Part shown: piece by piece, positions 1 to 64,000 of the stretch | Layout: each line of letters opens with the position of its first letter | How positions within the stretch are numbered: position 1 is the first letter of the stretch | Assembly (NCBI GenBank): GCA_041576165.1 | Contig: JBFGLM010000020.1 | Span: 1 to 64,000, forward strand | From: Acidimicrobiia bacterium | Lineage (GTDB): Bacteria > Actinomycetota > Acidimicrobiia > Spongiisociales > Spongiisociaceae | Direction of reading: 5' to 3' | DNA length: 64,000 bases | Position numbers and translations under genes: made by a program | Notes under the pieces: model-generated | Seen by the model: only the letters and a program-made list of their open reading frames with translations | Database searches by the model: none | Told to the model about the DNA's origin: nothing

Positions 1-273
1 CAATCACCCGACCGGGGTGCCCGACTACCGAACGCTCACCGCCGGCGACGGTGTACTGGACGATGTCGCCGGTTCCGAGTTCCACCTGGTTGTGCGGACT
101 CACGGCCAGGCGCTTCCTGACTTCATGCCCGATCAGATTGAATACTTCGGGGGTGGCTGCATGCCGCCACCAATCCGTTCACGAATGACGGCGTTCCGCC
201 CGACGACGGCCTACCCGTTGGCCCGAACGATTGCCTCAATATCCAGGCTGCCCTTTTCGGTCCCGCGGACTAG
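1..273 (+). CDS. 3' end of a hypothetical protein (window edge), apparently frameshifted near 160
   Basis: The frame ...EFHLVVRTHGQALPDFMPDQIEYFGGGC continues more plausibly in another frame as AATNPF...GPNDCLNIQAALFGPAD*. Confidence 0.4.
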
Positions 274-479
274 ACGGCAACCCAACTGAGCGGTGGAGAC
301 CTCGCCTATGTGGCGGGGTCTCCAATCGTTGGGGCGCACGTTGAGGCCCCTTCGAACCAGGCTGCGAAACCGCACACGGGCCCCTTCGATCCGTGAGAAG
401 ATTCCCCGAGTTGCGGCGTGGCGCCGCCACCGACGGGAGTTGACGGCACCCTACGCCGGCCCCGAGGGAGGAGGCCGCC

Positions 480-1838
480 ATGGCTGTCGACCTGGCCAAC
501 CCCGTCGTGACCTATCCGCTGCTCGACGCGCTGCGGGACCGGCGCAGCCGCCGGTTCGGGCGGGGTATGTCAATGGATTCCGGACCGCTCACCTACCAGA
601 GCAATCTCACGCCGCTCCCGCTCACCGAGGCCGAAGAAGCCCTGCTGGTGTTTGCCGCGTCGGGCACCACCGGGCCGGCCCTGGCCGACCTCAACCTTGC
701 TGAAGGCGGGAAGATCCTGGCCGGGCTCAGCGGACGCACCTTCTCCAGCGGCGACGCCATCCACGCTGCGTCACTGATCGTCATCAACGACGGGGCGGCC
801 TACCTGATGAAACGTCCGCAGGCATATGCGCCCAACGAGCTGGGGGAGCTGGTCGAACTGGCTCACAAAGGGGCCTTCACCGACCTGTACCGGCGCGGCC
901 GGATCAAGATCCGCGACGGGCGGGTCACCGCCCCCCAGCAACCGATGTTCAACCTCCCGGTCAACAACTGGTCGCTGTACGACCCGGCCGGCACCTACTT
1001 CCTGCCAGTCATCGACCAGACCTTCCTCCACATCAACGGCGTGCTCGAGATCTTCGACCACCCCACCTGCGCCTTCCCGGTCGACGAGCGGGCCGCCTTT
1101 CGTCCGGCCGGAACCCGCGCCTTCGCCAAAAGCCGGGGCGGCCACATGCGCGACGACCTCGAGGCCGGAGTGACGCTCACCGTGCAGCAGATCGAGAGCC
1201 TGGTCACCGAGTTCGTGACTATCGAAGCGGGGATGATGTTGCAGAACCTGGCGCTCATGGTTCAGGCGATGGGTCTCGGCGGTTTTCCCCACTGGGCGGC
1301 CCACCCTTACGGCTGGCTCGAGGCGTTGGGGTTCCGGATGGCGGAGATGGGCTCCGACCGCTACCTCGGCGTGCCGGCGCCGCTGGCGCTCGTAGCCCGG
1401 GCCACCGGTCGCACAGTTCCGGTGCCTTATGCCACCGGGCTCGAGGTGGACGGCGAGGCGCTGCTTGCCCCGTTCTGTCCGCCTAACTATCCCTCGATGG
1501 AAGCGGCGGTGCAGGCGCTGGTCGAGCTGAAGGTCGGGCACGGCGGCGTCTTCCGGCAGGGGACCGCGGTCGGCGGGTTCCGCCAGCCGGAGGAGATCGC
1601 CGCCGGTACCCCGCCGCCCTCGGAGGAGGCGATCGAGGCGACAATCGCTTACTGCGAGTACCTACATGACCGGTACGGGCGGTTCCCCGTCTACGCCCCT
1701 CCGTTCCGCACGGTGGTGGGATTCCAGGTCAGCCACGTAGACACCGAGTTCTACGACCGCTTCTACTGGCCGGAAGCCCTGAGCGACACCCAACGCCACC
1801 ACTTGGAGACCTGGCACCGGGACGATCCGACCGGCTGA
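480..1838 (+). CDS. Nitroreductase-fold (FMN-binding) oxidoreductase, long form
   Basis: RRSRRF N-terminal motif; EAGMMLQNLALMVQAMGLGG motif; GGAGG RBS. Confidence 0.7.
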   Translation: MAVDLANPVVTYPLLDALRDRRSRRFGRGMSMDSGPLTYQSNLTPLPLTEAEEALLVFAASGTTGPALADLNLAEGGKILAGLSGRTFSSGDAIHAASLIVINDGAAYLMKRPQAYAPNELGELVELAHKGAFTDLYRRGRIKIRDGRVTAPQQPMFNLPVNNWSLYDPAGTYFLPVIDQTFLHINGVLEIFDHPTCAFPVDERAAFRPAGTRAFAKSRGGHMRDDLEAGVTLTVQQIESLVTEFVTIEAGMMLQNLALMVQAMGLGGFPHWAAHPYGWLEALGFRMAEMGSDRYLGVPAPLALVARATGRTVPVPYATGLEVDGEALLAPFCPPNYPSMEAAVQALVELKVGHGGVFRQGTAVGGFRQPEEIAAGTPPPSEEAIEATIAYCEYLHDRYGRFPVYAPPFRTVVGFQVSHVDTEFYDRFYWPEALSDTQRHHLETWHRDDPTG

Positions 1839-2030
1839 GGAGGCTGCGCCCTCAGCCTGACTGAGCGCCGGGCGGCGCATCCACGCCACGGACCCGTCGG
1901 CGTGACTGCACCAGTCCGGGCGCCCGCACCGGGCCGCTCGTGCGTCCGTTGTGACGTTCTCCCCTTACCCGCTGGCCCAGCCGGGTGAGATGATTGGGGG
2001 TGCGAGCCCGGTCTCGTTCGAGGAGGGCGC

Positions 2031-4166
2031 ATGAGGCTTCTGGCCCTGATCGTGTGCGCTGCGCTGCTGATGACCGCGGCGACTCCTGCGGCCGTCGTCA
2101 TCCAAGAAGAGGCCGCACCATCCGCCGAGTTTGCGGCGCTGGCCGCTGATCTCGAAGATCTGCGGCAGGTGCTCGCCATCCCGGGTATGAGCGCCGCTGT
2201 CGTCCGGGACGGCGAGATCGCGTGGGAGCAGGGGTTCGGCTTCGCCGACCTCGAAAACCGAATTGAAGCTGAGGCGCACACCCCCTACGGCCTGGCCTCT
2301 GTCACCAAGCCGGTGGCCGCGGTCGTGGTGATGCAGCTGATCGAGGAGGGACTCATCGGCCTGGATGATCCGGTGGCCGACTACGGGGTCTCCCTCCCCG
2401 GCGCCGTCACGGTCCGCCATCTCCTCAACCACACGTCGGAGGGGATGCCGGGAACGGTCCACTCCTACAACGGCAACCGCTACGGGCTCCTGGGGGGTGT
2501 CATCGAGGGCGCCACTGGGAAGTCGTTCGCCGCCCATCTCGGCGAACGGGTGCTGGGTCCGCTGGGGATGGCCGACACCGGCCTCAACCCGCTGAATGCA
2601 TGGGACGCGGCATCGATCGGAGGCTTCGAGAGCTTCGCGATGGGCATCGGGTGGGGGACGGCCTTCGATCACTACCCCGACGTGTACGACCGGCTGGCCC
2701 AGCCGTACCAGTTCGACACCGACTATTCCATCATTCCCGGCAAGTACCACCTCCTGCACAATCCGGCGGCCGGGATGGTCTCCAGCGTTCACGACTTGGC
2801 CCTGTTCGACCTGGCGCTCGACGAGGGGTGGCTCCTCGACGACGCCACTCGCGAGCTGATGTTCGGTGAGACGGTTCCCACCCGGTCGTACCAGACGAGC
2901 CGGACCTACGGACTAGGCTGGTACGTGCAGGACTTCGAAGGCACCCGGCTGATCTGGCATTACGGGCGCTGGCCGCCGTCGACCTCGGCCCTCTACCTGA
3001 AGGTGCCGGAGCACGACCTGACCTTCATCGTGCTGGCCAACACCGACAACCTCACGGTCCCGTTTGCCGGTATCGGCGATGGGGATGGCATGCGGTCCGC
3101 CCTGGCGCTCAGCTTCTTCCGGCATTTCGTCTTCCCCGAGCTGCACGGCTTCCAGCTGCCGGCGGTCGACTGGTCCCAAGATGAGGAGGCGGTGGCTACC
3201 GAGATCGCCCGCGCCGACCAACCCGTTGCGCTGGCCCACTTGGAGCGCGAGCTGTGGGCCCACCGCCAGGCGTTTGCCGGCTCGGGCAACACCTCGCAGG
3301 CCGCGGTGCTGGCGTCCGTCGCCTCCGACGTCTTCGCGGGCTCGGGCCTCACGGCCGACGGGTCGTACCTGTTGCTGCCGGGACGTCCCGAGGTCATCCC
3401 GCCGGTGATGGCCGCGCGCACCTTCTCGACCATCGCCTGGGCGGTGCTCGTCTGGATCGTGATCGCGGCGGTTTCCATGATTGTGATGATCTGGCGTCTA
3501 GCCAAGGCCTCCGAAACCGCTTGGGCGTGGGTGCTGTGGCTGCTCGCGGCGGCGGTGCTCGGGCCGCTGGCGCATCTCGCCTTCGAGCTCGATCAGCGGG
3601 CCGAACGGTCGGAATCGCGCGCTGCGCCGGCCATCTGCGCGTCGGTGTTCTGTGTCACCGGCTACTCGCTGGCCTGGGTGGCGGCGGTGGCGCTGCTCCT
3701 CAGCGGCGGTGACGATCCCAACCCGATCGTCATCCTGTCCGGCGCCGTGGTGCTGCCGGTGGCGATCGGCCTGCTGGGGGTGCGGGGACCGCTGTACCGC
3801 AGCCGATTCGGCAGGTACTGGACGTCGGTGCGGCGAGGCATCGTGGCCGAAGTGATGACCTTCGCCGTCGGACTGGCCGCCATATACATGGTGCTGCTGT
3901 ATGTCGATTCCCGGCTGCTGGCGGCGATTCCGCACCCGACCAGCCCCTTCTTCTGGGCAGTGCTGTCGGCCGGTGCGATGCTCGGATTTGGCGGGTTGAT
4001 GGTGCTGCACCGCTTGCTGCAACGCCGCGGGTTCACCGTGTGGCCGGCCGAAGCGGGGTCGGGCGCGGTCGTGCTGCCGACGCTACGCAACTCGTGGTGG
4101 ATGCTGGCCGCAGTGGTTTTCGTCGCGTTTGGGGCGATGGCCCTGACCGTGGTTGTGGTGGCTTGA
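2031..4166 (+). CDS. Serine hydrolase (beta-lactamase/PBP class C family) fused to a C-terminal multi-pass membrane domain
   Basis: Signal peptide; SVTK (SxxK); LLNHTS; YGLGW; HYG; about 7 hydrophobic helices at the C-terminus. Confidence 0.85.
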   Translation: MRLLALIVCAALLMTAATPAAVVIQEEAAPSAEFAALAADLEDLRQVLAIPGMSAAVVRDGEIAWEQGFGFADLENRIEAEAHTPYGLASVTKPVAAVVVMQLIEEGLIGLDDPVADYGVSLPGAVTVRHLLNHTSEGMPGTVHSYNGNRYGLLGGVIEGATGKSFAAHLGERVLGPLGMADTGLNPLNAWDAASIGGFESFAMGIGWGTAFDHYPDVYDRLAQPYQFDTDYSIIPGKYHLLHNPAAGMVSSVHDLALFDLALDEGWLLDDATRELMFGETVPTRSYQTSRTYGLGWYVQDFEGTRLIWHYGRWPPSTSALYLKVPEHDLTFIVLANTDNLTVPFAGIGDGDGMRSALALSFFRHFVFPELHGFQLPAVDWSQDEEAVATEIARADQPVALAHLERELWAHRQAFAGSGNTSQAAVLASVASDVFAGSGLTADGSYLLLPGRPEVIPPVMAARTFSTIAWAVLVWIVIAAVSMIVMIWRLAKASETAWAWVLWLLAAAVLGPLAHLAFELDQRAERSESRAAPAICASVFCVTGYSLAWVAAVALLLSGGDDPNPIVILSGAVVLPVAIGLLGVRGPLYRSRFGRYWTSVRRGIVAEVMTFAVGLAAIYMVLLYVDSRLLAAIPHPTSPFFWAVLSAGAMLGFGGLMVLHRLLQRRGFTVWPAEAGSGAVVLPTLRNSWWMLAAVVFVAFGAMALTVVVVA

Positions 4167-4203
4167 GACGACCCGGGCGGCGCCGTTCTGTGATCATGGG
4201 CGC

Positions 4204-4680
4204 ATGGAAATCCGGGTACTCACGGAGGCCGACGGGCCGGCCGCGCTCTCGGTGATCAACACCGCCGCCGAGTGGTACGCCGAGTTCCTCGGTGAGCTCG
4301 ACGAGCCGGAGATGGACCTGGCCGAGTGGCTGGCCGAGGGTGCCCGCATGACCTGGTACGGCGCGTTCGACGGTGGCGAGCTGGTCGGGGTTATGGGTCT
4401 CGAATACGTCGACGGCGTCGTCCTGTTCCGCCATGCCTACGTGCTGCCTCACTACCAACGCCAGGGTGTGGGCGCGGCATTGGGAGACCACCTCGAGGCG
4501 CAGGTGGAGGGCGTCGGACGCATCATCGTCGGCACCTACCGGGCCAACTACAAAGCCCGCCGGTCGCTGGAGAAGGCCGGTTACGTCGAGTCGGCCGATC
4601 CCGAGGCGGTGCTGCGCCGCTACTACGACATCCCCGAGGACCGCCTCCAGTTGTCCCTCACCTACGAAAAGGCAATCTGA
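4204..4680 (+). CDS. GNAT family N-acetyltransferase
   Basis: YVLPHYQRQGVG acetyl-CoA motif A. Confidence 0.85.
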   Translation: MEIRVLTEADGPAALSVINTAAEWYAEFLGELDEPEMDLAEWLAEGARMTWYGAFDGGELVGVMGLEYVDGVVLFRHAYVLPHYQRQGVGAALGDHLEAQVEGVGRIIVGTYRANYKARRSLEKAGYVESADPEAVLRRYYDIPEDRLQLSLTYEKAI

Positions 4681-4681
4681 T

Positions 4682-5251
4682 CTAGGTTCGCCTTGCCTCA
4701 CCAGAGTCCGATACGCGGAGCGCATCCACGTCCGGGATCAAGATGCTGCTCAGGGTGGTGCGCGATCGGTCGGGCGCTGGCTCGTTGGCGGCGTAGCGCT
4801 CGAGGATGGCACCCACCTCATCGACCAGCGCTTCCAGTTCGTCGTCGGTGAGCCACAGCGGAACCTGTCGGTACCCCATGGCGTCTGCGCCGGGCACCGC
4901 CTCCGGGTTGTCCAGATACCGTCCCATCGCGTCGACCAGCGTCCCGACGAACGTGACGAATCCCTCCAGGTGCTGTTCCTTGGTCATCGCTTGGGCGTCT
5001 TCGGGCCCGATGTGGGCCGAACCTTCGACCAGCCGGTAGGTGCGTTCCACCCCACCCCGCACCCGTCGTTCTCCGGCCACCTCGAGGATGCCGGCGTTGT
5101 GGAGGGTCGCTACCTGCCGGTACAGCGTCGCCGGCGGCACGGCTGGGAGACGCTCCCGCAGCTGCGCCGTCGTCAGCTCGTTGCTCGACATCGCCATCAC
5201 GATCCGCAGCCGGATCGGATGGAGCAGGAGGTCAGACTTGGTCGAACCCAT
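4682..5251 (-). CDS. ArsR-like winged-HTH transcriptional regulator
   Basis: LLHPIRLRIV...PATLYRQVATL...VRGGVERTY; divergent from the hydrolase. Confidence 0.85.
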   Translation of the reverse strand: MGSTKSDLLLHPIRLRIVMAMSSNELTTAQLRERLPAVPPATLYRQVATLHNAGILEVAGERRVRGGVERTYRLVEGSAHIGPEDAQAMTKEQHLEGFVTFVGTLVDAMGRYLDNPEAVPGADAMGYRQVPLWLTDDELEALVDEVGAILERYAANEPAPDRSRTTLSSILIPDVDALRVSDSGEARRT

Positions 5252-5280
5252 TGACACAATGTTATCAGTATTGATAATAT
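5251..5280. promoter_or_regulatory. Divergent promoter with palindromic operator TTATCA-GTAT-TGATAA
   Basis: AT-rich 37-bp gap; TTGACA at 5251 and GATAAT at 5273; inverted repeat at 5262-5277. Confidence 0.6.
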
Positions 5281-5288
5281 TCGCAACT

Positions 5289-6257
5289 ATGAGATCAAAA
5301 CGTTCGTTGGCTGTGACTGAAGACCATGTCACATTCCCGTCGGGGACCGCCATGCTGGCCGGCACTCTCACTCTGCCCGATCACGAGGGACCAAACCCCG
5401 CCGCGTTGCTCGTCGCCGGCTCGGGACCGCTCGACCGGGACGGCAACTACAAGAAGCTGGCGCTCGGCGTCAGCCGCCACCTCGCCACCGAGCTGGCGGA
5501 GGCCGGCTGGGCGTCGCTGCGCTTCGACAAGCGGGGCGTCGGCGAATCGACTGGCGACTACCTCTCGACCGGGTTATACGAAGAACTCGCGGACATCGAA
5601 GCCGCCCTTGGCTTCCTGCAACAGCGAGACGATGTCAGCCACGTCGTGGCGATCGGGCACTCCGCCGGCGCCATTCAGGCCGCCGAGCTCTCCGCCCGGC
5701 ATCCAACCCTGGCCGGCGCAGTACTGCTATCGACGTCGGTCAAGACCGGCGACGAAACCCTGCGCTGGCAGGCGGCGGCGATGCAAGAGACTCTGGTTCC
5801 GGCACCGGTACGGGCGCTGATGAAGCTGTTTGGGACGTCGGTCCTCAAGCAGCAAGACAAGGCGATCCGCAAGCTGAGCGCCACCACCGGCGACGTGGAG
5901 CGCATCCAGCTCGTGAAAGTCAACGCCAAGTGGATGCGGGAGTACATCGCCCACGACCCACGCCTCGCCCTCCGCAACGCCCAGGTTCCGTTGCTGGCCA
6001 TCACCGGCGGCAAGGATGTCCAGGTCGACCCCGCCGACATTGCGACGATCGTCGAGATCGCACCTCGAGGCGCGCAGGGACAAGTGATCCCTGACGTAGA
6101 CCACATTCTCCGGCACGAACCCGCCGCCGTCTCCAGCCCACGCCGTTACAAACGGCAACTCCACAAACCCATCGACCCGAGGGTCACCAGGGCCGTGACC
6201 GAATGGCTGGGAGTGCTGCTCGCCTCGCCCGACCACCCCGAACCGCTCCAGACCTAG
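5289..6257 (+). CDS. Alpha/beta hydrolase
   Basis: GSGPLDRDGN; FDKRGVGES; GHSAG nucleophile elbow; KDVQV; DH. Confidence 0.9.
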   Translation: MRSKRSLAVTEDHVTFPSGTAMLAGTLTLPDHEGPNPAALLVAGSGPLDRDGNYKKLALGVSRHLATELAEAGWASLRFDKRGVGESTGDYLSTGLYEELADIEAALGFLQQRDDVSHVVAIGHSAGAIQAAELSARHPTLAGAVLLSTSVKTGDETLRWQAAAMQETLVPAPVRALMKLFGTSVLKQQDKAIRKLSATTGDVERIQLVKVNAKWMREYIAHDPRLALRNAQVPLLAITGGKDVQVDPADIATIVEIAPRGAQGQVIPDVDHILRHEPAAVSSPRRYKRQLHKPIDPRVTRAVTEWLGVLLASPDHPEPLQT

Positions 6258-6541
6258 TTTGACGGGACCGTTGCTGGGTGTGTCACACCCCTGAGGAACT
6301 TGGCCGGCTCAGCTACGCACACAGCGCACCGGTCCCCCGGCTCCCCGCGGCTTGCGGCACCCGAGTCCGGTTGCCGGGGCGCTTCCACGTCCGGGGGTCA
6401 ACTTCCGGCGCGTGGGGCAGCCCGGGTTCGCTCCGTTCGCTGGCGGCCGTCGGCCGAATGCCCTTCTGAAATGGCCATCCGACCCCGATTCCGGCAACCC
6501 GCCAGTTCATACACTCAGAAAAGGCCATCGAGAGGCATCGC

Positions 6542-7717
6542 ATGACTCCACGCGAACGTGTTCTGGCGGCTATCAACCATGTGGAGCCCGATCGGGTACC
6601 AATCGTACTGGGAGTGAGTAACGCCACAGGGATCAAGATGAAGCCTTATCGCGAGCTGGCCGAACTGCTCGGCCACACCCCCTCGGACAGCTATCTCTAC
6701 GACTGGCCGGAACTGGGCACAGCGTTGCCGGATGACGCCACACTCGCCCGGCTCGGCACCGACGTGCGAGGTGTGCTGGACGTCGAGCCCGCCGCGACCC
6801 TGGAATGGAACAGGAACCGCCCCCTCCATTCTGACTACATCAACTCGTGGGGTTCGGGGGCAACCGAAGTCCGGCCGGGCGAATGGTTTCCGCTGGTCTG
6901 CCCCCTGGCCAGCGCTACCACAGTGCAGGAGATCGACGACCACCCGTGGCCCGACATGGACGACCCGACCCGGGTCGCCCACGTGGCAGACCAGGCCGCC
7001 ACACTCTCCGAGCAAAACGAATACGCCATCCTGGCGACGCCCTGGCTGCTGTTCCCGCTGGAACGGGCCTTCGCGATGCAGGGGATGGACACCTTCCTCA
7101 TGAATCTCGCGCTCTATCCGGATTTCGCAGAAGCACTGCTGTGGAAGATCCAGAGCCTGTGCAAGACCCTGATGGGCCACTTTCTCGACGCGCTCGGTCC
7201 CAACGTCGACATCATCAAGATCGGCGACGACCTGGGCACCCAGGAAAGCCTGCTCATGTCACCGGAGATGTACCGGAGCATCCTCAAGCCCATCCACGCC
7301 GACTACATCGCCTTCATAAAGCAGCGGACTCCGGCCAAGGTGTTCTTCCACACAGACGGGGATGTGGCTCCGCTGATCGGCGACTTCGTGGAGATGGGCA
7401 TCGACATTCTCAACCCCATCCAAACCTCGGCCGGCCAGATGGCCGACCTGCCCGAACTGACGCGGCGATGGGGTGAGCAGCTGACGTTCTGCGGGGCCAT
7501 CGACACGCAGCGCATCTTGCCCCACGGAACCCCCGACGAGGTGAAGGCGGAGGTGCGGCGGGTGATTTCGATCATGGCGCCCGGTGGCGGCTACATGGTC
7601 AGCTCGGTGCACACGGTCATGAACGACGTGCCCGCCGAGAACATCCTGGCAATGGTCGACGCAGTGCTCGAGTACGGCCGGTATCCGCTGCCACGGCTCG
7701 AGGAGGCATCGTCGTGA
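6542..7717 (+). CDS. Uroporphyrinogen decarboxylase-family protein (MtaA/CmuA-like corrinoid methyltransferase)
   Basis: MTPRERVLAAINHVEPDRVP; GDDLGTQ; FFHTDG; GAIDTQ; overlaps the corrinoid protein gene. Confidence 0.85.
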   Translation: MTPRERVLAAINHVEPDRVPIVLGVSNATGIKMKPYRELAELLGHTPSDSYLYDWPELGTALPDDATLARLGTDVRGVLDVEPAATLEWNRNRPLHSDYINSWGSGATEVRPGEWFPLVCPLASATTVQEIDDHPWPDMDDPTRVAHVADQAATLSEQNEYAILATPWLLFPLERAFAMQGMDTFLMNLALYPDFAEALLWKIQSLCKTLMGHFLDALGPNVDIIKIGDDLGTQESLLMSPEMYRSILKPIHADYIAFIKQRTPAKVFFHTDGDVAPLIGDFVEMGIDILNPIQTSAGQMADLPELTRRWGEQLTFCGAIDTQRILPHGTPDEVKAEVRRVISIMAPGGGYMVSSVHTVMNDVPAENILAMVDAVLEYGRYPLPRLEEASS

Positions 7718-8361
7718 CCGACGAAGATCAGCTCCTGGACGACCTATACGACCTGATCGTCGGGGGCGACGCCCAGCGCGCCACCGCCGCAGTGAAGCAA
7801 GGTCTCGAACGGTCGCTTGCGCCAAACGTCATGCTGTTTGACGCCATGATCCCCGCGCTGGAGGAGGTGGGGCGGCGATTCGAGGCTGGGGAGTACTTTC
7901 TCCCCGAGATGCTGATCGCGGCACGGTCCATGCAAACGGCGATGGACCTGCTTCGGCCCTACATCGTGGATGCCGCCGTCGCACCCCTCGGGACCTTTCT
8001 GATCGGGACGGTGGCGGGCGACATCCATGATGTGGGCAAGAATCTCTGCAGCGTGATGCTGGAAGGCGCCGGGTTCCGGGTGGTCGACCTCGGCGTGAAC
8101 GTGTCCGGCCAGCAGTTCGTCGACGCAATCCGCTCGCATCAGCCGGCAGTGGTGGGGATGAGCGCGTTTCTGACGACAACCATGATGGAGATCGAATCCA
8201 ACCTCCACCTGTTCGAGTCTGCCGGCATGCGGGAGGACGTGGTGGTGATGATCGGCGGGGCGCCCATCAACGACGAGTTCGCTCGGGCGGTGGGCGCCGA
8301 CGGCTACGCCCCCGACGCCAGCGCCGCGGTCAGAACCGCCAAGCAGCTCATCTCCCTGTGA
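7714..8361 (+). CDS. Corrinoid (B12-binding) protein, MttC/MtaC-like
   Basis: GDIHDVGKN (DxHxxG); EYFLPEML cap domain; GGAP; GADGY. Confidence 0.9.
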   Translation: MTDEDQLLDDLYDLIVGGDAQRATAAVKQGLERSLAPNVMLFDAMIPALEEVGRRFEAGEYFLPEMLIAARSMQTAMDLLRPYIVDAAVAPLGTFLIGTVAGDIHDVGKNLCSVMLEGAGFRVVDLGVNVSGQQFVDAIRSHQPAVVGMSAFLTTTMMEIESNLHLFESAGMREDVVVMIGGAPINDEFARAVGADGYAPDASAAVRTAKQLISL

Positions 8362-8389
8362 CTGATCGTGATTCGGCCGGCCCGGCAGG

Positions 8390-9262
8390 GTGCCGGCACG
8401 GGGCCGGCGTCCCGGCCGCTACCCTTGGCTCGTGACCGCCCGGCCTCGCCTGCTCGCCGGAGTTACGATCCCCATCGTCTTCGCACTGCTGTTCCTGGTG
8501 CTGCCTCTCCAGGCCCTGGCGGGTGGGCTGCTCGCCCGTTTGATCGGTTTCGCCGCCGCATACCTGGTGGCTCGTTGGATGGCGTCGCGGCGCCGGGTCG
8601 GTCCGGCCCAACTGGGCTGGGTGCGGCCGTCGGTCCGCTCGATCATGCTCGGATGGGTGGTGGGCGGCCTGTTGGTGGCCACGGTGGCGGTCGTCATGGC
8701 CGGCGCCGGGTGGTATTCCTGGTCATGGAGCGGCGCGTGGAGCAATCTCTTCGGAGCCCTCACCTTCGCGGCCGCCGTCGGTCTGTATGAAGAAGCGCTG
8801 TTCAGGTCGCTGTGGTTCGGGGGACTTGAGCCGGCGCTCGGCACCTGGCTGACCCTGGCGATTTCTGCGTTGTTGTTCGGGTTCCTGCACTCGTTCAACC
8901 CGGGCGCGACGATCGTGTCCTCTGCCAGTGTCGCGTTGAGCGGCGGGCTCTTGCTGGGGGCGGCGTTCGTCGCCCGGCGCGACCTGTGGTTCGTTGCCGC
9001 CATCCACGCTGCGTGGAACGGGCTCCTCGGGGGAGTGTTGGGGATGCCGGTGTCCGGTAACGATCCGACAGATGCCTTGCTCACTGCCGAAGAACGGGGC
9101 CCCGACCTGTGGACAGGTGGCGCGTTCGGCCCCGAGGCCTCCCTCATCACGATCGCGGTTGTCGGCGGCGCCGGTGCCTGGTTCATCTGGAAGGCCCACA
9201 CCTCGGGCATGGTGACGCCGCCACCATGGCGCGAGCCGGCCACCCGTTCCCCTGAACACTGA
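8390..9262 (+). CDS. CPBP (CAAX/Abi) intramembrane glutamic endopeptidase
   Basis: EEALFR; FGFLH; HAAWN; TGGAFGPEAS. Confidence 0.9.
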   Translation: MPARGRRPGRYPWLVTARPRLLAGVTIPIVFALLFLVLPLQALAGGLLARLIGFAAAYLVARWMASRRRVGPAQLGWVRPSVRSIMLGWVVGGLLVATVAVVMAGAGWYSWSWSGAWSNLFGALTFAAAVGLYEEALFRSLWFGGLEPALGTWLTLAISALLFGFLHSFNPGATIVSSASVALSGGLLLGAAFVARRDLWFVAAIHAAWNGLLGGVLGMPVSGNDPTDALLTAEERGPDLWTGGAFGPEASLITIAVVGGAGAWFIWKAHTSGMVTPPPWREPATRSPEH

Positions 9263-9353
9263 CGGCTTGGCTCGCCCTCCGAAGCCCGGGAGCCGATCGG
9301 TGGGTTCGCACACGGCGCCCTCGCCGGACCCTCGTCGTCAATACACTCCGGCT

Positions 9354-10307
9354 ATGGCACGACATCACCTCCCCGCCACCACCGAGACCGTCCACTGGGG
9401 ATTCTTCGATGCGTCGCTCCCACCGGTGCTGCGGGTCGAGTCGGGCGACACCGTCACGGTCGATACCGTGTCCGGCGGGCCGGAAGTAACGCCGGCCGAC
9501 ATCTCGCGGGTTCTGCCGGAGCATCTTGCGATCCACGAGCAGCTGGAACCCGACTTGGGCCCGCACATAATCACGGGGCCGATCGCCGTCGACCTGTCCA
9601 AGCCTGGCGACACCGTAGAGCTCGAGATTCTCGACATTCGTTTCCGCACCGATTGGGGTTGGAACGCGCAGCGGCCCGGCCTCGGGACCCTGCCCGACGA
9701 CTTCCCCGACGAACGCATCGTCCAGATCGACATCGACCTCGAAGTTCGATCCGCCACTCTGCCCTGGGGGCAACAGCTCGACCCACATCCGTTCTTCGGC
9801 ATCCTCGCCACGGCTCCTCCGGCCGAGCGGGGACGGATCAGCTCGAAGCCGCCGGGCCTCTTTGGCGGCAACATTGACAACAAGGAGCTCGGCGTGGGTG
9901 CCCGGGTCTTCCTCCCTGTCTTCGTCGAGGGCGGCCTGGTTTCGATCGGCGACGGACACGGGAAGCAAGGCGACGGTGAAGTGTGTGTGACGGCGCTCGA
10001 GACCTGTCTCACCGGTGAGTTCCGGATCACGCTCCACAAAGGCGAGACGATCGCGTCCCCCAGAGCCATCACGTCCACGCATTACGTCACCCACGGCTTC
10101 GACCCCGACCTCGATGTCGCCGCGCAGCTGGCGCTGCGGGACATGCTCGATTGGATCGTCGACACGGGAGCCATCTCACGTGCGGAGGCCTACACGCTGT
10201 GCAGCCTGGCCTGCGATCTCCACGTCACCCAGCTGGTCAACGGCACCAAGGGCGTACATGCGATGCTGCCGGTCGATGTCATGGCGGCTACCGGGGTCCC
10301 CGCTTGA
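9354..10307 (+). CDS. Acetamidase/formamidase family protein
   Basis: TVHWGFFD; GPHIITGP; GGNIDN; GDGHGKQGDGEV; AYTLCSL. Confidence 0.9.
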   Translation: MARHHLPATTETVHWGFFDASLPPVLRVESGDTVTVDTVSGGPEVTPADISRVLPEHLAIHEQLEPDLGPHIITGPIAVDLSKPGDTVELEILDIRFRTDWGWNAQRPGLGTLPDDFPDERIVQIDIDLEVRSATLPWGQQLDPHPFFGILATAPPAERGRISSKPPGLFGGNIDNKELGVGARVFLPVFVEGGLVSIGDGHGKQGDGEVCVTALETCLTGEFRITLHKGETIASPRAITSTHYVTHGFDPDLDVAAQLALRDMLDWIVDTGAISRAEAYTLCSLACDLHVTQLVNGTKGVHAMLPVDVMAATGVPA

Positions 10308-11509
10308 CCCGCCGGCCTGTGGCGCGGCTGCTGGGCGGGGGAGCATGCAGGTCGCGCCACCAAACGCCCCGCCGGCGGGCCCGCCGGCTGACGGCCTTGC
10401 TCGCCGCACTGGCGACGGTCGTGGCGGCGTGCACGTCGGGCTCGTCTACCACGACCACCACCGGGGCCGGCGCTCCCACCACCACCCGGCCGGCGGCGAC
10501 CACGGCGACCACCGCGCAGACAACGACGACCACGCGGCCCGAGGCGACCACAACGGCGCCGGCTCCCGCGTCAACCACCACGACCACGCTCCAACCCATC
10601 CCGGTTGCTGAGCTCGAGCTGGTCGCCTACCGGGTGCCGGCGGGGTCCAGGCCGCACGACGTAGCCCCGGCACTCGACGGCGGCGTCTGGTACACCGCCC
10701 AGGGGTCCGGCGAGTTGGGCTGGCTCGACCCGGCCACCGGCGAGACCCGCCACATCCCGCTCGGGTCCGGGTCACGACCGCACGGCGTCATTATCGACGA
10801 CCTCGGCGCGGCGTGGGTGACCGACGGCGGGCTCAACGCCATCGTCCGGGTCGATCCGGACACCGACGAGGTGACCGTCTACCCGCTGCCGGACGATCGA
10901 CCCGACGCCAACCTCAACACCGCCGCCTTCGACGCCGAGGGGCACCTGTGGTTCACGGGCCAGAACGGCATCCACGGCGTCCTGGATCCCGCCACCGGGG
11001 CCATGGAGGTGTTCGATTCGCCGCGGGGACGTGGGCCCTACGGCATCGCCGCCACCCCGCTCGGCACCATCTACTACGCCTCGCTGGCCGGTAGTTACGT
11101 CGGGTTGGTCGACCCCGACGGTTCGGTGACCGTGCTGGAGCCGCCAACACCGGCCCAGGGCGCCCGGCGCGTGTGGTCGGATTCGGCCAGCGCCCTCTGG
11201 GTGAGCGAGTGGAACTCGGGCCAGCTCAGCCGCTACGAACCTGGGTCGGACCGGTGGAACACCTGGCCGCTGCCTGGTGACGCCGCCCAGGCCTATGCCG
11301 TATACGTGGACGATACCGACATAGTCTGGCTCAGCGACTTCGGCGGCAATGCGATCCATCGCTTCGACCCGGCCACCGAAACCTTCGACACCTTCCCGCT
11401 GCCCTCCAACCCGGGCAACGTCCGCCAGATCCTCGGTCGCCCCGGCGAGGTGTGGGGCGCCGAATCCGCCGCCGATCAGCTCATCGTCATCCGCCGCCGA
11501 CAAGGGTGA
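10304..11509 (+). CDS. Vgb (virginiamycin B lyase)-like beta-propeller lipoprotein with Thr-rich linker; start uncertain
   Basis: Lipobox VVAAC; poly-Thr linker; repeated PHDV/PHGV/PYGI...DGxVW blades. Confidence 0.8.
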   Translation: MTRRPVARLLGGGACRSRHQTPRRRARRLTALLAALATVVAACTSGSSTTTTTGAGAPTTTRPAATTATTAQTTTTTRPEATTTAPAPASTTTTTLQPIPVAELELVAYRVPAGSRPHDVAPALDGGVWYTAQGSGELGWLDPATGETRHIPLGSGSRPHGVIIDDLGAAWVTDGGLNAIVRVDPDTDEVTVYPLPDDRPDANLNTAAFDAEGHLWFTGQNGIHGVLDPATGAMEVFDSPRGRGPYGIAATPLGTIYYASLAGSYVGLVDPDGSVTVLEPPTPAQGARRVWSDSASALWVSEWNSGQLSRYEPGSDRWNTWPLPGDAAQAYAVYVDDTDIVWLSDFGGNAIHRFDPATETFDTFPLPSNPGNVRQILGRPGEVWGAESAADQLIVIRRRQG

Positions 11510-11657
11510 CGGCCTCGACAGCCGCCCGTCCCACCTAGCGACGGCGCCGGGAGCCGTGAGTCGGAGCCCCGGCGGCGGAGGCCGGGGCGGTGGAGATGGC
11601 CAAGGACCCTACCTGCCTGCCACCAGGTGCCATAACGTCCAGAGAGGAGGTGCAGGG

Positions 11658-13553
11658 ATGTCGGATCGCCGTCCTGTGAGCGGTGCAATGGACCCTGCCG
11701 ACACCCTGGTCCTCGCCGTTGTGGGCATCGACGGCTGCGGCAAGTCGTCCACGGTACGGGGTGCGCTGGCGCAGCTCGCTCCAGAAATGCCGGTCGCGTC
11801 GATCGGCGACTACGTGACGACCGGCCGTCCGGGCGAGGAGGTACGACAGCGTGACGACATTCCGCTGTCCCGCTCTGCCCGGGCCATCGGAGCTGTCGCC
11901 AAAGGTCTGCGCCGGCCCGACCTCTATAAGAACTTGAAGCTGCTCGAATTCACCGAGCGCACGCACATCCGCAACCATCTGCTGTTGCACGAACCCCCGG
12001 CCGTCATCCTGGGCGACGGCGACCCGCTGGTGAACGTGGCGGCGTGGGCGGCGGCCAAGTACCTGCGGGAAGAACTGGCCGGCGACGACGCCCGGTTGCT
12101 CGATCTCATGGAATTCATGGCCGGCATCCGCCGTATCCCCGCCAAGGAGATTCCCTATTACCTCCGGCACGTGTGGCAGCTGGCGTTCGCTAACTGGCTG
12201 CATATCGCTCCGTTCCCCGTCCCCGATCACGTGATCCTGCTCGAGATCGCGCCGGAAGTCTCCCTCGCCCGGATCCGAGCCCGGGGCCGTCCCCTGCAGG
12301 TGCACGAGACCGACGCCTTCCTCGCCGATCTGGCCGAGGGCTACGACCGGGTGTGCAAACTCCTGGCGACGCGTTTCGGCATCGAGGTCGTGCGCCTGCG
12401 GGTCGACCGGTTGGGGCTGGACGAAACAGTGGAGGCCGCTGCCAAGGCGGTCCGCCGGGCGGTTGCGCAACGTCGTCACCCGAGGTCGCCCGGTCCGGTC
12501 AACCCTGATGACATTCACGTGATTGCGACCACTATGTCGGGGTCGTTTGCCGACCAGAAGAAGGTGGCGCGCATCGAGCCGACCTTCCGGGAACTCACCG
12601 ACCTGCCGATCCAAATGCACGTCGCCGACACCCACGGGGCCGCAGAGCGGATAGCCCACGACATCGTCGAGAGTGGCGGGCGGACAATGGTCTCCGCCGG
12701 CGGTGCCGGCACCATGAACGCCGTCCTCGAGGGAGGGCATGTCGACGGCGCTGTGCCCGGCGACCTCCATCTCGTCTTCATGCGCAAGGGTTCGGCCGAC
12801 CTGGTCGGTAAGGCGCTCCACATGCCCGACGACCTGGAGGAGGCGGCAGTCGCCATCGCCGGGGCGATCAGCGCCGATAGATACCTGGCGGCCGACGTCC
12901 TCTCGGTGGAAACCGCCGAACCCTATGGGCGGATTCAGGTCCGGCACATGCTGGGGTTCGGGGGGATTGGCGTTTTCGGCGATGTGCCCCGATTCACCGA
13001 GAGTCGGTTCATCAAGTACTACAAAGGTCTGCTGGGAACCCTTTTCGGGGATCTCGGACCGTTCTTTGTCGGTTTGGCACTGGCAGCGCTCACCTGGGGC
13101 GGGCGCTGCATCCTACGGCGGGTCCCGCGCTTCGAACTGGAACTGGACGGAGCGCGGTTACCCGCTGCGCGCTGGCAGTCGGTCATCTTCCTGAACGGCG
13201 ACCTCGGCAAGGACTTCCCACTCGGCAGGCATCTGCCATTCCAAAGCGGCACCCTTCGGGTAGTCGTGCTCCACCATCGCGGCATCCGGGCGATCCTGCG
13301 CCAGGTCACCGGCAGCCGCACCGGCAGATTGCTCGACGCGCCCGCTGCGTACGACGCGACGGTTCGCGATGTGCGCACTCTGGTCGCCCGCCCGGTCGGA
13401 CGGAGCCGCTCATTCATGGTGAATGTCGACGGACTGGCGCTGCGTACCGCCGGCACGGTGCGCGTCGGCGTCTCCGGCCGGGTCCTGCTGCTCGACGCCG
13501 GCCGATCGACCGAGCGGCCGGTCCCGGGCGCGGCCGCCATCGAAGCGGGCTGA
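11658..13553 (+). CDS. Fusion of a thymidylate-kinase-like P-loop domain and a diacylglycerol-kinase-like domain
   Basis: GIDGCGKSS P-loop; PDHVILLE..PEVSLARIRARG lid; SAGGAGTMNAV, GIG and NVDG DAGK-like motifs; GGAGG RBS. Confidence 0.7.
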   Translation: MSDRRPVSGAMDPADTLVLAVVGIDGCGKSSTVRGALAQLAPEMPVASIGDYVTTGRPGEEVRQRDDIPLSRSARAIGAVAKGLRRPDLYKNLKLLEFTERTHIRNHLLLHEPPAVILGDGDPLVNVAAWAAAKYLREELAGDDARLLDLMEFMAGIRRIPAKEIPYYLRHVWQLAFANWLHIAPFPVPDHVILLEIAPEVSLARIRARGRPLQVHETDAFLADLAEGYDRVCKLLATRFGIEVVRLRVDRLGLDETVEAAAKAVRRAVAQRRHPRSPGPVNPDDIHVIATTMSGSFADQKKVARIEPTFRELTDLPIQMHVADTHGAAERIAHDIVESGGRTMVSAGGAGTMNAVLEGGHVDGAVPGDLHLVFMRKGSADLVGKALHMPDDLEEAAVAIAGAISADRYLAADVLSVETAEPYGRIQVRHMLGFGGIGVFGDVPRFTESRFIKYYKGLLGTLFGDLGPFFVGLALAALTWGGRCILRRVPRFELELDGARLPAARWQSVIFLNGDLGKDFPLGRHLPFQSGTLRVVVLHHRGIRAILRQVTGSRTGRLLDAPAAYDATVRDVRTLVARPVGRSRSFMVNVDGLALRTAGTVRVGVSGRVLLLDAGRSTERPVPGAAAIEAG

Positions 13554-13555
13554 GC

Positions 13556-16063
13556 GTGGAGACCCTCGTAGACCTGCTACGCCAGGCGGCGATGCGGTAT
13601 GGCGACCGGCCCGCGTTGACCAGCCACGAGGGACTTCGCTCACAGACCTGGAGCTACTCCAGGCTGTGGGCCGCGGCGCAGGCGCTGGCCCGCCATTTTC
13701 GGCAGCACCACCACCTGGCTCCCGGCACTCCGGTCGTGTTGTGGGCAACGAACTCTCCCGAATTGGTCGCGGCGATGTTCGGCGCGATGACCGCCGGGCT
13801 GGTGGTGGTGCCGTTCGACCCATCGGCGACGCCCGAATTCGTGCGCCGGGTGGCCGCCATCACTCGGGCGGGACTCGTTGTGTCGACGGCCGGGGCAGCG
13901 GCGGATCTCGGAGTGGCAGCAATAGGGCTCGCCGGCCTTCCCTTCGACACCGAGGGCGATCCGCTGCTCGACCAACCGAGCCCCGACGACGTGGCGGAAG
14001 TGGTCTTCACGTCCGGCACCACCGGCACCCCGAAAGGGGTCGTGCTCTCGCACCGCAACATCACCTCGAATGTTGGCGCGGCCCTGCGGTTGGTTCCAGA
14101 TCGACCGTTCCGCCTGATCTCTCTGCTGCCCCTCTCGCACATGTTCGAGCAGACCGTCGGCCTCTACGGCCCACTGAAGATCGGGTCCACTATTCACTAT
14201 CCGAGCAGTCTCCGCGCCCCGGTGATCGTCAAGGCGATCCGCCGCAACCGGGTCAGCGCCATGGTTGTCGTACCGCGAGTGCTCGAGCTGATGATGGATC
14301 AGATCGAGCGGGCTGTGGCCCGGGGCGGGAACGTGCGACGGTGGGAGGCAGCCCACCGCCTGGCCCGCCGCCTGCCCCTGGGTGCCCGCCGCTGGCTATT
14401 CCGCCCGGTCCATCGTTCGCTCGGCGGCCACCTGCGGCACGTGATCTGCGGTGGTGCGCATCTCCCGGTCGAACTCGCCGCCGCGTGGGAACGTATCGGC
14501 ATCCGGGTCGTCGAGGGCTACGGAACGACTGAGTGCTCACCCATCGTCTCCGCCAACACTTATTGGGAACGACGCCTGGGGTCCGTGGGTCGGCCGCTAG
14601 CCGGCGTCGAAGTGCACATGTCCAGTGACGGTGAGATCCTGGTGCGAGGACCGAATGTGTTCAACCGCTACTGGGATGCGCCGGACGCGACTGCCCGGGC
14701 GCTCGACGAGCACGGCTGGTACCACACGGGCGACCTGGCGTCGCTCGACGACGAGGGGTATCTGACAATCATCGGTCGCCGTTCCGATCGCATCGTTCTG
14801 CCCAGCGGCCTCAACGTCTACCCGGAAGACATCGAGAACGAGCTCAGAGAAGAACCTGAGGTCGACGACTGTGTCGTCCTGTCGATGCCGGATGCAGCCG
14901 GCCGGCCCCGGATATGGGCGGTGGTCATCCCGGGCAGCACCGATGGCGGACCGCCTGCTGAGTCGTCCGCCATCGAAGCGGCGATGCGCCGGGCGTCGCA
15001 ACGTCTCGCCCCCCACCAGCGGCCCGCCGGGTGGAGCCTTTGGCCGGGCGGCGAGTTCCCCCGCACGAACCTGGGCAAGGTGAAACGATTCGAGGTTGAG
15101 CACGCGGTCGTGGCCGCTGTCTCGGCGCCGGCACCCAGTCGGGCCGAACCGGTATACCCGCCCGGACCGTTCGACCGGCTGCGCCGGCTGCTGGCCGAGG
15201 TGGGGCGCCTGGACGTGGATCGAGTTCATCCGGCGAGCGATCTCACGCTCGACCTGGGCCTCGATTCCCTGGGGCTGCTGGAGCTGGCGGTGGCGTTGGA
15301 AGACGAGTTGGGAATCGTCATCGAGGACGGCGACCTCGCGGAGGTCGGCTCGGTCGGCGATCTATGGGACCTGATCAAACGCGAGACAGCAGCGACGCCC
15401 GAGAAGCCGGCCCCAGACTGGCCCCGGGCGTGGTGGGCGCGTTGGTTGCGCAGCGTGCTGCAACGCGCCCTGCTGTCCCCTGCGCATCGGCTCGTCGCCC
15501 GCCCGTTCCGAGTGAAAGGCCAAGGCGTGTTCGACGGGGTGACGGGACCGGTGCTGATGGTCGCCAACCATTGCAGCCACGCCGACACGCCATCGATTCT
15601 CCGGGCCCTGCCCGCTCGAATCCGGCGGCGAACCATGGTGGCGGCAGCCGCCGACTACTTCTATCGCTCGGAGCTGCTGGGTGCCTGGTTGAGTCTCTCC
15701 CTCGGGACGTTCCCGTTCACCCGGGAGGGGTCTGTTCGCCCCAGCCTGGAGCGGTGCGGAGCACTGGCCGACGACGGCTGGTCGATTCTCATCTACCCGG
15801 AGGGAACCCGGTCGGTGACCGGAACACTGGCGCCATTCCAACGAGGCATTGGCTACCTGGCTATGCAATTGGCGGTTCCCGTCATCCCGATCGGGATCGT
15901 CGGAACGTACCGGGTGTGGCCCAAAGGGCGAAGACTCCCCACCCGGGGCGCCGTGACCGTTCGCTTCGGGCCCCCGATCGAAGTAGGCCCTGACGACACC
16001 GGCGTCGTGGAACGGCTGGAATCCGCGGTGGCCGCCCTCAGCTGCCATCCGGCGCCGGTGTAG
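13556..16063 (+). CDS. Long-chain acyl-CoA/AMP ligase + ACP + lysophospholipid acyltransferase fusion (Aas-like)
   Basis: FTSGTTGTPKG; GYGTTE; YHTGD; LGLDSL (Ppant Ser); NHCSHAD (HX4D); YPEGTRS. Confidence 0.9.
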   Translation: METLVDLLRQAAMRYGDRPALTSHEGLRSQTWSYSRLWAAAQALARHFRQHHHLAPGTPVVLWATNSPELVAAMFGAMTAGLVVVPFDPSATPEFVRRVAAITRAGLVVSTAGAAADLGVAAIGLAGLPFDTEGDPLLDQPSPDDVAEVVFTSGTTGTPKGVVLSHRNITSNVGAALRLVPDRPFRLISLLPLSHMFEQTVGLYGPLKIGSTIHYPSSLRAPVIVKAIRRNRVSAMVVVPRVLELMMDQIERAVARGGNVRRWEAAHRLARRLPLGARRWLFRPVHRSLGGHLRHVICGGAHLPVELAAAWERIGIRVVEGYGTTECSPIVSANTYWERRLGSVGRPLAGVEVHMSSDGEILVRGPNVFNRYWDAPDATARALDEHGWYHTGDLASLDDEGYLTIIGRRSDRIVLPSGLNVYPEDIENELREEPEVDDCVVLSMPDAAGRPRIWAVVIPGSTDGGPPAESSAIEAAMRRASQRLAPHQRPAGWSLWPGGEFPRTNLGKVKRFEVEHAVVAAVSAPAPSRAEPVYPPGPFDRLRRLLAEVGRLDVDRVHPASDLTLDLGLDSLGLLELAVALEDELGIVIEDGDLAEVGSVGDLWDLIKRETAATPEKPAPDWPRAWWARWLRSVLQRALLSPAHRLVARPFRVKGQGVFDGVTGPVLMVANHCSHADTPSILRALPARIRRRTMVAAAADYFYRSELLGAWLSLSLGTFPFTREGSVRPSLERCGALADDGWSILIYPEGTRSVTGTLAPFQRGIGYLAMQLAVPVIPIGIVGTYRVWPKGRRLPTRGAVTVRFGPPIEVGPDDTGVVERLESAVAALSCHPAPV

Positions 16064-16199
16064 CCTTTCGGGCCTCAATCCGGCGCCGGGCAGGGCGGCG
16101 TCGGAGTCTGGGGAACCGAGTCAGCGCCCACACGCTGCCGCCACGCGACACCGGCAATTCGGTTGCGATTCGGCGCCCTGCGCATCCATCCTGGCGGCC

Positions 16200-17096
16200 A
16201 TGCCCGCCGCCAGGATGCACCGGGACCAAGTTGACACCGAGGCGATGCTTGTGCGCCGCCTCCTGGCGAGCCAGTTCTCGCAGTGGGCGGACCTGCCGAT
16301 CGAGCCGGTCGAGTCGCAGGGCACCGACCACGACATCTATCGGCTCGGCGACCGGATGGCGGTGCGGCTGCCGAAGATCGGTTGGGCGACCGCCCAGGCG
16401 GAAAAGGAGCGGATGTGGCTGCCGAGAATCGCGCCTCACCTGCCCCTGGCGGTACCGACCCAGGTGGCGATGGGCCGTCCCGCCTCAGGCTATCCGTACG
16501 AATGGTCGGTGTGTCACTGGCTGCCCGGCGAGACCGCCGACAGGTCGAACGCCGACCTGAATCAAGTCGCGGTCGATCTCGCCGGTTTCGTCAAGGCCCT
16601 CCGTCGGATTCCGACGGACGGCGCACCACCCCGCCCACCCGACACCCGGGGCGGCCCGTTGTCCGAGCTGGACGACCAGTTCCAGCGTGCCGTCGGCGAG
16701 TTGGGACAGCGCGTCGACGCCCACAAAACGCTGCGCCTCTGGGAGGAGTCGCTCGCAACTCCGGCCTGGGAGGACGACGAAGTATGGGTGCACGGCGACC
16801 TCTTGCCCGGCAATCTGCTGGTTGTGGACGGCGTGCTGTCGGCTGTGATCGACTTCGGCTGCCTCAACGTAGGCGACCCGGCCTGCGACCTGCTCCCCGC
16901 GTGGAATCTCTTCACCGGCGAAAGCCGCCGCCGGTTCCGGACCGACCTCGCCCCTGACTCGGCGTCGTGGCTGCGCGGCCGGGGCTGGGCGCTATACCAG
17001 GCGGTCGTGGCTCTTCCCTATTACTGGCACACCAATCCCACGATCGTCCGTCAGGCCTCTCACGCGCTGGCCGAGATTTGCTCGGACCGCGAATAG
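16200..17096 (+). CDS. Aminoglycoside phosphotransferase (APH)-family kinase
   Basis: HGDLLPGN; VIDFG; GDPACDL; RGRGWAL. Confidence 0.9.
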   Translation: MPAARMHRDQVDTEAMLVRRLLASQFSQWADLPIEPVESQGTDHDIYRLGDRMAVRLPKIGWATAQAEKERMWLPRIAPHLPLAVPTQVAMGRPASGYPYEWSVCHWLPGETADRSNADLNQVAVDLAGFVKALRRIPTDGAPPRPPDTRGGPLSELDDQFQRAVGELGQRVDAHKTLRLWEESLATPAWEDDEVWVHGDLLPGNLLVVDGVLSAVIDFGCLNVGDPACDLLPAWNLFTGESRRRFRTDLAPDSASWLRGRGWALYQAVVALPYYWHTNPTIVRQASHALAEICSDRE

Positions 17097-17202
17097 TGGC
17101 CAAGCGAAACGGCCCTGGGTGCCTCTTCCTCAGCGCGCGAGTTGCTAGTTGTATCTCACTGCAGAACGACTTCTCCTCCGGGTCCTCGTCCGTCTCGAGG
17201 CC

Positions 17203-17706
17203 TCACGCCGTGAACGTGCCCGGCCGGGGTTGCAGCTCTGGTTGTGAATACTCCGGCTCCCACGGGAACCGGCCGGCCTCATCGTCATAACTCAGCTGCA
17301 GCACCGGCACCGATACTTCCGGCGGCCGCTGGTAGTAACGGTTGGCGCCCAGCACGATCGTGCCCGGATTGGGGACCAGCTCCGGGATGATCCGACGGTC
17401 CCAGGCCTCGACCTCGATCATCCGACCGGGAAGGAGACTCTCCCCGGCTCGTATCCGCCCGCCGAGCTCGTTGAGCAACGCGCCTGCCAGCGCTTCGCTC
17501 ACACCGAATACCAGCAGCTCGGGATGATCGAGCCCGAACAGGCCGATGGTGTACGCGAACGGCGGCCCTTCGTTCTGCGAGGGACAACAGCCGGGCGCAG
17601 AACAGCGCTCGCCACCCACGTATTGAATAGCCCAGCCGTACTGACGAACCATCCTGGTCAGGTGGGCGTCTTCCTGGTCGATCCACGCTTGCATGCGGGC
17701 ATCCAT
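17203..17706 (-). CDS. DUF4262 family protein
   Basis: YGWAIQYV; FAYTIGL..LDHPELLVFG; LQL..DEAGRFPWE. Confidence 0.8.
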   Translation of the reverse strand: MDARMQAWIDQEDAHLTRMVRQYGWAIQYVGGERCSAPGCCPSQNEGPPFAYTIGLFGLDHPELLVFGVSEALAGALLNELGGRIRAGESLLPGRMIEVEAWDRRIIPELVPNPGTIVLGANRYYQRPPEVSVPVLQLSYDDEAGRFPWEPEYSQPELQPRPGTFTA

Positions 17707-17877
17707 GGCATTCCCCTTGTCGGTCTCAAATGAACGTATCGCGCAGGAGTGACAAGAAGCCGCGGCCAGAGCACCGACCGAGGCTCCTGGCCAGTCCCGA
17801 CCCATCTCCCTCCCGATCGGCGAATAGCCGATCGGGTGTACTTCTCACACTGGCTGCGCCAACCGTGGGCCGCACGG

Positions 17878-18600
17878 TCAGCTGCCCACCGGCACTGTGG
17901 CGACCTCGTGTTCCATGTCTTCCGCCGCTACCTCGGGCAGCTCGTCAACGACCGCCTCGGGATGATCCCGCATCGCCAGCTCCAGCGTCCGCGGGCGCAG
18001 CTTGACGCTGATTCGATCCGGCACCGGCCGCAGGGCGCGTACCCCCTGGCGTACCAGGCGGCCGCCGATCATCGTGAGCACTAGGAACAACCCGATCACC
18101 AGCACCACCACCCCAACGCCCTTGGCCGCTCGATCGACCGCGTCGATGACGTTGTTGGCGAGATCGTTCAGCCCGATCGCACCCTCACCCGAGTTCTCCG
18201 ACCCGGGCTCGATTCCGACCGCGGCTTCTGCCCGGCTGGTGAGACCAGTCGCGTCAATTACCTCGAGTGTGACGGTCCATTCCCCCTCACCGTCGTAGCG
18301 ATGGATCGGATTCGGATCCTCGCTCCCAGCTCCGTCGCCAAAATCCCATGCCCAGCCCTCGATCGTGGCGTCGCCGGCGGTGGAAGTATCAACGAACTCG
18401 ACATCCATCCCCGATGACATCCACTCAAAGGACGCTTCCGGTCCGGTGGCTCCTTCTGCGGGAACCCACTCGTCGAAGTAATCACCGGGCGCACCGATCA
18501 TGGCGAAGGCCGACCAGAACACAATAAGGAGAAGGACGACGCCCACCGCGATGAGACCACCGGCCCACCAGCGCGCGATGCGATCAGACGAGTTCAACAT
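17878..18600 (-). CDS. Membrane-anchored PKD-domain protein
   Basis: WAWDFGDG...NPIHRY..GEWTVTLEV between two TM helices; AAGGAGG RBS. Confidence 0.8.
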   Translation of the reverse strand: MLNSSDRIARWWAGGLIAVGVVLLLIVFWSAFAMIGAPGDYFDEWVPAEGATGPEASFEWMSSGMDVEFVDTSTAGDATIEGWAWDFGDGAGSEDPNPIHRYDGEGEWTVTLEVIDATGLTSRAEAAVGIEPGSENSGEGAIGLNDLANNVIDAVDRAAKGVGVVVLVIGLFLVLTMIGGRLVRQGVRALRPVPDRISVKLRPRTLELAMRDHPEAVVDELPEVAAEDMEHEVATVPVGS

Positions 18601-18755
18601 GACCCGCACCTCCTTGGTCCGACTAGAACCAGGTTGCGACCACGGCGCTCAGCCGCCAAGGGACCATCGTCATCAATCTGGGCCAATTAGGCGGTAAGTG
18701 TCGGCTTCGCCAGGGCCGGGACTGCCGGCACCCGGCGAAGCCCACCTGGATGAGT

Positions 18756-19790
18756 TCAGCCCGCCATGCTGCGGTCGATGCTCCAGACACGAGACGGCAT
18801 CGCTCCATCGCGTTGCGCCTCATACCGAGATCGGCCCGGACCCAGGATCGTGTTATCGGTTCCTTCGTCCAGCACGTCGTCGTCCGGATTCTCGGTTATT
18901 ACGAGATCGTTGAACGAGCCCGGACCCAGCCAGATCTTCGCCACGGCCGCTCCGAGTCCCGTCACATCGTTGTTCCGGATCTGCCAGTTACCGGATGGCT
19001 CACCTTCGACGCCGTGGTACACGGCCGCGGTGCCTGCATTGCCCGTGAACGCGTTTCGGATCACCGAGACATCGTTGGCTCCGAGCCCGAAGATCCCACC
19101 GAACTCGATGTTCTTGAGGTTGTAGTGGTTCTTGACGAACCGGACGTTGGCCCTGGTTTCGCCGGTGATCAACGCCCCGAGGTCAAACACCCCGCCACCG
19201 TCGGCGAATCTGATGGCGTCGACGGTGTTGTAGGCGACCAAGAAGTTCGACAGCGCTGGTGCCGGATATCCAGCGGTCTCCGCGCCGACCCCTTGGACGA
19301 AGAGGGTTCCCCACGCTTCGGCATCGGCGATGTGGTTGTGCGAAACGGTGACGTCCGAGTTGCTCACCTCGAGAGTGAGGACGCCAACCGCCACATTCTG
19401 CATCGTGTTCCCGGTGTGACGACTTCCGCCCACGACCAACCGGCCGTCAGCGAAGCCGGCCACCGCGACTCCTTCCGCCACGCTTTCGAAGTGCGACCGC
19501 ACGACATGGTGTGAACCGCTGACCGGACCCCACAGGACCGGGGGACATTCGATCGCGATTGTGCCCGCAATCCAGACACCGTGAATAACGGCGGGATCTC
19601 CAGTTGCAAGGTCAAACGGCGGCCCGCGGAACACCGAATCCGATACCTGAGAACTGACTTGATCGACCCGCGGGTTGTCGCAGTCGTAGGGCCCGGCGGT
19701 TCCGGGTCCCCCGAACTGGATGATCCCGCCGAACAAGAAGGTGTCGGGCTCCTAGCCAAATGAACGGCCGGAATTGGGCTTGCGGAACAT
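18756..19790 (-). pseudogene. Right-handed beta-helix protein, interrupted or truncated at its N-terminus
   Basis: Repeating NxI/NxF beta-helix rungs; ATG at 19790 with RBS is followed by an in-frame TAG at 19752-19754; no signal peptide. Confidence 0.5.
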
Positions 19791-20063
19791 GAGCGAACCC
19801 CCTTGATGAGGCGGCACCAGCGCATGGTGTGGGCACTCCCCGAATCGAATCTACACGCCACATCCTGTGGCAGGGACCCATCCCGACATTGAGGCGATCG
19901 AGCGCATCACGACGGGACGCAATCCCACCAGGCGCTCGTTTCCGGCTTCGCCCTTGAGCTTCCTCCAAGCGCCGTCCGCCACTCTGGCCATGGCGGCACT
20001 GGAAGTCTCAGCATGGCGAAAGATCGGGCCCCAGCCGACGAGTTGGCCCCCTATGTTCTGGAG

Positions 20064-23000
20064 GTGGAGTTTCGCGCCCTCGGCTCGATCGAGGTCCACG
20101 ATGGGGGACGCCCGGCCGCTCTCGGGGGGCCGAAACAACGAGCGGTGCTGGCACTGCTCCTCAAGGATGTCGGTCGAGTTGTCACCACCGACAGCCTGAT
20201 CGATGGCGTGTGGGGCGACGACCCGCCGGACGCCGTCAGGAACTCGCTGCACACCTACATCTCCAACCTGCGTTCCATCCTGGGCGGTCGGATCGAGCGC
20301 ATGGGAAGCGGGTACCGGCTCGACGTCGAGCCGGCCGAGGTCGACACCTGTCTCTTCGAGCAACTACTCGATGAAGCCCGAGCCGCGATGTCGGTGAATC
20401 CGGCTGTATCGGGTCAGACGCTGCGCGCAGCATTGGCGCTGTGGCGCGGCCGGCCCTACGGCGATCTGATCGACGTGCCCGGGCTGGCGGATGAGATCCG
20501 GCGGCTGGAAGAGCTGCGTCTGCTGGCGGTTGAGGCCCGGGTGGATGCCGACCTCGCAATCGGACGCCATCAGGCGGTGATTCCCGAGTTGGAGGCGCTG
20601 GCGGCGGAGCATCCACTGCGGGAAGGCTTCCGGGCCCGGCAGATGATCGCGTTGTATCGAGACGGACGCCAGGGCGAAGCGCTGCGCGCCTGCCAGCGGA
20701 CCCGCCAGTACTTGAGCACCGAGTTGGGAGTCGATCCATCACCCGAGCTCCAAGAGCTGGAGGAACGAATCCTCCAACATGACCCGGAGCTTCTATCCCC
20801 CCGGGACGTACGTACCGAGGAGGTGGCATTCCTGTTCACCGATCTCGAGGCCAGCACAGTGCTGTGGGAGACGCGGCCCGACGACATGCGGCACGCCCTG
20901 GCAAACCACGACGAAATACTGGTCAAAGCGGTCGCAGACGCCGGTGGTCGAGTCTTCAAACACACGGGCGACGGGATGCTCGCGGCGTTCGGGACGGTGG
21001 CCGGCGCCGCGCAGGCAGCCGCCCAGGGCCAGACCCAGCTGCAAGCTGCCGATTGGGGTGCTTTGGGTCAGTTGAGAGTCCGCATGTCGGTTGACGTGGG
21101 GGAAGTGGATGCTCGGGGCGACGACTATTTCGGGGCGCCGATGAATCGAGGCGCCCGGATGATGAGCGCGGCGCACGGCGGCCAGATCGTGCTTTCGGCC
21201 CCGGCGCAGGACCAGCTACGTCACCAAGCCGGGGTCGAGATTCGCAGCCTCGGCGAGCACCGTTTCAAAGGGCTCGGAGCGCCGCAGCAGGTATACGAGC
21301 TCCTCGTGCCGGGCCTGGAGAATGAATTCCCGGACCTGCGGACCGACACGGTCGCGGCCCAAACAGGCCGCCAGTTCGGCGACTCAATCCGCGGCTACGA
21401 GATCCGGGAGCGGATTGGTGTGGGCCGGTTCGGGGTTGTGTACCGGGCGTATCAACCCGCGGTCGGACGGGAAGTGGCGGTCAAGGTCATCCGTCCCGAG
21501 TACGCCAACCACCCGGCGTTTGTACGCGGGTTCGAGGCCGAAGCCCGGCTGGTCGCCAGGCTGGAGCATCCTCACATCGTGTCGCTGTATGACTTCTGGC
21601 GCGACCACGAAGGCGCCTACTTGGTCATGCCGTACCTGGCCGGCCGGAGTCTGGCCGGGTCGCCCTACGGGACGCTGTCGCTGGAGCGCATGGCCTCCAT
21701 CATGCGCCAGGTCGGATCGGCGCTGGCCTACGCCCACCGGCAAGGAGTCATCCATCGCGACGTCAAACCGGCCAACATCCTCCTCGACGCCGACGGCAAC
21801 GCCTACCTGGCTGATTTCGGGATCGCTGTTCGGGCCGTCGAGCAGGCCGGTGGTGCTATCCCCAGCTCGCAGACCTACCGCGCCCCCGAGGACCGCGCCG
21901 GCGGTGTCGTGGATGAACGGACGGACGTCTACTCGCTGGCTGCGGTCACCGCCGAACTGCTGACCGGCACCACACCGCCCCCGGCCGAGATGTCCGGCCT
22001 GCCTGCGCAAGTAGCGACGACGATTGAGCGGGGCCTGGCAGCCGAACCGGCGGAGAGATTCGGCTCGGTTGATCGTTTTCTCTCGGCATTCCTGATCGCT
22101 GCCGGCGCCCCTGAAACAGTGCCGGCGCTCAGGCCTGCCGTCATTCGCAACCCGTACAAAGGTCTCGAAGCTTTCGTGGAAGAGGACGCCCGGGACTTTT
22201 TTGGCCGGGATGACGAGATTGCCGCCCTGCTCCGAATGGTGGAACGCCACCGGTTCGTCACCGTGGTCGGACCGTCGGGATCGGGAAAGTCGTCACTAGT
22301 GCGAGCGGGTCTGGTCCCGGCACTTCGGTCGGGTCGATTGTCGGGTTCACATCGTTGGCTGACCGTGACCACCCTCCCCGGTGCCCACCCCTTCGACGAA
22401 TTGGCTACGGCGCTCGCCGACGTGGCCACCGAGCGCCTCGGGCCCCTGTCGGCCGAACTGCGTGCTGATCCAAACGGCCTCCTGCGCGTCGCCAAACGGC
22501 TCACCCGCGACGTTGACGGCGAGTTGGTGCTGGTCGTCGACCAGTTCGAGGAGCTGTTCTCGCTGGTCGGCGACGAGGAGACCCGCGCTGCGTTCATCGA
22601 TGCGTTGCTGGCGGCGGTCCAGGATCCTCACAGCAGGCTGCACATCGTCGCAACCATCCGGGCCGATTTCTTCGATCAGCCGCTGCTGGATGACCGACTC
22701 GGACCGGTTGTCTCTACGGCCCACCTGGCTCTGGCGGTCCCCGCCCCCGACGCACTCCTCGAAACTGTCGAAGGTCCGGCTGCGGCGGCCGGTGTGAAGC
22801 TCGAGTCGGGTCTCGCGCAGCAGGTAGTGGCTGATGTACGCGAACAGCCCGGTGGCTTGCCGCTCATGCAATTCGTCCTGACCGACCTGGTCGACCGATC
22901 CGAAATGGGCCAGGTGTCCCTGGCTGCGTATACCCAAGCAGGAGGCGTGACGGGGGCACTCTCGCGCCGCGCCACCGCAGTCTACGTGGGACTCAACGAC

Positions 23001-25841
23001 GCCGATCGAGCTGTGGCCGAACAGATCTTCCTCCGCCTCGTCACGGTGTCCGATGATGCAGACGACATCCGCCGACGGGTCCGCCGCTCCGAGCTGGAAT
23101 CCCTCAGCCTCGCTCCCGTGTCCGTCGGCCGCGTGCTGGATGCGTTCGGCGCAGCCCGGCTGTTGACCTTCGACCGGGACCCCATCACGCGCGGCCCCAC
23201 CGTCGAGGTGGCGCACGAAGCACTGTTGCGTGAGTGGGGCCACTACCGGCGATGGATCGACAACCGCCGGGAAGCACTGCTCATACATCGCCGCTTCAGT
23301 CTGGCCTGCGCCGAGTGGGAAGCCGCGGACCGTTCAGACGGGCATCTCCCCGGCGGCGGACGCCTCACTCAATACGAGGAATGGGCGACCGAGCCCTCCG
23401 TGGTGCTTTCCGAAACGGAACGCAGCTTCCTCCATGCCGCGATCGGGCGACGCGATCGCCAGACGTCCGAGCGCCTCAGCCGGCGCCGCACCATCATAGG
23501 CGGGTTTGCTGCGGCGGCTCTCATCGCGGTCGTCCTGGCTGTCGCGGCGTGGGTGCAGACTGGTAATGCGCGGGACCAGACGACATTGGCGCAGGAACGA
23601 CAGACAGCGGCAGAACGGGCACGATTGCAGGCCGATGAGAATGCGGCCCGCGCCGAAACGCAGGCCGATCGAGCCAGCCAGGCCGAGGCGGTTGCTTCCG
23701 AGGAGGCCGCCCGAGCCGCAGAAGCGGCGAGTGTGGCGACAGCTCGCGAGCTGGTCCTGGCCAGCACAATCGAGGTCGACCCCGAGCTGAGTACTCACCT
23801 GGCCCTGGCTGCCATCGAGGCGTTCCGGTCGACAGGTGATGTGCCCTCGTCCGCAGTTGATGCCCTGCGGTCTGCAGCGGCAGACATACGGGTCCGAGCC
23901 CGATACCCGGGAGGTCGGTTCGCGTCAGTCAGCGCCGACGGCTCGACGCTTGCAACCACCGCCGGCCCCGACAACCGGCGCATTGCTCTCTGGGACCTGC
24001 CGACCGGCAAACCCCTGGAGATACTGCAGCTCGACGGAGTGGATCTGTGGAGCGCCGAATTCAGCCCGACAACACCCGAACTTCATGTCGAGGCGATATA
24101 TGAGGACCGGGATTGGACCGAGGACCTGGTTTGGAACCTCGACACGGGTGAATGGGAAGGTCCGATGCCGGTCGGTGCCAAGGCCAGCGACCCGGGATCG
24201 TACGACGTCAGTCCTGACGGGAGTCGGGTTGCCCTCGGGCTTGGTGCCGTTGTCCGGATCTGGGATCGCCAGTCCGCCACTGTGACATTTGAAGCCCTGT
24301 TCGACCGTTCGGATACCTCGTGGACGCCGATGGCGTTCTCAGTCGACAATCGGTTGGCATACGTCGTCTCGGAGGGCGAGAGCGCGTCGACGATACAAGT
24401 CGTCGACTCCGATGGCGGCGAGGGAGCAATCAACATCCACGTGCCCTTCCGGGCGGTCGGCATGTCGTGGTCTCCCGACGGCACGCGGTTGGCGACGGTC
24501 AATCCCGCCGGCCAGATGGCCGTGTTCGACGGCCGTGCCGGGGCGCAGTTGTGGCTGCGCGAAGACCTTGATCGCGCTCGCACCCCCGTCTGGTATGCCG
24601 GCGGAACGAGGCTCGTCATCGGCGGGGAGACGCTGTTCGAAGTGTTCGATGCCGACACCGGCGAAACGATTCGCCTGATACCGGGAACCGACTTCAGCCA
24701 GCGCTACTCGGTGATCCCCGGCACTGAGCTGGTTGCGATCGGCGGCGAAGGCGAAGTCCAAGTATTCGACCTGTCTGATGGGCCGCTTCCCGAGGTTGGC
24801 TCCTTCGTGTCGACCGCCGCGCCGGAACCGTTCACGATGCAATTCGTGGAGGGACGGAACGAGCTCGTGACCAGGTCATGGCAGGGCGGTCACGCGATCA
24901 TGCACCCAACGACAGGCGCAACGATCGAGGAACCCGAGTTTGCCGACCCGCTTGCCTTCGAGAACCCGTTCGGATTCACGGCGGTGAGCCGCAACGGTCT
25001 CTTCGCCGCCGGGAGCGACGCCAACGGGCAGTACCGCCTTTGGTCCACCGCTGATGGATCCGTCATCTACACCGCCCCGGCCGGTTGGGAGATCAGAGGA
25101 ATCAACGACGACGGCTCGACCGTTGTGATCAGCGGCGCCATCGACGACGAACCGTCCACTCGCCTTGTGGCCACCGTCGACGGATCCAGCGTGGCGGACC
25201 TCGATGCGGGCGAGGTATCCAAGGTGGACTTCACGGCTGATGGCACCTACATCGTCACCAATAACAACTTCGAGGGATCGCTCCCACCCATCCGCGTGTG
25301 GAATGCCGTGGACGGAACCCTCCTGGCCGCCTTCGGGGATGAACCCTCGCGAGACGACGACGGGAATCCGGCCGATCAGTTCAGCGGCTGGTGGAACGAA
25401 TTCACCCCCGATGATCGGAGCCTCGTCATCGGTGGCTATGACGGTACGGTCCGGGTCCTCGACTTCTCGATGATTGTCAGCGGTGCCCAACCTCAGGATG
25501 CGCTGGTCCGGCGGATCGACGCACACGACAACTTCATCCTGTTTGTTGGCGTGTCGCCGGACGGCTCGATGGTGGCCAGCAGCTCATGGGACGAACCCGC
25601 CAAGCTCTGGGATCTCGAAACCGGTGACCCGCGTGGAGAGTTCGGCACGACTGCCCGGACGGCCGTCGCCTTCCACCCGACGGAACCGCGACTGTACATT
25701 GCCGAGGGGGACACGGTCACGGTCCACACCCTGGATCTCGACGAATTGATCGACATCGCCCGGTCACGGCTCACCCGCGACATGACGGATGCGGAATGCG
25801 AGCGCTATCTCCGTCGCCCGTGCGACGGAGCGTCAACCTGA
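20064..25841 (+). CDS. SARP HTH-BTAD + class III cyclase + Ser/Thr kinase + nSTAND NTPase + WD40 multidomain signalling protein (alternative start 20013)
   Basis: LALWRG/HPLRE (BTAD); FTDLEAST and GDG (cyclase); VAVK, HRDVKPAN, DFG (kinase); GPSGSGKSS and VVDQFEE (STAND); HEALL..W; WD40 blades. Confidence 0.92.
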   Translation: MEFRALGSIEVHDGGRPAALGGPKQRAVLALLLKDVGRVVTTDSLIDGVWGDDPPDAVRNSLHTYISNLRSILGGRIERMGSGYRLDVEPAEVDTCLFEQLLDEARAAMSVNPAVSGQTLRAALALWRGRPYGDLIDVPGLADEIRRLEELRLLAVEARVDADLAIGRHQAVIPELEALAAEHPLREGFRARQMIALYRDGRQGEALRACQRTRQYLSTELGVDPSPELQELEERILQHDPELLSPRDVRTEEVAFLFTDLEASTVLWETRPDDMRHALANHDEILVKAVADAGGRVFKHTGDGMLAAFGTVAGAAQAAAQGQTQLQAADWGALGQLRVRMSVDVGEVDARGDDYFGAPMNRGARMMSAAHGGQIVLSAPAQDQLRHQAGVEIRSLGEHRFKGLGAPQQVYELLVPGLENEFPDLRTDTVAAQTGRQFGDSIRGYEIRERIGVGRFGVVYRAYQPAVGREVAVKVIRPEYANHPAFVRGFEAEARLVARLEHPHIVSLYDFWRDHEGAYLVMPYLAGRSLAGSPYGTLSLERMASIMRQVGSALAYAHRQGVIHRDVKPANILLDADGNAYLADFGIAVRAVEQAGGAIPSSQTYRAPEDRAGGVVDERTDVYSLAAVTAELLTGTTPPPAEMSGLPAQVATTIERGLAAEPAERFGSVDRFLSAFLIAAGAPETVPALRPAVIRNPYKGLEAFVEEDARDFFGRDDEIAALLRMVERHRFVTVVGPSGSGKSSLVRAGLVPALRSGRLSGSHRWLTVTTLPGAHPFDELATALADVATERLGPLSAELRADPNGLLRVAKRLTRDVDGELVLVVDQFEELFSLVGDEETRAAFIDALLAAVQDPHSRLHIVATIRADFFDQPLLDDRLGPVVSTAHLALAVPAPDALLETVEGPAAAAGVKLESGLAQQVVADVREQPGGLPLMQFVLTDLVDRSEMGQVSLAAYTQAGGVTGALSRRATAVYVGLNDADRAVAEQIFLRLVTVSDDADDIRRRVRRSELESLSLAPVSVGRVLDAFGAARLLTFDRDPITRGPTVEVAHEALLREWGHYRRWIDNRREALLIHRRFSLACAEWEAADRSDGHLPGGGRLTQYEEWATEPSVVLSETERSFLHAAIGRRDRQTSERLSRRRTIIGGFAAAALIAVVLAVAAWVQTGNARDQTTLAQERQTAAERARLQADENAARAETQADRASQAEAVASEEAARAAEAASVATARELVLASTIEVDPELSTHLALAAIEAFRSTGDVPSSAVDALRSAAADIRVRARYPGGRFASVSADGSTLATTAGPDNRRIALWDLPTGKPLEILQLDGVDLWSAEFSPTTPELHVEAIYEDRDWTEDLVWNLDTGEWEGPMPVGAKASDPGSYDVSPDGSRVALGLGAVVRIWDRQSATVTFEALFDRSDTSWTPMAFSVDNRLAYVVSEGESASTIQVVDSDGGEGAINIHVPFRAVGMSWSPDGTRLATVNPAGQMAVFDGRAGAQLWLREDLDRARTPVWYAGGTRLVIGGETLFEVFDADTGETIRLIPGTDFSQRYSVIPGTELVAIGGEGEVQVFDLSDGPLPEVGSFVSTAAPEPFTMQFVEGRNELVTRSWQGGHAIMHPTTGATIEEPEFADPLAFENPFGFTAVSRNGLFAAGSDANGQYRLWSTADGSVIYTAPAGWEIRGINDDGSTVVISGAIDDEPSTRLVATVDGSSVADLDAGEVSKVDFTADGTYIVTNNNFEGSLPPIRVWNAVDGTLLAAFGDEPSRDDDGNPADQFSGWWNEFTPDDRSLVIGGYDGTVRVLDFSMIVSGAQPQDALVRRIDAHDNFILFVGVSPDGSMVASSSWDEPAKLWDLETGDPRGEFGTTARTAVAFHPTEPRLYIAEGDTVTVHTLDLDELIDIARSRLTRDMTDAECERYLRRPCDGAST

Positions 25842-25866
25842 CCAAAGGCCCTGAGCCGTCTGCGCG

Positions 25867-25898
25867 GGAGAGGGACCAGCGATAACCGGTCCCTCTCC
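25867..25898. terminator. Hairpin between convergent genes
   Basis: GGAGAGGGACC-N10-GGTCCCTCTCC, a perfect 11-bp stem. Confidence 0.55.
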
Positions 25899-25923
25899 GA
25901 GTCAATCGGCCTCGGCCGGCGAT

Positions 25924-26646
25924 CTATCCGATCTCGCTTTCGGCTCCGAGGCCGATCGCCGTCCACGTGCCGCTCGAGCCCGTAACCGTGAGACCCAGAA
26001 TGTATGTGGCATACGCTTCCCCAACGGATCCCCATCGGACGAGCCGGCCACCGACCCGCACCGCTCGCGAGCGGGTGATCTTGTTCCGATTGATCGCCCG
26101 GAAGAAACCGTCCTGGGGCTGGATGATCGCTTGCTGGTTCGTGAGATCCGACCTCACCATCGGCCTGCCGGAGCGAAACGTATCTCGGTCGTCGAAGTCG
26201 GCCGGTCGACGGTTTTCGTAGACGATGGTGTGGCCGGTTCTCCACAGGTAGATGATCGGGTCTTCGAACAACGCGGTGTGCGTGTTCGCCACCGTGAAGA
26301 ACGTGAAGCGAGCCGTGGTCTCATTGTGGGGTTGACCCCGAAACAGCTCGTCCTCAGTGAAGCCTTTCAACGATGCGAAATAGCCGTACTGCTCCGAGCT
26401 GGTCGGGTCCGGGTTGATCACGCCCGATACCTTGTCGAAGATCTTCTCCCCGGGGACGAGGTCGACGACCTCGGCGCCACCCGCGCCGGGGGATCGGATC
26501 GGGCCCGCCGCTGGCCTGGTCGTTCCCGATGCGGGTAACGCCAGGCTCAGCGCCGCCAGCAAACCACCTCCTGCGGCGGCTCCAGCTCGGAGGAATGCCC
26601 GGCGACCCGGGTCGATGCACGTGGTTGTTGTGTCTGCGGCACGCAT
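25924..26646 (-). CDS. Tat-exported hypothetical protein
   Basis: GRRAFLR twin-arginine signal plus hydrophobic stretch; GGAGG RBS. Confidence 0.7.
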   Translation of the reverse strand: MRAADTTTTCIDPGRRAFLRAGAAAGGGLLAALSLALPASGTTRPAAGPIRSPGAGGAEVVDLVPGEKIFDKVSGVINPDPTSSEQYGYFASLKGFTEDELFRGQPHNETTARFTFFTVANTHTALFEDPIIYLWRTGHTIVYENRRPADFDDRDTFRSGRPMVRSDLTNQQAIIQPQDGFFRAINRNKITRSRAVRVGGRLVRWGSVGEAYATYILGLTVTGSSGTWTAIGLGAESEIG

Positions 26647-26882
26647 GGCGACCTCCCTTCTGCAGACCCGGCCATCTAAGATCGCCGCCCTTGGAGAAAT
26701 CTTGAAGCCACACCGAACCTCGGCTGCCATGACCTTGGCTAGGTCCCGCCGGAAACTGCGAGATGGGATGCAGGAGCCGCACGTGGACCGGGTGGGGTGT
26801 CGCTCGCCATCGGGAGCCGATGACCTCGTAGCTGACTCTGTGCTACCTGCCGCGGGCGGCCGGGGACTCCGGACCTGCCAAG

Positions 26883-27344
26883 ATGCGCATCATGCAACGG
26901 GTGGTGACGGGGCTCCATCAAGCCAGCGACGGTGCATGGCTCGTTGACCTCGGCTGTCTGCACCAGCAGACGGTCCCTGCGGGTCCAGGCGCCGTCGACG
27001 CCCCGATGTCTCTCGTGACGAGTGTCGACTGCGAGCTGTGCGACCACATGGTGCTGCCGGACGGCCTCACTCTGGCGCGCACTACGCGGCGGTTCGATAT
27101 CGAAAGTACACCAGCCGGCCTGCGCCGGCGCCACCGGGTGGCGGACGGCGTTTGGGGGGTACTGGAGGTCGATCACGGAGCCGTGGAGTTCACCGTCCAC
27201 GGAGACCAGCCGCTCGCCCGGACGTTGCGCCAGGGCGACCGCCAGCCGATCCCACCGGGGGTGGGACACGACGTCAGCCCACACGCCGACGCCCAGTTCA
27301 GAATCGAGTTCTGGCACCGGCCGGTGGCCGCTCCTGGCGGCTGA
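26883..27344 (+). CDS. DUF3565 + DUF1971 (TehB-like cupin) protein
   Basis: W.VDLGCLHQQ and CELCD; TPAGLRRRHRVADGVWG; IPPGVGHDV. Confidence 0.65.
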   Translation: MRIMQRVVTGLHQASDGAWLVDLGCLHQQTVPAGPGAVDAPMSLVTSVDCELCDHMVLPDGLTLARTTRRFDIESTPAGLRRRHRVADGVWGVLEVDHGAVEFTVHGDQPLARTLRQGDRQPIPPGVGHDVSPHADAQFRIEFWHRPVAAPGG

Positions 27345-27451
27345 AGCCGCACGCTCGACCCGGCTCGCCCTACGCCGCCTAGTGAGGTGAGAGGGCGCCC
27401 GATCGCGAACAACGTCGTAGTGGCCCGACTCCAGACGGGGCAGCCCGGCGG

Positions 27452-27772
27452 TTGTACTCCTACGTGCTCGCCGACACGATCGGCGCCCGGGTGGGCGAAG
27501 ACCTCTATGAGGAGCTCGGGCCAGGGTCGCTGCTCTGCAAGCCGCGCAAAGTGCCACACACCTTCTGGAACCCCACCGAGGAGGAGGCGCGGCTGCTGGA
27601 AATCATCGGCCCGCCGGGCCTCGACCGGTTCTTGACCGAACTCGGGCCGGTCGTGGCCGGCGAGACCGACTTCGACGCCATCGGTCGTCTCACGGATCGC
27701 CACGGCCTCACGTTCCCGACCGAGTGGATCGAGGACCTCCAGAACCGGCACGGCGTCACTCTGGCGGGGTGA
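27452..27772 (+). pseudogene. Cupin-domain protein lacking its N-terminus
   Basis: YSYVL...KPRKVPHTFWN...RLLEII.PPG is present; the first cupin motif is absent. Confidence 0.55.
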
Positions 27773-27826
27773 AGTCCCTCCCGGAGGGGCAAACCGACAG
27801 ACGGTGGCGAGGTTCGCCGCGCCGAT

Positions 27827-28342
27827 TCAAACCGGCTCGGCTACCTCGTCCTGCGCCTCGGCGGGTTGCACCCGACGCACTTGCAGGTACTCGTCCACCC
27901 CGTACACGCGCTGGGACCGCAGGTCCTTGGGCCGGATGTAAGGCTCCGCTACTGAGCTGGGGACGAATTCTGGATGGTCCACCAGGAACGTTTCCCCTTC
28001 GTTGATGAGGGTGGCGGACCCCTCTGCCATCACGTTCTTGAGCCAATCCGCCCTGTGCCCGTACGGGAGCGGGATGACGAACCCGTCTTCGGTTGCCCGG
28101 GCCTGCACCGGGGTCTCGTAGGCGGTACCAGACTTGCGGCCGTGATGTTTGATCACCGATGCATACGCTCCCGGCTGCCCCGCGGTCTTCATCTGCTCCG
28201 GATTCACCACGTCTCGCGCCATACGGCGGAGGGCGTTCTGCAGCGGCGGGCATTTCTTGCGCATCGCCACAGTGAACACAGCCCATATCGCGGCGAGTGC
28301 GAGGAACAAACCGGTGGCGTACTTGACGACTCGCGTCAACAC
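27827..28342 (-). CDS. F420-dependent DDN-like nitroreductase family protein
   Basis: HHGRKSGTAYETPV; YG..ADWLKNV. Confidence 0.8.
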   Translation of the reverse strand: MLTRVVKYATGLFLALAAIWAVFTVAMRKKCPPLQNALRRMARDVVNPEQMKTAGQPGAYASVIKHHGRKSGTAYETPVQARATEDGFVIPLPYGHRADWLKNVMAEGSATLINEGETFLVDHPEFVPSSVAEPYIRPKDLRSQRVYGVDEYLQVRRVQPAEAQDEVAEPV

Positions 28343-28489
28343 GCGACCTCCTTAGAAGGATCTCCCCTCCAGGTTGATGCTTTCGTTGACGGCCGGGCAG
28401 AGGCAGACGGCCCCTTCTCGCGAAAGCTCTCGGACGTCGAATCTGATCTCTGGCTCGAGACGTCCCGACGCCGCCCGGTGCCCCGCCGG

Positions 28490-29302
28490 CTACGACACCA
28501 TGAAGTCCCGCACTATCGACGCAACCAGGGCCGGGTCCGTCTGGTGGGCGATGTGGGCGTGGCCGTCGAGGACGTGGAGTCGTGACCCAGGGATCGCCGC
28601 GGCCGCCCGCTCGGTCGCCGCGTGCTGCTCCGTCGGGCTGTCCGATCCGGCCAGCAGCAGCGTTGGGGCGGTGATTCCGTCAAACTGGCCGGGTTCATAG
28701 ACCCAGCCGGCCTCGGCCTGGAGCTCCCGCGGCACGGTGTGGACGATCCCGAGCCGGGTCAGCCATTCGGGGCTGGAGCGGATAGCTTCGACCTCCTCGT
28801 CGGTCATCTCCACCAGCCCGACCAGCAACGCCACCAGTGCACCTTCTCGGTCACCCGCGGCAAGCGCCGCGTCTATCGCCTCGACAGAGCCGGCCGGGTA
28901 CGTGTAACCCAGGCCCGGCTCGTACAGCACCAGGTGGTGGATGTTGGTGGTGCGAGTGGCGCCGCCCATCGCGCAGTCGGCCCCATAGGAATGACCCCAT
29001 AGCGCCACCGGTCCCCCCGTTCGGTCCGCCACCGCATCCACCACGGCGGCCACGTCGTCGAACTCGCGCTCAATCGAGTAGCTCGGGGCGTCCTCGCTGG
29101 CGCCGCGGCCTCGCCGGTCGACGATGTAGGTGGTCACGCGGTCGCGCAGCTCCTTCAGCAGCGGACCGTATGTTGTGTGGTCGCTAGTGGCCCCGTGGAA
29201 CATCACGAGCGGCGGTCCTGAGCCTTCGACCCATACTGCGATCGACGTTCCGTCCGACGACCGCACCGTGAAGTTGGTCGATCGGATCGTTTGCCTGTTC
29301 AT
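28490..29302 (-). CDS. Alpha/beta hydrolase
   Basis: DRRGRGAS; GHSYGA; GHAHIAH. Confidence 0.9.
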   Translation of the reverse strand: MNRQTIRSTNFTVRSSDGTSIAVWVEGSGPPLVMFHGATSDHTTYGPLLKELRDRVTTYIVDRRGRGASEDAPSYSIEREFDDVAAVVDAVADRTGGPVALWGHSYGADCAMGGATRTTNIHHLVLYEPGLGYTYPAGSVEAIDAALAAGDREGALVALLVGLVEMTDEEVEAIRSSPEWLTRLGIVHTVPRELQAEAGWVYEPGQFDGITAPTLLLAGSDSPTEQHAATERAAAAIPGSRLHVLDGHAHIAHQTDPALVASIVRDFMVS

Positions 29303-29802
29303 CGATGCCTCCAATTCGCCAGCCGTGGTGCCTGTTGGCTCGGGACGGATGCACGGCTCGAGCTGGGCCCCGGGGCGCTGTCGGGGCTGCGGTTGGGCCG
29401 GCGAGCGGGCGTCGAGACCTGGGTCGCAGAGCCAGGTGTCCCTGCGCTCGGGTGGGGCCGCCGCTGCATAGGCGAGCAGGCCCGAGAGGAAACACGGGCG
29501 AATGGGTGCCGGCCGCAATCGGGCGGCGGATTGCTGGTTGCCGAGGGCCGTGCTTTTCGAGGACGAAGATCGAGGGCTCGCGACGTGCCCCCGCAGCAGC
29601 ATGCACCAGCCAAACCGTCCACACGGCTCCCCCTGAGCGGCTCTCAAGAGAGCTGATTCACCGACCTCAGGCAAACATACGCCCCGGCTACCGGGCCAAC
29701 AAGCCGCCAAATGTTGGGCTACAGGGTCTCTTCCCCCACTGTGGGGAAGGGTTCGCCGACGAAAGGAGCCGGAAGGGGAGCGCGCCACTGCGCCACGTGG
29801 AT

Positions 29803-30300
29803 TCAGAGACGGTTATCGAGCTGGGTCATGAACGGAGTAGTGCCAAGCTCGGTCCAGATCTCTCGCGCTCGCCCGGCCGCGAACGCCCGGTCGGGGTGTC
29901 CGGGCGGCAGCAGGATGGCCAGCTCGCCGAGCCAGTCGGCCGTGTCAGGAATCAGCCCGGCCTGCTCCAGCGCAGCAGCCGCTGTCGGCGTAGCACCTGC
30001 TACGTCGCCGGACGCCAGGGCTGCGGTCCCCGGACGGTCTTGACCCAGGAGGCGGTCCGGGGGTCGAGGGAGGGCCGCTGGTCCAGGGTTCGCGGTACCT
30101 CCGCGACCACCTCCCAGTCCCGGGCGCGGACGGCGGCCAGCCCGATCCGCGGGTATTCATAGCCGGGCCAGAACGAATCGGCCGCTTGCGCATGCTCCAA
30201 CGCTGCTTCGTGCTCGCCACCAGCAGTGGACGCCACCATCAATGCACAGTGCAGATACCAGCGATCTTGATACGACTCGGAGCCCGGTGCGACCGACATT
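29803..30300 (-). pseudogene. Frameshifted C-terminal remnant of a TPR/helical protein
   Basis: Helical Ala-rich text runs across two frames and ends ...AREIWTELGTTPFMTQLDNRL*; no start. Confidence 0.4.
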
Positions 30301-30514
30301 GCGACGGAGCGGCGCGCCGGCCGCAGGACCGGACTCGGTTGATGGGGCACCGACGTGCCAGTTTCCAGTCGCTCTGAACGAACCGCCCGCGCCTGGTCGT
30401 TGCCCAGTCGCGAAGCTCGGAGGTGGGTGCCACGCCGGGGGCGTACCGAACCGGGCAGCGGGCCGGCCGACATCGTCCCCCCTCGAATCCGCTGCCGAGT
30501 GCGGGCTGGCCCTA

Positions 30515-31324
30515 TCAGCCGCTGTCCCGGGCCTGCCAGGCTTCGGCTAGTTCGGGTAGGTAACGGAGCAGGTGTGCCGAGCAGGTTGCGCCAGTGGAAT
30601 CGGGCCCCCAGCACGCAGCGACCATCTCATCGAGGTGGTATTCCTGCATGTAGTCGTCGACGAAATCCACGACTTCCAGGTTCTGTGGTTCGTAGTCGAA
30701 GAAGTGCACGATCTGGCCGTCGCGCACCGCGTACGACGCGTGGAAGGGCACCGCGCCGACGCCCAAGCCGTCCAGGATCACGTCTTCGTAGCGCCCGTCA
30801 CATTCGACGATCGAGCCGCCGGACCGTTCATGCGTCTGCTCGGTTGTACGGCACGTGATGTCGGTGTGGCGCACATTGATCGCCTCGTGGACGGTGAACT
30901 GGTCCATGATCGCCGCACGTCCCGATTCGCTCGTGATGGAGTTGCCGAGAGTGAGAGTGGCGTCATCAGCGATCAGTGCCCAATATCGACCCTCGTCGTG
31001 GCCGCTGGCAGCAATGAAGGCAGCGGCCGCCTCGTCGGGTCCCAGAGAATCAGTATCAACCACGTTGGATCCGCCGACTGGCACCAGGATCGCCACGATC
31101 GCAACGATCAACGCCGCGACCGCAGCCATGACGAGCGGCACCTTCCAATTCCCGTGCTTGGTGTCCGGGGTTATCAAACGGCGGGGTTGGTCGTCGGTTC
31201 TGTGCGTGCCCATTTCTTCTCCCTTCAAGTCGGGCGCCCCTCCGGCGCCCGCCGGATGCTGTGACCGTGACACGGGCACGGGATTGGACGCTTGCAGTTG
31301 ATCGAAGGCGAGTTCAATGTCCAT
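30515..31324 (-). CDS. Single-TM protein with SnoaL/NTF2-like extracellular domain, putative anti-sigma partner
   Basis: Overlaps the 3' end of the ECF sigma gene; LQASNPVP N-terminus; one TM helix. Confidence 0.6.
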   Translation of the reverse strand: MDIELAFDQLQASNPVPVSRSQHPAGAGGAPDLKGEEMGTHRTDDQPRRLITPDTKHGNWKVPLVMAAVAALIVAIVAILVPVGGSNVVDTDSLGPDEAAAAFIAASGHDEGRYWALIADDATLTLGNSITSESGRAAIMDQFTVHEAINVRHTDITCRTTEQTHERSGGSIVECDGRYEDVILDGLGVGAVPFHASYAVRDGQIVHFFDYEPQNLEVVDFVDDYMQEYHLDEMVAACWGPDSTGATCSAHLLRYLPELAEAWQARDSG

Positions 31325-31850
31325 GACGCCCTCCCGCGCGGGACGACTCAATTGAGGCGAGCGCACCTGCGAACCGTTTCTTGGCCCGATGCAGTCGCTG
31401 GCCGGCGGCCGCCTCTGAAATGCCGAGCGCCGTTGCGATCTCCGCGGCCGAGAGCTCCTCCCATGCCGCCAGGCGGAGGATTTCCCGATCGGACGGCCGC
31501 AGCGTTTCCAGCGCCGCCAGCGCTGCCGCGTCCTGCGCCCGCCGCACCGTCACCTCCTCGGGTGGAGCCGGGTCGGAAGGAGCCAGGCCGGCAATCTTGC
31601 CGACCAGCCGCCGCTGTCGATACCGCGACCGCCAGCGGTTGGTGACCACCCGGTAGGCGACGCCGTACAGCCAGGGGAGCGGCCGATCCCAATCGATCTC
31701 CTCGGCCCGCCTCCAGGCGATGGCGAACACGTCGGCGGCGGCGTCGTCTGCGTCGGACGGCCCGACCCGGCGGATGCAGTACGCCAGCACCTGTTGATGG
31801 TGCCGCTGATACACCGCCGTGAGGCGATCGGCATCTTGCTCGGTTCGCAC
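31314..31850 (-). CDS. ECF RNA polymerase sigma-70 factor
   Basis: DADDAAADVF.IAWRR; WLYGVA; LSAAEIA..LGIS...RLHRAKKR. Confidence 0.92.
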   Translation of the reverse strand: MRTEQDADRLTAVYQRHHQQVLAYCIRRVGPSDADDAAADVFAIAWRRAEEIDWDRPLPWLYGVAYRVVTNRWRSRYRQRRLVGKIAGLAPSDPAPPEEVTVRRAQDAAALAALETLRPSDREILRLAAWEELSAAEIATALGISEAAAGQRLHRAKKRFAGALASIESSRAGGRHGH

Positions 31851-32071
31851 CTCGCGCTCCGGTTGCCTGACCAGGCGTAGTTGTCCGGATGTCCTTCAAT
31901 CTTGACACGTCGAGACATCCCGCGGCAGCTGCATTGGCGATGGTGAGCGCCCCCGGCTCGGACGGCGAGAAACAAGCACCCGGGCTCTTGTGGGAGGCGT
32001 AGTATTCGTAGGTTGCACGGGAGGTCCGAGGGTGTCTTCCCGCCTCCCGGTGTGCGGAGAGGAGCAGCACG

Positions 32072-32464
32072 ATGGCCCATCCCCACTACGACCTCTTGCA
32101 AGGCCTAGACGAGGCGTTCAACGCCGGCGACTTCGACGCCGTTCTCAATCTGCTCACGGACGACTTCACGATCCACATTGCTGGCCGCAGCAAGATGGCC
32201 GGCGATCACACCGGCAAGGAGATGTTCGCCGGTCTGATCGGTCAGTACATCGAAGTGCTGGGCCCTGAGCCGCAGATGGAGACCCACGCCATCCTGGCCG
32301 ATGACGAACACGGCATCATGCTGCAACGGGTCCGGGCCACCAAGGCAGGGCACAGCGCCGATATACGGACTGTGAACATCTTCCACTTCGACGGCGGGAA
32401 GCTCTCTGAGATGTGGAGCTGGGACGAAGACCCGTACCTGGCCGACGCGTTCTACGACTCCTGA
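32072..32464 (+). CDS. SnoaL/NTF2-like protein
   Basis: AFNAGDFD; AGDHTGKE; IFHFDGGKLSEMW. Confidence 0.85.
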   Translation: MAHPHYDLLQGLDEAFNAGDFDAVLNLLTDDFTIHIAGRSKMAGDHTGKEMFAGLIGQYIEVLGPEPQMETHAILADDEHGIMLQRVRATKAGHSADIRTVNIFHFDGGKLSEMWSWDEDPYLADAFYDS

Positions 32465-32504
32465 TCGTTCCGCCGCCCGCTGCTGGGGTGAGCTGATCCT
32501 TTGA

Positions 32505-32529
32505 GTCGGGCGGCCCGTCGCCGCCCGAC
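32505..32529 (+). terminator. GC-rich hairpin after the SnoaL gene
   Basis: GTCGGGCGGC-N5-GCCGCCCGAC. Confidence 0.45.
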
Positions 32530-32687
32530 CCTGCCGCACGCTGAGTCAGACGATGACGGCCGGGCGGTGAGCGGTCGCCGGCGGTTCGATCTCAGGGTTG
32601 TCAGGGTGTGGCCGGGGTGACCCCCAATAGTCGGCCGCGTCATCGGCCGTGCATGCTGATGACAAGAGTCCGAAAAGGGAGTCACCC

Positions 32688-33038
32688 ATGACCACCGAAG
32701 TCCCGCAAACCCGGGAATCGCACCACTGGGCGGTCGGCGCCCATCTGTCGGCGCTCGTCGCCCTGTTCGGCATTCCGTCGCTGCTCGGCCCTTTGGCAGT
32801 GCTGCTGTTGCGTAGGGGCGACCCGTACGTCGAAGCCCAGGCCAAAGAGGCTTTGAACTTCAACATCTCATTCCTGATCTACGGCCTCGTGGCCGCCGTG
32901 TCGGTGCTGCTCCTTGTGGGCTTCATCGCGCTGCCGCTCGTCATCGTGACCTGGTTCGTGCTCGTGATCGTGGCGGCTGCGGCGGCGTCCCGAGGCGAGG
33001 ACTACGAGTACCCGTTCACGATCCGGTTCATCAACTGA
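32688..33038 (+). CDS. DUF4870 membrane protein
   Basis: AHLS; QAKEALNFNIS; YEYPFTIRFI. Confidence 0.85.
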   Translation: MTTEVPQTRESHHWAVGAHLSALVALFGIPSLLGPLAVLLLRRGDPYVEAQAKEALNFNISFLIYGLVAAVSVLLLVGFIALPLVIVTWFVLVIVAAAAASRGEDYEYPFTIRFIN

Positions 33039-33256
33039 TCGGGGGCGCACGGCGCCGGTTCTGCCCGGGATCGGTGCGGCGACGTCGGATCGGGCGGCCA
33101 TCATCTCCGCGCCTAGACCACCGGTGGGCCCCGTGTCCTTGACGTGAACGTCTCCGCGTCTGGCTGGCCGTGGATGTCCGGCAGCGTGCTGGTGGAGATG
33201 CGGCCACCTATTGCGGCGATTGCGAGCCGCTGCCGTCAGGTCGTAGGGTGCCGCGT

Positions 33257-33964
33257 ATGGATCATGCGCACGTGTACGAAGCCGGTCGGGAGCGGATCGC
33301 CGCCCTTCTTGCCGGCGCTCCGGATGGGGCCGCTCGCTCGGTCCCGGCCTGCCCGGGCTGGACGGTCAAGGACGTGGTTGCCCATCTTGCCGGGCTGGCG
33401 GGCGACTGGCGGGCCGGCAACCTGGCCGGTTACGGCGGCGAAGAATGGACGGCTGTCCACGTCACGGCCCGCCATGATGACGACATCGAAGGCATCATGG
33501 CCGAGTGGTCAGATCATGCCGCGGCGATGGCTCCTGCCCTCGCCGATCCAGAGGCGGCCGGGCTACCCAATTACATGCCGATGATCGTGATCACCGATCT
33601 GGCCGCCCACGAACACGACATCCGAGGTGCCTTGGAGCGGCCCGGCGCGCAGGACTCTGAAGCAGTGCACATCGGCCTTGCCTCGCAGATCGGCGGACTC
33701 CGGCTGCATTTCGCTCGCCTCGGCTTGCCGCCGCTCGGGGTCGAAGCGGTTGGTCTGCGCGACTGGATGGTGGGCCGTGGCGACCCGGTGGCTACGGTCC
33801 GGGGTGACGGCTTCGACCTGTTCCGGGCCACCGGCGGGCGGCGCACCATCGGCCAGGTCAGGCAGCTCGATTGGGAAGGCGAATCCGAGCAGTTCATCGA
33901 GAATTTGCTGCAACCACCGTACAGCTGGCCCGAGGTTGATTTTGAGCGGGCGAGCCGTCCGTGA
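33257..33964 (+). CDS. Mycothiol-dependent maleylpyruvate isomerase (MDMPI/DinB) family protein
   Basis: VPACPGWTVKDVVAHL; HEHDIRGAL; GRRT. Confidence 0.85.
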   Translation: MDHAHVYEAGRERIAALLAGAPDGAARSVPACPGWTVKDVVAHLAGLAGDWRAGNLAGYGGEEWTAVHVTARHDDDIEGIMAEWSDHAAAMAPALADPEAAGLPNYMPMIVITDLAAHEHDIRGALERPGAQDSEAVHIGLASQIGGLRLHFARLGLPPLGVEAVGLRDWMVGRGDPVATVRGDGFDLFRATGGRRTIGQVRQLDWEGESEQFIENLLQPPYSWPEVDFERASRP

Positions 33965-34033
33965 GCTGCGCAACCAGCGTCCTCTTTGAGCATGCGCACC
34001 GCCCGGCGGTGCGGTGAGAGCCGTGTCTGCCTA

Positions 34034-35419
34034 CTACCCGGCGGCGGTGTTGATGAAGCGCGGCACCTTGCCGGTCGCCGGATCTCGTTCCAGCACGTCG
34101 ACCTCTGTGGCCGTGACGCGGGCGGTGGCTCCGGCCGCGGCGAGCGCGGCGGTGACGTCGCTCTCGACGCGTGTGATGTCGGCAGGTCCGCTGGTGACCA
34201 GCGCCAGCTCGATCTGACTGCCGGTCGGGACCGCGGTCACGCGAGCCTGATACTCGCTGATGGTCTGGTGGCGCAGCAGGGCTGACCGGACAGTGAGCGG
34301 GTGGACGGTGATGCCGTCGATGGTGAGGAGTTCGTCGTTGCGGCCGTTGACGGTGGCGCGCTGATGGCCGTGCTCAGATGCGGGCGGGAGCTCGGTCATC
34401 GAGTCGTCCATGCGGTAGCGGATCAGGGGCTGAGCGTGACTTGTGAGGTTGGTGACCAGCACGTGGTGGGCAATGGTGCCGGCCGGAACGGGCTCGTCGT
34501 CGGCGTCGACGAACTCGATGATGGCCCGGTCGCTAGCGAACGTGAACTCGTCGCTGCCGGGCGGTGCCGTCCCGGTGAGCCCCTCGGTCGATCCGTATGA
34601 GTTGCCCGGCCGGATGCCGAATCCGGCCACCATCCGCTCAACGTGGTCCGGCAGCAGCTGCTCAGCAGTGGTCAGCATCATCTTCGGTTCGATCTTCAAC
34701 AGGTTGGCCGTCGCTGCATCGCCCAGGCGAGCCAGCACCGAGGGATACCCGACCAACACCGCGGGGCGGGCGCGGTTGAGTCGTGCGACGATCTCCTCGA
34801 AGTGCAGCGTGACCGGGGCGTACGTGATCGTCGCTATGGACGACAGCACGCGGGTCATTGAACGAGTGGCATGGACCGCGCTCGGTGCCATGACCATGGC
34901 AACAGGGATCGGGAATGGAGGCGGCCAGCCCGTCGTCGCCGTGACTTGAGCCATACCCGCCCGGAGAACCGCTGCAGTGAAGTCGGCTATCCCCTCGTGA
35001 GATAGTACAAACACGCCACGAGTGCCGGAACTGCCGCCGGACGCGAGCGTGATGTAGTGGTCGAGCAGCAGTTCGGGTTCTTCACCGACGCCGGCCAGGT
35101 GGCGTTCCACCAGCCCCCGGGTGAGGCGGCGATCGGTGAAGACATCGTCGAGCTCGGTCATCATGTCCTGCTTGGTCATAACCGGCAGCTCCGCCAGGCG
35201 ATCGAGAGTGAAACCCTCGGCATTGATCTTCGCCAGCCGGCGCCGGTGGAACGGCGACCAACTGGAAGCGGTGCGCACCAAGTTCGCGAGCGCGGTGTCT
35301 TGGTGTGCTCGCAGCCGCCAGCTGTCCCAGCTCAGGCGTTCCACGTGCTGGGGCATGACGGTCACGAATTGGGCTGCAGCTTGCTCGATCCAGGTCGCAG
35401 ACGCGGTGCGGGGGCTCAT
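34034..35419 (-). CDS. Phenylacetate-CoA ligase-like adenylate-forming enzyme
   Basis: SGGSSGTRG; YGSTEG; PLIRYRMDD; TGKVPRF. Confidence 0.85.
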   Translation of the reverse strand: MSPRTASATWIEQAAAQFVTVMPQHVERLSWDSWRLRAHQDTALANLVRTASSWSPFHRRRLAKINAEGFTLDRLAELPVMTKQDMMTELDDVFTDRRLTRGLVERHLAGVGEEPELLLDHYITLASGGSSGTRGVFVLSHEGIADFTAAVLRAGMAQVTATTGWPPPFPIPVAMVMAPSAVHATRSMTRVLSSIATITYAPVTLHFEEIVARLNRARPAVLVGYPSVLARLGDAATANLLKIEPKMMLTTAEQLLPDHVERMVAGFGIRPGNSYGSTEGLTGTAPPGSDEFTFASDRAIIEFVDADDEPVPAGTIAHHVLVTNLTSHAQPLIRYRMDDSMTELPPASEHGHQRATVNGRNDELLTIDGITVHPLTVRSALLRHQTISEYQARVTAVPTGSQIELALVTSGPADITRVESDVTAALAAAGATARVTATEVDVLERDPATGKVPRFINTAAG

Positions 35420-36024
35420 CTGGCGACTCCTTCGGTCGTGGCCGATTGGGCCAGCTCGGCGATGGTGCGGACGAACTCGTCGACGTCGACGTCGACGACG
35501 GCTAGGTGCTCGATCACGAGACCGGTATTCACGGCCAGCAGAGCGACGGCGAGTTCGCGAGCCGGGCGGTCACTGGGCCGGCCCAACCTTTCGAACAAGT
35601 GCGTTAGCGTCGCGGCCACCTTGGCGATGGTGCGCTCGTGCATAGCCCGGTAACGGTCGTTCAATTCTGGACGGCGCCAGGCATGGATACGGAACTCGGT
35701 CAGTGCCGCCTGCCACGCAGGGCTGCGCACCGAGACCGAGAACGCATCGCGCATCACGTCCTCCACCCGTCCGTCCTCGAGCGAGTCGATCAACCGGTCT
35801 GTCGCGCGCTGGCGATCCTCGATGCTGACTTCCAGGACCGCCAGCATCAGGTCGTCCTTACTCCCGAACTGGGAGTAGATAGCGCCCTTGGAGAAGCCGG
35901 CTTCCTCGGCAATAGCGTCGACGCTGGCGCCGTGATAGCCCAACCGCTCGAAGTGCTGCCGGGCCGAGGCCAGGATCTTCTCGCGGTTCGCCCGAGACTG
36001 CTCCGCGCGGCTGAGGCGTGTCAT
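35416..36024 (-). CDS. TetR family transcriptional regulator
   Basis: GYHGASVDAIAEEAGFSKGAIYSQFGSK. Confidence 0.93.
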   Translation of the reverse strand: MTRLSRAEQSRANREKILASARQHFERLGYHGASVDAIAEEAGFSKGAIYSQFGSKDDLMLAVLEVSIEDRQRATDRLIDSLEDGRVEDVMRDAFSVSVRSPAWQAALTEFRIHAWRRPELNDRYRAMHERTIAKVAATLTHLFERLGRPSDRPARELAVALLAVNTGLVIEHLAVVDVDVDEFVRTIAELAQSATTEGVAR

Positions 36025-36062
36025 ACCAGTAGTATTAAAATACTATTAGTATTAGAAGTCAA
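36023..36062 (-). promoter_or_regulatory. Probable leaderless tetR promoter with palindromic operator
   Basis: AT-rich; AGTATT-AA-AATACT palindrome at 36031-36044; TTGACT on the minus strand; no RBS before the ATG. Confidence 0.6.
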
Positions 36063-36087
36063 GCGGTATCTCCGTAACCGTATCCAA

Positions 36088-36165
36088 GCTGTGGCTGTGG
36101 CTGTGGCTGTGGCTGTGGCTGTGGCTGTGGCTGTGGCTGTGGCTGTGGCTGTGGCTGGGGCTGGG
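36088..36165. repeat. Intergenic hexanucleotide microsatellite (GCTGTG)11 + (GCTGGG)2
   Basis: Counted directly in the sequence. Confidence 0.95.
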
Positions 36166-36171
36166 GTGGCG

Positions 36172-36825
36172 CTACCCGAGGCGGGGCGGAATCTGCCGCT
36201 CGCCGTGGGCGTCGAGGTACCACGACGGTGCCGTCATATCACCGCGCCAGGCGAACAATGCCAGCAAAGCCCGGTTGCCGGTGCGGATGGCATGCACGGC
36301 GTTGCTGGGGTGAAGCGAGTAGGTGCCGGGCGGTACTGCTCGGAAGCCGGTCCCGCCCACTGCGAACTCGGCGTAGCCGGCCAGCGGCAGATAGATCTCG
36401 ACGGCCGGGTGGGCATGAGGCGGGTACAAGGTGTTGGGTCCCAACACGAACGCGCCGAGGATCACGCGGTCGGAGTACACCGGTCCGTGGGGTCCGACTA
36501 TCTCGCCATTGGCGAATTCGTTGAGGAACGGCCGAGTCCAGTCGTCTTCCGCGTAGAAGCGCGTCCAGTAGGCGGCGCCAACAAGCGGCGCAAGCGCTTC
36601 GGCCAGATCGCGGCACCGGTCGTCGCGAGCCTCGGCCAGCATCGCCCCGATATGACGAAGGCCGGGCGGCGCCTCGCTGACCACTGGTCGCGCCGAACCA
36701 CGCGCATCCCGGATGAGCCGCCCGAGGATGGCTAATTCTCGGCCGAGTGCGCCTCCGACGGCAGCGTCTGCTTCCAGCCGGCCGCCGACGTTCGAGAGGA
36801 AGTGTTTGGTGCGCTCGTCGCTCAT
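36172..36825 (-). CDS. DMSP lyase-family cupin (DddQ/DddL-like)
   Basis: EIVGPHG; LGPNTLYPPHAHPAVEIYLPLAG; HPSNAVHAIRT; LLALFAWRG. Confidence 0.75.
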   Translation of the reverse strand: MSDERTKHFLSNVGGRLEADAAVGGALGRELAILGRLIRDARGSARPVVSEAPPGLRHIGAMLAEARDDRCRDLAEALAPLVGAAYWTRFYAEDDWTRPFLNEFANGEIVGPHGPVYSDRVILGAFVLGPNTLYPPHAHPAVEIYLPLAGYAEFAVGGTGFRAVPPGTYSLHPSNAVHAIRTGNRALLALFAWRGDMTAPSWYLDAHGERQIPPRLG

Positions 36826-36945
36826 ACCGTTTCTGGCAGCCTCACAGGTATCAACCCTGCGTGAGTCGCAACGTTCCCGAATGAGCCGGAAGCCCCTGTT
36901 CGACTGTGTACCGAACCCCTACGGTCGTGGTGTTGGAGGTCATCT

Positions 36946-37203
36946 GTGCGCACGCTGGACAAGAACCGGGCTCCCATCCGGCCGGACCATCGGCCGCCAA
37001 CGTCGGTTCATCGACGAGGCTGGCTGCGAACGGTGGCGGGCTGGTTGATCCTGTCGGTCACCTTCCTCGTCTCGCTCTGGTTGGCGGCGGCCGCCGTGCT
37101 GGCCTTCGCCGAGGGTTATACGCAGGACGCGCTGTTCTTCTTGTTTGTCGCTGTTGCCGGCTTGTGGCTGATGCCCCGTATCCGCAGGTGGAGCCGGGGT
37201 TGA
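36946..37203 (+). CDS. Small two-TM membrane protein
   Basis: GGAGG RBS; two hydrophobic helices. Confidence 0.5.
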   Translation: MRTLDKNRAPIRPDHRPPTSVHRRGWLRTVAGWLILSVTFLVSLWLAAAAVLAFAEGYTQDALFFLFVAVAGLWLMPRIRRWSRG

Positions 37204-37206
37204 AGG

Positions 37207-38553
37207 TCAAGGTAAGAACAACCTGGTGCGCGTCACGACCCGGTTGAGGTCGCCGCTCTCCGTGTTTATGGCGACCAGCGCTACCTGGTGAGGCTCCATG
37301 TAGCTCGGGTCCTCGCCCATCTCACACACGACCAGCCAACTGTTGGCGAATTCGATACAGCCAATCGGATGGTCGACCGTCCACCTTCCGAGCTCCTCAC
37401 CTGTACTCGTGTCGCGCACTGCCACCACCGGACTCCAGAAATGGTTGAGCGCAGCCGGGTCGGCATGATCGACGTAAGCGAGGCTCCGCCCGTCTACCGA
37501 CAATGCCGCCAGCCCGGCATAGTCATCACCCAACAGGTCGATGCCGATCGACGTGGTCAGGTCGGTGAGATTGCCTTCGGCGTCGCCCAAACCCTGCACG
37601 ACCGTCCTAGCCCGCTCGATGAAATATACGGTCTCACCATCTTCGAGAGACTTGAACGGCACGGGGGTGGCCGTTTCTTCGCCGGTGTCGGGATCGAACA
37701 TGCGCCACTCATCAGCCCAGCAACGTTCGAGGACCAAGACCTGTCCGTTGCGCGACATCAGCTCCGGGCATTCCGACTCCACCGCTACCGACGGGTCCCG
37801 CACCTGCACGACTTGCGACAGGCCCCGGTGCCGCACCGCCGCCCAGTCCCCCTCCACGTCGTGCGCGCCGTCCGCCCACCAGTTCGTCACCCACTCGCCC
37901 GAGCCGCCTTTCCAGATTTCGAATGCGTTGAATCGTTGCGCCACCACCCGCACCGGCATGTCGGACCCGAACAACGACTCGACCAGGCCCGGCGAGGGCT
38001 CGGACGGCACCAGGGGAGGGAGATCGTCGATCACGAGCTGACCCTCGAAGGTGCCGATGTTGAACACCTTCTCTTCGCCCGTCGAAATGTGGGTCACCCT
38101 GACCCCGGAGGAGGCCTGGGCAGTGGTCGGATCAACCAGGCCCGGGCCCAGGGCAACCACCTCGTACGGACCAACGCAGGCCTCGCCGGCACATTGGCGG
38201 CGCAGGTAGTCGGCCGGGAGCTCGTCATCGGCCTGACCGTCCAACTGGATGCCATTCCCATGCGCTGACCAGGCGGCCTGTTCATAGGCGCCGGCCGCCA
38301 GCGCGGCCAGGTAGTTGGCAACGTGCCGCTCGGCCTCCTGGGTGGTCCACGCCACCTCGGTGGGCGGCTCCGGCGTGGCAGTCGTAGTGCTAGCGATCGT
38401 GGTGGTGGCTGCGCTCGTTGTCGTGGCCTCGGCCGTCGTTGACGACGTGGTCGTCGCAAGAGCGGTCGTCGGCGCGGATGTGAGCTCGGCGGAGGATCCA
38501 CCACCGGAGCAAGCCACAACGACCACCAACCAAGGTAGGAGGACACGGTGCAT
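37207..38553 (-). CDS. Hypothetical lipoprotein with Thr-rich linker
   Basis: Lipobox VVVAC; poly-Thr; beta-rich C-terminus. Confidence 0.75.
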   Translation of the reverse strand: MHRVLLPWLVVVVACSGGGSSAELTSAPTTALATTTSSTTAEATTTSAATTTIASTTTATPEPPTEVAWTTQEAERHVANYLAALAAGAYEQAAWSAHGNGIQLDGQADDELPADYLRRQCAGEACVGPYEVVALGPGLVDPTTAQASSGVRVTHISTGEEKVFNIGTFEGQLVIDDLPPLVPSEPSPGLVESLFGSDMPVRVVAQRFNAFEIWKGGSGEWVTNWWADGAHDVEGDWAAVRHRGLSQVVQVRDPSVAVESECPELMSRNGQVLVLERCWADEWRMFDPDTGEETATPVPFKSLEDGETVYFIERARTVVQGLGDAEGNLTDLTTSIGIDLLGDDYAGLAALSVDGRSLAYVDHADPAALNHFWSPVVAVRDTSTGEELGRWTVDHPIGCIEFANSWLVVCEMGEDPSYMEPHQVALVAINTESGDLNRVVTRTRLFLP

Positions 38554-38643
38554 GTATCTCAGACGCTGAAACCGTCCAGCAGGTTCCAGTCCGCGGCCTC
38601 GCCACTTCTACACGGCGCGGTCACGAGGTGAGCAGCCTGGACT

Positions 38644-39066
38644 TCACAGGAGTTGCCCCGCATCGATCGGATCGATGCGTGCCAGGCCGTCTACGTCGTC
38701 GAAAGCACGGTCGGGGGACACAATCACGTCGATCCGCGATTCAGCGCAGGTTGCGACGTGGACGAGGTCCCTCGCCGAAAGTGCCTCGAAGTAATGCACC
38801 ATGCCGGTCATGCGCCGCATGACCGCGTCGGTGATCGGGAGCACCGGTGCGAAGATGTCGAGGGCTGCTTCGGCCATCGCCACCCCCCTCGTTCGGTCCC
38901 CGATGGCCACGAAACGATGATGGATCTCCTGGATCACCTCGGCTGATGTCACGGCGTCGACTCGCCGCTGGACGATGGCCTCCAGAAGGGACCGACATGG
39001 CTGCTGCATGGGATGTTGCGACCCACCGGCATACATGATCACCGCGGTGTCGATGAAGAAGCTCAC
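38644..39066 (-). CDS. vapC: VapC PIN-domain toxin
   Basis: FFIDTAV; TSAEVIQE; LSARDLVHVA; SPDRAFD. Confidence 0.88.
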   Translation of the reverse strand: MSFFIDTAVIMYAGGSQHPMQQPCRSLLEAIVQRRVDAVTSAEVIQEIHHRFVAIGDRTRGVAMAEAALDIFAPVLPITDAVMRRMTGMVHYFEALSARDLVHVATCAESRIDVIVSPDRAFDDVDGLARIDPIDAGQLL

Positions 39067-39314
39067 GAAACCTCGCCCAACGCACCAATCTCGATTTCCT
39101 CTTTCATTGTGTCCCAATCAGGTGCCGGAGCATCTAGCGAGAACAGCAACTCGAGCGCCGCCTTGCCGTCTCGTCGGGTCGGGACCAGATAGGCATCAAT
39201 TGCGGCGCGTATCACCGCCCCCAGCGATGACTGTTGCTCCTCTGCGAGTCGCTCGAGTGCCTGTCGTTGACCGGGAGTGAGGAGCACCTGTGTGCGTTCC
39301 GAATACATGCACAT
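39063..39314 (-). CDS. Ribbon-helix-helix antitoxin (VapB/CopG-like)
   Basis: RTQVLL...SLGAVIRAAID; 4-bp overlap with vapC. Confidence 0.82.
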   Translation of the reverse strand: MCMYSERTQVLLTPGQRQALERLAEEQQSSLGAVIRAAIDAYLVPTRRDGKAALELLFSLDAPAPDWDTMKEEIEIGALGEVS

Positions 39315-39342
39315 ATCATAACATGTGTCACCCGCAGCAGAA

Positions 39343-39936
39343 TCACGCCGGCGCCCACGTACTAGGCGAGATCGAGCAGCACGACCGGCATGCCGAGCGT
39401 GGCGAGCTGGCCGGTGTATAGCGCCACGACGCACAACCCGCCCGCAGCAAGCGCGGCCTCACCGAGGCGGACCAGCCAGCGCGGCGCCCAGGATCCTTGT
39501 CCCTCCGGTGAGAGAAGGAAGGGCACAATCCCCACGACGCCGACGGTGCCGATCCATCGCCCCGCGACCCGATGAACCCGGCCAGCTGTATCGGGGTCGG
39601 ATCGGTAATGCGGTCGGCAACAGACACCAGCGCCATCCAGGTCGTGAACGCCGCCAGGCCGACACTCACCGAGACGATGGCCACCATCTCAGCGGAGGCC
39701 GTCGCCATAACCCCAACCGGATTGCGGCGGGCGATGAGCACTGCCGCCAGCGCCGGCAGCGGAGCGCCCACCATCCACAGGCTGAGGTGTCTCACAACCG
39801 GGGCCGGGCTGGCAGCAACCGCCGCCACGTAGTCGGCCACGTTCCCGTCCGTCACGGCGGTATCGAGGTCGGTACCGGTCGAGGCCCACACCCCGGCGCC
39901 GACCGACATGGTGGCGGCGCCCGCCAAGGCGATCAC
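39343..39936 (-). pseudogene. Degraded multi-TM membrane protein fragment
   Basis: Hydrophobic helices, then a frameshift into non-coding-like text; no RBS or clear start. Confidence 0.4.
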
Positions 39937-39939
39937 ACC

Positions 39940-41056
39940 CGCTGTTCGTCCTCGGATGGCGGCCGGCTGCTGCTCGGGCTATCCCGGGCCAGCGTCCACG
40001 GACGCGACCAATTGTCGCCCATCCTGACGCGCTGACGGACACGGCCCGCCAGGCGCTCGAGGCGCGGCTCGACGATCCGGTCGGGGCGCTGGCTGCCATC
40101 GATCCGGGACTTGCCCACCAGCTCGGCGTCTGGCTCGACACACCCATGGCTGGCGGTGCCTGGACTACGACCCGGGTTCCCCGACACTGGCCGAGCGGCC
40201 GGCCATCGTGACCCGCATGCTGTTCGACGGGGTGTCGCCTAGTTCCAACGGCGACGACGTGCGTGCCGCGGCTGAAGCGGAGGCCCGCGCGCGACTCGCC
40301 GGGGATGGACTTTCCGAGTTCGAGCCGCGGCTGGCGGTGGCGCGGCGGGCCTATCCCAACCGGGAGGAGAACGTCGTGACGTCCGACCACCTGCCCAGCG
40401 GGTTGATCCGCCGCTGGGTGGTAGAGGCCGGTCGCCGGCTGGTCGATCGCGGCTTGCTGGCGCGGGTCGACGACGTGGTCTGGCTGGACGTCGATGAGAT
40501 CATCGAGGCGCTGCTGGGCAATCCCGGGCGATTTGGCTGTGTCAATCACGTGCCGCAGGTCGGAGTACGCATGGGTGCGTTCTCATCCCGGGTCCGACTT
40601 CATCGGCGAGCGGGATGAACTGCCCGATATCTCCGCCCTGCCCGGGCCGATGCGCCGGACCATTTCGGCGCTGCTGTGGCTCCTGGACCAGGAGTTCCCG
40701 GCCGGACGCGAGCAAGACGACGGCGGCGAGTCGATCGTGACAGGCAACCCCGCGTCACCGGGAACGGTGACCGGGCCCGCCCGCATCGTGCTGGGCGAAT
40801 CCGACTTCGCCAAGGTCGGTCCGGGCGACGTAATAGTCTCGCCATAGTCTCGCCGATCACTACGCCGGCCTGGACGATGCTGTTCTCGATGGCGGCCGCG
40901 GTCGTGGCCGACGGGGGAGGCGTGCGGTCCCACGCCGCGATAGTGGCCCGAGAACACGGGATCCCGGCGGTGATCGGCGCACCGGGCGCCACGGCCACCG
41001 ACGGCCAACTCGTGACCGTTGACGGAACTACCGGGCGGGTGGTGGCTGCGAACTGA
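39940..41056 (+). pseudogene. Frameshifted C-terminal part of a PEP-utilising enzyme (PEP synthase/rifampin phosphotransferase-like)
   Basis: GNPASPGTVTGPARIV; TTPAW; DGGGVRSHAAIVAREHGIPAV; split over at least three frames; 11-bp duplication at 40833-40854. Confidence 0.8.
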
Positions 41057-41101
41057 ACTACCCGGTGACGGCTGGCCCGGGCGCATAGGATCGCGACCGA
41101 G

Positions 41102-41575
41102 ATGAGTGGCCCGTCCCGGTTGCTGGCAGCTGCGTTTCGTGCACCCGACGTGGTCTATCGCGTGGGTCTCGGGTGGATGCTGGGCCGGCGATTCCTCGAG
41201 CTGACCCATCGAGGCCGCAAGTCCGGCCGGGACTACAGAACTGTGCTCGAAGTGATCGCTTTCGTGCCAGATCGGGAGGAGAGCGTTGTGGCCTCCGCAT
41301 ATGGCGTCGGGGCCGACTGGTACCAGAATCTCATGGCGGGTGGGGCGGTCCGCGTCAGAACCGGGCGCCTCGATTACGCGCCCGAACACCGGGTCCTGGG
41401 TGCGCAAGAGGCGCAGGAGGTTGCAGCTGGGTTCGTCGGCCGCCATCCCTGGGAGGCCCGGCTGGTGCCACGCGTACTCCCCGCCATCGGCGCCGCCCCA
41501 CCCGAAGGCGCGGCCGGCGATCCGGCCGGCATGCTGGCGAGCTTGCCGCTGGTCGCATTTCGGCCGCAAGAGTGA
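41102..41575 (+). CDS. F420-dependent DDN-like nitroreductase family protein
   Basis: THRGRKSGRDYRTVLE; ADWYQNL. Confidence 0.85.
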   Translation: MSGPSRLLAAAFRAPDVVYRVGLGWMLGRRFLELTHRGRKSGRDYRTVLEVIAFVPDREESVVASAYGVGADWYQNLMAGGAVRVRTGRLDYAPEHRVLGAQEAQEVAAGFVGRHPWEARLVPRVLPAIGAAPPEGAAGDPAGMLASLPLVAFRPQE

Positions 41576-41631
41576 TCTGCAGGGGCTTTTCGCTCGAGCA
41601 CCTGGAATTCGCGGCCGATACCAGCAGGACA

Positions 41632-42009
41632 GTGACCACGGTCCATCCTGAATCGCGTCGCCGCTGGCGACTGAGGGAATCGATCCTCTCCCGGCGGGGA
41701 CTTCCCTGGCTGGTCCTGGCGCTGACCGCGGTGACCGCCTTTGGCTATGCGTTTGGTGTCGAGTACTACTGCTCTAGGTATGGCGGCACGGATTGCTCGT
41801 GGGGGTTCAGCTGGTTGTTCGCCGGCGCCTATGCAGCGCTGGCCGCGGCTATGACCGTGATTCTCGAACTGGCCGGGGTGGTGTTGGTCCGGGTCTCGGA
41901 TCGCCGACATCTCATGGCACGCTTCACGGTGTTCCGCTCGGCGGTGGCGTTGTTGGTGTGGGCAGTGCCCATGTACGCCGTCGTTCTGGTGGCGACGCTA
42001 TATCGCTAG
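41632..42009 (+). CDS. Hypothetical three-TM membrane protein
   Basis: Three hydrophobic helices; AGGA upstream of the GTG. Confidence 0.5.
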   Translation: MTTVHPESRRRWRLRESILSRRGLPWLVLALTAVTAFGYAFGVEYYCSRYGGTDCSWGFSWLFAGAYAALAAAMTVILELAGVVLVRVSDRRHLMARFTVFRSAVALLVWAVPMYAVVLVATLYR

Positions 42010-42485
42010 GCGGTCACGATCCCGGACCACCGTTCTAGCTCGGCGGCGAGGTCCAAACGCTCGACCACGGCCCGCGTCTCATACTCGCCCCAGGAGTCGC
42101 GCGGAAGCATCCACATCACCTCGAGTTCGTTGCCGTCCGGGTCGGCACTGTACAGGCTGAGCGTGGCGCCGTGCGACGATTCACCTCCCAGCGCGCCGGC
42201 CGCAAGGAGCCGCTGCCGGTAGTCAGCCAGATCGTCGATGGTCGCCACCTGCCAGGCGAGGTGATACAACCCCGTGGTGCCTCGCGACGAACGGGGCGCG
42301 CCGGCGCCCATCCCAAACAGACCAAGATCGTGGTGGTTGGAGCTGTCAGGACAACGGAGAAATGCAGCGTTGAAACGCTCCTCCCGGCTGATCACCGTGA
42401 AGTCGAGCGTGCTGGTGTAGAAGTCGACCGCCTGGTCGAGATCCGACACAAACAGCACTGCATGGTTGAGACGTGTAATTGGCAT
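42006..42485 (-). CDS. VOC/glyoxalase family protein
   Basis: LNHAVLFVSD; NHHDLGL; GLYHLAW; DPDGNELE. Confidence 0.9.
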   Translation of the reverse strand: MPITRLNHAVLFVSDLDQAVDFYTSTLDFTVISREERFNAAFLRCPDSSNHHDLGLFGMGAGAPRSSRGTTGLYHLAWQVATIDDLADYRQRLLAAGALGGESSHGATLSLYSADPDGNELEVMWMLPRDSWGEYETRAVVERLDLAAELERWSGIVTA

Positions 42486-42561
42486 AGTGACCCTTCTCTT
42501 TCTACCCCATTCTCGTCTACTCCCGCCGCAGCGGGAAGGAGCCCAGAGCCGGCCCGGAACG

Positions 42562-42752
42562 CGTTTCTCCCCCTGCGGGGGAGGTGGATTCGGGGACGAT
42601 GAGGAGCCGAGTTCGGAGGGGGAGTGCCAGCTCGCCCGGCAAGCGGACGCCCCCGCCGCCCCTCTCGCGCAACCGACATCTCCGGGGGAGGAAATCGCGC
42701 GGTACCGGCCTGGACCAGGGTTTCCTCCCCCAGCGGGGGAGAAGGTGGATCG
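42562..42752. repeat. Cluster of REP-like palindromes CTCCCCC-N3-GGGGGAG
   Basis: Copies at 42567-42583 and 42725-42741, both preceded by a T-run and followed by GGTGGAT; partial copy near 42680-42694. Confidence 0.65.
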
Positions 42753-42818
42753 CTGCTCGGTAAGCGAGGGGTGACGGAGGCGACGTCGGGCGCGTGGCCC
42801 CCTCCGCCGCTCGCCCTG

Positions 42819-43361
42819 TCAGGCCTTGGCGGCCTGGACCACGATGTCTATGTCGAACTGCTTGCTCACCAGCCACCCGCCGGCCTCGAGGGCGACGTTC
42901 CAGTTGAGCCCCCAGTCCTCGCGATTGAACGTGCCGGTGGCGGCAAAGGCAGCTTTTTCGTTGCCCCACGGGTCGACGCTGATCCCGAGGTAGTCGACGT
43001 CCAGCACGATTGGCTTGGTCACGCCGTTGATCGTGAGATCACCGGTGAGCCGGTAGGACGAACCTTCGGGCTCAACCGAGGTTGACCGGAAACTGATCGT
43101 CGGATGTTCGGCAGCATCGAGGAAGTCGGGCGACCGGAGATGGTCGTCCCGATCGGCGGTCCCAGTATCGATGCTCGCAGCCACCACCGACACCTCCACC
43201 GAGCTGTCGTCCGGGGTCTCGCCGACGGTGATCGATCCCGAAAACTCTCTGAACGAGCCCCGGACCTTGCTGACCATCAAGTGTCGGGCACTGATCTCGA
43301 CCTGGCTGTGGGCCGGGTCGATAACCCATGTGCCGGTTTGGGGAAGCGTCTGGACGCTCAT
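42819..43361 (-). CDS. yceI: YceI family polyisoprenoid-binding protein
   Basis: WVIDPAHS; RHLMVSKVRG; RDDHLRSPDF; GDLTINGVTK. Confidence 0.92.
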   Translation of the reverse strand: MSVQTLPQTGTWVIDPAHSQVEISARHLMVSKVRGSFREFSGSITVGETPDDSSVEVSVVAASIDTGTADRDDHLRSPDFLDAAEHPTISFRSTSVEPEGSSYRLTGDLTINGVTKPIVLDVDYLGISVDPWGNEKAAFAATGTFNREDWGLNWNVALEAGGWLVSKQFDIDIVVQAAKA

Positions 43362-43451
43362 GCCATCTCCCTTCTTACTCAATATCTGACTGGTCAAGTA
43401 CCCTAGACGATTTAATTGAGCTGTCAACTGTTGATCAGTAAGATATCTGGC

Positions 43452-43904
43452 ATGAGCTCCGACTATGACCTTCGCATGCACACGTTCGGGGTCTGCCTGG
43501 AGGCGTTGACGCGCTTGAACAAGGCATTCGATCGATCGCTCAGGCAGCAGGTCGGTCTCAGCCTCGGCACGTTCGAGGCACTTCTCCGGATCGCCCGATC
43601 GGGCGGGTACGTGGCGATGGGGGACCTGGCAACCCAGATCGCTCTAACGTCTGGCGGGGTCACGCGGCTGGTCGATCGTCTCACCGCTGAGGGCATGGTC
43701 GAACGTCGGCCGTGCCCGACCGACCGTCGGGTGAACTACGTGGCGATCACCGAACAGGGGCAAGCCAGGCTGGATGAAGCGATCAAGGTCCATCAGGTAG
43801 ACATTGAGAACGAACTCACCGGCAGGATCACCGAGGACGAGCGGCGCACGCTCGTTCGCGTGATGGAACGCCTCCGGGAACCGGCCGCGGTCGACTCCAC
43901 CTGA
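43452..43904 (+). CDS. MarR family regulator divergent from yceI-VOC
   Basis: LTSGGVTRLVDRL..G.VER.PCPTDRR; TTGA-N4-TCAA-like palindromes in the intergenic gap. Confidence 0.9.
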   Translation: MSSDYDLRMHTFGVCLEALTRLNKAFDRSLRQQVGLSLGTFEALLRIARSGGYVAMGDLATQIALTSGGVTRLVDRLTAEGMVERRPCPTDRRVNYVAITEQGQARLDEAIKVHQVDIENELTGRITEDERRTLVRVMERLREPAAVDST

Positions 43905-43947
43905 CCCCGCGCGAGAATCGAAACGCAGCCAGCTGCTGGGAGCTTTG

Positions 43948-44247
43948 TTATCGGATTGCGCGAACCTCGTCGTAATTGCCGAACGCGGCGTCACTCTCGA
44001 TGAGTGCGCCGAGCTTGGCAGCCCATTCCTGGGTCTCGGGCCGATCATTGTTTTTCTCGGCTTCTTCGGCCGAAGAGAAATCGACCACAATCATGTAACG
44101 CCCGGGATGATCACGATCGGCGAGGAGCCGGCTGCCGATATAGCCAGGCGCTACCCCGGCCTCGGCCTCATGCCAGGTGGTGAGCAGTTGCTCCAGTGCC
44201 CCGGTATCCGCCGCCCGCACGCTCATGGTCTGGACGTATCGCACCAT
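43948..44247 (-). CDS. ABM-like dimeric alpha+beta barrel protein
   Basis: PGYIGSRLLADRDHPGRYMIVVDF; NDRPET. Confidence 0.7.
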   Translation of the reverse strand: MVRYVQTMSVRAADTGALEQLLTTWHEAEAGVAPGYIGSRLLADRDHPGRYMIVVDFSSAEEAEKNNDRPETQEWAAKLGALIESDAAFGNYDEVRAIR

Positions 44248-44326
44248 CGTCCTCCTTGCGTGGCGTCTCCAGGCTACGCCTGCCGCCGGCTCGACGGCGG
44301 GCCGAAATTGCCCGTATGGTGCACCG

Positions 44327-45115
44327 ATGGATGTACTGACTCGCCACAACGTGACGGTCGGCGGAGACCCCAATGGTCAACCCATGGTGTTCGCTCACGG
44401 GTTCGGGTGCGATCAGTCCATGTGGGCTGACGTCGCCGCGGCGTTTCCCGACTTCAAGACTGTCCTGTACGACCTGGTCGGATCAGGAAACTCTGAGATC
44501 ACGGCCTACAAGAAGAATCGGTACTCGGATCTCGCCGGCCACGCCGACGACGTGGTCGAGCTATGCCGGGCACTCGAACTGAGTGACGTCGTGTTCGTCG
44601 GGCACTCGGTGAGTGGGATGATCGGAGTGCTCGCGGTCAAGAAGGATTCCGACTTGTTCGACAAACTGGTTCTGGTCGGGCCATCCCCCCGCTACGTCAA
44701 CGACGGCGATTACGACGGCGGTTTCTCCGAAGACGACATCAAGTCGCTACTCGAGTCGCTCGACGCCAACTATTTCGGATGGTCGAGCACCATGGCCCCC
44801 GTGATCATGGGCAGCCCCGACCGCCCCGAACTCGGCCAGCGGTTGACAGAATCGTTTTGCCGCACCGACCCATACATCGCCAAGCATTTTGCGCGGGTGA
44901 CGTTTCTCTCGGACAACCGGGACGACCTCCCCGATGTGCAGGCGCCGACATTGGTCATGCAATGCTCCGACGATCCGATTGCGCCGACGCACGTCGGCGA
45001 ATACGTACGCGACGCCATTCCCGACAGCCGGATCGCGTATCTCGCTGCAACCGGACACTGCCCGAATGTCAGCGCCCCGGGTGAGGTCATCGCGGTGATG
45101 CGAGAGTTCGTGTGA
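44327..45115 (+). CDS. rsbQ: RsbQ-family alpha/beta hydrolase
   Basis: FAHGFGCDQSMW; GHSVSGMIG; PSPRYVND; FCRTDP; TGHCP. Confidence 0.9.
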   Translation: MDVLTRHNVTVGGDPNGQPMVFAHGFGCDQSMWADVAAAFPDFKTVLYDLVGSGNSEITAYKKNRYSDLAGHADDVVELCRALELSDVVFVGHSVSGMIGVLAVKKDSDLFDKLVLVGPSPRYVNDGDYDGGFSEDDIKSLLESLDANYFGWSSTMAPVIMGSPDRPELGQRLTESFCRTDPYIAKHFARVTFLSDNRDDLPDVQAPTLVMQCSDDPIAPTHVGEYVRDAIPDSRIAYLAATGHCPNVSAPGEVIAVMREFV

Positions 45116-47256
45116 GCGTTCCGCCGAGCGATGTCCAGAGCCGGTTGGAGGAGGCGCCATGCGGGTACCTGGTCACGGATACCGACGGCTCCATTCGGTG
45201 GGCGAACGAAACATTCAAAGCGTGGACGGGCTACTCGCCGGAAGATCTGACGGGTCGCCGTTTCCGGGACCTCCTGACGAAGGGCTCGCAGATCTTTTAT
45301 GAGACCCACCTCGGTCCGCTGCTGGGCATGCAGGGTCAACTGAGGGAGGTAGCCGTCGAAATCCGTCGGACCGACGGCAGCGTCATGCCGGTGCTGGTCA
45401 ATGCCACCGTTGCACCTTGCGCATCATCAGGCGACAAAGAGGTCCGCGTGGTGGTGATCGACGCCACGGAACGCCGCTTGTTCGAGCAGGAGTTGACCAA
45501 TATGCAGCGCCGGTTGCAGCGCCTGCAGGATGTGGCAACGTCACTTGCCGGCGCGCTGGGAATCGACGATGTCGTCGCAGTGACGCTGTCGGAGGCGGTC
45601 GATGGGATCAAGTCGGACGTGGGGATTCTGGGGCTCGCGCACGAGGATGGGTTTCAGATTCTCGGCAATCGAGCCACAGCCGGTGAGGATCGCAGAGACT
45701 GGGAGGTGGAGGGACACGAGGACGTGCCGTTCGTAGCGGAGGTCATGGCTCGGGCGGTTCCTCGGTTTGTCGACCACGCCGCCGGGGGTCAGAAAGAGCT
45801 GCCGGCCGGGTGGGCCGGCGGTGCGCGCTGCAGCCGCGTGGCCATTTTGCCACTGATCGTCAATCAGCGATCAATCGGTTTCCTCTGTCTCGGATCGCTC
45901 GATCTGACCGTGTACACACACGGCGAGCGTGCATTCATGACTGCGCTGACTGACATGTGCGCCCAGGCGCTGGAGCGGGCTCGGCTGCACGATCAAATCC
46001 AGACCAGGGCCGGCCAGACCCGGTTCCTGGCCGAGCTGATGGTCCGTCTCGAAGAGGTCATAACGGTGCGACAGCGCGCCCAGCGGCTGGTCGACTTCAT
46101 CGTTCCTGAGCTTGCCGACTACGCCACCATCGAGATCCCAGCGATGGGTCCGGCACCGGTCGGCTTGCGACACCGCGATCCGGCGTTGGAGGACACACTC
46201 CGTCGCTTGCGCACCAGTGCCGCAGCGGGCGCGCAACAGGCGCACTCCCTTGCGGCAGCCCGCGAAACCGGCGAGCCGCAACTGTTGACGGCTATCGACT
46301 CCTCGATGTACCGGGCGTATGGACTTGACGCTCAGCAGCTGGAGTGGTTGGAGACGATCGCGCCTCGGTCCTATGTGGGATTGCCGTTGGTGGATCGAGG
46401 TCGAGTGGTTGGCTCGCTGATGTTGGCCCACTCCGAATCCGGCCGTCGGTTTCGGACTGAGGATCTGGAGTTCCTCACACGGCTCAGCCAGCGGGCTGCG
46501 CTGGCTCTCGAAAACGCTCGTCTCTACGAACACGAGCGGGACGTCGCGCGCCAGCTTCAGGCGTCGCATTTCCCGCGGGAGCTACCGGAGCATCCTGGGA
46601 TACTCCTTCACGGTCTGTACCGGCCGGGGGCCGAACTGGTCGACATCGGCGGTGACTGGTACGACGCCTTCCAGATCAGCTGTGAGCGCATCGGTCTGGT
46701 GCTGGGCGATGTCGTTGGGCGGGGCGTCCCAGCTGCCGCCACAATGGGCCAGCTGCGGACTGCGCTTCGCGCCCACGCTCTGGAAGGCCACGGCGTGGCC
46801 TCGACAATCGCACGACTGGAAGCGTTCGCCACCACGATCGACGGAGCGCGGGCTGCGAGCGTCGTATACGGCGAGTTGGACACCACAACTGGCGTGCTCC
46901 ACTACGCCTGTGCCGGGCACCCGCCCCCAGTCCTCATAGCGCCCGGTGAGCGCCCAAGGGTCCTCATGGCGGGTCGATCGCCACTGCTGGGAGTGGGGTC
47001 GGATGATCGCGCCGCGGGCCAGACCGATGTCCCGATCGGGGCCACGGTGTTGTTCTACTCCGATGGGCTGGTCGAGGATCGAACCCGTTCGATCTCCGAC
47101 GGTATTGACGTCCTCAGCGACAACCTCGAGAAGAATCCGGATTTGGCTACCAAGCTGGATGTGCTGGCCGACCGCATGGTGGCGAGCGACGAACCGGACG
47201 ACACCTGTGCGCTATCCGTGACACGCTGGGCGGCGGAGCCTGACGCCGGCGCCTAG
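45112..47256 (+). CDS. RsbP-like PAS-GAF-GAF-SpoIIE (PP2C) phosphatase
   Basis: IFYETH PAS; GGDWYD; GDVVGRG; AGHPPP; YSDGLVE; DDTC. Confidence 0.9.
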   Translation: MSVPPSDVQSRLEEAPCGYLVTDTDGSIRWANETFKAWTGYSPEDLTGRRFRDLLTKGSQIFYETHLGPLLGMQGQLREVAVEIRRTDGSVMPVLVNATVAPCASSGDKEVRVVVIDATERRLFEQELTNMQRRLQRLQDVATSLAGALGIDDVVAVTLSEAVDGIKSDVGILGLAHEDGFQILGNRATAGEDRRDWEVEGHEDVPFVAEVMARAVPRFVDHAAGGQKELPAGWAGGARCSRVAILPLIVNQRSIGFLCLGSLDLTVYTHGERAFMTALTDMCAQALERARLHDQIQTRAGQTRFLAELMVRLEEVITVRQRAQRLVDFIVPELADYATIEIPAMGPAPVGLRHRDPALEDTLRRLRTSAAAGAQQAHSLAAARETGEPQLLTAIDSSMYRAYGLDAQQLEWLETIAPRSYVGLPLVDRGRVVGSLMLAHSESGRRFRTEDLEFLTRLSQRAALALENARLYEHERDVARQLQASHFPRELPEHPGILLHGLYRPGAELVDIGGDWYDAFQISCERIGLVLGDVVGRGVPAAATMGQLRTALRAHALEGHGVASTIARLEAFATTIDGARAASVVYGELDTTTGVLHYACAGHPPPVLIAPGERPRVLMAGRSPLLGVGSDDRAAGQTDVPIGATVLFYSDGLVEDRTRSISDGIDVLSDNLEKNPDLATKLDVLADRMVASDEPDDTCALSVTRWAAEPDAGA

Positions 47257-47314
47257 CCAGCCCCAGTTTGTTGCCGGCTGGGTTGTCGCGGCTGTACGCC
47301 GCAGATATCGCTGA

Positions 47315-47878
47315 TCAGGCGGTGGCCGGCTGCGGCCCTGGGTAGAGCAGCCGCTCCTTGGCGAAGCCTCGGAGGGCCCGGGTGGCCAAGACGGTCACGA
47401 ACAAGTTGATCGCGAAGTGCCACCACACCCGATAGCTGCTCGAGAATGGTCCTGCAGATACAAGGCCAAAGAAGGTCGAGATCCCGATCGCCTTGCCGAA
47501 CATGACCCAGGTCGCAGTGAGTGCCACATGCTCCGCCACGTGGACCCCCTGCCACATGATCGCTCTCTTCAGCAGCAGGTGATCGTTGATCGACAATTGT
47601 TTGCATACCAGCACTAGGCACATGCCGATCAAACCGACGAAGAAGATGCCGTTCCCGATCAAATGAAGCAACTCGGTGCCGGTGGCGCCGCCGCCGGCAA
47701 GCATGTCTCGGCCGAACACGGCCCATGGCGTTAGCCACGGTGCCTCCAGCGGATGTGCGAACCAGTATCCGAGCTGTGCGACATGCTCGACAAAATGAGC
47801 TACCTGGAAAGCGACGCCGGCCACGGCGATGTAGGTGATCGCCCGAAATGTCCGCGCGCTGACGCCTGCCCTCAACAT
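47315..47878 (-). CDS. His-rich four-TM membrane protein (DUF6008-like)
   Basis: HFVEHVAQ; ELLHLIGN; HVAEH; WWHFAIN; AGGAGG RBS. Confidence 0.6.
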   Translation of the reverse strand: MLRAGVSARTFRAITYIAVAGVAFQVAHFVEHVAQLGYWFAHPLEAPWLTPWAVFGRDMLAGGGATGTELLHLIGNGIFFVGLIGMCLVLVCKQLSINDHLLLKRAIMWQGVHVAEHVALTATWVMFGKAIGISTFFGLVSAGPFSSSYRVWWHFAINLFVTVLATRALRGFAKERLLYPGPQPATA

Positions 47879-48183
47879 GGGTGTCCTCCTGAGCCCCCAG
47901 CAATGTCCCGGTATCGGAAGGTGACGACGGGACGACCGACTATTCCTAGATTGTCATAATTCCGACAAAAAAATGTAACACATCTTGGACGTTTGGAGGA
48001 CACGAACTGGTTTCCGGATCCCTGAAATATCACCGTCTCTCGGTCGGCGCGGGAGCTCTCCGCTGTGGCCGAGCCGGCCGCTGCGCCGGAATCGTTTCGC
48101 TCCAGGCGGGCAAGCGCACCCCTCTCGAACGTCAGGTCCCTTGGCCCTATCAAGCGGTGGGCGCGACGGCATACCTTCACAGT

Positions 48184-48663
48184 ATGAGCTCGGAACAACG
48201 CAAACCTCCGTTCACCCCGCCCGGATGGCTCAACGCCGTTACTCGCACTGTTCTGCGTACGCCGGGGCTCGAGCGCCTCGTCGGACGCTCGACCGCCCTC
48301 GTCACCTTCACGGGGCGCAAGACCGGGAGGTCGTATACGACGCCGGTCACCTACACCCGCCGGGGCGACCGGGTGATCCTGACTGCTCATCCATCACGAC
48401 AATGGTGGCGCAACCTGCAGGCCCGCCCGCACGTCGGACTCCGGCTCGCGGGAGTTACGTTTGCCGGGACGGCCCGGGTGGCGCCGCGCGATGGTGCGCT
48501 CACCGCGCTCACCTCCTTTTTTGAGGATCAGCCGATGGCGGCCCGGGCCGCCGGGTTGAAGAAGGACGCAACCGGCACCTTCAACGCGCAGGATCTCGAG
48601 GATCGCCTCACCGACACGGTGGTTATCGTCGTCGACCTCGCACCCGTCGACTCGACCGTATGA
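48184..48663 (+). CDS. F420-dependent DDN-like nitroreductase family protein
   Basis: FTGRKTGRSYTTPV; WWRNL. Confidence 0.8.
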   Translation: MSSEQRKPPFTPPGWLNAVTRTVLRTPGLERLVGRSTALVTFTGRKTGRSYTTPVTYTRRGDRVILTAHPSRQWWRNLQARPHVGLRLAGVTFAGTARVAPRDGALTALTSFFEDQPMAARAAGLKKDATGTFNAQDLEDRLTDTVVIVVDLAPVDSTV

Positions 48664-48731
48664 ACGCAGGCCGACGGGGGCGGCGGCCGCCGGCCGGGTC
48701 GGGGGCCGTGCGACCCGTATAGGCTCGGGCG

Positions 48732-49904
48732 ATGTCGCGTACCCGTTCGGTGGGAGTCACGCTGGCCGTCTTGACGCCGGCTCGCCTGGTGCTCAACTCA
48801 GCCCATCGGTTCGTGTATCCGTTTCTACCGGTAATCGCGCGCGGGTTGGGCATCTCTCTCGAGTCGGCGGGAGCCCTGGTGGCAGCTCGCTGGGGAGTTG
48901 GCATGACCACCCCCCTGGTTGTGCGGGGGGTCGGGCCGGAGCACCGGCGCCGGTTGATCCTCACCGGGCTCTGGTTGTTCTCCGTTGGGGCGGTGGTGAC
49001 CGCTGCCACGTCAGTGTGGGTCGGTGCGCTGTTCGGCTTCGCGGCCATGGGCCTGGCCAAGTCGACTTTCGATGTGTCCGCCCAGGCCCACATTGCCGAC
49101 CGGGTTCCTTACCAGCGGAGAGGCCGGGCGCTCGCAGTCATGGAACTGACCTGGGCCGGCGGCTTCCTCGTAGGGGCGCCGTTCGCAGGCTGGTTGATCG
49201 ATCGCTCCGGCTGGCAGGCGCCGTTCTGGGTGCTGGCCGGTTTCGGCGCGGCCTCGGTCGTCGCAGTCATGGTGCTGATCCCTCACGACGGGGAAGTGGC
49301 TGGGAGGATCACCGGACGTCTGGACCTGGACCGGTCATCGTTCTCTTTGCTCGTGCTCATGGCGATGTTCTCGGGCGCTTCCGAGCTGATGTTCACGTCG
49401 CTCGGTGCATGGCTGGAAGGTTCATTCGGGTTGTCGATACTGGTGATCGGAGGCGTGGCCACCATCCTCGGTTTGGCCGAGCTGACCGGGGAGGGAAGCG
49501 TCCTCCTCATCACCGACCGGCTGGGAAAACGTCGGGCCGTGGCGGTCGGCCTGGCCCTAGCCGCGCTGGGGTACGCAGGTACGGGAGTCTTCAACGCCGG
49601 CTTGGTCCTCGGGCTCGGCTTCTTCGCACTCGCGCTGGCGGCATTCGAGTTCACGATCGTGTCCGCGATCCCGCTCGCCACCGAAGTGCAACCCCAAGCG
49701 CGCACCCAGTTTCTCTCACTGGGCATATTGGCGATGGGTGCCGGGCGAGCCATCGGTGCCCTTTTCGGGCCCCGCCTCTACGAAGCGTTCGGAGTTGCCG
49801 CCAATGCCTGGGTCGCGTCCCTCTGCAACATCGCCGGTCTGCTGCTGTTGTTTGCGCTCGTCGAGGAAGGACACACAGCGTCTGTTACCGAGAATGTGCC
49901 ATAG
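48732..49904 (+). CDS. MFS transporter
   Basis: About 12 TM helices; RRGRALA; DRLGKRR. Confidence 0.88.
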   Translation: MSRTRSVGVTLAVLTPARLVLNSAHRFVYPFLPVIARGLGISLESAGALVAARWGVGMTTPLVVRGVGPEHRRRLILTGLWLFSVGAVVTAATSVWVGALFGFAAMGLAKSTFDVSAQAHIADRVPYQRRGRALAVMELTWAGGFLVGAPFAGWLIDRSGWQAPFWVLAGFGAASVVAVMVLIPHDGEVAGRITGRLDLDRSSFSLLVLMAMFSGASELMFTSLGAWLEGSFGLSILVIGGVATILGLAELTGEGSVLLITDRLGKRRAVAVGLALAALGYAGTGVFNAGLVLGLGFFALALAAFEFTIVSAIPLATEVQPQARTQFLSLGILAMGAGRAIGALFGPRLYEAFGVAANAWVASLCNIAGLLLLFALVEEGHTASVTENVP

Positions 49905-49974
49905 GAAGCAGAATCCGGGCCACAGCAGGGGATTTCGGCCTCTGTGCAGCTGACGAGCGCCCTCGTAGAATGCG

Positions 49975-50062
49975 AGAGTACGGGGAGTATCCCGAACAGC
50001 GCAGTCGTCAGGACGGCCAGATGGCCCGGCTGCGCCGGCCCCCAGGGCGGGAGAGACCGACC
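49975..50062 (+). promoter_or_regulatory. yybP-ykoY (Mn2+/Ca2+) riboswitch
   Basis: GGGGAGTA...GTCGTCAGGACG...CCGG...GAGACC landmarks in the expected order; TAGAAT -10 at 49966; lies upstream of a P-type ATPase, a known context. Confidence 0.8.
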
Positions 50063-50151
50063 ATGATTGTTGTGGATGGAGGTCTCTCATCAATGCCTGA
50101 TCAGCACCCTCAGCTCGTGAGCCGGGGCGCAAGCATGGTGGTGGAGGCCCG

Positions 50152-52869
50152 GTGACGAGCATCCAGGCGACCCGTCATGACCGATCGTGGTGGGCCGAAG
50201 AAACTCAGGCCGTCGTGGATGAACTCGCGACTGACCGCGACACGGGGCTTTCGGCGGTTACTGCTCGGAGTCGGTTCGAGGAATACGGACCCAACGAACT
50301 CGGTGCCGAACCGGTCCGACCGCCGTTGTTCATCTTTGGATCGCAATTCGCCAACACAATGATCGTCGTCCTGCTGATTGCAGCGGTGATCACGCTGGTC
50401 ATCGGCGAAGTCAAAGACGCCATCGTGATTGGAGCGATCCTCACGCTGAACGCGGTTATCGGGTTCGTGCAGGAGTACCGGGCCGAGCAGGCCATGGCTG
50501 CGCTGCGCACCATGGCTGCCGCCACTGCCAGAGTCGTGCGGGGCGGGGTCGAGTCCACGATTGCCGCTGCCGAGCTCGTTCCCGGGGACCTCGTCATCGT
50601 CGAGGCCGGCGACGTGGTTCCTGCCGACGTGCGGTTGTTGGAGTGCCCGAACCTGCGGGTCAACGAAGCTCCGCTCACCGGAGAGTCGGTACCGGTGGAC
50701 AAAGCACCCGAGCCCATCTCCAAGGACGCCGGGGAGTTGGTTGCCGACCGGCGCAACATGGTTTTCAAAGGGACGTCCGTGGTCTACGGGCGCGGCGTTG
50801 GTGTCGTGGTCGCCACCGGCATGGACACTGCGCTCGGTCGCATTGCCGGGTTGCTCAAGGCACACCAAGCACCCCGGACGCCGTTGCAGCGGCGTTTGGC
50901 GGTGCTGGGGCGATGGTTGGCAGCCGCCGCACTCATTGTTTGCGTCGTTGTGTTCTCGGTGGGGGTTCTGCGGGGCCAGGACGTGACCTTGATGTTCTTG
51001 ACGGCCGTGAGTCTGGCTGTCGCTGCCATACCCGAGGCGCTGCCGGCCGTCGTGACGATATCCCTGGCGTTGGGGGCCCAGCGGATGGTCAGTCAGAACG
51101 CGCTCATCCGCAAGCTGCCGGCAGTCGAAACCCTCGGATCGGTAACAGTGATTTGTTCGGACAAGACCGGGACGCTGACGCAAGGACGGATGCTGGTCGA
51201 GCGGGTGTGGACACTCGACGGCGAGCTGGGAGTGACCGGCAACGGCTACGAGCCAAGTGGCTTGATAACCCGGGGCGGTGAACCCGTCCAGGTTGTACCG
51301 GACAGTCCGTCCGGACGGCTCCTACTGGCCGGCGCGCTGTGCAACGACGCCTCGCTGGTGGCGCCGTCCCAAGCGGGAGGCGATTGGGAGACCGCCGGTG
51401 ATCCAACCGAGGGAGCGTTGCTGGCGCTGGCCGCCAAAGGGGGGTTCGACGCCGACGCGGTGCGGCGTACAGCTCCTCGGGCCGCCGAGGTGCCGTTCGA
51501 TTCGGCTCGCAAGCTAATGGTGACGCTGCACCGGGATCCGTCGAGCCAGGGCCTCATTGCGGCCAAGGGAGCGGTCGAGGCGGTCGTGGCAGCGGCCGGC
51601 TCGGTCGCCGCAACAGCGGGGGACCAGCCCTTGACCGATGGGGTGCGTGACCGGTTCCTGGAACGGGCGACCGCTTACGCAGGTGAGGGCTATCGGGTGC
51701 TCGCCCTGGCCGGGCGCTTCACCTCCGATGGCGGCATACTCGACCTGGCGGACACGGACCTGAAGCTGGTTCTGTACGGGCTCGTGGCGATGGCGGACCC
51801 GCCCCGCCCGGAGTCTGCGGCGGCAGTTGCAGCGTGCAAGTCGGCCGGCATAACGCCGGTCATGATCACCGGTGATCATCCGGCTACGGGTGAAGCGATC
51901 GCAAACCGGCTCGGGATTCTCGACGGACGGCAGGTCGTGACTGGTACCCGACTCGTCGCCGGACTTGATGCCGACCTCGCCGAGCGTGTCGATCGGATCG
52001 GTGTCTACGCCCGCACCTCTCCTGAACAGAAGCTGGACATTGTTCAGGCCTGGAAGGCGCGCGGCGATGTGGTGGCCATGACGGGGGACGGCGTAAACGA
52101 CGCTCCCTCGTTGCGAGCGGCCGACATCGGGGTGGCGATGGGTGTTGCCGGCACCGAGGTCTCCAAGGAGGCGGCCGACATGGTGCTCATCGATGACAAC
52201 TTTGCCACCATCGTCGCCGCGGTCGGCGAAGGACGTCGCATCTACGACAATATCCGGCGTTTCGTCCGATACACCTTGACCTCCAACTCGGGTGAGATCT
52301 GGGTGATGTTCCTTGGGCCTTTTGTCGGGTTGTCTTTACCGCTACTTCCCGTTCACATCCTGTGGATCAATCTTGTCACCGACGGCCTTCCCGGGCTCGC
52401 ATTGGGGGTCGAGCCTGCCGAACGCGACGTAATGCACCGCCCGCCGCGTCCCCCGACCCAGAGCATCTTTGCGCACGGCTTGTGGCAGCACGTGCTGCTG
52501 GTCGGTTTGTTGATGGGCGTGATTCCGCTCGGCCTGGGCATTTGGGGCTCTGCCACGGGCCGGCCGTGGCAGACCATGGTGTTCACCTCGCTGGCGCTCC
52601 TCCAGCTGGGCCACGCTCTGGCCGTGCGGTCCGAAACTGAGTCGCTGCGGTCGCAGAAGCTGACCACCAATCTGGCCTTGCTGGGAGCGGTGGCGGGCAC
52701 GCTCCTCTTGCAACTGATCGTTGTGTACTGGTCGCCGCTGCAAAACCTCCTCCGCACCGATCCTTTGAGTCTCCTGGAACTGGGTGTTGTCCTGATCTCC
52801 TCCACCCTGGTGTTTTGGGCGGTTGAGCTCGAAAAAGCCGTCCGGCGTCGGGCCCGGCCGAAGGCGTAG
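50152..52869 (+). CDS. P2-type cation-transporting ATPase (Ca2+/Mn2+; CtpF/YoaB-like)
   Basis: TGES; IPEAL; DKTGTLT; GDPTE; MITGD; TGDGVND; WINLVTD. Confidence 0.95.
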   Translation: MTSIQATRHDRSWWAEETQAVVDELATDRDTGLSAVTARSRFEEYGPNELGAEPVRPPLFIFGSQFANTMIVVLLIAAVITLVIGEVKDAIVIGAILTLNAVIGFVQEYRAEQAMAALRTMAAATARVVRGGVESTIAAAELVPGDLVIVEAGDVVPADVRLLECPNLRVNEAPLTGESVPVDKAPEPISKDAGELVADRRNMVFKGTSVVYGRGVGVVVATGMDTALGRIAGLLKAHQAPRTPLQRRLAVLGRWLAAAALIVCVVVFSVGVLRGQDVTLMFLTAVSLAVAAIPEALPAVVTISLALGAQRMVSQNALIRKLPAVETLGSVTVICSDKTGTLTQGRMLVERVWTLDGELGVTGNGYEPSGLITRGGEPVQVVPDSPSGRLLLAGALCNDASLVAPSQAGGDWETAGDPTEGALLALAAKGGFDADAVRRTAPRAAEVPFDSARKLMVTLHRDPSSQGLIAAKGAVEAVVAAAGSVAATAGDQPLTDGVRDRFLERATAYAGEGYRVLALAGRFTSDGGILDLADTDLKLVLYGLVAMADPPRPESAAAVAACKSAGITPVMITGDHPATGEAIANRLGILDGRQVVTGTRLVAGLDADLAERVDRIGVYARTSPEQKLDIVQAWKARGDVVAMTGDGVNDAPSLRAADIGVAMGVAGTEVSKEAADMVLIDDNFATIVAAVGEGRRIYDNIRRFVRYTLTSNSGEIWVMFLGPFVGLSLPLLPVHILWINLVTDGLPGLALGVEPAERDVMHRPPRPPTQSIFAHGLWQHVLLVGLLMGVIPLGLGIWGSATGRPWQTMVFTSLALLQLGHALAVRSETESLRSQKLTTNLALLGAVAGTLLLQLIVVYWSPLQNLLRTDPLSLLELGVVLISSTLVFWAVELEKAVRRRARPKA

Positions 52870-52959
52870 GAGCGCCAGCTCGCCCAGCGGAACGGGCGTA
52901 CGATGTTCACCACCTCGCCCGGGATGTGGCTCTGAGTCAGCGCGGGGCTCGGAGGGATG

Positions 52960-53317
52960 GCGTCGCTGGCTACAACAGGAGGCCCGGACAGGACAGGAGG
53001 CGGATGAAGAACGGTCGACCCGCGACCGTCTCCGGAACGACCTCGACTTCCAGGAGAGCAACCGGGCCCGCGTGGAGCGCTTCGGGGACGAGGCGCCCGT
53101 CGATTCCAACGTCGTCACCACAGAGGATGCGCAACGGCTCGCCGCACAAACCGCGGCGGCGGTGCAAGGCACGGAACTTGGGGTCGCAGAGGCTGAGGCC
53201 CGAGAGAACCAGGCCCGTTCGCGGCTCGAGCTAGCTGACGAGCGCATGCGATCGGCCCGCCGGACCGATGAGGAGTGCAGCAAACGCTCCTCGAGCAATA
53301 CAAAGCCGACTGCATAG
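52960..53317 (+). other. Coiled-coil coding-like fragment with no clear start
   Basis: Charged helical text in ORF 52823-53317. Confidence 0.3.
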
Positions 53318-53387
53318 CGGGTCGGTAGGCCGTCGGCAGCCAGTCGGGCCGGATCGCGACACGCATAGCCGGATCGAACCCGATAGC

Positions 53388-54206
53388 GTGAGGTCCGTGA
53401 CTGGAATCCAGCGGGATGCCCGGGATCGCAGCCTGGCGCCACCTTTAGCCGACGTTGACCTGACGCCAAAGCTCAAGAAGTCGGACGAGCTCGAGCGGCT
53501 CAGGCTGGCGCAGGATCGTCTGCACCAATTGCGGCTCCAATGCGGTGGGAAGCTGGGCGGCGGGGCGCTGGGACCGCCGGTCACTTTCGTATTCGAGGGA
53601 TGGGACGCAGCCGGGAAGGGGGGCGCGATCAAGCGGCTGGTCGCCCGGATGGATCCCCGACATTTTCGGGTCGTCCAGTACGGGGCGCCCACCGCCGACG
53701 AGCTGCGCCACCACTGGCTGACCCGCTTCTGGCCTCAGCTACCGGGATGGGGTGGTATGGCCATATACGACCGATCGTGGTACGGCCGAGTCCTGGTCGA
53801 GCGTGTCGAAGGTTATGCCAGCGATGAGCAGTGGGAGCGGGCGTACAACGAGATCCGGGACTTCGAGCGGACCCTGCATTCCGAGGGGATGGTGTTGATC
53901 AAGTACTGGTTGCATATCTCTCACGAGGAGCAGTTCCGCCGGTTCGAAGCCCGCCGGCAGAACCCACTCAAGTCGTACAAGCTCACAGAAGAAGATTGGC
54001 GCAACCGAGCGAAACGCCACTACTACGAGAAGGCCATCGAAGAGATGTTCAAAGAGACATCGATCCCTGAAGCGCCGTGGATCGTCGTACCGGCCGAAAA
54101 CAAACGTTACGCCCGTGCGTTCGTGCTGGAACAAGCGATTGAGATGATGGAGGCCGGGATGCGGCGCCACGGCCTCGACCCGCTGCCGCTGCTCCGACGC
54201 GACTGA
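53388..54206 (+). CDS. ppk2: Polyphosphate kinase 2 family protein
   Basis: FEGWDAAGKGGAIKR; DRSWYGRVLVERVEG; KLTEEDWRNR. Confidence 0.93.
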   Translation: MRSVTGIQRDARDRSLAPPLADVDLTPKLKKSDELERLRLAQDRLHQLRLQCGGKLGGGALGPPVTFVFEGWDAAGKGGAIKRLVARMDPRHFRVVQYGAPTADELRHHWLTRFWPQLPGWGGMAIYDRSWYGRVLVERVEGYASDEQWERAYNEIRDFERTLHSEGMVLIKYWLHISHEEQFRRFEARRQNPLKSYKLTEEDWRNRAKRHYYEKAIEEMFKETSIPEAPWIVVPAENKRYARAFVLEQAIEMMEAGMRRHGLDPLPLLRRD

Positions 54207-54218
54207 CCGAATGTCGGG

Positions 54219-54740
54219 TCAGGGGAGCCCGGCGATGTACGTGACGAGGCCGTCGATCTCTGCGTCGCTCAGGGTAGAGGTGTAATTTGACGGCATGATG
54301 CCGCTATTGAACCCGCTGGCGACCGACGCGTTCGGGTCGACGATCGACTCGCGCAGGTAGGCCTCGTCGATCGTGCGTCCGTCGGGCGCCGTGGAGCCGA
54401 ACAAGCCGGCCCAGGTGGGCCCCACCCGTTCGCTTCCATCAATCGAGTGGCACGCAAGACATCCCACGTTCTGAGCGATCGTGGCACCGTCGACGTCGAG
54501 GTTCGCTGCGCCCTCGTCGGCGGCCGGGGCCGACTCTGACGCCGCGGGCATCATCGGCATCATCGTATCGGGCCTGTGCGAGGCCTCGCGCGACACCAGG
54601 ACCAGAAACAGGAGGCCCAACACTGCGAAGAAGCCTGCCAGGACTCCGATTCCGAACAGCGCACCACGTGGCGGGGGCTGGAGCGTATCCGGATCCGCGT
54701 GAATCTCGTCTGCTTGGTGCATGGTGGCAGTTGACGACAT
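54219..54740 (-). CDS. Membrane-anchored monoheme cytochrome c
   Basis: One TM helix; CLACH; GPTWAGL; YLRESIVDP; IMP axial Met. Confidence 0.88.
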   Translation of the reverse strand: MSSTATMHQADEIHADPDTLQPPPRGALFGIGVLAGFFAVLGLLFLVLVSREASHRPDTMMPMMPAASESAPAADEGAANLDVDGATIAQNVGCLACHSIDGSERVGPTWAGLFGSTAPDGRTIDEAYLRESIVDPNASVASGFNSGIMPSNYTSTLSDAEIDGLVTYIAGLP

Positions 54741-54850
54741 CCCGGTGACCGAGGACCAGGGCAGCAACGTCCATCAGGCCGGGCCGAATGACCCTAAAAA
54801 GCCCGGCCGTGCGTGCGGATCATGGGTCAACCCGATTAGAGGATGACGAG

Positions 54851-55405
54851 GTGGCCCCACTCACGCGACGCGAATTCCTGTTCCTTGGCGTAGCGACCGG
54901 AGCGACTGCCGCGGTAGGCGTCGTGCTTCCGATCATGCGCACGGTCGAGGGAGAACCGGTGGCCACTTCGCAGCCGGCGCTGGTCGGCCTGTTCCCGCGC
55001 CAGTCCGTGGCGAAGGTGTCGGACCTGATGCCGGGCGAGCCGGTGCTGTTTGACTATCCGCTCGCTGGTCAGGCGAACATGCTCGTCAAGTTGGGAACGC
55101 CGGTCGCTACCGGAGCAGGGGCGGACGGTGATCTGGTGGCGTTCTCACGCATCTGCACCCACATGGGTTGTGTGATCGACGAATACCGGGCGGACGTCAA
55201 TGTGCTGGGACCCTGCCCGTGCCACTTCTCGACATTCGACTTTGCCCACAATGGCCAGGTCGTGCTGGGGCAGGCCACGCAGAACCTGCCGCAGGTTTTG
55301 CTCGAGATCGATGGAGACGACATCTACGCGGTCGGCGTCGTCCGGTTGATCTACGGGTTCAATGATCCGCTCGTCAGTGCCGAACAGCTGGAGGTGGTCT
55401 CGTGA
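54851..55405 (+). CDS. AioB/IdrB-like Rieske [2Fe-2S] small subunit with Tat signal
   Basis: TRREFL; CTHMGC; GPCPCHFSTFD; GQATQNLPQV. Confidence 0.9.
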   Translation: MAPLTRREFLFLGVATGATAAVGVVLPIMRTVEGEPVATSQPALVGLFPRQSVAKVSDLMPGEPVLFDYPLAGQANMLVKLGTPVATGAGADGDLVAFSRICTHMGCVIDEYRADVNVLGPCPCHFSTFDFAHNGQVVLGQATQNLPQVLLEIDGDDIYAVGVVRLIYGFNDPLVSAEQLEVVS

Positions 55406-57882
55406 CGCAAGCGCTCCCTGCCAACGTACCGCTGCCGCCCCCCGACGCTGAACAGCGCATCATTTGCTGCGAGTACTGCCCGGTGGCGTGCGGTTACCAG
55501 GTCTACATCTGGCCGCTCGACCGCGAGGGTGGGCCGGCCGCAGCCGACAACGCTCTCGGCGTTGACTTCCCGACGGCGCCGCTCAGCGGCCGCTGGCCGT
55601 CTCAGAACATGCACACCGTGGCCGAGGTCGACGGGGAGATGCGCAACGTGCTCATCATGCCCGATGCCGACATCCAGGCCGTGAACGTTGGAGGCACGCA
55701 CTCGGTGCGAGGCGGCGCCCTCGCCAAGAAGCTGTACAACCCGGGAAGCCTCACCGGCGATCGCTACCTGCGACCCATGTTGCGGGTCCGGGGGGACCTG
55801 GTTCCAATTTCCTGGGACGTGGCCATTGACCTCGTCGCAAAGCTGTCTCGCCATGTAGTGGACAACTACGGCGAGCTGGCGTGGGGTATGAAGATCTACT
55901 CGTATCAGTTCTTCGAAAACACCTACGCGGCATCGAAGCTGGCTTTACTCAACATCGGGACACCCAACTTCTCGCCCCACCATGCCCCGGCCGAGGGCGA
56001 CGACGTGCCCGGCCTGTCAGACACCGGTATCGACGCATTCGGCTCCTCGTTCGAAGACGACAGAGCGGCTGACGTGCTGTTCATCGCGGGCTCCGACCCG
56101 TACGAGACCAAGACCGTGCGGTTCACGACGTGGCAACAGCCCGGGGGCGCGACCATCATCTACGTCGATCCCCGCAAGACGTTCACTGCCGCCTATGCGG
56201 AGGCTCACGGCGGCCTGCACCTGCAGCTGCTACCCGGCACCGACACGGCGCTGTACAACGCCATCGTGCGGGAGATCATCGCCCAGGGTTGGGAGGACGA
56301 AGAGTTCGTTTCTCAGTACACGGCTTCGCGGGCCGACCTGGACGCTGAGGACGGCTGGCGCCGACAGCTGTTCGGCCTGACGTTCGATGAGCTGCGGGAA
56401 TACCTCTTCTCGCACGCCGACTTCACCCTCGAGGGCGCCGAGAGGGAAACCGGAGTGCCGGCCGACAAGATCCGGCGAGCGGCGGAGCTGATGACGGGTG
56501 GCGGCGGAGACCGGCCGAAGACGACGATCCTTTTCGAGAAGGGTGTGTACTGGTCGCACAACTACGAGAACACCGCCGCGATCGGCAATCTGGGCGTCGT
56601 GACGGGTTCTGTCGGGCGCGAAGGTCGGGCGATCAGCCGCATGGGTGGTCATCAGCGCGGAGGCATGAAGGCCGCCGGCTATCCCAAGGACAAGTCGCCC
56701 GACGAATACCAGGGCAACAAGATCGAGATGGACACCGAGCGGTGGTTCGTGCAAGGAAACACCCGCTTGCGCTGGATTGTCGGCACGAATTGGCTGGGGG
56801 CGATGGGCGCCACCCAGGCGCTGGTCGATGTCACCCGCCGTCTGACCTCGATTGGCCCCGTCGTGCCGTCGACCGACCCTGATCGGGCCTTCGAAGCCCT
56901 CAAGGCCCGTATCGACCAAGGCGGCACGGTCATCGTCCATCAGGAGATATATCCCAACGATTCGACGCCCTATGCCGACATCATTCTGGCCGCCGGCGGA
57001 TGGGGAGAGGACAACTACACACGCAACAACGCGGAGCGCCGGCTGCGGCTATACGAGAAGATCGCCGATCCTCCTGGTGAGGCCAAGCCGGACTGGCAGA
57101 TCTTTGCCGAAGTGGGTCGCAAGATGGGCTACGACGGGTTCGATTGGGCCGACACCAACGAGATCTTCGAGGAGACGGCTCCGTTTGCGTCGGGCCGCAA
57201 GGACTACACGGCGCTCATCGAAAAGGCGCAAGCGGACGGGGTTCGTGCCCACGATCTGCTCAAGACATACGGCAACACCGGCATCCAGACGCCGCTCACC
57301 CTCGAGGGCGGAGAGCTGGTCGGCACGCCTCGGCTGCACGCCGATCTGGCTTTCAAGACCAACTCGGGCAAGGCCAACTTCGTGCGGGCCGACTGGGATG
57401 ACGTGAAAGCGCGCAATGCGATGCTGGCGCCGTCCGGCGATGAGCTATGGGTGACGAACGGGCGGGTCAATGAATTGTGGAACAACTTGTTCGATCACGC
57501 CCGCCGCGAGATCTCGAACGAGCGCTTCCCAGTCAACTTCCTCGAGATCTCGGAGAACGACGCAGCCGCCCGGGGCGTCGTGTCGGGTGATTTGCTCTCG
57601 ATCGAGTCGGACGGAGTGCTTGATCAGCTAGGCCAACCAACGACGGGCTCGTTCACGGCCGTTGCATACGTCAGCCCGCTGGTTCCGGACGGCGTGACGT
57701 TCACGTACTTCCTGTTCCCCGGCCAGCCGTCCAACACTGTGACGCCCGCCGATACCAGCCTGCAGCCGATCAATCTGCGTTACAACTTCAAGCTCGGCAA
57801 GGGTCGGGTCTCCAAGATCGGATCCACCCGGCTCACCGAGACGATGTCCTTCGCTCCTCGGAATCTGGTACCAGGAGTGTGA
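55402..57882 (+). CDS. AioA/IdrA-family molybdopterin large subunit with [3Fe-4S] cluster
   Basis: CEYCPVACGY (CX2CX3C) plus HSVRGG; YSYQFFENTYA; DPYETKT; EKG; RMGGHQRG; NGRVNE. Confidence 0.9.
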   Translation: MTQALPANVPLPPPDAEQRIICCEYCPVACGYQVYIWPLDREGGPAAADNALGVDFPTAPLSGRWPSQNMHTVAEVDGEMRNVLIMPDADIQAVNVGGTHSVRGGALAKKLYNPGSLTGDRYLRPMLRVRGDLVPISWDVAIDLVAKLSRHVVDNYGELAWGMKIYSYQFFENTYAASKLALLNIGTPNFSPHHAPAEGDDVPGLSDTGIDAFGSSFEDDRAADVLFIAGSDPYETKTVRFTTWQQPGGATIIYVDPRKTFTAAYAEAHGGLHLQLLPGTDTALYNAIVREIIAQGWEDEEFVSQYTASRADLDAEDGWRRQLFGLTFDELREYLFSHADFTLEGAERETGVPADKIRRAAELMTGGGGDRPKTTILFEKGVYWSHNYENTAAIGNLGVVTGSVGREGRAISRMGGHQRGGMKAAGYPKDKSPDEYQGNKIEMDTERWFVQGNTRLRWIVGTNWLGAMGATQALVDVTRRLTSIGPVVPSTDPDRAFEALKARIDQGGTVIVHQEIYPNDSTPYADIILAAGGWGEDNYTRNNAERRLRLYEKIADPPGEAKPDWQIFAEVGRKMGYDGFDWADTNEIFEETAPFASGRKDYTALIEKAQADGVRAHDLLKTYGNTGIQTPLTLEGGELVGTPRLHADLAFKTNSGKANFVRADWDDVKARNAMLAPSGDELWVTNGRVNELWNNLFDHARREISNERFPVNFLEISENDAAARGVVSGDLLSIESDGVLDQLGQPTTGSFTAVAYVSPLVPDGVTFTYFLFPGQPSNTVTPADTSLQPINLRYNFKLGKGRVSKIGSTRLTETMSFAPRNLVPGV

Positions 57883-57916
57883 TGGGCGGTCGGCCGCGTC
57901 TCGGGCAGGGCAGCTG

Positions 57917-58378
57917 ATGCCTCGGGCCGCCGTGAGCGCCCGGATGGAGCACAGGTATCGAGCGGTGAGACGCTGCTTGGAGGAGCCACCAGATGATCTG
58001 TGGGTCGCGCCCGGCGAGAACGTACCGATCATGCGTGCTTCGTTGCCGACCGGGATTGAGATCCACCACGAAGTGGACGTAGAGATGGGTGCTTTCTATG
58101 AGTTGACCGAGCCGATCAAGATGTGTGGTCGGGATGTGGTGATACATGCTCACGGCCATGAACGTCTGTATCCCCGCTTCACCGGTTCGCTCGAGGCATA
58201 CCCGACCAGGCGGGCCACCCAGCTGGAGCTGGCTGGAACATACGAAATCCCCACCGGCGCGCCCGGGGTCATAGTTGACCACGTCCTCCTCGGACATCTC
58301 GCAGAGGCAACCCTCGCCGACTTGTTCGGCGTGGTAATGAGCAAAGTCAGCCAGTGCGCCGGTGTGGTCGAAGCATGA
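57917..58378 (+). CDS. Conserved actinobacterial hypothetical protein (SRPBCC-like)
   Basis: LYPRFTGSLE...TQLELAGTY.IP.G..G..VD...HLAEAT pattern. Confidence 0.55.
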   Translation: MPRAAVSARMEHRYRAVRRCLEEPPDDLWVAPGENVPIMRASLPTGIEIHHEVDVEMGAFYELTEPIKMCGRDVVIHAHGHERLYPRFTGSLEAYPTRRATQLELAGTYEIPTGAPGVIVDHVLLGHLAEATLADLFGVVMSKVSQCAGVVEA

Positions 58379-58526
58379 GGCATGCAGCCGACGGCTCTGA
58401 GGAGCTCCGCGTCTGAGCGTCTGCCAGCCCGCGGCACGGGTTCCGGGGAGCCGGGTGACGGCCTGTCGCGCCGTCCGGACCGAGAAGCCTGAAGCGGGGC
58501 GGCAGGCAACGGCGTATCGTTCGGGG

Positions 58527-58880
58527 ATGGATGTTGACTATCCCGGCTTCGGGACGATCGTCATAGACGGCAGCATGTTCGATCACGATGTTGTGATAGA
58601 AGGTGGCGTCGTGCGTCCCCGGGACAAGGGCCCGTCGAAGGGCCTCAAGGCCCGATTCGGGCACACTCCGCTGACGGCGGCGGAGGACATCCCGTGGTCG
58701 AAACCCCAGCTAGTCATCGGCTCGGGTTACTCGGGTCGGCTCCCCGTTGGTCCCGACGTCGAGGTCGCTGCGGCAGATCACGGCGTCGAACTGATAGTCG
58801 TGCCGACCGCTGACGCCTGCTCCCTGCTACGCGCAAGGACACCTTCGGACGTGAACGCCATCCTGCACGTCACCTGCTGA
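58527..58880 (+). CDS. Mth938-like domain protein
   Basis: FGTIVIDG..FDHDVVI; LVIGSG; PTADAC; LHVTC. Confidence 0.85.
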   Translation: MDVDYPGFGTIVIDGSMFDHDVVIEGGVVRPRDKGPSKGLKARFGHTPLTAAEDIPWSKPQLVIGSGYSGRLPVGPDVEVAAADHGVELIVVPTADACSLLRARTPSDVNAILHVTC

Positions 58881-58993
58881 CCGCCAGGGAGATTCCTCGA
58901 GCCGACACAGTGGCGAGCGCGGTCGTCGCCGGGCCGCGCTTGACCGGTTGGTCGCCTGCTCAGCGATCGACGCCTCTCGCTTGGGGGAGGGGG

Positions 58994-60619
58994 TCAGCGG
59001 TGGGCCCATTCGAGGAAATCTACCCTGGCCCAGGTATTGACTACCGCCTCGGGGCGAACACCGGCCTGCTGCATCACCGCAACGGAGTGGGCCACATTGT
59101 CGAGCTCATGCAGCCGGTGGGCGTCGCTGTTGGCTGCGAGCAGCACACCGGAAGCAACCGCGGAGGCGACCAGGTCTGCTGAGAGGTCGAGCCGGTCGCG
59201 GTGTCCGTTGACCTCGAGCGCCGTCCCGCTTGCGGCCGCAGCTTCAAGAACGGCATCTACGTCGAGATCGAATGGGGGGCGAATTCCGATACGGCGCCCC
59301 GTTGGGTGAGCGAGCACGCGAACAGCCGGGTGGGCCAAGGCTCGGACCACCCGTGCCGTCTGTTCCTTCCGGCTGAGGTCGAAGTGCGAGTGGCAACCGG
59401 CAACAACGAAGTCGAGCCACCCCAGCGTCTGATCGTCGAGGTCGGGGTTTCCATTGCGGTCGATGTTGATCTCGGCGCCATGCAGGATGACCAGATCTGA
59501 ATATCGAGAACGGAGCTCGTTGATCTCTGCGCGCTGCGTGCGCAACCCCGCCGCGTCCAGCGCTCCAAAGCGGAGTCCCACCGGGTGGTCGGTGATCACC
59601 AGATAGCCATACCCCCGCGCCTGCGCTTGGTTCGCTGCGTCCTCGAGACGCATGTGGCCGTCTGGCGACCAGTCGGTGTGAACGTGGAGATCTCCTCGCA
59701 GGTTCGAGGCCGTCACCAGGTTGGTGGCGTCGATCAGGCGGCCCGTCCTGGCAGGAGGAGGAATCCACGCTACGCCGGCACCGGCGTAGACGTCTTCTTC
59801 CGTTGAGTGATCGGTGTGTTCGCGGAACAGCAGGCGTACGTGGTCGGTGGGTCCGGTCGCTGCGACGAGCGCTGAGCCCGCGCGAGCGGGTGGGCTCAAG
59901 AGCACGGTCGCAGCGGCCCCGCTGTGTAGTCGCAGTGCGACCCGATCGGCGGCAGCCTCGGACCCGGACGCAAGCGCCGTCCGTGACAGAAAGTCGATTG
60001 CTGGCTCAATCCGGTCAGTGACCATTAGCAGATCTAGCGCCTCCACCCATTCGGTCACCCGCCGGACTTGGCCGGCAACCTGCACGGCGCCGTCAGCGTA
60101 TTGATCGAGGTGGGCGGCCAGGCGACCGGCGATCACCGCCGCATCATGCGCCGGCAGTGCCTCTGGCGAGGGCGGCATGGTCAAGACCCGTTCCCACATC
60201 GCCGCCGTGGCCGGGCCGACACCGTTGAGTGTTTCGGCCGCGCCGGCGTCGATGGCGAGCAGCAGGTCATTGACGGTGTCGATACCCAAATCGACCTTCA
60301 TTGCCCGGAGTCGATCGGCTCGCATTCGCGGGAGGCGAAGCATCGTTGATGCATCGCGCGGATAGCGGCTCAGCATGTCCTCTAGTTCCGGCACGCGGCC
60401 GGTCTCACGAAACTCACGGATGACCCGCGCAATGCCGCTCCCGATCCCGTTGACCCTTGTTAGTTCTTCATCGGAACCCTTCAGATCTTCAGGCAGGTTG
60501 TCCAGTGCCCATACCGCTCGTTCGTAGGCTCTCGCCCGGAACGACCGTCGGGTGTCACTCCTCAGAAGTTCGGACAGCTTCCACAGCGCCGCGCCGAGCT
60601 CTCTTCGCTTTGATGTCAC
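58994..60619 (-). CDS. polX: PolX-PHP protein (DNA polymerase X / 3'-5' exonuclease)
   Basis: FRARAYERA; GIGSG HhH; DLHVHTDWS.DG; TDH; AHPTGR; NSDAH. Confidence 0.88.
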   Translation of the reverse strand: MTSKRRELGAALWKLSELLRSDTRRSFRARAYERAVWALDNLPEDLKGSDEELTRVNGIGSGIARVIREFRETGRVPELEDMLSRYPRDASTMLRLPRMRADRLRAMKVDLGIDTVNDLLLAIDAGAAETLNGVGPATAAMWERVLTMPPSPEALPAHDAAVIAGRLAAHLDQYADGAVQVAGQVRRVTEWVEALDLLMVTDRIEPAIDFLSRTALASGSEAAADRVALRLHSGAAATVLLSPPARAGSALVAATGPTDHVRLLFREHTDHSTEEDVYAGAGVAWIPPPARTGRLIDATNLVTASNLRGDLHVHTDWSPDGHMRLEDAANQAQARGYGYLVITDHPVGLRFGALDAAGLRTQRAEINELRSRYSDLVILHGAEINIDRNGNPDLDDQTLGWLDFVVAGCHSHFDLSRKEQTARVVRALAHPAVRVLAHPTGRRIGIRPPFDLDVDAVLEAAAASGTALEVNGHRDRLDLSADLVASAVASGVLLAANSDAHRLHELDNVAHSVAVMQQAGVRPEAVVNTWARVDFLEWAHR

Positions 60620-60664
60620 CCGGGGAGTATGCCCGGCCCGCGGGCGACCCGGGCCGGGCGCAGG

Positions 60665-61366
60665 TCAAACCGGACGACCTTCGGCGTCGATCACGTACGT
60701 GTTGCCGGTCGAATTCGCCAGCTCCTGGAGGAGGCGCAGCTTGTATAGCTCTGGATTGTCTCGCATCAGCGATGCGGCGTTTGCCAGATTGCGCAGCGCC
60801 GCCGTTTCCCCTCGAGCGCGTTCGAGTGCGGCCTGGCCGGCCAGCCGGGCCTCCACGATTTGCGCCAGCAATCTGCGCTGTTCGCCCGGCACTACCAGGT
60901 CGCGCACAGCCAGGCGCGATACATCGACGCCCAGTTGGGCTGCAGCATCCTGCGCCGCCGCCAAGAGTGGATCGTCCAGCTCGGCCCGGTTGGCGATGAG
61001 ATCCTCCAGCGCAGCTGCACCGACCGCCGCCCGCAGCGCCAATTGCACCTCGACGTACAACTGAGATCGCCAGTCGCCCGCACGCAGCGCTGCGACCGGG
61101 TCGGTGACGTTGGTGACCACTGCGACCGTGGCCCGGACGGTGACCCCGTCGGATGTCAGGATTTCCTGGCTTGGCACGATCAGCGTCTGTGGGACTGCGG
61201 CCATGCGCGAGACCCGATCTCTGCGCCGCGAAAGGCGATACCGGCCGGGAGGAAGCACGCGCGTCACCTTGCCGTTGCGCAGCAGCACGACATGCTCGAG
61301 CTCGGTTACCACGATCCGACGTGGCGGTTTGGTCACTTGTTCAGGCGTATACATTGTCCAGGCCAT
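60665..61366 (-). CDS. Slipin / SPFH (band 7) family protein
   Basis: QEILTSDGVTVR; LERARGETAALRNLANAA..M..NP.L..LR. Confidence 0.88.
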   Translation of the reverse strand: MAWTMYTPEQVTKPPRRIVVTELEHVVLLRNGKVTRVLPPGRYRLSRRRDRVSRMAAVPQTLIVPSQEILTSDGVTVRATVAVVTNVTDPVAALRAGDWRSQLYVEVQLALRAAVGAAALEDLIANRAELDDPLLAAAQDAAAQLGVDVSRLAVRDLVVPGEQRRLLAQIVEARLAGQAALERARGETAALRNLANAASLMRDNPELYKLRLLQELANSTGNTYVIDAEGRPV

Positions 61367-61384
61367 CGTTGTCCTCGTGCGGCC

Positions 61385-61635
61385 GGGGTCGGTCGGCACC
61401 GCCGTACGGCGGGAGCCCGAAGCTCGCAGAGCCGTGCGGCGATGTGCGCCGAAGCGCGTCCGACCTTCCCAAGCCGGTAAATGGGGAGTTGAACCCCGGT
61501 TCGTTAACCGTTGCCGGCAGGCCAACGGGGAAACGGGCGAGGCTACGCCCGCCCGGCCTCAGACTCTGCCGGCGGGGAACAGCCTACGGCGACCCGTGCG
61601 CTGCTCGCACTGCTTTTAGGCCACCGCTGGGTCGT
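61385..61635 (-). ncRNA. Candidate structured RNA with a tRNA-like T-loop module upstream of slipin
   Basis: GGGG-TTCAACT-CCCC T-arm, two TTCG hairpins and several nested helices on the minus strand. Confidence 0.6.
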
Positions 61636-61790
61636 TGGAAGGACTTCCCGCCGGATGTCAGAATCGGCACGGTCTCCCTGTGGTCGTAGCCCAAGGGACA
61701 GGCTATGACGTCGTCGAGATCCGGTCGGTGCTGGTCGCGCAGCCCGCAGACGGACGGGGCACGCCAGGCGGTATCAGGATCCGCGGCAGG

Positions 61791-62348
61791 TCACCCGCTA
61801 CCGGGATCTATCTTCACGCCTGAGAAGCTGACATCGACAGCTTCCGCGTAGCGCCGGCCGTTCTTCTTGTCGTGACGATGGAAGGTGGGCGGGTCAACGT
61901 GAACGTCGATCTGATACGAAGCGGCTTCGGGCACCGTCACGTTGGCGCCGTAGTGGTACAGCCACGGATGCCACAGCATGGGGAGCCGTCCCTCGAATGC
62001 GACGGCGCCGGTCGATTCGTCGGTCACCTTGACCGTCACCTCGAGCCCGGGGATGAACCGGTGGTCGGCCGCGTCACGAACCGAGATCTCGATGTGGGCG
62101 TTGTATTCGTCAGGCTCGCGCCAGACGAGGCTGCCGTCGACCATCTCGTGCATACCCTCGGCGCCTTCGATGGCATAGGCCACAATTACGTCACCGACGT
62201 GCTCATCGCCACCCGCGTCAGCGACCGTGTTGGCCATGTGGTGGAGAGCCGTTACGTATGCGTCACCCTGGGCCTGAGCCATGCGATGCTGATGAGGGGC
62301 GGCCTCGTCCGACGCCTTGGTCGGCGGGACACCGGTCGTCTGAGTCAT
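61791..62348 (-). CDS. P19/Tp34-family iron/copper-binding protein
   Basis: AIEGAEGM; AHIE; RFIP.L.V; HYGANV; PPTFHRHD; GGAGG RBS. Confidence 0.8.
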   Translation of the reverse strand: MTQTTGVPPTKASDEAAPHQHRMAQAQGDAYVTALHHMANTVADAGGDEHVGDVIVAYAIEGAEGMHEMVDGSLVWREPDEYNAHIEISVRDAADHRFIPGLEVTVKVTDESTGAVAFEGRLPMLWHPWLYHYGANVTVPEAASYQIDVHVDPPTFHRHDKKNGRRYAEAVDVSFSGVKIDPGSG

Positions 62349-62502
62349 GATGTGGCCTCCGCTGCTTCCTGCGATGTGCACCATCAGTACCCGGCTACCG
62401 GGCTGAGGAAACACGACGCACCGATGACGCGGCTGGCGCCGGTGGGTTGCCCCCGGGCCAGCCGCATGGGACCGGCCTGCATCTGACGCGCTGCCCTGGC
62501 TG

Positions 62503-63996
62503 CTATTCGCCGACCACCTCCACCGTACGTGCGCCGGGTTCGCCACCGAGGGCGATGCGGCGCAGGGCAACGTTGTTGTCGGAGCGTATCTCCTCGAGCC
62601 GGCCGTCTTGGTTGGTCGCCACCTCCAGGAGGTACTCGCCATTCGGGACGTCCGTGATGTCGATCCACTGGCCGGGAACGCTCTGGTAGTAGGAGTCGCC
62701 CCAGCCGACTTGGAGGATCTCCCTTATCCACATGGCTCCGAAGAAACCGCATCTCGTCTCGAGGGCAGCATCCGACGGGCGATAGTCGGCGTGGGGAATG
62801 GTCAGGTCGATGGGGTCGGTGGGCATCAGGCAGAAGGCCTCCTTGCCGCTGACTGCGACCGGGTTGCCGGCGTCGTCGATGATGCGGTATTGCGCGAAGT
62901 CCTTGAAGTGCCAGTGCCGGTGACCTGGCACCGGGTCATATTCGAGTTCCCCGACGAGTTCGCGGGACACGATCACGCCGTCCTGGTAGAGGTATTGATA
63001 GGCGTCCATCACTGGTTCGCCGAGACGCCGAAACCCTTCGACGACCAGCGGACCATCGCCACCGTTCCACACGTTGGCGCCGAAAATGATGGCGTCGACC
63101 CCCTCAGAGCCCGGGTCGTCCGGGCCGGCCATCATGATGTTGAACGGTGGGAGGGCGATCAGGTCTGGCAGACCGCTGGCGTCGGCGGCAACTTCTGGAG
63201 CCTGGGGGGTCTGCGCCGCCAGGCCGTGGATGTCGCCGACTGGCGGCCCCGTGGCCAGATCTCCGAGTCCCCCGTCGGTCTCGTCGCCGGTGGCGACCGT
63301 TACTGCCATTGAGGCGCGGGCCCGGTTGGCAGGGATTCCGAACAATCTGCGGTATCTGGGTTTGATCTCGATGTCGAGACGGTAGGTGCCGTCCGGCACT
63401 GCACGATCTACGAAAATCGAATCGGGTGCCCGCCCGGTCCAGCCGGCGTCGATGCCCCACACCATGCCGGTGGTGAGTTCACTGACGACGCAGGAATCGG
63501 CAAACTCGGACGTGGACGGACCGGTGTCATCCAGTCGTGCCCGATCCCACGTGAGCGGACAGAACGGGATGTCGGCAGAATGGACGACGCCGCCGGCTTC
63601 TGTCGACATTGTGACGTTGAAAAAGGCGTCGAATCCCTGGCTGAGATCGGGCACCGTCCAACCGGGTAGGCGGCGCGTGCGGGCTATCTCACCTGCGTCG
63701 TCACGCACAATTTGCCGAGCGGTGATCTCGCCGTCGCGCTGGCGGTTCACGTGTACTTCGAACTCGCCGCCGGTGGCTGCTACGAAGCTGGGCAGTCCTT
63801 CGAGGACGAAGGAGCCTTCTGGGGACCGGACCTGGTCGATCTCGGACTCAGTGACGATCAGCCGCAGCGAAGGGAAGCTCGGGCGGGGCGAAGGTTGCGC
63901 GTCGGACTCGGCTTCCGCTCCTATCGACGCGCCGCTGATCAGGAGCGCGGTGATGATGGCCAGGCTGGCCAGACGGGTCACACGGATGAACCGCAT
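62503..63996 (-). CDS. Secreted lysyl oxidase family protein
   Basis: Signal peptide; PDL; HRHWH Cu site; KEAFCL; GWGDSY; QWIDITDVPNG.Y. Confidence 0.88.
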   Translation of the reverse strand: MRFIRVTRLASLAIITALLISGASIGAEAESDAQPSPRPSFPSLRLIVTESEIDQVRSPEGSFVLEGLPSFVAATGGEFEVHVNRQRDGEITARQIVRDDAGEIARTRRLPGWTVPDLSQGFDAFFNVTMSTEAGGVVHSADIPFCPLTWDRARLDDTGPSTSEFADSCVVSELTTGMVWGIDAGWTGRAPDSIFVDRAVPDGTYRLDIEIKPRYRRLFGIPANRARASMAVTVATGDETDGGLGDLATGPPVGDIHGLAAQTPQAPEVAADASGLPDLIALPPFNIMMAGPDDPGSEGVDAIIFGANVWNGGDGPLVVEGFRRLGEPVMDAYQYLYQDGVIVSRELVGELEYDPVPGHRHWHFKDFAQYRIIDDAGNPVAVSGKEAFCLMPTDPIDLTIPHADYRPSDAALETRCGFFGAMWIREILQVGWGDSYYQSVPGQWIDITDVPNGEYLLEVATNQDGRLEEIRSDNNVALRRIALGGEPGARTVEVVGE

Positions 63997-64000
63997 GATG

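Follow-up and report, generated by a model that had tools for sequence, protein, structure and literature searches.

The window analysed here, a stretch of 64,000 nucleotides of contig JBFGLM010000020.1, contained three intact and real genes, which confirmed the span 54219–57882. A membrane-anchored monoheme cytochrome c of 173 aa was encoded on the reverse strand (54219–54740, from an ATG at 54740, with an alternative start at 54722). Divergently from it, on the forward strand, lay the genes for a Tat-exported Rieske [2Fe-2S] subunit of the AioB/IdrB family (54851–55405, 184 aa from a GTG at 54851) and for a molybdopterin (bis-PGD) catalytic subunit with a [3Fe-4S] cluster (55402–57882, 826 aa), which belonged to a clade of the AioA/IdrA family designated X. 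The latter two reading frames overlapped by GTGA. The arrangement described in an earlier note on this DNA, namely a Tat-Rieske gene overlapping a [3Fe-4S] molybdopterin gene with a divergent membrane-anchored cytochrome c, was reproduced with intact reading frames, and the spacing of 110 bp between the cytochrome c and Rieske genes held with the called starts. The divergent intergenic region carried a predicted DosR/OsdR-type palindromic box (54781–54794) and, 23 nt past it, a putative −10 element GATCAT on the forward strand (54818–54823); a generic scan for sigma-70 promoters and terminators gave nothing above chance. The start of the Rieske gene was backed by a ribosome-binding site and by homologues. 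Its product contained the Tat motif TRREFL and the Rieske boxes CTHMGC and CPCH, including the disulfide cysteines, and scored 132 bits against TIGR02694 (cut-off 95.65).

The molybdenum subunit comprised the domains PF18465, PF00384, and PF01568. Its membership in the AioA/IdrA family was indicated by the CX2CX3CX70S motif (cluster ligands C23, C26, C30, and S101), the Tat-Rieske partner, and the absence of an amino acid ligand to molybdenum, with Ala at the ligand position. The IdrA-type motifs noticed earlier were present, namely YSYQFFENTYA at residue 166, DPYETKT at 232, and RMGGHQRG at 413, and the funnel-loop motif HHAPAEGDDVPG was located at residue 193. The structural model that had been proposed as a check was built (pLDDT 94.8) and matched AioA structures with TM scores of 0.86–0.88 at 28% identity. 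This fold, the cofactors, and the lack of a protein molybdenum ligand are common to AioAB of NT-26, A. faecalis, and Thermus, whereas the sequence identity to them was 28–35%. As had been anticipated, annotation pipelines call the subunit AioA, because its score with the AioA model TIGR02693 (444 bits) exceeds the cut-off of 359; this model cannot discriminate AioA from IdrA, since the Azonexus IdrA bears the same annotation.

The phylogenetic analysis placed the window protein in the peroxidase-less clade X, represented here by 124 sequences, which came mostly from marine Acidimicrobiia where named. This clade was sister to IdrA together with one further unstudied clade (Y), and X, Y, and IdrA formed a single branch with an SH-aLRT support of 100. 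To our knowledge, iodate reduction is the sole characterised activity within this branch. The claim that the protein is neither a canonical AioA nor an IdrA was borne out by the tree and by AU tests, four of which were run on 29 of 65 alignment rows. A position of X within or directly joined to IdrA was rejected (p = 0.0014 for X with IdrA), as were the groupings of the window protein with IdrA (p = 1e-96), of X with AioA (p = 9e-108), and of the window protein with AioA (p = 0.016). All trees were built under LG+G4 or with FastTree LG rather than under a mixture model. The nearest relatives, at 86–89% identity, were Acidimicrobiia MAGs; together with DosS/DosR and a neighbouring PPK2 matching Actinomycetota clusters, they point to an actinobacterial host, in line with the earlier note.

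The clade shares a position between AioA and IdrA and the lack of peroxidases with the published “unknown clade” (Reyes-Umana et al., 2022), which includes Halobiforma/Halorubrum and Dehalococcoidia MBT97654.1. However, the proposed identity of the two did not hold: the Halobiforma representative WP_007141861.1 fell in a separate, AioA-like branch, which was 40–43% identical to the window protein and kept N200, R201, E207, and E453 (NT-26 numbering, see below). The assignment of clade X to the Halorubrum/Halobiforma branch was rejected, that branch keeping arsenite-type residues; identification of the acidic protein P0124 with the Halorubrum branch was also rejected. Dehalococcoidia MBT97654.1, which was absent from the members listed for the 30 clusters looked up, may belong to X or Y.

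Funnel positions were derived from the sequence alignment and numbered as in NT-26 (PMC10448176). In this comparison, likewise suggested earlier, the window protein was IdrA-like at three of the four positions separating AioA from IdrA, its S167, D201, and R419 corresponding to the IdrA-type S169, D/S207, and R453. Positions 169, 207, and 453 were S, D, and R in 121, 124, and 124 of the 124 X sequences and in 95, 78, and 95 of the 96 IdrA-clade sequences, whereas they were D, E, and E in 9/9 AioA. Among the strongly conserved columns that differed between groups, X sided with IdrA at three and with the arsenite-type group at none. The AioA second-sphere set (D169, H199, R201, E207, K413, R447, H451, and E453) was half retained: the window protein kept H199, K413, R447, and H451, while D169, R201, E207, and E453 were replaced by S, A, D, and R. 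Specific to clade X was H194 (NT-26 position 200; 123/124 sequences), where IdrA has Asp; at position 201, clade X has A or N (A195 in the window protein). The haloarchaeal branch, which is linked to arsenite oxidation, kept R201, E207, and E453 in 27/27 sequences.

Comparison with IdrABP1P2 of Pseudomonas SCT, Denitromonas IR-12, and Azonexus NCP973, to which the molybdenum subunit was 40–52% identical, demonstrated a common B-A order, Tat-Rieske subunit, [3Fe-4S] cluster, and S169/D207/R453 funnel, and expression at low oxygen would be a further shared trait. However, the window protein was outside the IdrA clade, had no peroxidase pair beside it, lacked three insertions present in IdrA (about 9, 17, and 21 residues long), and had H for D at position 200. 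Clade X also differed in keeping the Rieske disulfide cysteines, which IdrB lacks, and in having a tethered cytochrome c or blue-copper partner and a DosR-type promoter.

The B-before-A gene order, previously read as an AioA-like mark, was rejected as a discriminator because idr loci share it. The transcription order in Azonexus NCP973 is peroxidase-peroxidase-B-A, and the Rieske gene was upstream of IdrA in all 82 IdrA-clade loci having at least 700 bp upstream. The reported lack of peroxidases was upheld in the host genome and in the X loci examined: no CCP_MauG peroxidase was found in the 96.5% complete host genome, and no adjacent diheme peroxidase pair in any of the 15 X loci that had 3 kb of sequence upstream, whereas 67 of 70 IdrA-clade loci kept the pair. 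Any CCP match was obtained for 4/25 X genomes, two of these being weak. In the close relative G448, a peroxidase fragment lies at a contig end; since the operon of G448 is likewise cut by a contig end, the two may be linked. A gene of the catalase-peroxidase family is present in the host. The stated absence of ars and aioXSR genes from the window was confirmed with 14 queries, which found no ars, aioXS, pst, or phn homologues; in this the operon differs from AioAB, which has aioXSR, ars, and pst genes nearby. Arsenic-related genes flanked 4/4 annotated AioA loci and 0/34 clade X loci, many of which were short contigs. No Acr3 exceeded the cut-off, no AioX or AioS match was obtained, and the host carried an unlinked ArsC-like gene and an aquaporin.

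The cytochrome c matched PF00034 above the cut-off, and its best PDB match was 1W2L, the cytochrome c domain of an oxidase subunit II (E 1.6e-17). It had a transmembrane helix (hydropathy 2.9), the heme motif CLACH at residue 94, and Met149. A synteny survey of 16 close loci, as the earlier note had advised, revealed a conserved divergent slot occupied by a membrane-anchored cytochrome c in seven and by a blue-copper protein in six. The divergent gene is a swappable carrier slot. The cytochrome c is probably a one-electron carrier for the Rieske subunit, and the conserved slot supports its proposed role as electron partner. Cytochrome c and azurin are the usual acceptors of AioAB, and the cytochrome c or cupredoxin partner is AioAB-like. 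A caa3 oxidase is encoded in the host.

The box matched 9/10 core positions and 12/16 positions of the published OsdR consensus, and its position was common to relatives of the window locus. Matches of at least 9/10 occurred in 10/15 clade loci (kin rather than independent, with the search window picked after hits were seen), compared with 1.7% of the 4784 windows upstream of host genes and with 0, 1, and 0 of 15 in control windows; low scores were those of L091 (6), L111 (6), and L113 (7). A hexamer with A2/T6 was located 22–24 nt from the box in 18/18 loci examined, and a full TANNNT −10 in 12 of them, the window copy being among the six weaker ones. The genome-wide PWM scan was rejected as evidence by itself, as it was unspecific, with more hits in shuffled than in real DNA; the window box ranked 15 genome-wide, and the box alone is not rare. 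The host encodes homologues of DevR (E 7.7e-62, next best 3.3e-37) and of the DosT/DevS GAF domain (E 1e-39), both adjoining Usp genes. A DosR-like gene was present in 20/21 bacterial clade X genomes, and the sole exception (G419) also lacked the box and the carrier. No DosR box was evident directly upstream of two true idr operons of the same order (G268 and G056). Both sequence marks of DosR/OsdR regulons were present, namely a predicted palindromic box at activator distance from a −10 element and a cognate regulator in the genome. The box sequence, the kinase and regulator homologues, and Usp/Hsp20/PPDK co-targets in the host are shared with the hypoxia regulons of DosR/DevR and OsdR in actinobacteria. 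In Streptomyces, the respiratory nitrate reductase nar2 has OsdR boxes upstream (PMC5069765); no AioA/IdrA-family target was seen in the OsdR site table, which sets the predicted clade X target apart. The operon promoter looks to be switched on by low oxygen. As judged from sequence, the swappable carrier slot and the DosR/OsdR-type box with a −10 element 22–24 nt downstream across the clade appear to be new.

The residues, promoter, and neighbourhoods tilt towards anion reduction under low oxygen. We suggest, with a probability of about one half, that the locus encodes a hypoxia-induced oxyanion reductase of the outer face, with iodate as its likeliest substrate and no need of the IdrP1/P2 peroxidases. 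At low oxygen, the heme kinase DosS would activate DosR, which would bind the box and induce transcription of the Rieske and molybdenum subunit genes, the latter product being co-exported via the Rieske Tat signal. Electrons from the quinol pool would pass through the tethered cytochrome c (or, in relatives, the blue-copper protein) to the Rieske cluster, the [3Fe-4S] cluster, and molybdenum. The funnel, with Arg and Ser in place of the acidic E453 and D169 of AioA, as in IdrA, would bind the anion, and iodate would be reduced to HOI, which would disproportionate to iodide. The iodate/HOI potential is about +0.62 V at pH 7, above that of such carriers. Oxidase-like features of the cytochrome and the host caa3 oxidase were counted against a reductase, and DosR regulons contain many non-reductases. 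Counted against iodate were the position of X outside IdrA, the X-specific H194, A/N at 201, and Rieske disulfide, and the universal presence of IdrP1P2 in isolates: all five iodate-reducing isolates have these peroxidases, which co-purify with IdrA (PMC10149662). The idr genes are induced at low oxygen with iodate (PMC11445184). More tentatively, clade X might represent a second family of respiratory iodate reductases, free of peroxidases and part of the DosR regulon of marine Acidimicrobiia, which would have an interchangeable tethered cytochrome c/blue-copper carrier, have branched off before IdrA gained its peroxidases, and at present be tallied as arsenite oxidase in metagenome surveys.

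It seems unlikely that the same electron path serves the hypoxia-induced reduction of a different high-potential oxyanion (nitrate, selenate, bromate, or chlorate). The promoter and the Arg-lined funnel would fit this equally, the clade-specific H194/A195 and the missing peroxidases hint that the substrate or the product is another one, a nitrate reductase is under OsdR control in Streptomyces, and nitrate is far commoner than iodate in sediments. However, we know of no AioA/IdrA-family member that reduces any of these four anions, chlorite dismutase was not found in the host, and a second type II DMSO-reductase operon of the host could serve such acceptors. A divergent arsenite/antimonite oxidase, whose electrons would reach the caa3 oxidase via the carrier, perhaps in microoxic conditions, is also improbable. 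The four retained second-sphere residues, the ligand-free molybdenum position, the TIGR02693 score, the AioAB-like carriers and Rieske disulfide, and the ArsC-like gene and aquaporin speak for it, and the E453A and D169A mutations lowered AioA activity by merely 30–65% (PMC10448176). Nevertheless, all of R201, E207, E453, and D169 are replaced, E453 by charge reversal, while the haloarchaeal branch keeps the first three; both AU tests reject a union with AioA, and arsenic genes and regulators are missing nearby. An oxidase of another reduced anion (e.g., sulfite, selenite, or iodide) would suit the cationic funnel and oxidase-type carrier but is very doubtful, as electron transfer from iodide/HOI (about +0.78 V) to a class I cytochrome c would be strongly uphill and no sulfur-metabolism gene recurred among 63 scanned neighbour proteins.

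Current identification of iodate reducers relies on the complete idrABP1P2 set, and clade X genes are annotated as arsenite oxidase. Should clade X reduce iodate, the iodine inventory of marine sediments and their arsenic inventory would both be miscounted, and the iodine cycle would gain a common class of actinobacteria. A natural peroxidase-free enzyme would also test the two published Idr mechanisms, in which H2O2 is either a true product or an incidental by-product. Irrespective of the substrate, the few funnel changes that underlie the switch from arsenite to iodate are mapped by the series running from AioA through the haloarchaeal branch, X, and Y to IdrA. No RNA data set was among the sequencing runs listed as containing the sequence, and four of the five runs with over half of the sequence words were marine metagenomes.

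All three open reading frames and the motifs quoted in the earlier note (YSYQFFENTYA, DPYETKT, and RMGGHQRG) were found at 54219–57882 of the window, and the 110-bp gap between the cytochrome c and Rieske genes was confirmed when the likely starts were used: ATG at 54740 on the minus strand for the former and GTG at 54851 for the latter. The domain search detected the [3Fe-4S] and molybdopterin domains in the Mo subunit, the score of which exceeded the cut-off of the AioA model. Its structure model (pLDDT 94.8) matched AioA structures with TM values of 0.86–0.88 at 28% identity. The Mo subunit represents a real branch of an established family that is mis-annotated. The window is contig C20 of the host genome, which (5.1 Mb) is 96.5% complete and 7.5% contaminated, and no GC anomaly was detected at the locus. 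The flanking genes encode PPK2 (53268–54206), a cation P-type ATPase (50152–52869), and a PolX/PHP-like protein (58994–60619); PPK2 also lies near the operon at the loci L113 and L180. A secreted lysyl-oxidase-domain protein (PF01186; 62503–64000) and then an Fe2+ transport (P19-like) protein (61791–62400) are encoded further on.

Relatives were gathered from genome and metagenome contigs, protein searches, and annotated plasmids. The trees developed with FastTree (162 rows) and IQ-TREE (65 rows) agreed in topology. In the latter, clade X, clade Y, and the IdrA clade shared one branch (SH-aLRT 100), outside of which lay canonical AioA and then two branches, the P0125 and P0127 groups. The support values were 99 for clade X with the window protein, 95 for clade Y, 100 for the IdrA clade, and 99 for Y with IdrA. 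The AU test rejected the grouping of the window protein with AioA; window + IdrA, X + IdrA, X + Y, and X + AioA were all rejected in AU tests on 29 of the 65 rows. Thus, the trees and AU tests bear out the earlier proposal that the protein is neither a canonical AioA nor an IdrA.

Most named members of clade X were Acidimicrobiia; a few belonged to Thermoplasmata, Dehalococcoidia, Gaiellales, or Nitrososphaerales. The distribution was patchy: of 401 genomes from the host's class, 10 had a family match, one of them IdrA-type, and none of the 28 genomes of the host's own family had one. The locus L012, titled Kiloniellales, nests within Acidimicrobiia sequences, has a DosR box and a DosR-like gene, and is possibly misbinned. 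Clade Y (L042, L049, L061, L077, L123, and L135; proteins P0124 and P0279), the peroxidase-less immediate sister of IdrA, carries D200/D207/R453, as IdrA does; its members include proteins from Chloroflexota and myxobacteria and highly acidic ones that are probably haloarchaeal. Two genomes of the host's order (G268:C3:76572–81635 and G056:C70) were found to have a genuine idr cluster, complete with its pair of peroxidases. In addition, P0134, P0150, P0155, and about 20 similar proteins of 1100–2100 aa contain fused AioA/IdrA-family Mo domains with an HDRP funnel motif; their varied C-termini resemble, by eye, a flavin oxidoreductase (Ca. Anammoxibacter), repeats with a beta-propeller, or a LodA-like region.

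The unknown clade of Reyes-Umana et al. (PMC8692401) is defined by Halorubrum/Halobiforma and one Dehalococcoidia protein. The earlier note had assigned the window protein to it; this assignment was not supported, as the Halobiforma representative (WP_007141861.1, P0561) was placed in the P0127 group rather than in X. That group keeps N200, R201, E207, and E453 in 27/27 sequences, whereas R201, E207, and E453 are changed in X; therefore, the argument for arsenite oxidation in that branch is not transferable to X. The member lists of 30 clusters did not contain the Dehalococcoidia accession, so the unknown clade may partly overlap X. In the literature searched, mostly outside subscription journals, there was no description of an Acidimicrobiia clade without peroxidases, nor of a carrier or promoter belonging to it; X sequences may already be included in the trees or supplements of Saunders 2019, Rascovan 2016, and Yamazaki 2020, or in published figures.

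Where enough sequence was present, the Rieske gene preceded the Mo gene in 23/23 X and 82/82 IdrA loci. Among loci with 3 kb upstream, peroxidases flanked 67 of 70 IdrA loci and none of the 15 X or six Y loci. No CCP_MauG gene was found in the host genome, and 21 of 25 X genomes had no such match. The IdrA-clade loci L031, L033, and L126 have no adjacent peroxidases, and the L031 genome has no CCP_MauG match at all. Arsenic or phosphate-island genes had no match in the 34 X loci, and in the host, an ArsC-like gene and an aquaporin gene are located on a different contig. Elsewhere, the host genome encodes a type II DMSO-reductase operon of unassigned class (G000:C43:11933–18737; alpha, beta, chaperone, and heme-b subunit, all under family cut-offs) and a further Mo enzyme with an Fe-S partner (G000:C13:8806–13336).

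The carrier was surveyed in 16 non-redundant inner-X loci with at least 700 bp upstream. In 13 of them, a divergent gene was present whose product has a single membrane helix at the N-terminus plus a redox domain, being a cytochrome c of three sequence types (7/16) or an auracyanin/plastocyanin-like type-1 copper protein (6/16); L111, L113, and L180 had none. No carrier was found at seven outer X loci or at 12 Y or peroxidase-less IdrA loci. The window has a cytochrome c, whereas its nearest relative, L006, has a copper protein, with Mo subunits 86% identical. Since unrelated folds occupy one slot, there is good evidence that the carrier is a dedicated one-electron partner of the enzyme, but this says nothing about which way the electrons move. 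At L180:6400–6700, the Rieske gene looks frameshifted after the Tat peptide (decay or assembly error), and this genome (G419) has no box, carrier, or DosR match.

Eight second-sphere residues are named by Engrola et al. (PMC10448176). In the alignment, H199, K413, R447, and H451 were near-universal. Residues were counted in 412 rows (44 outside the six groups); the window protein and some members of clusters are among the 124 X rows. At D169, R201, E207, and E453 of AioA (D, R, E, and E in nine rows), the window protein has S167, A195, D201, and R419; the counts were S 121, A/N 123, D 124, and R 124 in X, and S 95, mostly K/Q, D 78, and R 95 in the IdrA clade (n = 96). His at position 200 occurred in X alone (123/124). 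IdrA has three insertions absent from X, which, speculatively, might be docking sites for the peroxidases. Judging from sequence, the exchange of a carboxylate for arginine would make the funnel suited to an anion rather than to neutral As(OH)3; by parsimony, this switch would lie at the base of the X, Y, and IdrA branch.

To our knowledge, iodate reduction is the sole known activity in that branch. The midpoints of such carriers are about +0.2 to +0.35 V and would therefore permit donation to iodate. The habitat is mostly marine; four of the five sequencing runs with strong matches came from one study, which is possibly the source. We give iodate reduction by the clade X enzyme roughly even odds (about 0.5). 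Reduction of another oxyanion is a weaker candidate, the midpoints also allowing donation to nitrate or selenate. Arsenite or antimonite oxidation is similarly doubtful: the carriers could accept electrons from arsenite, but the arginine funnel would be ill-suited to As(OH)3. Some other oxidation is improbable, and the midpoints would disallow both iodide oxidation and arsenate reduction.

A palindrome that matches the OsdR/DevR element (PMC5069765) lies 64–94 nt upstream of the Tat motif. When scored on a core of ten positions, 15 loci reached at least 9 in 10 cases and at least 8 in 13; the corresponding shares of the 4784 windows upstream of host genes were 1.7% and 14.5%. As caveats, the position window was fixed after the data had been seen, the loci share ancestry, and chance alone makes the box frequent across the genome. 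Outside the 15, the X loci L091, L111, and L113 scored 6, 6, and 7. A -10-like hexamer followed 22–24 nt downstream in all 18 loci with a chosen box (full TANNNT in 12). On the carrier side, a -10 was present in some loci only, which makes co-regulation of the carrier less certain. The host has DevR and DosT/DevS homologs, and DosR-like genes were present in 20/21 bacterial and 0/3 archaeal X genomes. The box with this spacing preceded 51 of 4777 host genes, including the regulator itself, Usp, and Hsp20-like and PPDK-like genes (the last two named by eye). NarL-type regulators adjoin 8 of 34 X loci, where Usp, Hsp20, PNPOx, and PPDK genes also recur. This promoter evidence points to expression at low oxygen. 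The host dosS-dosR island (G000:C13:33987–39071) also contains a second regulator, Usp, PNPOx-like genes, and a cupredoxin, and DosR-type boxes precede further host cupredoxin genes on contigs C18 and C49.

Follow-up and report, generated by a model that had tools for sequence, protein, structure and literature searches.

Why would a bacterial slipin gene be preceded by a structured RNA that carries the T arm of a tRNA? SPFH/slipin proteins occur throughout life, and in bacteria their functions are mostly unknown. A conserved RNA dedicated to one subfamily gives us a handle on when and why these proteins are made.

The question arises in a window (the whole stretch of DNA that was analysed, 64,000 nucleotides) in which a structured RNA of ~195 nt lies directly upstream of a gene of the slipin (membrane-scaffold) family, on the minus strand at 61573-61381. 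A sequence-only reading of the window had described a tRNA-like module there, with acceptor-like, D-like and T arms, and had brought in YrlA (a bacterial Y RNA) and RNA repair. We propose that the RNA is a structured, cis-acting 5' leader of the slipin mRNA and that its fold controls translation or decay. We hold this leader reading to be probable, with considerable room for doubt.

The slipin locus and the parts of the leader

The share of the window considered here consists of four open reading frames on the same strand:

60665..61366, minus strand: slipin / SPFH (Band_7) gene, 233 aa (Pfam PF01145, E = 2.3e-20)
61791-62348, minus strand: Fe2+-transport-like gene, upstream of slipin
62503-63996, minus strand: gene for a lysyl-oxidase-domain protein, further upstream, beyond the Fe2+-transport-like gene
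58994-60619, minus strand: PolX-like gene (HHH_8 + PHP), downstream of slipin

The spacer between slipin and the end of the Fe2+-transport-like gene (61791) is 424 nt long, and the leader spacer occurs once in the 5.1-Mb genome to which the window belongs. The only tRNA that ARAGORN finds in the whole window is distant (10942-11031). The slipin protein lacks an N-terminal membrane helix, as judged by eye from the alignment of the subfamily only. Atlas clusters for the gene are labelled 'slipin family protein', PADLOC assigns the window gene to no family and NCBIfam gives only sub-threshold HflK matches. A tblastn search of plasmids with the slipin protein returned 0 matches. None of the PolX-like, Fe2+-transport-like and lysyl-oxidase-domain genes is kept beside slipin and its RNA in other genomes.

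Read from its 5' end, the RNA and its immediate surroundings consist of the following parts:

61581..61586, minus strand: -10-like hexamer TAGGCT, starting 13 nt ahead of the first base of P1
61566..61573, minus strand: P1, 5' strand, GCCGGCAG, the probable 5' end of the RNA; 8/8 pairs with two-sided changes, 93% of cells paired
61556..61565, minus strand: J5', the 5' side of the conserved P1-P2 internal loop, from the alignment
61534..61555, minus strand: P2 hairpin; 9/9 pairs with two-sided changes, 85.7% of cells paired
61521..61533, minus strand: J3', the 3' side of the internal loop; consensus approximately GGUUCYNCGUNNGG, read from the alignment
61513..61520, minus strand: P1, 3' strand, CUGCCGGC; covariation in the 5'-domain alignment
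61498..61509, minus strand: variable linker V, here the hairpin GGUU-AACG-AACC
61483..61497, minus strand: T arm GGGG-UUCAACU-CCCC with a tRNA-type T loop; present in 10/10 protein-found genomes, stem covaries
61459..61475, minus strand: P5, 5' strand, outer stem of the 3' domain, including the TTACCGGC region; 14/15 pairs with two-sided changes, 92.9% paired
61446..61457, minus strand: P6 tetraloop hairpin GCGC-UUCG-GCGC; 98.4% of cells paired
61431..61443, minus strand: P7, 5' strand; 10/12 pairs with two-sided changes, 88% of cells paired
61412..61427, minus strand: P8 hairpin with a conserved asymmetric internal loop (GYGRGC-loop-GCYCCCGCC); 99.3% paired, 4/6 pairs with two-sided changes
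61398..61410, minus strand: P7, 3' strand; overlaps the local hairpin CCGCC-GUAC-GGCGG
61381..61397, minus strand: P5, 3' strand, end of the conserved structure (match of model R1 at 61501-61379, 102.5 bits)
61372..61376, minus strand: Shine-Dalgarno-like GAGGA, 4 nt past the base of P5 and 5 nt ahead of the ATG (61366)

The T arm meets the tRNA consensus, GTTCRANYC with a stem of 4-5 bp, and the base pairs of its stem exchange GC, AU, UA and CG across relatives. The linker before it varies from ~10 to 35 nt among relatives, which have another hairpin or none at this place. Between the T stem and P5 there are ~2 to 15 nt, depending on the relative, hence P5 cannot serve as a 7-bp acceptor in fixed stacking on the T arm. 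Since linkers of varying length stand on both sides, the T arm is a hairpin on two flexible leashes and not the core of a cloverleaf.

Further downstream, P6 loops in relatives are GNRA or UNCG, and purine-rich sites are found at the same place as GAGGA. In the group of L006 the middle of P7 is poor and the local hairpin fits better; elsewhere P7 covaries. The two most divergent leaders, L039 and L040, share the P2 loop ACGGGGUACCGC, and many other leaders have (C/A)AUC there; P2 subtypes may exist. Some candidate elements were rejected by eye: a pseudoknot of J3' with the linker that follows the T arm (present in the L006 group alone), a small hairpin covering the Shine-Dalgarno site (present in L003 alone) and a terminator-like hairpin in L018 (too weak).

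Relatives of the leader and their linkage to slipin

A search of 401 genomes of the window's own order with the slipin protein found orthologues (E <= 1e-40) in four, its own genome included. All four (4/4) carry the conserved leader directly upstream of slipin. In one of them, G004, the leader is ~70% identical over window positions 61571-61408 and the slipin protein 67% identical. The gene upstream of it is membrane-transporter-like (as read from its open reading frame), unlike the iron-transport-like gene of the window. The blocks of conserved nucleotides do not keep the same reading frame between the window and G004, and therefore they are not coding.

We next searched 401 genomes of the phylum with a slipin profile built from 16 proteins. 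The profile places slipin in 7/401, again with the window's genome among them, and all six other carriers have a tRNA-type T loop 100-180 nt ahead of the gene. Hence the RNA stands upstream of slipin-subfamily genes in 10/10 genomes located by protein homology.

Metagenome contigs were scanned with an exact pattern: the T loop, 50-70 nt and then GCYYCGRGCYCCCGCC. The scan gave 18 loci, two of which are tRNA genes and 16 the leader; the T loop and the CCCGCC block of these 16 were imposed by the pattern. A slipin-subfamily open reading frame starts 6-70 nt past the motif in 16/16 of the non-tRNA loci. The same pattern had 0 matches in viral contigs.

The proteins form one family. Twelve distinct metagenome proteins align with that of the window and those of L003, L006 and L015, at 33-66% identity to the window protein, with or without hydrophobic N-terminal segments (by eye). 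For the slipin reading frame at L031:133-855, the closest relative of the window gene, the alignment is lost past about residue 155, a pattern that a frameshift or an assembly error could explain.

At every one of 26 loci (10 genomes and 16 contigs) the RNA lies directly upstream of slipin, in sense orientation on the same strand, and among the loci found we met it only together with this slipin subfamily. Presence and absence go together as well. Three genomes have the leader at the end of a tRNA array, and in their family slipin and the RNA both occur in the same 3/21 genomes. In the window's own family, a BLAST search with the leader in 29 genomes found G004 only, the four other matches being short and due to chance, and G004 alone among the 28 other genomes has slipin or the RNA. 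When model R1 (below) was run on another 150 genomes from the order, it matched twice, each time on a true tRNA gene.

The flanking genes, by contrast, are unrelated between loci: a SpoU methylase, a Na+/H+ exchanger, SufBD, malate dehydrogenase, NUDIX, an OLD-like TOPRIM and the PolX-like gene. Shared presence with differing neighbours means that slipin and the RNA form a self-contained module of two parts with a patchy distribution. The OLD-like TOPRIM reading frame lies downstream of slipin at L015:461-1126 on the minus strand, in genome G369; the context may be a defence island in G369 only.

Conservation of the fold

A single sequence decides nothing here: the fold of the spacer is modestly unusual (z = -2.2 and -2.4), and it is so on both strands alike. 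We therefore turned to the relatives. RNAalifold on 15 distinct leaders gives the T arm, followed by the long stem P5 that bears the P6 tetraloop hairpin and the irregular P7-P8 arm. Model R1 of this 3' domain was built from the same 15 pattern-found sequences. It matches 6/6 protein-found leaders outside its seed, with 66.1, 64.4 and 57.4 bits for L035, L036 and L037 and with 39.4, 35.3 and 32.4 bits for L038, L039 and L040. The last three scores overlap with those of false matches of R1 on tRNA genes (36.9 and 30.5 bits). Hence L038-L040 are counted as members partly for their context: they stand directly upstream of slipin and are not tRNAs by ARAGORN.

The structure of the 5' domain was written by hand on the window sequence alone, because MAFFT alignments put the 5' helices (P1) out of register, and was then refined with its matches into model R3. 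Unrestricted duplex folding for P1 over-extended the helices and was discarded. Outside its seed, the 5' boundary of R3 agrees within 3 nt with the parse made by eye in L035, L016, L017, L018, L020, L023 and L021. In most relatives R2 and R3 start at the hand-parsed position or at most 3 nt from it. R3 is weak on L036, L025 and L038 (E = 0.04-0.15, and model E-values are rough), matches L039 partially and misses L033 and L040.

Pairing far exceeds that of shuffled alignments in both domains; the counted alignments were fitted to the models, and many of their rows are close relatives. In the 3' domain (23 sequences) 93.1% of cells are paired against 67.3% in shuffles, 32/40 pairs have changed on both sides, and the covariation score is 0.69 against 0.21 in shuffles and at most 0.15 with slid partners. 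In the 5' domain (15 sequences) 91.2% of cells are paired against 60.2%, and 19/21 pairs show two-sided changes, among them 8/8 of P1 and 9/9 of P2. The score is 0.757 against 0.204 in shuffles and at most 0.18 with slid partners. For either domain 0/500 shuffles reach the observed pairing. When the partners are slid by 1-3 columns, pairing drops to 42-50%.

The strand can also be told. G-U and U-G cells outnumber A-C and C-A cells by 80 to 13 in the 3' domain and by 16 to 5 in the 5' domain, as expected if the strand in the sense of slipin is the RNA.

What does this leave of the module that had been read from the sequence? Every element listed is there on the minus strand, within a feature that is larger than had been described: the T arm (61497-61483), the hairpin GGTT-AACG-AACC (61509-61498), CCGCC-GTAC-GGCGG and, as segments that are present, the two halves of the supposed acceptor, GCCGGCAA (61518-61511) and TTACCGGC (61480-61473). 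Several elements are also borne out by their conservation. The T arm is paired beyond chance (100% in the 5'-domain alignment, 96.7% in the 3'-domain alignment), the nested long helix (61573-61513) is P1 plus P2 with 17/17 pairs changed on both sides, and the TTCG hairpins (61457-61446 and ~61427-61412) are P6 and P8, conserved and covarying.

The remaining pairings do not hold. The enclosing acceptor GCCGGCAA/TTACCGGC pairs no better than shuffles do: z = -1.1 (p = 0.13) for the window itself, and on average z = -0.03 when 21 leaders are taken together. Its pairing is specific to the window, and its 3' partner pairs downstream instead, as the base of the covarying P5. The hairpin taken for a D-like arm falls in the variable linker, where sequence and length vary, and is absent in some relatives. 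The local hairpin CCGCC-GTAC-GGCGG excludes P7, which covariation backs. A switch in which GCCGGC pairs in two ways found no support in a duplex test against shuffles over the 21 leaders. Of the tRNA-like module with three arms, the T arm stands, and the acceptor-like and D-like arms fall away. The more general proposal, an unannotated conserved structured RNA tied to slipin, is confirmed by covariation upstream of orthologous slipin genes, and Rfam 15 has no match at gathering score in the whole window or at the 18 loci.

Source and possible role of the RNA

Where does the RNA begin? A TANNNT hexamer starts 10-14 nt ahead of P1 in 15/21 leaders (background 0.0012 per nt), most commonly at -12. 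The window has TAGGCT (61586-61581) at -13, and the first base of P1 lies ~7 nt past this -10 box. As the box stands at a fixed distance, transcription should start at the base of P1 or next to it. A hairpin on the plus strand, GTGCG-CTGCT-CGCAC followed by TGCTTTT (hairpin at 61596-61610), overlies the -35 region of this minus-strand promoter. It is terminator-like for a plus-strand transcript, and no convergent plus-strand gene is evident.

Six leaders are without a -10 box. In three of them (L035, L036 and L037, from genomes of a single family) the start of the RNA lies 1 nt past a tRNA-Thr(CGU) gene. Same-strand tRNA arrays end at these leaders, at L035:2448-3415 (12 genes), L036:326-1242 (11) and L037:22-417 (at least 5). 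In all three genomes slipin seems to form the final cistron of an operon of tRNA genes, and expression of the RNA appears to come from the array upstream. Since the leader lies 1 nt past the last tRNA, its 5' end must there come from tRNA processing. P1 is the 5'-terminal helix in either mode of starting. Single tRNA genes occur near two other loci: tRNA-Ile(GAU) at L015:2494-2569, on the opposite strand ~100 nt upstream of the leader, and tRNA-Arg(ACG) at L018:11-87, on the same strand just downstream of slipin.

At the other end the RNA runs close to the start codon. Measured from where the model match ends (2 nt past P5), the distance is mostly 3-33 nt and most commonly 13-22 nt by an approximate hand count, with longer gaps in L020 (~47 nt) and in L035-L038 (up to ~80 nt), also approximate. 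The Shine-Dalgarno site lies within P5 in L033 alone, 2-20 nt outside it in most leaders and 50-80 nt away in L035-L038. No expression platform can be made out from this, which counts against the leader reading. In the window, a search of the RNA strand for a terminator-like site between the RNA and slipin found none.

The leader probably controls or processes the slipin message. How could it do so? The conserved single-stranded nucleotides seem, from the alignment, to concentrate in J3', in the T loop and in the internal loop between P7 and P8 (GGCYNUGYG...CCCGCC). We suggest that the T loop docks on the P1-P2 internal loop, at the near-invariant GG of J3', as the T loop of a tRNA docks on its D loop. 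The simplest role for a T loop held by flexible linkers is that of a docking element, and the docking would show no covariation because the candidate partners are invariant. It would produce a compact, elbow-like fold. This fold, either free or bound by a putative ligand or protein, would set the translation of slipin, the stability of its mRNA or both. Control would act through the P5 stem, which abuts the ribosome-binding site.

The RNA might instead be a stable tRNA mimic that is cut from the slipin transcript by RNase P, RNase Z or a similar enzyme and acts in trans or with slipin, as Y RNAs do with Ro. The canonical tRNA T arm, the blunt 5'-terminal helix P1 and the strict co-occurrence with slipin speak for this, as does a start 1 nt past the last tRNA in three genomes (arrays of at least 5 to 12 genes). 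There is a precedent in Mycobacterium smegmatis, where RNase P cuts YrlA within the acceptor-like stem-loop after the T arm, according to Chen et al. (2014, PMC4201824). Similarly, PMC13086221 places an SPFH gene in the rtc RNA-repair locus of Pseudomonas aeruginosa. Against a tRNA mimic, the linker of ~2 to 15 nt between T stem and P5 leaves no fixed acceptor stack of 7 bp, and acceptor pairing on the 5' side is not conserved. ARAGORN finds no tRNA or tmRNA at the leader in the window or at 20 loci, and the Rfam tRNA model is silent there too. In the window there is neither a terminator nor a second promoter between the RNA and slipin. We regard such a trans-acting RNA as unlikely, if well worth keeping in mind.

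A bolder idea, and one we think improbable, is that the leader is a new kind of mimic of the tRNA elbow and works physically with either slipin itself or the tRNA machinery. In one version, tRNA-processing enzymes would release the RNA, which would then be bound within the SPFH oligomer or next to it, in the manner of a vault RNA. Vault RNAs go together with the major vault protein, which has an SPFH-like shoulder domain. In the other version, the RNA would sense tRNA-related stress and couple it to the production of a membrane scaffold. We know of no direct RNA partner of an SPFH protein, and the leader would be the first if this idea were true.

Two other explanations we find very hard to credit. 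The element could be what remains of a tRNA gene that has decayed, or an attachment site, derived from a tRNA, that a mobile element left beside slipin. This would account for the T arm, for the tRNA genes close by in five loci and for the patchy distribution (4/401 and 7/401 genomes). However, conservation and covariation extend over ~190 nt, well past the 3' half of a tRNA, and the T stem itself covaries. Moreover, the module is kept while slipin proteins diverge to 33% identity, and there is no repeat copy in the genome. Alternatively, conservation could act at the DNA level, on operator or promoter sites, or be an artefact of high G+C content. The promoter at the 5' edge of the element and the modest single-sequence z, alike on both strands, would fit. 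Yet compensatory changes keep the pairing, which falls to 42-50% once partners are slid by 1-3 columns, and G-U is tolerated far more often than A-C.

The least credible of the explanations, to which we give next to no weight, counts the leader among the YrlA RNAs (bacterial Y RNAs). The tRNA-type T arm and the variable region ahead of it are common to both, but an Rfam scan of 61200-61900 at E up to 10 gave two unrelated chance matches only, and PF05731 (TROVE/Ro) is not found in the window's genome (96.5% complete). On its RNA strand the leader has no copy of the motif GNCGAAN0-1G (the sole match nearby lies on the other strand), its modules follow another order and the RNA is fused to an mRNA. 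The same results give no support to the link to Ro and RNA repair that had been drawn from the sequence: no Ro gene is found in the genome, its RtcB gene lies on another contig, the Ro-binding motif is missing, and Pfam finds neither Ro nor RtcB among 39 selected flanking open reading frames or among the window's four at 58994-63996. That the module stands alone weakens the reported association of SPFH genes with rtc RNA repair.

We return to the leader reading. The RNA is deeply conserved: it persisted while slipin proteins drifted apart to 33% identity. It is also an unusual leader, with a canonical T arm, with either its own promoter or the end of a tRNA array as its source and with no counterpart in Rfam. 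These features make it a promising place to look for a new mechanism of regulation or processing. Our search of the literature found no paper that ties slipin or SPFH genes to a structured RNA or describes a slipin leader RNA. The main texts of two motif surveys (PMC11109978 and PMC8632094), whose supplements could list further motifs, mention none of SPFH, Band 7, slipin, tRNA-like, T-loop and HflC.

How does the leader compare with known RNAs that carry parts of a tRNA? With YrlA (PMC4201824) it shares a T-loop hairpin, a variable region before it, a stem-loop after it and the attachment to one protein family. The differences are larger. YrlA is a free small RNA encoded beside rsr, and a criterion for it is a location within ~4 kb of an orthologue of Ro60 (TROVE), which the slipin leader lacks. 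The slipin leader is the 5' leader of an mRNA and has no conserved acceptor or D arm. YrlA runs from the T arm through the acceptor-like stem-loop to the D arm; the leader runs from P1/P2 through a variable linker to the T arm, the 3' domain and the mRNA. What could be called D-like in the leader therefore precedes the T arm, unlike in YrlA, where the D arm follows the acceptor stem-loop.

tRNA-like elements are also known within longer transcripts, such as the tRNA-like domain of tmRNA and the mascRNA of MALAT1. Like these, the leader has a T arm inside a larger RNA, and in three genomes it is co-transcribed with tRNAs. Unlike these, it has neither an acceptor stem nor a CCA context, and the linkers of its T arm vary.

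A different kind of relative is found among orphan riboswitch candidates and protein-binding leaders that are tied to one gene family, such as the yjdF and raiA motifs and the leaders of ribosomal-protein genes. The slipin leader differs from orphan riboswitch candidates in three respects: no expression platform can be recognised, a canonical tRNA T arm is present and a tRNA array can feed it. It resembles them in being a 5' UTR in sense orientation, with several covarying stems, conserved nucleotides in internal loops and junctions and a single associated gene family. We regard the leader RNA as a new class within a known kind, the structured mRNA leader.
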